Origin: Catajapyx aquilonaris
Taxonomy: Eukaryota
Direction: 5' to 3'
Length of the DNA: 35,665 bases
Assembly (NCBI GenBank): GCA_000934665.2
Contig: KZ539042.1
Coordinates: 1-35,665, forward strand
Positions 1-35,665 of this stretch are shown one piece after another. The first letter of the stretch is position 1. Each line of letters opens with the position of its first letter. The notes under the pieces were generated by a model that did not search any database, was not told the origin of the DNA, and saw nothing but the letters and a program-made list of their open reading frames with translations. A program made the position numbers and the translations under genes.

Positions 1-494
1 CCGCCGATGCGTGGACATGTCGAATCCCCATATGCTGTCCATGCAAACGCGAGTTTGTTTACGTAGTCGCCAAGGGCTCGCATTGTTACCGATTGTTGCC
101 GTATTTTTTTACTAATGCGCCCCCTTAATTTCGACAGGGCGCCTTTTCGACAGGGCGAATTTTCGGAAGGGGCGAATTTTCGGCAGGGCGCCTTTTGGCA
201 GGGCGCCTTTTCGGCAGGGGCGCCTTTTGGCAGGGGCGCCTTTTGGCAGGGCGAATTTTCGGAAGGGGCGCATTTTCGGAAGTGGCGCATATTCGGCAGG
301 GCGAATTTTCGGAAGGGGCGCCTTTTCGGCAGGGGCGCCTTTTCGGCAGGGGCGCCTTTTGGCAGGGCGCCTTTTGGCAGGGCGAATTTTCGGAAGGGGC
401 GCATTTTCGGCAGGGGCGCCTTTCGGCGCCCCCTCCGTGATTTTAGGGGGGGGGGGGCAATGTACCCCTGCCCCCCCCTGCCGTTACGCCACTG
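1..494. mobile_element. Right part of a probable hAT-type non-autonomous element carrying the minisatellite
   Basis: Ends in gttacgccactg (483-494; reverse complement CAGTGGCGTAAC), a terminus I recognise from non-autonomous hAT-like elements. The matching left end is not in the window. Confidence 0.45.
134..430. repeat. GC-rich minisatellite, about 20-22 bp unit (ggcagggcgccttttc / ggcgaattttcggaagg variants)
   Basis: Tandem units visible directly; they explain the three repetitive ORFs at 115-520. Confidence 0.9.
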
Positions 495-1059
495 GTGTTG
501 TCCGTGGAGTTTCTGAATGAAACTTGGCACAATAATATAGGCAGGTAAGTTAATTAAAGAAAATGCAAACAATTTAGGTGGATGCCCACAAGGTCAAAAG
601 TTATGACCTCTCGAACTCACAAGGGACACTTTCCAAGGTCTCACCGATTTCCTTGAAATTCGGTACATTGGTAGCCCACCCCAAGGGATGAAAAACGCAC
701 CTAAACTGACCTGCTCAAAATGACCCGGTGACCCCTTCTTGGGGGCTACCAATGCACCGAATTTCAAGAAAGTAGGTGAATTTTCGGCATTTAAAAGTTG
801 ACCTCTGCCCCCCAAAAAGGGGTCAACCGGGTCATTTTGAGCAGGTCACTTTAGGTGCTTTTTTCATCCCTTGGGGTGGGCTACCAATGTACCGAATTTC
901 AAGAAAATCGGTGAGACCTTGGAAAGTGTCCCTTGTGAGTTCGAGAGGTCATAACTTTTGACCTTGTGGGCATCCGCCTAAATTGTTTGCATTTTCTTTA
1001 ATAATTTACCTGCCTATATTATTGTGCCAAGTTTCATTCCGAAACTCCACGGACAACAC
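495..1059. mobile_element. Foldback/MITE with about 250-bp near-perfect inverted arms
   Basis: 495-746 is the reverse complement of about 807-1059 (gtgttgtccgtggagttt... / ...aaactccacggacaacac). ORFs 594-815(-) and 776-961(+) give the same peptide. The ~60-bp spacer repeats an arm motif (gggctaccaatg...gaatttcaagaaa). Confidence 0.9.
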
Positions 1060-2667
1060 TTACACTTCCCATGTCAGATCAAAGGCCGTTAAGTAAAAAA
1101 AAAAAAAAAACAGATCGTAAAATGAGCAAAAACTGCTGCTTACTTAACTTTCACTGGTAATACAATCTTGAAACTTTTTGCGTCCATATGTTGCCACGGC
1201 TCAGCTACATACGCAAATGTGCAATTAATACCCAATGACATTAAAATACATTATTGCTGGACGTACTTGTGTTACACCCCCCCAAAAATGGACTTAGCCG
1301 CCTTTGATCTGCAACCCCTCAGTTACTGTATAGTCTTCATCTACAGTCTACACCAAGACTGTTGTAGATAATAATGACACATTGGCACGTTATTGCCCAA
1401 ATATTTTTCCTGTACTGTACGTAAGTATATTACGAGTATTCTGTGTATTAGTAATGCAAGAAATATGACTTAGTTGATAATTTCAATTTGAAAGTTTTTG
1501 TTGCACAGCCCTATACAGTAGCCCTATCTACACACCACGTTCGAAGCCAAGTTATTCAAAGTCCTCTCAAGGCAAGGAATATATACCAAGGAATATATAC
1601 TGTATATGGGCCAAAAGCTAGGTATACATTTTCGTAATTTGTTGCTGGAACGGACGCTCTTTGACATTCGGAATGTTTCCATCCACATGATATTTTCCTG
1701 CATTTTTGGGAAGGAAGGGAGGTTGGGGTGAGGGCCACCTGAGTGTGGCCAAAAGTACTGAATACATACGCAGGATGGTACAAAATTGGCGAACTTCTGT
1801 CAGAGTCAGCTTACTTATTAAAATCCAAGCACGTTTTACCATGAGACATTATAGAGACATCCTGTAGTCGTGCCTGCCACATTGAGGATCGAGAGGGCAA
1901 ATAAGGGATGTACAAAATGCAATACAAATGGAGAGGCAACCCCTCGACTCACTTGTGGTAACGGTAGTGATATCACAGTAAGTGCTGGAGATGGCGGCCT
2001 CATTTGTAGATTAGTTTAGCAGTTCTTGGTTGTCGCTCAGCCAGCTTTGCGGTTGGACCATTATACTGCTCCTGCAGACATAAGGAGCCTTATGTGAAAC
2101 TCGGCTATCTTCGTGTCAAATTAATATGGGTGCGTTCGTGTGTAACACATTCGACTCACTTACTCCTCCACACCATCATACCAGTAAAAATGGCCCAGTT
2201 TTACAGACAATATCAAATAAGAACGTAGCCTACTGTATACGCGCAAAGGTACTCTCTTATAGGCCCAGGTGTATGTATGCAAATGAGGAAAAATTCACAA
2301 TAAGTCATCGAAGATTTTCTCGTTGAGCCTATCATGTTTCTCATTCATATGGTGAATAAGGAATAACAGAACTGAATAATGAAAATTCACATCAAATACC
2401 TTGATAAGTTGTACCCTCCTGCACTATGAATATGTTATAAAATGGTTTTATTAGTATTCCTCTATCTGAATCCAAAGTGGCGGCCATTTGTCGAAAGACT
2501 ACACTTAATATTTGATTCGAAAATTAGACTCGACTGTGGGCTTGCGCAACAATAGCCAGGTTGTCGACTGTTGTCAAAATGAGGTTTGAAGTGTCATTCA
2601 ATCATCAAGGGGGGGTGCCTTTTCGAAGCAACAACCACCAGGACCTAGCGGTATAAACTGCAAAAGG

Positions 2668-3290
2668 ACCCCCCCCCCCCCNCCCCCCCTCCCCTCCCAT
2701 ACCCCCCACTCCAGCGCCTTTTGAAAGGAAAGAGAGGCTCGCAGTTGCTTAACCAGATTCAAGTGAAGTCCATAAAGGCACCCCCCTCCCCCCTCCCCCT
2801 CCACTACCTCCCCAACTGGGCTTTCTGAATAAGAGGGCAAAACACTTTACTGAAATTACTGATCAGGCAGTAGTAGCAGGCAGTAGCAGCGCCTCCCAAT
2901 TCGCTTTTGCTTGGTTTTGGGGATGGCAAAGTGGAAGTGGGGTAGGGAGGGAGGGAGGGAGGCAGGGCGGGGGAGTGTATGGAGCGGGAGGTGGGGAGAG
3001 AGAGAGAGAGAGGGAGGGGGGGGGAGGGGGTCCCTTTTGCCTGCCCCAAATTAAAAGATTTGTTGACTTCGTCTGGTAATTCCGATGAAAAGGAGGACCT
3101 TTCAACAAGCTGGTGCACATCTGGCGAGTCTGAATTGCCCCCCCCCCCCCCCCCCCCCCNNNNNNNNNNNNNNNNNNNNNNNNNNNNNNNNNNNNNNNNN
3201 NNNNNNNNNNNNNNNNNNNNNNNNNNNNNNNNNNNNNNNNNNNNNNNNNNNNNNNNNNNNNNNNNNNNNNNNNGGGGGGGGGGGGGGGGT
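2668..3290. other. Poly-C/poly-G low-complexity region with assembly gap (N 3160-3273)
   Basis: Long C and G homopolymers and a (GA)n run flank a block of Ns. Confidence 0.9.
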
Positions 3291-3517
3291 AGGGTGGAAT
3301 GGAAGGGGAAACGAGCAACCAAACCCCATCGGAGGTTGGAACTTCTAAGCTATTTATAAATGCGAAAAGAGATCTTTTCATTCGCTCAAGATACGTAGTT
3401 TTGTAGCAAATGCGCCGCCTCTGCATTCGTTCCTTTTTAATCACTTACTCTGCTTGGGAAAAGGCCACTAGCTGATTACGCAGATCACTGTATAACCCTG
3501 AAGAGTCTCTAACATAA

Positions 3518-3823
3518 TCTATGTCATGAGAAGCTAATATAATATTATGCATATATCAAGACGTATGTCTGTATGTTCCCGATGCAAATCAATACGGAGG
3601 CCTCGACATATTCCCCAGGGTGATCATTAGGGGTAGTTTTTAACGCGGAAGGTTTTTAGCACATTGGAATTGACCTCAGAGGTCATCCTTGGGCGCAGGA
3701 GGTGAAAAGGCAGAAAAGCAGATCGTTACTCCATGGTAATGCAATCATTGTTGACGCTGCTACATCAATGAGTTACTCTTATGGAAAAGTATTTCATAAC
3801 CCGAGCAACGTCGGGTATCCTGC

Positions 3824-3826
<3 letters not shown>
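3518..3826 (+). mobile_element. Short non-autonomous Helitron
   Basis: A|TCTAT 5' end at 3518; 3' hairpin CCCGAgcaacgTCGGG (about 3800-3815) a few nt before CTAA|T at 3823-3826. This fits the Helitron A|TC...hairpin-CTRR|T structure with no TSD. Confidence 0.6.
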
Positions 3827-3892
<66 letters not shown>

Positions 3893-3900
3893 CAACAACA
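3824..3900. repeat. (AAT)n/(AAC)n microsatellite
   Basis: Directly visible. Confidence 0.95.
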
Positions 3901-6128
3901 GATAGCCATATTGGAGGCCTGCTACCTGTGGCATGTGGAGGCTCTGAAGGGATAGCTAGTACACTATAGGCCATTCATTCACTCGTTCATAGTTGGTGAT
4001 AGGCTTGAGGGTGGGGAATGGCAGTAGAGAGTGGCGCAATAATAAAGTGCAGACTAGGAAGAAGTTTTCGCCGGCGCTATTATTCGCCCTGTCGTTCGCT
4101 TGGCAGATTAATCAACTTGGGCTTTGTGTTGGCAGAGGATGGGACTGCTGGGCTGGCAAGGGAGGAGGGATGGGATGAAAAGGGGGAGGGGGAGGCAGGC
4201 AGGGGAGGTACTTTGCCCTAATTAACAACATAAATAAAAAGAGTGAGGAAGAAAAGGGGTAGGCAGGGTTGCCAACGCTTTTCCTCCGCCTCAATTGGTC
4301 CAGGAAACTTGCCGACGACTCTGATAGGATGGGGGTGTTCATAACCAGAGGGGGGACAAGAGTAAAACACTGGATGGGCGGGGTAGTTGCAGAGTGACAA
4401 CACTGCTCTTATATACACTTCCATTAATGACATTTCAAACACATCTCCCATGTGAGGCTCCTCCCATTTATTTTGCTACCTTGCCCTTACATCTCATGAT
4501 TAAATTCCAATTAGCCAAAGCAAAACTCCGGATCCTATTGTGTTTGCTTCAAGGGGGTCGGACTTCATTAGTGAAAAATACTGGGTTCTTTCAATCGTGC
4601 TTCTTTTTTTATAAATATATTTGAGGTCGTATAATTCCAGGGATTTTTTTTTTTCAATAGCTGGCCCCCATGTTGAATATGACAATGGGCATATTTCATG
4701 CTGAGTCGAGTACGATTCATCCCAGATGCATGGTTTTTCCGAATGTGATTGGATCCATCGACCTTCTGTCCAATTTGGGGTTGGCAGAAAAGAACTAATA
4801 TTGTCTACCGTAATCGAATATCGATAGCCAATAGGATTCCATGGGAAGAAATAAAGGATATCAAAAAGAGGAGGAAAGGATGTCTATTTTAAACGTTGTA
4901 GGGTAACGGCGGATGTTGACGTATTGAGGGGCATTGTGTCGACATACGCATTGAAACTATAGGAGGTAGATTTTTGTCTCTGCAGTTTGAGGCCAGCTAG
5001 CGGAATCAATTTTCTTTTGATCAGTATTGTTATGCTCAGAGCGTATACGGTAAGCCTGGGAGTAGTATAGACGGTTGAGTTAAAAACCTTGGTTAGTTGC
5101 TTTCAACATCTGTATTTTGTTAGCGTATCTGCTGAGGCTTAATTAGGTATCATTTCAATCCCATTTCCGGCATTGTACAGTAGGCTACTGTTGGAAAATA
5201 ACAAGGAATACAAACAATGTATAATTTATTAGGATTGCAACTGTTAGTAGAAGACAATATTCGACATCAGTGTTAATTTCCCAACAGTTACGGTCAATAT
5301 GGCATGTACTTATTACACAATTATTATTTTTGTGATGCAGTACATCGACGCTTCTGTTTTGAAAGAGTGCTTCTTAACCTTTTATGACTGCGGTTCACCA
5401 GTAGGGAATTCAAAGGTATAACTCACTCGGAAAGTAGGTTTCGAGGACCGTATGCTATCTGGTCAAAAGTCAGATTTCTGATAGAGAAATTACAGCCCCC
5501 TGGATAATTTTTAAAATTCAACCTCTCATATCTGGAAATCAGTCAAATGAACTCCGATCGTCCTGCATGTCGGATTTTCATCTCTTAACTACTATTTTGT
5601 AATGCCTCCTTTTGGGCGTTTGTTCGACAACATGTAAAGTGTTTAGGTGTTTTAAAGCCACTTTTCTATCTAAATTTTTGTTACTTTACCTAACATATTT
5701 TACATTGCCACAAAGATTCAATCAATTACAGTTAGAATCCTACCTGAAATATAGGACATATCTACACTTGGTATATCAAATAGGAACAGGCAAAACTATA
5801 GAGTGTATACAAGTAGTGGTTAATCTGCTGCACATCTGCTGGGTGTAATCGAATAGTACAGTAAGCTACAAGTTAGTTAGTATAGCATAACATAGCAGGC
5901 AAGTAACTCCATTACCAAACTCATGGGACAACTTTTCGATTGATTATGCCATAGCCTCGCGTATTATTGTGCACCAGAACAATAGTATGCAAAACCATCG
6001 CGTATGGGATTTCAAAAATCCATTGGCAAACCCTTTCAGACCATTGTATTTAGTCGCCACCCATGCGCCATGTTTTATATTTTAGCGCGCTATTCCGCGC
6101 AAGGCATTTTGGGCAGGGAGCTGTATAT

Positions 6129-6196
6129 CCCGCCTCCTTCTACCCTCACTCCCATCCCCCTTCCCCCACCCAGCCAATTCCCACCGGATTTATAAA
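6129..6196 (+). promoter_or_regulatory. Putative Pol II promoter of the homeobox gene
   Basis: CCCGCC (6129-6134), CCAAT (6174-6178) and TATAAA (6191-6196) in canonical order about 110 bp upstream of ATG 6307. Confidence 0.45.
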
Positions 6197-6306
6197 TCAT
6201 CTGACCGGAGGATGGAAGCGGGACTTCAAAGTGGAGCACCTTTTAAGGACCAGCCCTCTGGTCTCCACCAGACGTGACTGACTGCAACACTTGGCATTGT
6301 CGTCTG

Positions 6307-11600
<5,294 letters not shown>

Positions 11601-11738
11601 AGAGTCGCTTATAGAACAAATTAGGTGTTGGCAACAGGGTCCCTTTTGATGTTTTGCTTCATTTCAAGGTGTCTACAACGTGTAGTATTTGTTTTCAGTG
11701 GACGGCAAACTGTGAATCGAAATGACCATATGTTGATT

Positions 11739-11809
11739 GCTCTCATAGCTCAGCTGGAAGAGCAACAGCTTAATGCTGGAGGTCCCGGGTTCGATTCCCG
11801 GTGAGGGCA
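11739..11809 (+). pseudogene. tRNA-like element (tRNA pseudogene or SINE head) with shortened anticodon arm
   Basis: Acceptor stem GCTCTCA/TGAGGGC, D arm GCTC/GAGC, T arm CCGGG-TTCGATT-CCCGG, intact A and B boxes. The anticodon arm is 15 nt (ACAGCTTAATGCTGG) instead of 17, so no isotype can be assigned. Confidence 0.75.
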
Positions 11810-12003
11810 TTCATTCATTGGGTGTTAGACTAATAGCTGGCAGATTGCACCATATTTTGGCAATTTGTTCACTGCAGGCCAAATATTAATGTACTAGCGT
11901 TGTTGATCTATGGCACTTGTATTAGTTCCGCCATTTATTTAGCCTTATTTACAGTGTGGTTCTGATGGACTTGCATATCGGTGGATATCCGGTGTATTAC
12001 GTA

Positions 12004-12009
12004 AATAAA
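12004..12009 (+). terminator. Candidate polyadenylation signal of the homeobox gene
   Basis: AATAAA about 400 nt after the stop codon, followed by T/GT-rich sequence. Confidence 0.4.
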
Positions 12010-12240
12010 ATTCTTTCTGCGGGTTTTCATTTGTTTTCACCTCGGCTGTTCATAATAATTTTTGACACTTTTGCGAGTAATATCATAGTATTATGTCGGT
12101 GTAAATTCTTTACATGATAATGCTGGTCAACTTTAGTTTATGATTAAATTTCACCTAAATAAAAAGTTTTTAAATTGGACAGTTATTTTTGCATTGTTCG
12201 CAAGCTTCACGAAGCTTAATTTTTACGTAGCATATAGAAC

Positions 12241-12277
12241 TCATTCATTCATTCATTCATTCATTCATTCATTCATC
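12241..12277. repeat. (TCAT)n microsatellite
   Basis: Directly visible. Confidence 0.9.
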
Positions 12278-13031
12278 ACGACATTTTCACTAAAAGGGGT
12301 GATGAAGAAGTTAGACTCTTACTGCACATAATATTTGAGGCTTTCGAATTTTACCATGTCAAGTAGGTGAACTAAATAGTTTACGGTACTATATTTGGTC
12401 GGAGCAGAGCAGGCAGGTGAAAATAACATATTATACCAATGGCTATAGGATACAATAATGACTATCGTACATTTCTGCAGCAGCTCCTGCTGATGTGAAA
12501 TCATGCCAAAAACACTATGTTGTCACCTTACATGTTTATTCTACGAATACCATGCAAATAATGACTATATACGTATCATTATGAAAATCATCTTCATCAC
12601 CGTTATTACTCCTTGGATTGTCCGGTACTATTTTTGGTGCCACCACTGAATTCGGCTACCTCAAAGACATAATTATGATTTCTTACCAAACATAACCAGC
12701 TGAAACATTTATTTTAATTATTAATATTTATTAATATTTTATTATTTTTAATGTTATATGATAAATAGGGCTTATAAAATTCCTTATTATTATCATAGGT
12801 GCAATAGTTTTAAAACTCCAACGTCTGTGACAAAACATGACATGCCGGTACAAGAAAAATAACTATAAAAAGAGCGGGATTCCAAAATATATTTAATCGC
12901 TCATGACCTCCATTTTGATGACATCATTACAGACCAATGAGTGCTTCAAAACTTGGGGTCACCGGCATTTTGCATTCAGGGATGGATGTAGTATCTGTAC
13001 CCTAAAGGGCATGTTTTCCGACAGAACTGAC

Positions 13032-13053
13032 ATTATTATTATTATTATTATTA

Positions 13054-13118
<65 letters not shown>
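13032..13118. repeat. (ATT)n microsatellite
   Basis: Directly visible; source of the poly-I/L/N ORFs. Confidence 0.95.
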
Positions 13119-13121
<3 letters not shown>

Positions 13122-13383
13122 ACCCATAAGGTATCCAGAACTGACATATTCCGCCACTTTGCCTGACTTTCCAACCATACAACAAGCCAAAAAGACTCAA
13201 GATGATGGTTGCACTGGGCTAATCGCGGTGCAAGGACCACGCACACACCGTGCAGCTACCCACCTGCAGCCTTGCCCGACGCTATCCGTTGTCCGACAGC
13301 ACTTTGAGGTCCAGCAAAAACCTCTCAAACTCTGCGTTCCATTTTTTCGAACAGACTCCCGCCATCTTTCCAAGTTTGTTTGG

Positions 13384-13420
13384 ATTGGCTAGATGGGGCG
13401 CGGGGGGGAAGGGGCGGGGC
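13384..13420 (+). promoter_or_regulatory. Putative TATA-less promoter of the Duox-like gene
   Basis: Inverted CCAAT (ATTGG 13384-13388) and GC box GGGGCGGGGC (13411-13420) 130-170 bp upstream of ATG 13551. Confidence 0.45.
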
Positions 13421-13550
13421 CTTGAAGCTTGGTGTTGGCACCACTGGGTTGGTGACTGATGACGGGGAGTTCTGTTGTCAACCTTGGGTAGTTCGATTTG
13501 AGGCGAGTTGAAGAGCGGGTGTTGGTGTATTCCTCAAGTGCTGCCGTGCC

Positions 13551-16500
13551 ATGGCCGTTTGCCACCCACCAGTCCCCTCTGCTGCTATCGGTACCATTAT
13601 GCACATGTGCAAGACAATGACAACCGTCTTTTTCAGTACTGTGGTACTCCTCGTCGTAGTGGCTGAAGGTATGTATCGTACTGCTCAGATGGAACATGTG
13701 TGCACCAGTGCATGTACCGTTATTTCATCTTCCATTTCAGTCACTTGCTTGGAATCGAAGATACACAAACCCAAGCGAGAGGTGTGGGCAAGGGAGCCTG
13801 AAATTGAAAGCAAGATCTTGTTCATGGAGTGGCTAATAGATGGTTGCAACCCACCCATGCCACCTTGCACAGATGCGCCAATATGCCTGCCCTACCCTAT
13901 TCGGGGAAAGAAATATCGGAGATTTGATGGAAGTGACAACACCGACGGGTTTCCCATCAGAGGCATGGCTGGTAAGATATGATGATTACACTTCAGCGAA
14001 TCTTCTGGTTTAATATTATGTTTGGGCGAATGTTCTATTTCAAAGGATAATTCCCTTGTGAGTGCTCTACTTCTGACTCTGACGAGTGTGAAAAAATGAA
14101 ATATCAGGGCAACTACGTGTGTAGAAAACTTTGTGTAAGTGTTACTTTAGTTGTGCGAACAAAGGTGAGAGAGATCATAATAATAATCTACCTAAGAATA
14201 CTATACGAGGTGTTTACGTTAGGTTAAGCTGAATTAACTCAAATAACCTCACCTGACCTTTATTTAAGTTACGTTATAATATGATGTTACCCAAAGATTG
14301 ACTGATTGATTAGGAAGGAGCCAAACCAACTATCAAATGGCTCTCTGGCGTTTGGGCATGCCATGTGAACACTGACAAGTGAGTGCACGGAGCTTCCTCT
14401 ACACACAATTAAATGATACCTTGATTATGTTATTGTAGCATAATTATGTTAAGTATTCTTTACACAGTTTACAGCAAATAAAGTAATTATTTCATCATAA
14501 CAGTATTGAAATGAACAACGGGAGATAGAGTACGCGCCCACTGATTTCACAGCATGGAATGTTGCAGTAATAACGCAGATTCCAGGTAACCCTGAGCATA
14601 ATTTTTGTGTTAATAATATGCACTCTGTAAGTCCTTGGCATTGTGACAACCTGTAAGGTGAGAGGTTACATGAGAAATTCTTTCCACCAAACTATGCTGG
14701 TTCAGGAGAAGCTTTACAACCACCCAGACCCCTGGCGAAAAGGTTTCTGGAGATTTTCTGGATCCCTTGTCTGAATATCATTTGCATTTGCATGGAAAGG
14801 AGTGCTAGTAGGAAGTTCACACAATACCTTCAGCCTAACCACAAAGTCAGTTGGTACTGCCACTGGCACTAGTGTGGCCAGGGAAGGTCAGCGAATGTCC
14901 CTTAGGTCATGTCAGCAGGCCTTCAGACCCACCAGAGAATCCAAGTCCGTTTTGTCGTGTTGACACATGCAGGCGGTCACCTCTCACTCTGTCTCCGTAA
15001 AGATGACCTAAGTTATTTGGCCAATGATATATCTAAACTTAGAACATAGAAATCTTTGGTGTTACCTGAAAGCTTTCCACTTTGGATGAATAAACTGATA
15101 TAATATCATGCCTTTGATTTGCTTCACTTTACTTCACATCACGACTTTTTACTAAAGAGGTGCATTATTCTCATAATTACGCATGAACTTTACCATTTTT
15201 GCTACACTCGTCAGCTGTCTGGGATGCACTAATTATAAAGTATTCAACGCAATTTTATTTGTCCAGGAATGGATTTGAACCATCGGATGACTTATAGTTT
15301 TGGTGACCGAGTGCAGAAGATGGGGTTGAAGGATGCTCCGAACCCATTACTTTTGAGCTATGAGCTGTTCAGGAACAAAGGGAATACCATAGAGAAGAAG
15401 AGTAACATCCTGGGAAACTCAGGAAGGTCGCAACTAGTTCACTTTTTCGGTACAGTACAATGTTTAGTTTCAGTTGATATTGGGAAGTCAAGGGGAGATG
15501 GGGCAAGGGAACTCTAGCAAGGTGAACGTCAAGGGAAATAAACACGTCATCTCTCTAGAGTGGTGCTTGTTGTTTAGCACCAGAAAGATATTTTTTTGTT
15601 TGTTTTTGTGTTTAAAAAAAAAAAAATACCCCGTGATAGGGTGGAGCCCTCTGAGGGGAGAAGGGGAGGTTCCCAAGGGAGGGTGCTGTAATTTTAGTCA
15701 TTTCTGACTTTGTGAAATACACCAGACCTTTTCTCCTGGCCCTGGGCAGAGTAGGGAGTGCAATTCGACCAGAAAGATAGGTTTGATTTAAAATTTTTAG
15801 ACAGGAAGTGCGTAAAGGATGCTCAGCAATTCCCACATAATAGGCGCAGAGGGCAGTTTTCTGAGATATTCTAAGCTCAACCAATTCCGAACATGTTCTT
15901 GGATGTATGGTATAATTCAGGGGTGTGGAGTAAATATTTTGACTCCATTCCCACATGACCACCCTTGACTATGATGTCCCTTAACCAGCAGGATACTCCC
16001 TGTGGTTCCCACCAGAAGCCACAACTTGATGCCTCCTAGCTGAAAGGGATGCATTGTACAGTTTGTAGAGTAAATGTGTATCAAAAAAGTTTAGGCCAAA
16101 TGTATCCTTGCACTGTATAATTATGCTCATCTGATCTTTCTAAAGTGAAAACATTTTTCCCCTTCACTTGTCACCTTGCTAATGCTGGTGGTTTGATTTG
16201 CAGCAGAAAGCTAATTTCCCGAAAATATTTTAGTGATACACTATATGACCATAAATCAAAAGCCAGAGTAGATTTGACAGCCTGTATGTGTATGTATACT
16301 GTACCGGCAGGTAAATACGTAGTAGAGGAGGTGGTCAACACCCGAGCCATGTCGTGCCCTGTGGAGTTTTCCCACATAGATATACCGAAGGAAGAAGCTG
16401 TGGATGAGTGGAGTGACTGGGGGATAGAGAAGATGCCATTTGTCCGCGGCCAGTATGACCCCGACTCTGGCACAAGCCCCCAGAACCAACGTGTACCGAT

Positions 16501-19500
16501 AAACAGAGTGACACCTTGGATCGATGCTAGCTCAGTGTATGGCTCCTCTAGGATGTGGGCCACCACCCTCCGACGTCAGCATACAGGACTGATAGAGCCA
16601 GACGGACTGCTGGCTTCCGATGAGTCGGGCCTTTTCCCTGAATACAATTGGATGAATCTGGGATTTAATAATCATCCCACGTGCTTAAATCATTCATATT
16701 ATGATTTGTACAAGAGAGGATTCCCTTCGGGAAGACTGAAGGGATTCGGATATGCAAATGGCAATGAGAACCCGGCCATGTTTTCCATATCCACAATCTG
16801 GTTCAGGTGGCACAACGCTCTGGCCCGCTATATCAAGTCTAGGCACGAAAACCTTAACGGGGATATTCTCTTCCAAGAGGCCAGACGCTGGGTCATTGCC
16901 ACCATGCAGAGGGTCATTGCCTATGAATGGTACCCCACCATCTTCCTCAACCCATTGCCCAAATACACTGGGTACGACGTTTCCAGCGACCCACAGCTGG
17001 AGGTGGGAGTGGTTACCGCTGCCCTCAGATTTGGACACACCTACATTCCTAAAGGTTAGCCACGTAATACTCTTGTATCCTTATCCCTGTCCTTTGTCAC
17101 CTCTCATCATTCGGGTCTGCAGGTCTGCAGGTCTGCAGACTCCCATCAGAGTTCTTACACAGATTATTAACACCACCTATGCAGTGATTGTCGGGGAAGA
17201 TCGACGCATAACCGTCGATGACCTTGCCATAATGATTGGTACCTCCAGTGGTAGTGCCCACGCGATTTTTGAGTGACAATTTGCATTTGCGATGCGTTTG
17301 CATCCGATACGATGGGTCCCCCAGCCCCAAGCAGTTGACACGACAGGAGAGGCAGATGCGGGTGGAGGTTTGCAAAGAGTAATTGCAACGTCTTGTGGCC
17401 TCACGTGGTGACCAGTATCTGCTGGTCACAATCTTAGCATAACATGCACCTCCGTCGCTGTTTTCTTCAAACGGAAGCAGTACCTCAACGCTGAATTTTG
17501 GTCCTCACTATACCGACCTCCTTGCAGAGGGGAGGCTACCTCCGGTGTCACTGTCGCCTGGGATTGTGGAATATTCGTACAAAAATTGGTGATCTAATAC
17601 TTCAATCCATTTTGGACACGATGCCATTCACCGCGAGTCATGAACTAATTCTCTTTGTCACATAAACAATCAGTATCAATTAATTTTGACTGGCCCTCGT
17701 ACTTTCAACTTATTTTTTGCCTCTCCTGTAAAATTTATAAAATGGTATATTCGCCCCTTCTCCTTACTGCCGACGATATCGGACAGTAGCAACTACCTAC
17801 TACTTTTCTATTTCTAGCTATATACTACTGTTGTTATTATAATACTCGTAATATACATGACCACAATGTTACGTACGTAATAATTCGTGTGCATGTGTCT
17901 GTCGGCAGTGATCAACTTGAGGCTGCCTGCTAATCTGTCCTGCAAAGGTCACTCTTACTCAGTGGAGGGTAATGTGTTCACCAGAGGCGGAATTCGATTG
18001 TGCCAGTCATACTGGACAGGACAAGATGCTTTGTTTCAGTATCTGGAGAAGCCATCCGGAACGTTTGACACTCTTGGACCGGGTCATGTCCTGATGGGCC
18101 TGGCCAGCCAAGAGGCCAGGTCGGAAGGAAACGTGATGGTAGAAGATGTTCGAGGTGGACCTTGCAATTTTACACATACTCTATCACATGGCCATTTTTT
18201 TCTGACGGCATCCTGTTTTCCTTCCCAACTGTTAGAATACTTGTATGGACCGATGTCATTCAGTCGACGTGACCTGGCTGCCATTGACATTCAGAGAAAC
18301 AGAGATTTTGGAGTGCCAGATTATCATACCTGGAGAAAGCACTTTAACTTGCCCCCGCTGAAGAATCTTTTAGAGATTTCTGATAGTATTACTGGCCAAA
18401 TTGTCACCAGGAAGGTAGGTAGAAGAGGCATGGGCAGGAACAAGGAACACTCTCATTCTATGCACACGTTGTTGCCCCAGGGCAATGCACTTGATTTTTA
18501 ACTTAATAGAGTACCAATAGCGACATGAATGACTTGTACCTTGTCCAGGAGAAGAACAAACATACTGTTCTCTTGCCATTGCAGCTCTTAGAAAAGGCTG
18601 AAGAACTTTACAAGGGAGGCCTGGTCGATTTGTATGTGGGAGGAACACTGGAGAGCCGAGGGGAAGTTCCAGGCCCCTTGTTTGATGCCATGATAAACAA
18701 AGATTTTGCAGCTATAAGAGATGGGGACTTCTACTGGTACGAGAACAAATTCTCAGGGTACGTACACCTGTCATAGACATAAAAGAAGGAAGTGTTTGTG
18801 ATTCACATTAGCAGAAATAGCAACTCAATTGTTGGCAGTGGACCACACTTTGAGAATCACTGACTTAATGGCCCTTATATTGACTGTGCAGGAAAGTCTG
18901 CCATGGAACAACTATTCCATGGTAAATGGTAATGTACTATCAGGTTCAAATACTTTTGGCCACTTTATCCTGGTCTTGAAGCAACCCTTCGCACAGACCT
19001 CACGTTAAGGAGGTGTGCGTGTGTGTGAAGGGTTGCTTCAAGACCAGGATAAAGTGGCCAAAAGTATTTGAACCCGATAGTACACTATGTAAAATGCTAA
19101 TATATTGCAGGAACAAGTTGCCTTATGAGTTACCTTACCTATGCTGTTCAGGCTCGATCCATATAAACCGATAACACCGAGCAAAATGATCTGAAAGACT
19201 GGTTGCAAAATTACAGAAGGTTCTGTAACGTGGAACAGGGAACAGGGCGCTTCAGAAATGTCTCACCAAGTCCGGATGGCAAAACCAGACATCTAACAAT
19301 ATTGAAAGTTTTTATTTGTCGTACTCACAAATGTTCCTTTTCTGTCACACACCTGATTTTTCTGGCCAGGTATATAATATATAAATGGACACACACCGAC
19401 TGAAGCCAGGTAGCAATGGCTTCCACCAGTCGAGAACACTAACTTCTCCCTCGTCGAGAAGGCAAAAAGCAAGCTTGGAGGAAAATTTATTATGTTCATA

Positions 19501-21535
19501 GTATGTTCATAGGGAAAACCTCTTCCTAAAAATTAGAGGCAGATAAATCGTCAAATTCCGAACGTTGGGATGTAGGCTACACCGTACATAGTACATGAGC
19601 CAAAATAGTAGGGCAAAGTTGCAGGTTTACTGGAGTACATGGGGCTACACCACTGGTACGACACCGGTGTACAGTAGCCTACTGCATAGTCACCCCTGAG
19701 ACCAACATATTATTTACTTCATTGGCCTTAGTTACATTGCCTCCTGTAATAAACCAAATCTGCAACCAGTCGTCTGGATCTTTTTTCGCGGTATACGGTG
19801 CCATATTCTCACCACTGGAATACATTCATAGGCACTTCTCGACTGAAGAGATTGAACGCATCAACCAGGTGCGATTTAGCGACATCATCTTGTACGTCAC
19901 ATCGTTGACTCATGACGACATCCAGGAAAACGTATTTGCTTTGGAAAGCATTGGTAAAAGTGTGATGAAGATGAATGATGACTGGAATTTTTCACTCTAT
20001 TACTATTTCAGAGAATCTGAATTACAAGTGCAAGAAAGTGTTTGGCGAGACAAGGAAGCGTTGCCACAGGCCAGAATGGCCCGAGGATGGCAAATTATGC
20101 TACCACATGCCAGAGTATGACGGACCAGATGAGGTGGAGCCTTGTAATCCCCTGCGACAACATGACTACACCTACGGCATCGTCTTGGGTATATCTTTGA
20201 GTGCCATAGTCCTCTTTGTAATCCTGATGGTCATGGTGGGCATGCTCAAGTGGAAGGTGGCCACCTCTATCCTGCAACAGTACAAATTCACTCTGCTGCT
20301 GCTGAGCAAGATGGGCAAGATGGACGCCTCCTCTAGACATGTGCGCTCTTTCGAAGCGTTGGAGTTCATGGGAGTGAAGAATGGCTCCAGACGTGTTGTA
20401 GTACTTCTCAACATGAAGAAACGCGCCATAGAGTTGTGGGGCTCTCTGGGAGAACAGCTGAGGGTGCTGCCACTCAGCATGTTCAAAAATATCGACATGA
20501 TCCTGGGAACAGATGGGCAGCACCTCGTCATCAAGGTATGGCAAAGAATGGACACATTGATAGGTCTTGTGATGAGAGAGTGGGCATCTGAGGAGATAAA
20601 CAAATTGCAGTAACGAGTGGGGTCGTTTTAGTACTTCTATTATTGTACGTTGGTGGTGAAGGGTATAAGTGTTAACCAAGCCTCATGTGGTGTCGTTGCA
20701 GGTGCCGTATGAATACGATGTTGTGCTTCAGTTCATCCTGACGGAACATCGCGATCAGGCGCTGAATGTGATGAATCTCTTTCTGAAAGATACCAGAGTT
20801 TCAGCTCTGTTTCAGTCATGGACGCTCTATAAGACACTGAAGCACACTGTCACCTACGACGACCGCCAGATCATTCTCAATAACTTCTTTACCTATATGA
20901 GTATCCAAGCACAGACTATTTATAAGACTGGTGCAATATGGAATCCTGGAGAGCTCAAAAGGAGGTACGCCCAGATCGAACACGTGAAACTGAACAAGAC
21001 GGAGTTTGCAGAGGCACTTGGGATCACCTCCAATTCCAATTTCTTTAAGAAGGTGGGTGCATGGTGGTGATTTATAGAGGAATGCACGGGATGGGGCACT
21101 GTCCATGTCCACAGCAGTCAAGCACAGGGTTTCGTTTCTCATTCGGAGTACATTTTGTGTCTGCCAGGGGACATCTCACATTTAGCTGGTGCTGTTCACT
21201 GTTCACTGTAGTTTTTTCTTGAAATAAATAACGTCCCCTGAATCTGAGACACGATATGCCGTATATCCGACCTGGAAGAGCGACACGGTGGCGGAGTGGT
21301 TAGCGCCACAGCCTTCCACCTCTAAGGTCCCGAGTTCGATCCCTGGGTCGGACGGAGGACACTTATGTGGATAGAGTTTCGATGGGTTCTCTCCGTGTTT
21401 GCATGGGTTTTCTCGGGGTTCTCACGTTTCCTCCAACAATCAAAATCCATCACAGCAAAGGCAATGATTAGAGACGGTTCGCGAAAAGATAATCCCCTAA
21501 GAGGCCCAAAGAGACCTATCACGGGGTATCCATTA

Positions 21536-21590
<55 letters not shown>

Positions 21591-24500
21591 GGCAACAATG
21601 AATCTGACAATTAATAACAAAGGAAAACTTGTACCTGAAACTGAATCTTGTGTTCTGCTGGACTTGGAATGGCACCACCTTGATGTACATTGAAGAATAA
21701 CTACGACACTTCTTCTGCACTCATTTCAGTTGTTCCCGCTGATAGCAGGCACAAAGTCTTCATACATTGGTGCACGCGAATTCCGAGACTTTTTCCTCGC
21801 CTTCAGTCGAGGTAACTGTCAATCTGAGGCTGCAGCTAAAGGAGTATTTTCAACCCAGCAAATGCACGAGTTTAACAAAATAACTTAATGAAACACTTTC
21901 TTTGTGCAGGGCCGGTTAAAAGCAAAATCTACATATTGTTTGACATGCACGACATAGAAGGAAGAGGACGGCTCAACTTTGACCAGTTTCAGGACTTGCT
22001 CATGTGAGTGAACTTCATCGTTATCGGCAGTGGCTATTAGTCAATTGAACATGAGTAAAACTTGATTGATTACTCACTCTAGACACTCAGGGCACTAGTT
22101 GATTTATATGGACCCATTGGTGATGGGAATGTGCATGAGCAAATGATCCATCTCGTTTGATAACCCTTTCAATAAATTACTGTAGCACAATGTAGTTACA
22201 AAGGAACCACCCTGTGCATTACAGGAACTTGGCAGAGATTTCCATGAATCGTCTCACAGAGGAGGATCTCAATTCTGCCGTGGACGAGCTGATGAAGGAG
22301 GCCGAAAAATACGACGTGGTAAGTGCATCATCGGACCAGATGCAAAGACTCATCAACTTCCATGCTCTTTCAGACCAGTTGACTATGTTTTTGTTTTGCT
22401 CTGGAGGGTTTGATTTGTCATGAGGGGTTTTCACTATGCTTTCACTGTTAACAGGATGAGTTTCGAGCCAGAGATCTGAAGGAGCTCCTTCAGGTACACG
22501 GAGACATCATTGGGTTAGCTAACCTGGACCTCCATGGACCCAATGTTCCCGAGAGGGATTTATATAAGGAGAAGGCCCTCGAACAAAACATGAGTAACTT
22601 CGATGCTGCCATGATGGCAGCGTCTGACCTCCATGACACGGTTTTGTATGTGTGCACTTATCCTAATAACGTATTATTATATCTCTCACAACTTAATCAG
22701 TTTATGGTAACAGAGACTCCAAAGGGTAAAATAATATCATATTCACTCAGTTAAAGCAAACTCCCTGTTTACAGGTCTAGGAGAAATGATCCAGTTGACA
22801 CAGAATACCCTTCCATCGTTGTCAAGACGGATGTTAGGAGACTGAGTCGCATAGGTCGGATGATCTTTGACATCAAATTGAAGTGGCATCAGTACATGTT
22901 CATCCTGATAGTACTGGTTAGCAGCGCCTGCACCACAGCTTACTATCTGATTGGTTAGTACACAGGGTGGTTCACTGAACGATTGTCCAGTTTGAGAGGC
23001 GGGACAGGGAGGGAAACAGGGAAAAGAATGTGACTTGTTTATCCTCTCAGTCATTTGATAGGAATGTAAGCCTTTGGTGATCATTTAATTGTGGTAATTG
23101 TTGCTTCTCTTGTCAACTGGTTGTTGGTATGTAAGCATACACAATCGTCTTTAGTCAGTCCCCTCTTGGATTGAGACAGTCCACTGCCTTGAAATTATTG
23201 TTCTCGTCGTGATTCAGTCTTGTAACCACAATGGAATGTACTTTTCTTGCCTCTCAGAGAGTGACAGCACACCGGAGAGGACTTTTCTCCACGAATATTT
23301 GGGTGTGACAGCCATGCTGCCCAGGGCAACTGGCTCTGCCATTCTATTACTATATTCCATTTTGCCAATTACTACTGCTCGGATCTTGAATACATATTTG
23401 CGTAATACTGAGCTACGGCACATCTTCCCGTTCGATGCCATGATTGATGTACACAAGGCCATTGCCTGGATTGCCGCTGCTTATGCAGGTAAGTCTCAGT
23501 TTAAGTATTCATGAGACTGTAACTCCTTAGGGCAAATTTGGGTTGTTTGTAATAGTGTAAGAAGTAGTTGGTTTAGTGTGTGTTGCTTGTGCTCTCAATT
23601 GACTCAATTTGATATTTTTGTGTTATTCAGCGGTTCACTCAATACTCAGCATTGTGTACTTCGCTACGTTGACATCCAAGGAGCCTGCCTACCTCGAGTG
23701 CCTTGTGAACTACTTGGATGAAGAGTAAGCCATTGCCATTATGGGTGTCTAACAATATGCGCGTCCAGAAATTTGTTAGCTAGATTGTTTTGAGTATGAT
23801 GCTGAAAGAGAACCACTGTATTAGAGTACAATCATAGTGTAATATTAGTCTCTCGCCTAATCCATTAATTTTTTGTCTTCGCTTAGGAAAGGCGAAAGAG
23901 GCAACTTCAACGACTGGCTCTTGAGAACCTGGACAGGAACAACGGGATGTGTCTTGGTCATTCTTCTGATGATAATTCACCTCTATTCCATGCCCAGCTT
24001 CCGTCGCCAAGCGTTCCGGTGGTTTTGGGTGTCCCACATGGCCCACGCCCTGTTTTATCCATTCCTCCTGGTCCATTCCACTGCCCACTTCATGAGGGTA
24101 TGCCACCCTTTTGTGTGACCCGTGACCTTGTTGGAGATACACTCCCTTATTCCCCACCTGTCTCCATTTCAGATCCCTACCCTTGCAAATCCCGTGATGG
24201 TTTCATTGCTGGTCTACGTTATAGACCACTTATTAAGAATGCGCAGACATGTGATCGCTCTGGATGTGGCGAGTTTTTTCCTGCTGCCTTCCAGTAATTA
24301 ATTATTACTGTATTTATTGTTATTGTTATACACAGAGTGGTGCCTGCCTAAAGGTACAGCACATTCTCACGAATTCAATGGACCAATGTGGGACAAAAAA
24401 GAATGCCGAGTCGTTTTTTGCCATAATCATCCGAAATTGGAAAACAAATCGCAATATAATTATGTAGTTTTTCGCGAAAGGAAAGAGAGTCAGCCGTGCA

Positions 24501-26298
24501 GAAGGGTTGATAAGGGAATTTGTGAGAATGAGATTTGAGTTGAAACACTCGACAATGCGGCAGGGAAAAATGTGATGGATTACTCCCTCCAATTGCACAT
24601 CCACGTTCTCGTTGAAATATATCGATATGAACATGGGACTGCAGAGTGCAAGTACAAATTCTGGAGTAAGTGATTCAGCATGTCCTTCCCATTGTTGAAG
24701 GTGTCAACTTAGGGAACCACAGTAATTAACCATTGTTCAAACAGGTCTAATTAGTATAGGTCAGCGTCACAAAGACTGACTGTTCCACCCTCTCTCCGTG
24801 AACAGATACTTTCAAGTTATATGTGAAGAAACCGTTGTACTTTACCTTCAAGCCTGGCCAGTGGATCAGGTTGTCCTGCGCAGCTTTAAATCCAGACGAG
24901 TTCCACCCTCTCACCATAGCCTCCATGCCAAATTATGATTATTTGGAGTTTTACGTGCAGGTGGTTGGGCCTTGGACACACAATTTAAGGAGAGTCTACA
25001 ATTCACGAAAACTGCAAAAGAAGTTGTATCCCAAGGTGCGTTATGCTGTCAACTATAGTCTAGCCCTCATGGGAACTGGGGTTTGGGTAATTCATTTACC
25101 ATCATGTAGGCACCATAGCCAAGCAAACAAATTGTATAAATGGTCGTGAAATGCATGGTGTTGCAAGAGATGCCTATTTCATAACGGACTTGGGTTTCTT
25201 GCGAATTTCTATAACGCAAAATGACTCCAGATATGACCGCTTTATGACAGAGATAATCGCAAGCTAGAGGAGTTTTTTCATATACAGTAGATATCTGCAA
25301 TGAACCAAAGTCTCGAAGTACGGCACCTTTCCGTATGTTATTATACACACTACTTTCAGAACATTTTCTTTTCCAGGTTTACATTGAAGGGCCATTTGGA
25401 CCCGACAGGCATTGGCGTGACTATGACGTTGCAATCATGATAGCAAATGACGATAAAGTCATTTCATTCATCTCGGCTATAAAGGAGGCCGTTCACTATG
25501 GAAACGGAACACTGCCCATACAATGCCGCAAGGTAAGTTATGTTCAAGTTTTCTTCCGATGCTGTAATCTCATGGAATATTGTTGTTTTCAGATGTACTT
25601 CCTGTGGTCGACCACTAACCAAAATCAGTTGGAGTGGGTTGTAGCAACTCTGGCACAATTGGATGAGCGTGACCCACGCCGGTTCCTCTCGCCTCACATT
25701 TGTATCACAGAGTCAGCGGACAGGTACGACTTTAGGACTTTAATGCTGTATCTATGCGAGGAGCATTTCTTCAAGGTGCGAGGGAGGTCCCTCTTCACTG
25801 GTCTGAGGACAATAACACATTTTGGAAAGCCGTCGATTAAGTCGTTTTTGACGTCCATAAGAAAAATTCAAAGGGTGAGTAGCTGATTTCCTATGCAACT
25901 ATGGGGTCTGTTTCCATAGCACCGAAGAAACTGGACTTAGGTCTTAACCATGTGACTATTTGGATGCTAGACACAGTGTTGCCAACCTAGATATACACAT
26001 TCTGACGTCTGATGATTGCATGTCACCACGTAATCGACTGTTGGTAATAAGCCTATGTGTCCAGAATGGGTCAGCTTCTTTAGTGCTGTGGTAATGAACC
26101 CTTACTTTTAGATTGTGATTGTACAGTACTATATGTATTTATTACACCCTGTTCCTTGTTGGGTTGTGGCAGGTGCAGTCCTACTGCGTTTTCCATGCAG
26201 GAGACCACCAGACCAAGAGGGAAATCATCGACATCATTTGCAGTCTTAATGAAGTGACCAGAGGAATAAGCCAATTTGAATTCGTGTCTGTCAAGTGA
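13551..26298 (+). CDS. Duox: Dual oxidase-like protein, about 1653 aa, 23 exons: 13551-13668, 13741-13971, 15267-15449, 16311-17054, 17909-18154, 18236-18414, 18585-18757, 19832-19953, 20012-20535, 20702-21052, 21730-21811, 21910-22003, 22225-22318, 22455-22645, 22775-22953, 23258-23488, 23631-23724, 23887-24097, 24173-24293, 24806-25035, 25377-25532, 25593-25874, 26173-26298
   Basis: Signal peptide, heme-peroxidase homology domain (NRVTPWIDASSVYGSS, WFRWHNALA, RFGH, RRDLAAIDIQRNRDFGVPDY, IRDGDFYWYEN), TM helix, VPYEYDVVL/EFAEALG cytosolic segment, EF-hand-like pair, ferric-reductase TM region with His pairs 14 and 13 residues apart, FAD motif (FKPGQWIRL...EFHPLTIAS), EGPFG, YDFRTLMLYLCEEHF...LFTGLRTITHFGKP. 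All introns are GT-AG; exons sum to 4962 nt with no internal stop. The start could be a later ATG in exon 1. Confidence 0.95.
17150..17425 (+). pseudogene. Decayed mariner transposase fragment in Duox intron 4
   Basis: EDRRITVDDLAIMIGTSSGSAHAI / LSDNLHLRCVCIR / WVP / KQLTRQERQMRVEVCKE*LQR across frameshifts: the second HTH plus the WVPxxL linker of mariner transposases. Confidence 0.8.
18937..19080. mobile_element. Small TA-flanked foldback MITE in Duox intron 7
   Basis: TA|CTATCAGGTTCAAATACTTTTGGCCAC...GTGGCCAAAAGTATTTGAACCCGATAG|TA; about 60-bp arms. Confidence 0.9.
21278..21590 (+). mobile_element. tRNA-derived SINE with V-domain-like core and (ATT)n tail in Duox intron 10
   Basis: A box TGGCGGAGTGG, B box GAGTTCGATCC, central gttctctccgtgtttgcatgggttttctcggggttctcacgtttcctccaaca resembling the V-SINE conserved domain (from memory), then a 3' tail ending in (ATT)n. 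Confidence 0.85.
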
Positions 26299-26328
26299 AG
26301 AGTGACTCATCAACTTCAATTATTTTCA

Positions 26329-26638
26329 GTCCCGGAAAGCAACTTCTGTTTTTTTTAAAAAAAACAACTAGAATAACAACAATGCGCCTCCAGAATTTTA
26401 TTATACACTATAGCTGAAACACGAAAACGCTCATTGAGCGAAAATAACGACCAGAACGCATAATGGTCACTTTGAAATAACCAGAATGCATAATGGTTTG
26501 AAATAATCAGAACGCGTTGTGGTCGTTTTTTCGCCCAATGAGCGTTTACGGTGTTTTAGCTTAACATATAAGTTATAATAAAATTATAGAGCCGCATTTC
26601 TGTTTTTCTAATAAAAAGCGGAAGTTACTGTCTGGATT
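26329..26638. mobile_element. Degenerate foldback element just after the Duox stop codon
   Basis: aaacgctcattgagcgaaaataacgacca pairs with tggtcgttttttcgcccaatgagcgttt; outer cccggaaagcaacttctg pairs with cggaagttactgtctgga; short tandem duplication in the loop. Confidence 0.7.
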
Positions 26639-26764
26639 ACCCTCGTATTTATGTTCCCCTTGTTTAATGGCATGTTGGTCTAGAAACCCCCCTCGTTTTA
26701 CAAGCACTTTCATTCAAGTATTGTGCCTGTAACGTTTTTTTTGTGCTAATGTTCATTTTCACAC

Positions 26765-26770
26765 AATAAA
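26765..26770 (+). terminator. Candidate Duox polyadenylation signal
   Basis: AATAAA about 470 nt after TGA; another AATAAA lies near 26610 inside the foldback. Confidence 0.4.
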
Positions 26771-27469
26771 TGTTTGATAAAAATTCTGGTCCTCTGACTA
26801 TTCACTGAACGTCAATATTTGCCTCATTTTTCGAGATTCACAAAACATTCTAGGACTATTACAGTTAATATTATTTTATTCCCATAGTTTGCATTTTTAT
26901 GGTGTAACTTGGCAATTGGAGGCCTTTATGCACAAAGGAACCAGACGCCATTTTCTTTACTTGTGGCAGCAGCCATATTAATGTAATATAGGTCCAGTGC
27001 CGTATATTCACTTGACATTCAGTGACCATCGATATTGAACAATTTATAGGACTGGTAGGTCTACTGTTATAACTTGTCCTTTCATAACTCCCGGTGTTCA
27101 TAGTTGATATGAGTGATGTGAGAAAGGTAGTTTTTTTGTTTATGAGCATGTGCACAGTGGCCTGAATATGTGAAAAATCGGATTTTTTAAACAGTGGGTA
27201 TACAGTTTAAAAAGTATAATATGACATTATCAACACCTATGTGCGTCACAAATGAGCAGTAAGTAAACAGAGCTGGACTTTAAACCGAGTGTTTTATTTC
27301 AGTTTGTGATGTACTGATGTAAAATTTACAACATTCACTAGAATTTTTCGATTCCTCACAGGTAGAATGTAAGATTGCAAGCGCCTTTGCTAATGTTTCG
27401 CATATCAATTTTTTAGCTACTAGATTCTGAACATGGAACCTGACTGCCAACAGATGAGCCGAGCCCCCT

Positions 27470-28530
27470 TCACTTCTTGCTCTTTACTTCGTCTGGTGAT
27501 TTAATCCCAATAATCCGCCTGAAGGATGTCAAATGTGGTGACAGAGATGGTTTATTCTCGGATGGACTGAAATGTATTATTGAGGTACAGAATGATAGCC
27601 TACATACAAGTCACTTGACATTGTGTATTAGCTACTCGTATTTGAGTAAACTAGCAGCAATTTTATGTATTTTTTACATACGTAAGAGAAAGATAGTTGG
27701 CTGGTTCCATTTCAATCCAGACGGTGGGTGCCCAGTCATGGTCTTCGATTTTTTTTTAAAAAANTTGCGGAGCCTCTCCTCCTCGTCCTCCATCAGCTTC
27801 TTCTGTTCATGTCGTTTCCTCATCTCTTCTTCCATCCTCTTCTGCCCTTCCCGAACTTTCTTATACTCTTCATCTTGTTTCCTTTGGTCCTCGATCTGGC
27901 GGTTCTTGTGCATTTCTTCCAGGTGCTGGTTAATGTGCTCCAGGTCAGACATGTGCTCTTGGAAGTGATGCAGCTGGTCTTGCAGTTCTGCTACTGTTTG
28001 GTCCTTCTCATCCAGCTCCATGCGCAGGTAGTTCATTTGCTGCTCCTGCAAGCTCTGCTCTACAGAGCACTTTTTCAGTTGTTCCTCTAGGACGGCCACC
28101 TCCTGGTCACGCTCTCTCTTCCATTCGACCTCAGCCGTCAGCTGATCACGCTCTCTGTAAGGGTATGTAACATCATTGTTGGTCAGGATAATATAAGTAC
28201 AGGTACATATTGTTAATTATACCTGTGCAGTTGCTCCTGAGCCATGGTAAGCTCTGCTATCTGCGTGTGAAGCCTCTGATACTTGGTTGTTGTTTCCTCT
28301 GACTTTCTCTCAAGTGTAAGGTTGGCCTTGGATAGCATATCCATGTGATCATGGACCGACACTAGCCTGTCGAACATCATCTCAGACTTTTTCCACAGCA
28401 TGGTGTTTTGCCTCTTAAGCTCCTTCACACGCTTCAAGAGGCTCAATGTTCCTGTCTCCGCATATTGTTTCTCATCAATCTCAGTCTCATCCTCACTCGA
28501 GGTATCAGCTGATGTACTTGGTTGGTCCAT
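27470..28530 (-). CDS. Uncharacterised coiled-coil protein; exons 28530-28223, 28154-27682, 27566-27470; likely additional 5' exons 28718-28663 and 29647-29472
   Basis: E/Q/K-rich heptad ORFs 28213-28530 and 27674-28099 joined by a phase-2 GT-AG intron; minus-strand AATAAA at 27293-27298. As written the frame stops at 27674; the last exon joins sensibly only after a 1-nt shift at the A-run next to N27764. Confidence 0.75.
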
Positions 28531-28756
28531 TTGTTCTACTTTTTAGGAGGCTTTGCTAATTTAAAAAAAATGAGAGTTTATTAGACATGTAGCACAAAGT
28601 TCTTTTCCATATAAAGTCACTTTCCATCTTCACTTGCAGTGAAGCCAGAATAAGACACTTACCTCCTGCCTTCTGACTGGTTTCGGCTAAGTCGTAGCTA
28701 AGTTGGCGGCTATACTCTCTGTAAAATAAACTGGAATACGATTATGATTGTTGGTA

Positions 28757-28947
28757 CTAACTTATCTGTTCCAATAACTTTTGGCCACTTCGTCCTGACT
28801 ATTTCGTTCATTCTGGGCCCGAATCAACCCGTTTCCCAGACACAGACGGGCTTCGCCATGGGGAGCATGTGAAATGGGTTGCTTCAAGCCCAGGATGAAC
28901 GAAAGAGTAAGGACGATAATGTGGCCAAAAGTTATTGCAACAAATAG
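28757..28947. mobile_element. Foldback MITE related to the 18937-19080 element
   Basis: Inverted arms tgttccaataacttttggccac / gtggccaaaagttattgcaaca; shares TTTTGGCCAC and GGGTTGCTTCAAG.CCAGGAT with the 18937 copy. Confidence 0.8.
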
Positions 28948-29680
28948 TACATTGGCAACCCTGTCGATATCAAGAAATGTGTAAAGAAATCACATGGAAA
29001 TTTTTGAAATTACGAACTTTGTGTTTCAGATGTTTGACACAATTTTACTTTTCTTTAGTAGGCACATCACTAAAAGGCATTTTCCATCTGTCGAGAGAAA
29101 TTCATTCTATAGCTCGGTAACGTATCATAGACTACTCTAAATTCCTAGTATTATAGTGACAATATTATACAATGTGAGCCTCTTATGATATAAATCACAT
29201 AATTGGCTAGTAAATTGTGAATTATATTATAGTCTCCATTGTCTTGAAAATAATTATAAAATACCAAGCTCTTCATGCATATTTTGTCAATGCACATCAC
29301 CAGATGATGGGTAATAACTTTGTACAGTAGTAGCCTTCATGTCCATTTTTTGTGATTTACAGATTTCATAATCATGAGTCATTTTAACGTTAACCATCAA
29401 TGATTGCTGACCCATATAATATTTCTAATGCATGAGCAAATACCATACCATATATTTTTAAATAGGCCTACCTCATTAGATATTAATGGTTGTTTATATC
29501 AGCATTGTCAAAACACTTGATGCGAACTGTTGATTTTAGGTCATACTGTCATGCCTTCCAATCCTCACCAGTTTGTCCTCGGGTTATTTTATGACAACTT
29601 GCTGGCTTATTCGTCCCAAAAGACCTCACTAAAATTTTGACACCTTTCTGAAAAAAAGTAATTCTGACCACTGTTTTGTT

Positions 29681-29694
29681 GTAACTATGGCAGC
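29681..29694. promoter_or_regulatory. RFX X-box-like motif GTAACTATGGCAGC
   Basis: Near match to the X-box consensus GTNRCC(N0-3)RGYAAC, about 35 bp upstream of minus-strand exon 29647-29472. Confidence 0.3.
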
Positions 29695-31715
29695 AGTGAG
29701 GCCAACACATGTACCCAAGTCATTATTGTCTTGGCCTAATGGGGTAAATTAAATAAATAAATAAAAAATAAATAAGTCATTATTGTCATTCACTTAACTT
29801 GTTGTGCAGGGCACGATGGAAAATTATTTGTCCGTAACTAATTAACATTAATATTAGAACTGCTTGTAAAATATCCACACTAAGGTTTACTTGCGGCACT
29901 GTCAGGAAACTTTTTCTGCACAATTAAAAAATCTACAGTCAAGTCCCACCTCATCATTCTCAAGGTAGAGTAATTACTTGTGATTAACAGTACGGTAGTG
30001 CGTAATTGAGGAAATTAAAGAGTCGAAGGCGGGGGTTAAGGTGCGAAGCAGATTAGGCAGATGACATATTATGTGCTCCAAGTTTTTATTTCATGATATT
30101 TTCAAATGCTGCAAGTACAATCTTGCGATTACATATTGGTACATAATTACTGCGATTATAGTGCTAAATTTTGTATATAAAAATTGCAGAGTCCCATTTT
30201 TAAATAGGCGTTTTTGATGACCTTGAATGGATAATGCGACGGGCAAGTAAAACCTGTGGTTGCCGCATTTAACTATCGGGCATTAATGAGGTTAGATTGG
30301 AATAGTCACTTTTAGAAGTTATCAGGTCATGATCATTATAATGGCTCTTAAAATTAGGGGTTTCAAAGGTAGATCATTGTAATACCGGATTAATTAGCAA
30401 AAAAACTGATTTTTCAATTGCACATTTTAATCATCGATTATTATGACCAAAAACCGTGAAAGAACTGTGCTAAAGCTGTTGATTTTCTAAATATTACGGG
30501 CCAAAAATAAACTGGTTACATTGCATTATAATAAAGTATATTTTCTGAAGGGATATATGCTTGCAAGTAAATGATGGCATATGTTGTACAATGCAGTGCT
30601 GGACATTATCTTCTGTCTCACGTCAGTGCTCGGATTTAAAAAAATTCTGCACGACTTTTCCATAACCACGGATTCCTTTGCGAATCCCACATGTCACATG
30701 TGACATACCGGTATTGCTTCAGCTTAATTGTAATTTTTCATGCAGTTTAATGCAAATGTAAGGTTAACTGAAGTTCAGACTGTAGCGCGCATTAGATCCA
30801 CATTGCTCTTTATCTCTCGATACACTGGATTTTATTCAGCAGAATAGTATTGCAAGATAATAGATTTTTTATTCATATAAATTTTCGACAAACTTGTTAT
30901 AAGAGGCTTTATTGCACAAAGTAATAACTATTTCTACTCTCAATGTCCTGTGAGATATGTGAGATATGTGTAGCTGTAACATCTGTAGTACACAGACTTG
31001 ACCTTTCTTCTATGATTTTACCATGAATTGCAACTGACCCCAATGAAGCTGTTACAACACTGTCCCCATTGTGTGTTGCCTTGTAGATATGCTTACTATA
31101 GCTTCTGGTCATAACTCGTGGGGCATAAGAAAGTGTGTAGGCCGTCGGGTATACTCTATGCACGCACATTGTCATCCAATTGTTGTAACAACCCATTATT
31201 GTTGTGTTTTCCATTGTGCTCGTTGTTTAGTTGTTATAAACAATTTCATTCCACAATTTAAATGTTGTTAAAATAATGGGCCTTGGAGCCGTAGATGGGT
31301 TCCGTTGGGATGGGCTTCCGATATATTATTTCCGATGTATTATTTTGAGAAAGCGGTTTATTTTTATCACACTATCGTCACTTTCCAGAATTAGTCAGGA
31401 TGGAGTTACTGAATGATCGAGGAGTCCGGTATGCTCTTATCTGCCGATTTAATGTAAGGGCCACATTGAATGCCATCCACTCCAGTGTAACGGGTAAAAG
31501 GGGAGTAGTGGGTGGGTGTGAAAGAGGCTTTTGGTTGGGTAAATAATAATATCCCCTCAGCCCACTTATTCCGATGCCATGCATTAGTAAGAATGCAGAC
31601 CCGTCGATGTCGTAGGTCGCCCAGCATCACTCACTCTCTGTAAACAGTGGCAACAATAGAAAGAACACTAAGAGATCTCTATGTAATGATGTCTGAACAC
31701 GCCCTCGACGGTGCG

Positions 31716-31728
31716 GTTGCCAGGTAAC
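31716..31728. promoter_or_regulatory. RFX X-box motif GTTGCCAGGTAAC
   Basis: Full match to GTNRCC-N-RGYAAC, about 85 bp upstream of a minus-strand GTGAGT donor near 31630. Confidence 0.45.
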
Positions 31729-32141
31729 GCCAACGCTGTTGTTTACGTTTAGGGACTGCAATTTTGTCGGGTACTGTACAGTGACAAAAGTTGTCATTAC
31801 CTTTTGCATCCCTTCTGAAAATTGCAATAACATGTTTCAGGAGAAAATGGATTGGTATACCGACATGCAAATTTGATTTAATATGTATGATGTGCTTTTC
31901 AGAAAGAAATGCAAAGCATGTGAGAAGGAATCATCTAATGATGCTTATCCATTCACGAGCAAGTGAATCAAATACGGATTATCCAGGAGTAAATCTGTAT
32001 TTTTATTATTTTTTTTAAAAAAGTTAAACTTCATAGGGAAAACACTGTGTCTCATGATTGGGTGTTCCCCCAATTCACGTCCTGCGTGCATGATGGGCTT
32101 AGACGTCAGACTACTGTAATGTATCCCTTCGAAGTTCTTTC

Positions 32142-34602
32142 TCAGGCCCTGCGCTGGAGCCTCCTGACAGCCATTATCACGAAGACAACAGACCGGAAGT
32201 GGACCGTAGACCTTGGGACCTCCAGGACACGGGGCTTCTGGAGAGTCAGTCCCAGCATCTTCATAAGACTCTCCTCGTCGATCAACTTGAACTCCTTCCG
32301 GAAGAAGAGTAGGTAGTTATTTTATGTGAAAAAAACATTAGACTCACCAAGTCTTGGGCCAGATCCGGCCCGTTTGCCTACATGTATACAGTACAGACAG
32401 TAGTATACATACCTCCTCGTCGGAAGAGAGTGATTTCAACTCAAAAACGTCACCGTCGTTCCTATAAATGAGACATATCGAAGTTAGGAATGCTTCCTAT
32501 TTCACGCAACATGCTTGACTTGCCTTGGGCTTGATTCCTGATGTTTCTGTTCAAATTGTACATTTCTGACAATCTTGGATGATTTTCCATTGCCTCCACC
32601 GGCGAAGCGGGGTTTCCTAAGGCAACCCTTCGGTCTTTGTTTGTCATATGCCCGTGGCAAAACGTTGTCTGGCTTCACTGGCTTCACTGGGTTCACTGGG
32701 TTCACTGGCTTCACTGGCTTCACTGGCTTCACTGGCTGCACTGGCTTCACTGGCTTCACTGGCTTCACTGGCTTCACTGGCTTCACTGGCTCCTGGCGAG
32801 CTGGTGTTTTGGCGCCAGTTGGGGGCTGGCAGGGGGCTGACAAAAGTCAAGTTAATAGCTATTTGAAATATCACATCATAGCAAAACGTACACTCGAAAG
32901 TAATAACACAGTATTATGCCTTCATTTAAAATTAGTACATTGGAAGCATGTGCCACTGCTCTAGTGATTTGATCATTAGCAACACCTATGGAGGATTAGG
33001 CAGCACCCGGTCATTGAAACACGACTTGCTCTCAAATATGTGTGTTCCACCAATTTTTTTTTCATTTACCAGTATAATCAGAACAATGTAGGTACAGTAC
33101 ATTCCGATGCGCTAATACCGACAAAAACCTACTCCTTTTAATGCAATCACTGCCTTGATCACTGAAGACATATTAAAAGGCATGGCCTATTTTGGTTCAT
33201 CTCATCAACCTCAACAGTGAGAACGAGCCTCAAGGGTTATAAGTTTCAGTAAAATGAACCTTGATCATATTTGGGAGCGATTTTTCCCAGAGTGTACAGT
33301 AGGGAGAGAACCCTCACCATATGACTTGTAATTTGTAACTAAAAATCAACAAAATAATCATAAAATGTTAGCAACTTTCACTGTATGTTTTAGTTTCTGC
33401 ATAATGGAAAAAGGTTACAGCCTAGGCAGGCAAAGCCTGCTGTGCAAGTGTAAGGCCAGAGATAGTGTCTGTGGTCAAGTTGGGTCATCATTTGCCATTA
33501 CGACGATGGTAGTCTAAGTGGTCCCCAACCTTTTTATCGCCCTGGACCGGTCAACGTTTGATAATTTTACCTCGGCCCGCTGGGGGGGGGGGGGGGTTAT
33601 AGATTGTTTTGATTTAATAATTTTTATTTTATTGTACTTAAACATGGCTTCAAAATAAAATACAGTTACACCAAAAAATGAATATAAAGTGATTGAACAT
33701 GTCACCTCACTAGAACGCAAAAAATCATGAAATGGAAAATATAATTGGGCGGCCCGGTACCATTTGATCCACGGACCGGTACCGGTCCGCGGCCCGGGGG
33801 TTGGGGACCAAGTAATGTCAATGAGCAGCCACGATTCTGCCATTTAAAAAATTTGGCGCCATTATGGATCCCTCTCTTTGTTCTTCTCAGTTGTCAGCTG
33901 ATTTTGTTTACACTATTTAACGTTTACCACTGAATAGCATAACTTGTTATACTTGGTATACTATAATATAACAAGTTGAAATAGAGTATTTGTCCTGACC
34001 ATTATCAAAAATATATTTTATTGTTATTCCAACTTTCAATTGTTCTAAAATCACCCCCTCGGATTCCATCCCCGCTCCCTCTTCATACAGTCTACTCGAA
34101 TGTTGTGATTGACAGGTAAATAGACTGTATACAAGGGGGTAATCACTTCGGTACTCCGGTGTACACCTGGGAGTGGTACTCCCTGGTACTCCTCAGGCAC
34201 CTCACTCTTTATTACTCCGTGGTACTCCTTGAATTTGGTACTCCAGTGTACACTTTTCAGTCGAGTGATTACCCCCCTTTAGGTATATTAGCACTCCTTT
34301 TAAAAATTCGAACTAAATACTTACCGCACGATGTCATGGGCCTATTAACCCTGAAACTTGCGTTCCTTTCCTTACAGATCTCAGAGCGAGGTTTGTCTAC
34401 TCGGCCTTCTGAAAAATGAACAAAAATCAAACAATTTTAGCAACATAAAATACTTGAGAGCAGTTAAGGCATGTTCACATACGAATTGGTGGAGTGACTG
34501 GAACGCATCGGCTCGGCTGTCGGAGCGAGGGGTTGGGGGCAGTGCCCGGTCTAGAGGTGCTGGTTGAGGGCATCTTGCGTGTAGACACGACCATACCAAA
34601 TG
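32142..34602 (-). CDS. Uncharacterised Pro/Lys-rich protein with (PVK)13 repeat and C-terminal basic amphipathic helix; exons 34602-34483, 34408-34325, 33338-33318, 32836-32524, 32461-32413, 32377-32348, 32294-32142; 5' part unresolved (candidates 34732-34653, 35052-34988, 35434-35282)
   Basis: Seven exons join in consistent phase without stops and end EFKLIDEESLMKMLGLTLQKPRVLEVPRSTVHFRSVVFVIMAVRRLQRRA*; minus-strand AATAAA at 32002-32007. The model needs one GC-AG intron and one 35-nt intron. Confidence 0.65.
32669..32790. repeat. 9-bp coding tandem repeat (ctggcttca) x13
   Basis: Directly visible; encodes PVK/PVQ/PVN on the minus strand. Confidence 0.95.
33516..33813. mobile_element. hAT (Charlie/MER1-like) non-autonomous element
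   Basis: Inverted termini tggtccccaacc / ggttggggacca and subterminal palindrome cggaccggtaccggtccg; outermost bases eroded, no clean TSD. Confidence 0.75.
34133..34279. mobile_element. Small MITE with 15-bp TIRs and internal GGTACTCC repeats
   Basis: aagggggtaatcact ... agtgattacccccctt enclosing about five ggtactcc copies; superfamily unclear. Confidence 0.7.
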
Positions 34603-35108
34603 CTACGAGAAACAGTGGAACACTTATTAAAATGAGACGATATATAGGCTACTTGTGTTACGCACATGGCGGTTAAATCTGGCTTTGGATTCACAGTTAT
34701 CCTCATTCGTCATAATATTAATCGTGTGCCTCCTGTATAGTGCTATCGCTCAACGGGTTTTGAGCACACCTGATGACATCGAATTACCGCACTAACAGTA
34801 AGTGTGGCTTGGTACCACTATACTATGTTCAGCATTTCCCAGAGAAATTCTCCATGATCACCCACATGGACAAAACCGAATTCACAGTCAATGTGTATGT
34901 TATGGATTATCCGTGTGGACCTCATGGAGATTTTCACAGGAGCTGGAGTTGGGAGGGAGGTACATTGATGTTAGCCTGTTCGCCTACCCATCCACCCATG
35001 TTCGAGACCTTCCCGCGTCCCTTATCTCCGGCCCAAGCCAATCACATTCAGTCTAGTTGAGGAAATATGACATCCTTTGTGCCTCCATAGTGACTGGTCC
35101 ACTTACGT

Positions 35109-35275
35109 CAGCGGTTCTTAACCTGGGGTGCGAGGTGGCTCCCCTGGGGGTGCGAGCAAGGTGCACATCTGGACTTAGTCTAACTATGAACTTAATCACC
35201 CCTGGTGTAGGGGGTGCGAGAAGGACCAACTGTCTTCAAAGGGGTGCGGAGGCCCGAAAAGGTTAAAAACCCCTG
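35109..35275. mobile_element. 167-bp hAT MITE with perfect 8-bp TSD ACTTACGT
   Basis: ACTTACGT (35101-35108) | CAGCGGTTCTTAACCT ... AGGTTAAAAACCCCTG | ACTTACGT (35276-35283); internal ggggtgcg repeats. Confidence 0.9.
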
Positions 35276-35363
35276 ACTTACGTAAAGGTATCAGGGATTC
35301 AGTGGTGCTTCTTGGGGTGTATTGAGTCTGGGGGCTCTGGGTGAGCAGATCGCGGTTGGCAGA

Positions 35364-35420
35364 TTCTGATGCCCTCAGCTTTTCTGATGCCCTCAGCTTC
35401 TCTGATGCCCTCAGCTTCTC
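35364..35420. repeat. 18-bp tandem repeat x3 (EKLRAS on the minus strand) in a candidate exon 35434-35282
   Basis: tctgatgccctcagctt repeated three times. Confidence 0.9.
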
Positions 35421-35665
35421 TCCAGCCACTGGACCTGGATATGAACACAAGAGTATGAAACATCCCGTGAGGCACAACATACTGTAGTGGTTATGCAGCA
35501 TGTCGGCCAGATTATAACACGCTCGGGCTAAAATATATGCTTAATAATGAGCAGATTAGTACCAAAATAGTAGTATTCCATGGCGGCTTCCTGAGACACA
35601 TATAAAATGCCACAAGCGTCGCCACCGTCTATGCGAGTTAACATGGGAAAGCGCTACTGCGGCGG

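Follow-up and report, generated by a model that had tools for sequence, protein, structure and literature searches.

Degenerate EF-hands are already known in nematode Duox, so altered loops alone are not new. In C. elegans BLI-3 (Ce-Duox1), the EF ligands for Ca2+ are poorly conserved and the GxGxxP motif is intact (PMC2196470), and its H2O2 production in cells requires no stimulation by Ca2+ (PMC3447965; review PMC6210377). Its paralog Ce-Duox2, a recent truncated duplicate (94% identical), was predicted to have no working NADPH domain (PMC2196470). In human DUOX1, the Ca2+ ligands are D828, D830, N832 and E839 in EF1 and D864, D866, N868 and E875 in EF2, and six Phe residues on the EF side clamp helix alpha-4 of the dehydrogenase domain (PMC7794343). 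The helix-loop-helix after EF2 is non-canonical in normal Duox as well (PMC1940245). The naming of arthropod Duox as type 1 and type 2 follows PMC9421330, which also describes the calpain-like EF-hand (NOX5 EF1 type): a loop of 11 residues with Ala or Val at X, an acidic Z and Glu at -Z.

The window, i.e. the whole stretch of 35,665 nt that was analysed, is the entire contig C2148 of Catajapyx aquilonaris and carries a divergent Duox gene. Like BLI-3, this gene has the full Duox architecture and degenerate EF ligands; unlike BLI-3, it does not keep GxGxxP. It resembles Ce-Duox2 as a paralog predicted to have no working NADPH domain, but it is full length, is subject to purifying selection and has ~31% identity to the canonical gene from which it derives. 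Human and mouse DUOX1 (PDB 7d3e/7d3f, 6wxr) share with it the domain order, the helices of the EF module, the haem His residues and the hydrophobic contacts that join the EF module to the dehydrogenase domain. The differences from DUOX1 are in the NADPH residues, which are lost, and in the loops: D828, D830, N832 and G833 of EF1 are replaced by Ala, Thr, Ser and Ser, and D866, N868 and E875 of EF2 by Glu, Arg and Gln.

A kept multi-member Duox clade without Ca2+ and NADPH motifs was not found in the literature, the coverage of which was incomplete. The addition made here is the paralog series: one genome has two canonical Duox alongside nine paralogs that were kept, with NADPH, EF2 and EF1 losses in a traceable order.

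Gene model and domain order

The divergent Duox gene was predicted at 13551..26298 on the + strand, as were all exons given below. The model comprises 23 exons and 1635 aa with no internal stops, and every intron is GT-AG. The start codon and the first exons are its less certain part. Pfam searches with single exons matched An_peroxidase, FAD_binding_8 and NAD_binding_6, and the order of the Duox family is present: peroxidase-homology domain, transmembrane helix, PH-like domain, EF module, six-transmembrane haem domain, FAD and NADPH domains.

The largest peroxidase-homology exon (16311..17054) keeps the proximal His, and the distal Gln and Arg are changed to Lys and Asn. Exon 20702..21052 encodes the last part of the PH-like domain together with the helices preceding EF1; in it, the equivalents of F768, F807 and F819 are retained and that of F772 is Ser. 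The EF1 exon (21730..21811, 82 nt) and the EF2 exon (21910..22003, 94 nt) are both bounded by AG/GT and in phase. The next helix-loop-helix (22225..22645) is split in the exon model into 22225-22318 and 22455-22645.

All four haem-ligand His are present in the transmembrane exons (23258..24097), and the FAD-binding exon (24806..25035) largely retains its motif. The NADPH glycine motif is replaced in exon 25377..25532, which reads ANDDKVISF where GxGxxPF is expected. The following dehydrogenase exon (25593..25874) encodes the alpha-4 face, which docks on the EF module. Its six alpha-4 hydrophobic positions are still hydrophobic, and the equivalents of R1424 and R1495 are Thr and Lys. The last exon (26173..26298) has neither the conserved Cys of Cys-Gly nor the C-terminal ENF.

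EF-hand loops

The EF1 loop (21745-21780, + strand) translates to AGTKSSYIGARE, with Ala1, Thr3, Ser5, Ser6, Ile8 and Glu12. It has 12 residues, of which one is acidic, and a net charge of +1. The EF2 loop (21951-21986, + strand) translates to DIEGRGRLNFDQ, with Asp1, Glu3, Arg5, Gly6, Leu8 and Gln12. Both loops were placed on EF1 and EF2 of human DUOX1 by alignment through a named arthropod Duox.

For comparison, 72 of 80 library Duox rows could be scored; eight were dropped because their loops were missing or of odd length. Fishes and lancelets are represented redundantly among these rows. Library EF1 loops had Asp1 in 72/72, Asp or Asn at position 3 in 68/72 and Gly6 in 70/72. Position 12 of EF2 was Glu or Asp in 69/72; Gln12 and Arg5 were each found in one of the 72. 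Ser at position 5 of EF1, which occurred in 13/72, is an allowed ligand. The initial annotation had stated that EF1 lacks acidic ligands at positions 1, 3 and 5 as well as Gly6. A loss stands for positions 1 and 3 and for Gly6, whereas Ser5 may serve as a ligand and Ile8 and Glu12 are retained. EF2 retains Asp1, Gly6 and Leu8. Arg5 and Gln12 in EF2, which it had also reported, were confirmed by the translation. Judged against the 72 library Duox, the changes in the window loops are not chance variation.

Neither loop passed the strict or the lenient ligand rule, nor did either match a PROSITE-like pattern. This pattern is too strict, as it fails 37 of the 72 library EF2 loops, and the ligand rules were applied alongside. 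The EF-hand scan proposed in the initial annotation placed the EF2 exon below the Pfam cut-off (EF-hand_6: 20 bits, cut-off 25). EF2 is still a recognisable EF-hand, and its exon gave 199 weak PDB matches (E up to 1). The EF1 exon had no match in Pfam or PDB. As ligands are lost from both loops, the annotated loss of canonical Ca2+ sensing is likely.

Search for artefacts and alternative exons

A spare exon giving canonical loops was sought in the window and in the four flanking introns. HMMs were built from canonical EF exons and run on 1809 six-frame segments of the window. They found the EF1 and EF2 exons alone (E 0.018 and 1.7e-7), with next best values of 0.26 and 0.8. The PROSITE-like EF pattern matched none of the six-frame segments, and the number of candidate EF exons was zero in each of the four flanking introns (4/4). 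An alternative canonical EF exon was therefore rejected.

The EF region contains no N. The paralog C3471, which lies on another contig, has 9 of 12 EF1 loop residues in common with the window gene. Since a near-identical derived EF1 is present on a second contig and no N occurs in the region, an assembly error is excluded.

Selection and probable structural role of the EF module

The window gene was compared with C3471 over its whole length (pN 1013.5/3668, pS 662.5/1108) and for the two EF exons. For the EF1 exon, pN was 8.5/59.9 and pS 10.5/21.1 (P=0.003): purifying selection acts on this altered exon. It was also more conserved than the remaining protein (P=0.013, uncorrected), a level of conservation reached by 19% of same-length segments. 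For the EF2 exon, the values were 28.3/73.8 (pN) and 8.7/19.2 (pS), with P=0.39 and no local pS excess, and its pN was below the gene-wide pS. Hence, 'structural and constrained' holds for EF1, not for EF2.

The contacts known from DUOX1 are mostly retained in the window gene. Of the six EF-side Phe, five persist, and the six partner positions in the dehydrogenase domain are all still hydrophobic. Given the selection on the EF1 exon and the mostly retained contact residues, the EF module is now probably structural. The view that the EF fold persists was thus borne out at the level of sequence, with helices and hydrophobic contacts retained under purifying selection.

NADPH, haem, FAD and peroxidase sites

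GxGxxPF was present in 71/72 library Duox and is absent from the window gene, in which Asp-Asp-Lys occupies the pyrophosphate-binding place of the glycine loop. The gene thus fails the features of an active NADPH oxidase (GxGxxPF, Cys-Gly and the arginines for the NADPH phosphate). All scorable divergent paralogs (8/8) have a changed GxGxxPF and are without the Cys of Cys-Gly, R1424 and R1495. The decay of the motif is graded: two C5764 paralogs keep the spacing in part, and the window gene keeps none of it.

The haem ligands are intact, as the equivalents of H1130, H1144, H1225 and H1238 are all His. D1128, R1113 and R1214 are also kept. The equivalent of H1148, which we take to have a role at the oxygen site, is Ser. 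The FAD site mostly keeps its motif along with D1128 and R1214, and the R1131 equivalent is Lys. On these residues, the case for a dead oxidase is one that rests on the NADPH site, not on the EF-hands.

The peroxidase-homology domain showed a uniform pattern in the scorable paralogs, with the proximal His present in 8/8 and the distal Arg lost in 8/8.

Duox complement of the genome

The genome contains two canonical Duox genes, one type-2-like (C28) and one type-1-like (C19), and nine divergent ones including the window gene. A Nox5-like gene was found on C428. Both canonical genes have canonical EF loops and intact GxGxxP motifs. Paralog models were made with our own spliced aligner. Two of the nine divergent genes (C9486 and C4589a) are partial; an N-terminal fragment that would be the tenth (C4589b) was left out of the count.

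The nine divergent genes formed one clade with a FastTree support of 1.0. IQ-TREE, run without support values, gave the same topology for the nine-member clade. The window gene has 14 of 22 intron positions in common with C28 and 5 with C19, which argues that the clade derives from the type-2 gene of this genome. This descent is based on introns and best hits, as long branches keep the trees alone from deciding it. The best named relatives were arthropod 'dual oxidase 2-like' proteins with ~40% identity in the peroxidase exon, the best library matches being those of Cephus, Cylas and Procambarus. A full HMMER search gave a best identity of 40–45%. The arthropod type-2 Duox differ from the window gene in that they have canonical or near-canonical loops and keep GxGxxPF; the identity between the window gene and C28 is 31%.

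Word-based and full HMMER searches returned canonical-type or distant Duox and peroxidases only. An ortholog of the divergent clade in other species was found by neither search, and these are weak negatives. The joint loss of EF and NADPH motifs was examined in the paralogs only, as library orthologs of the clade were not found.

Matches to DuoxA (PF10204) were found on 11 contigs (C1280, C28, C19, C2314, C1527, C3659, C4071, C541, C1582, C4822 and C726), with open frames read at two of the 11. The number of matches suggests that DuoxA was co-expanded with the divergent Duox clade. One DuoxA lies head-to-head with the canonical C28 gene.

In the exons from EF2 to FAD of C3423, C4589 and C9486, pS was 0–0.05, compared with 0.11–0.21 gene-wide. 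These near-identical synonymous sites hint at gene conversion.

Inferred order of losses

EF2 is broken in all nine divergent paralogs, but not in the same way. Five have Gln12, one has lost the Y/Z ligands and three have Glu1 and an insertion. An early loss of EF2 as a single event is not proven by these sequences, as the subclades are broken differently. The four ligands and Gly6 of EF1 are kept in four of the nine (C3423, C4589a, C9486 and C5764a), although all four of these loops fail the PROSITE-like pattern. EF1 is broken in the other five. Parsimony on the FastTree tree would place about three separate losses of EF1: on the branch of the window gene and C3471, on the branch of C5623 and C2062, and in C5764b.

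As the NADPH site is altered in 8/8 and the EF1 ligands are kept in 4/9, the loss of EF1 appears to follow the change of the NADPH site. The decay of EF1 would then be a late stage in a wider decay of the whole clade. It follows that EF and NADPH losses are not independent witnesses, and the loss of EF1 is better read as a consequence of the NADPH-site change. The initial annotation had taken the EF loss as independent support for the loss of regulated oxidase activity. This could not be upheld, given the order of losses within the clade and given BLI-3, which is active without Ca2+ despite its degenerate EF-hands. EF-hand loss should not count as separate evidence for a pseudo-oxidase.

The library gave cases on both sides. 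Four of the dropped rows had no recognisable EF loops, yet they kept GxGxxPF and Cys-Gly; the two of these four that were scanned had no Pfam EF match. Two of the 72 scored Duox (P0026 and P0045) failed both loops, and both also lack the Cys of Cys-Gly. This fits co-decay. As candidates for a dead EF module with a live NADPH site, both were downgraded for the missing Cys, and P0045 further because its EF1 passes a Pfam cut-off.

The Tachypleus tridentatus protein P0054 ('dual oxidase 2-like') also has wrecked NADPH and FAD motifs. It differs from the window gene in that it lies outside the clade, its EF2 keeps all four ligands, its EF1 is only mildly altered and one haem His is lost. P0054 is a candidate for a second arthropod pseudo-Duox with an independent loss.

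Possible compensated frameshift in EF1

The DNA of the EF1 loop at 21745-21762 matched the canonical loop of sister paralogs better at a one-base offset than in frame. In the sister subclade, the canonical loops translate to A-A-T-K-T, A-A-T-K-M and A-S-T-K-M when the reading frame is moved on by one base. The in-frame EF1 residues are A-G-T-K-S in the window gene and A-G-T-K-A in C3471. Against C3423, the shifted match of the window gene was 10/13, compared with 4/13 in frame. This was the most extreme of 1356 positions in the gene, and the corresponding rank for C3471 was 1 of 1342. The shifted match was weaker against C4589a, where 23 of 976 positions were as extreme, and against C9486 (5 of 492); with C5764a there was none. 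Under a null of point mutations, six pairs gave P values of 0.0005–0.068, or 0.005–0.20 with Lys4 fixed; the test was post hoc and the six pairs are not independent. MAFFT aligned the EF1 exons without gaps. Compensated frameshifts are rare, with 0.002–0.003 expected per gene according to PMC8935012. A loss of EF1 in a single compensated frameshift is thus possible, though we lean against it.

Explanation and rival readings

With moderate confidence, we read the EF module as Ca2+-blind and retained for a structural role in a Duox paralog that is probably non-catalytic. NADPH-driven activity would have been lost near the stem of the clade, and this would have relaxed selection on the Ca2+ ligands. 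EF2 would have gone early and EF1 about three times separately. Packing of the EF helices against the PH-like and dehydrogenase domains would explain why they persist, as folding or trafficking, probably in company with a DuoxA partner, would depend on them. Regulated H2O2 would be supplied by the two canonical Ca2+-gated Duox elsewhere in the genome. Against the non-catalytic part of this reading, the gene retains the four haem His and most of its FAD site, as an electron-transfer protein would require.

The four haem His, together with D1128, R1113, R1214 and the clamp interface, would be expected of an active, Ca2+-independent electron-transfer enzyme of the BLI-3 kind, with the EF module fixed in an 'on' clamp. 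Its haem-FAD chain would be constitutive or controlled by a partner, and the donor would be NADH or another molecule, not NADPH. BLI-3 provides a precedent (PMC2196470, PMC3447965, PMC6210377), the arginines lost from the window gene confer the preference for NADPH over NADH (PMC7794343), and the four EF-less library rows keep GxGxxPF and Cys-Gly. However, BLI-3 itself keeps GxGxxP (PMC2196470), and the window gene has lost the entire glycine loop, the conserved Cys and the C-terminal ENF. It also has Asp-Asp-Lys at the pyrophosphate place and Ser for H1148, and we consider an active enzyme unlikely. Still more doubtful is weak, non-canonical binding of Ca2+ or Mg2+ that keeps some regulation. 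EF1 would then bind through backbone carbonyls and Glu12, like Ala-starting calpain-like EF-hands, and EF2 through Asp1 and Glu3. Ala1 and Glu12 of EF1 are indeed shared by the window gene with C3471, and the loop is conserved at 9/12. In addition, NOX5 EF1 is described as functional though non-canonical, its X position being Ala or Val (PMC9421330), and non-consensus loops can bind Ca2+ (PMC1940245). Yet the calpain-like loop has 11 residues and an acidic Z (PMC9421330), and the window EF1, with 12 residues, a single acidic one, no acidic Z and a charge of +1, does not match this type. EF2 has no bidentate ligand, the change of which causes disease in human DUOX2 (PMC7794343).

Neutral pseudogene decay, an error in the gene model or the assembly, or an overlooked canonical exon is the least probable of the alternatives and largely refuted. 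The assembly is fragmented, which speaks for such an artefact. The 23-exon model without stops, strong purifying selection against C3471, the same derived EF1 in that paralog and the lack of a further canonical EF exon in the 1809 segments and four introns all speak against it. On the same grounds (stop-free model, purifying selection and shared EF1), a pseudogene was rejected.

A more speculative extension of the structural reading, which we regard as improbable as a whole, is a new function for nine full-length Duox-derived proteins and the co-expanded DuoxA, uncoupled from both Ca2+ and NADPH. They might serve as a haem-FAD wire with another donor or tune the canonical Duox in mixed complexes, for example. 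The EF module of the window gene would then be a permanent clamp, with EF1 switched off by one compensated -1/+1 frameshift and afterwards preserved by selection. The paralog series is a natural panel for asking which role remains to a Duox once oxidase activity is gone and whether its EF module does a structural job that is independent of Ca2+.

Other features of the window

The intron preceding EF1 contains a high-copy interspersed repeat (21280-21530) with 2466 candidates. The 40 copies scored among these were 90–93% identical, the repeat itself excepted. It is followed by an (ATT)n tract and, to our eye, resembles a tRNA-derived SINE. A MITE-like inverted repeat of 69 nt (94% complementary, 20-nt spacer) lies within an intron at 18930-19087, and similar sequence was found near 28860-28950. 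The translation of the intronic stretch 17150-17650 resembles what we take to be the helix-turn-helix of a mariner-type transposase. The Duox gene is flanked upstream by a tRNA-Leu(taa) at 11738-11810 (+ strand) and downstream by a coiled-coil-like gene at 27674-28700 (- strand).
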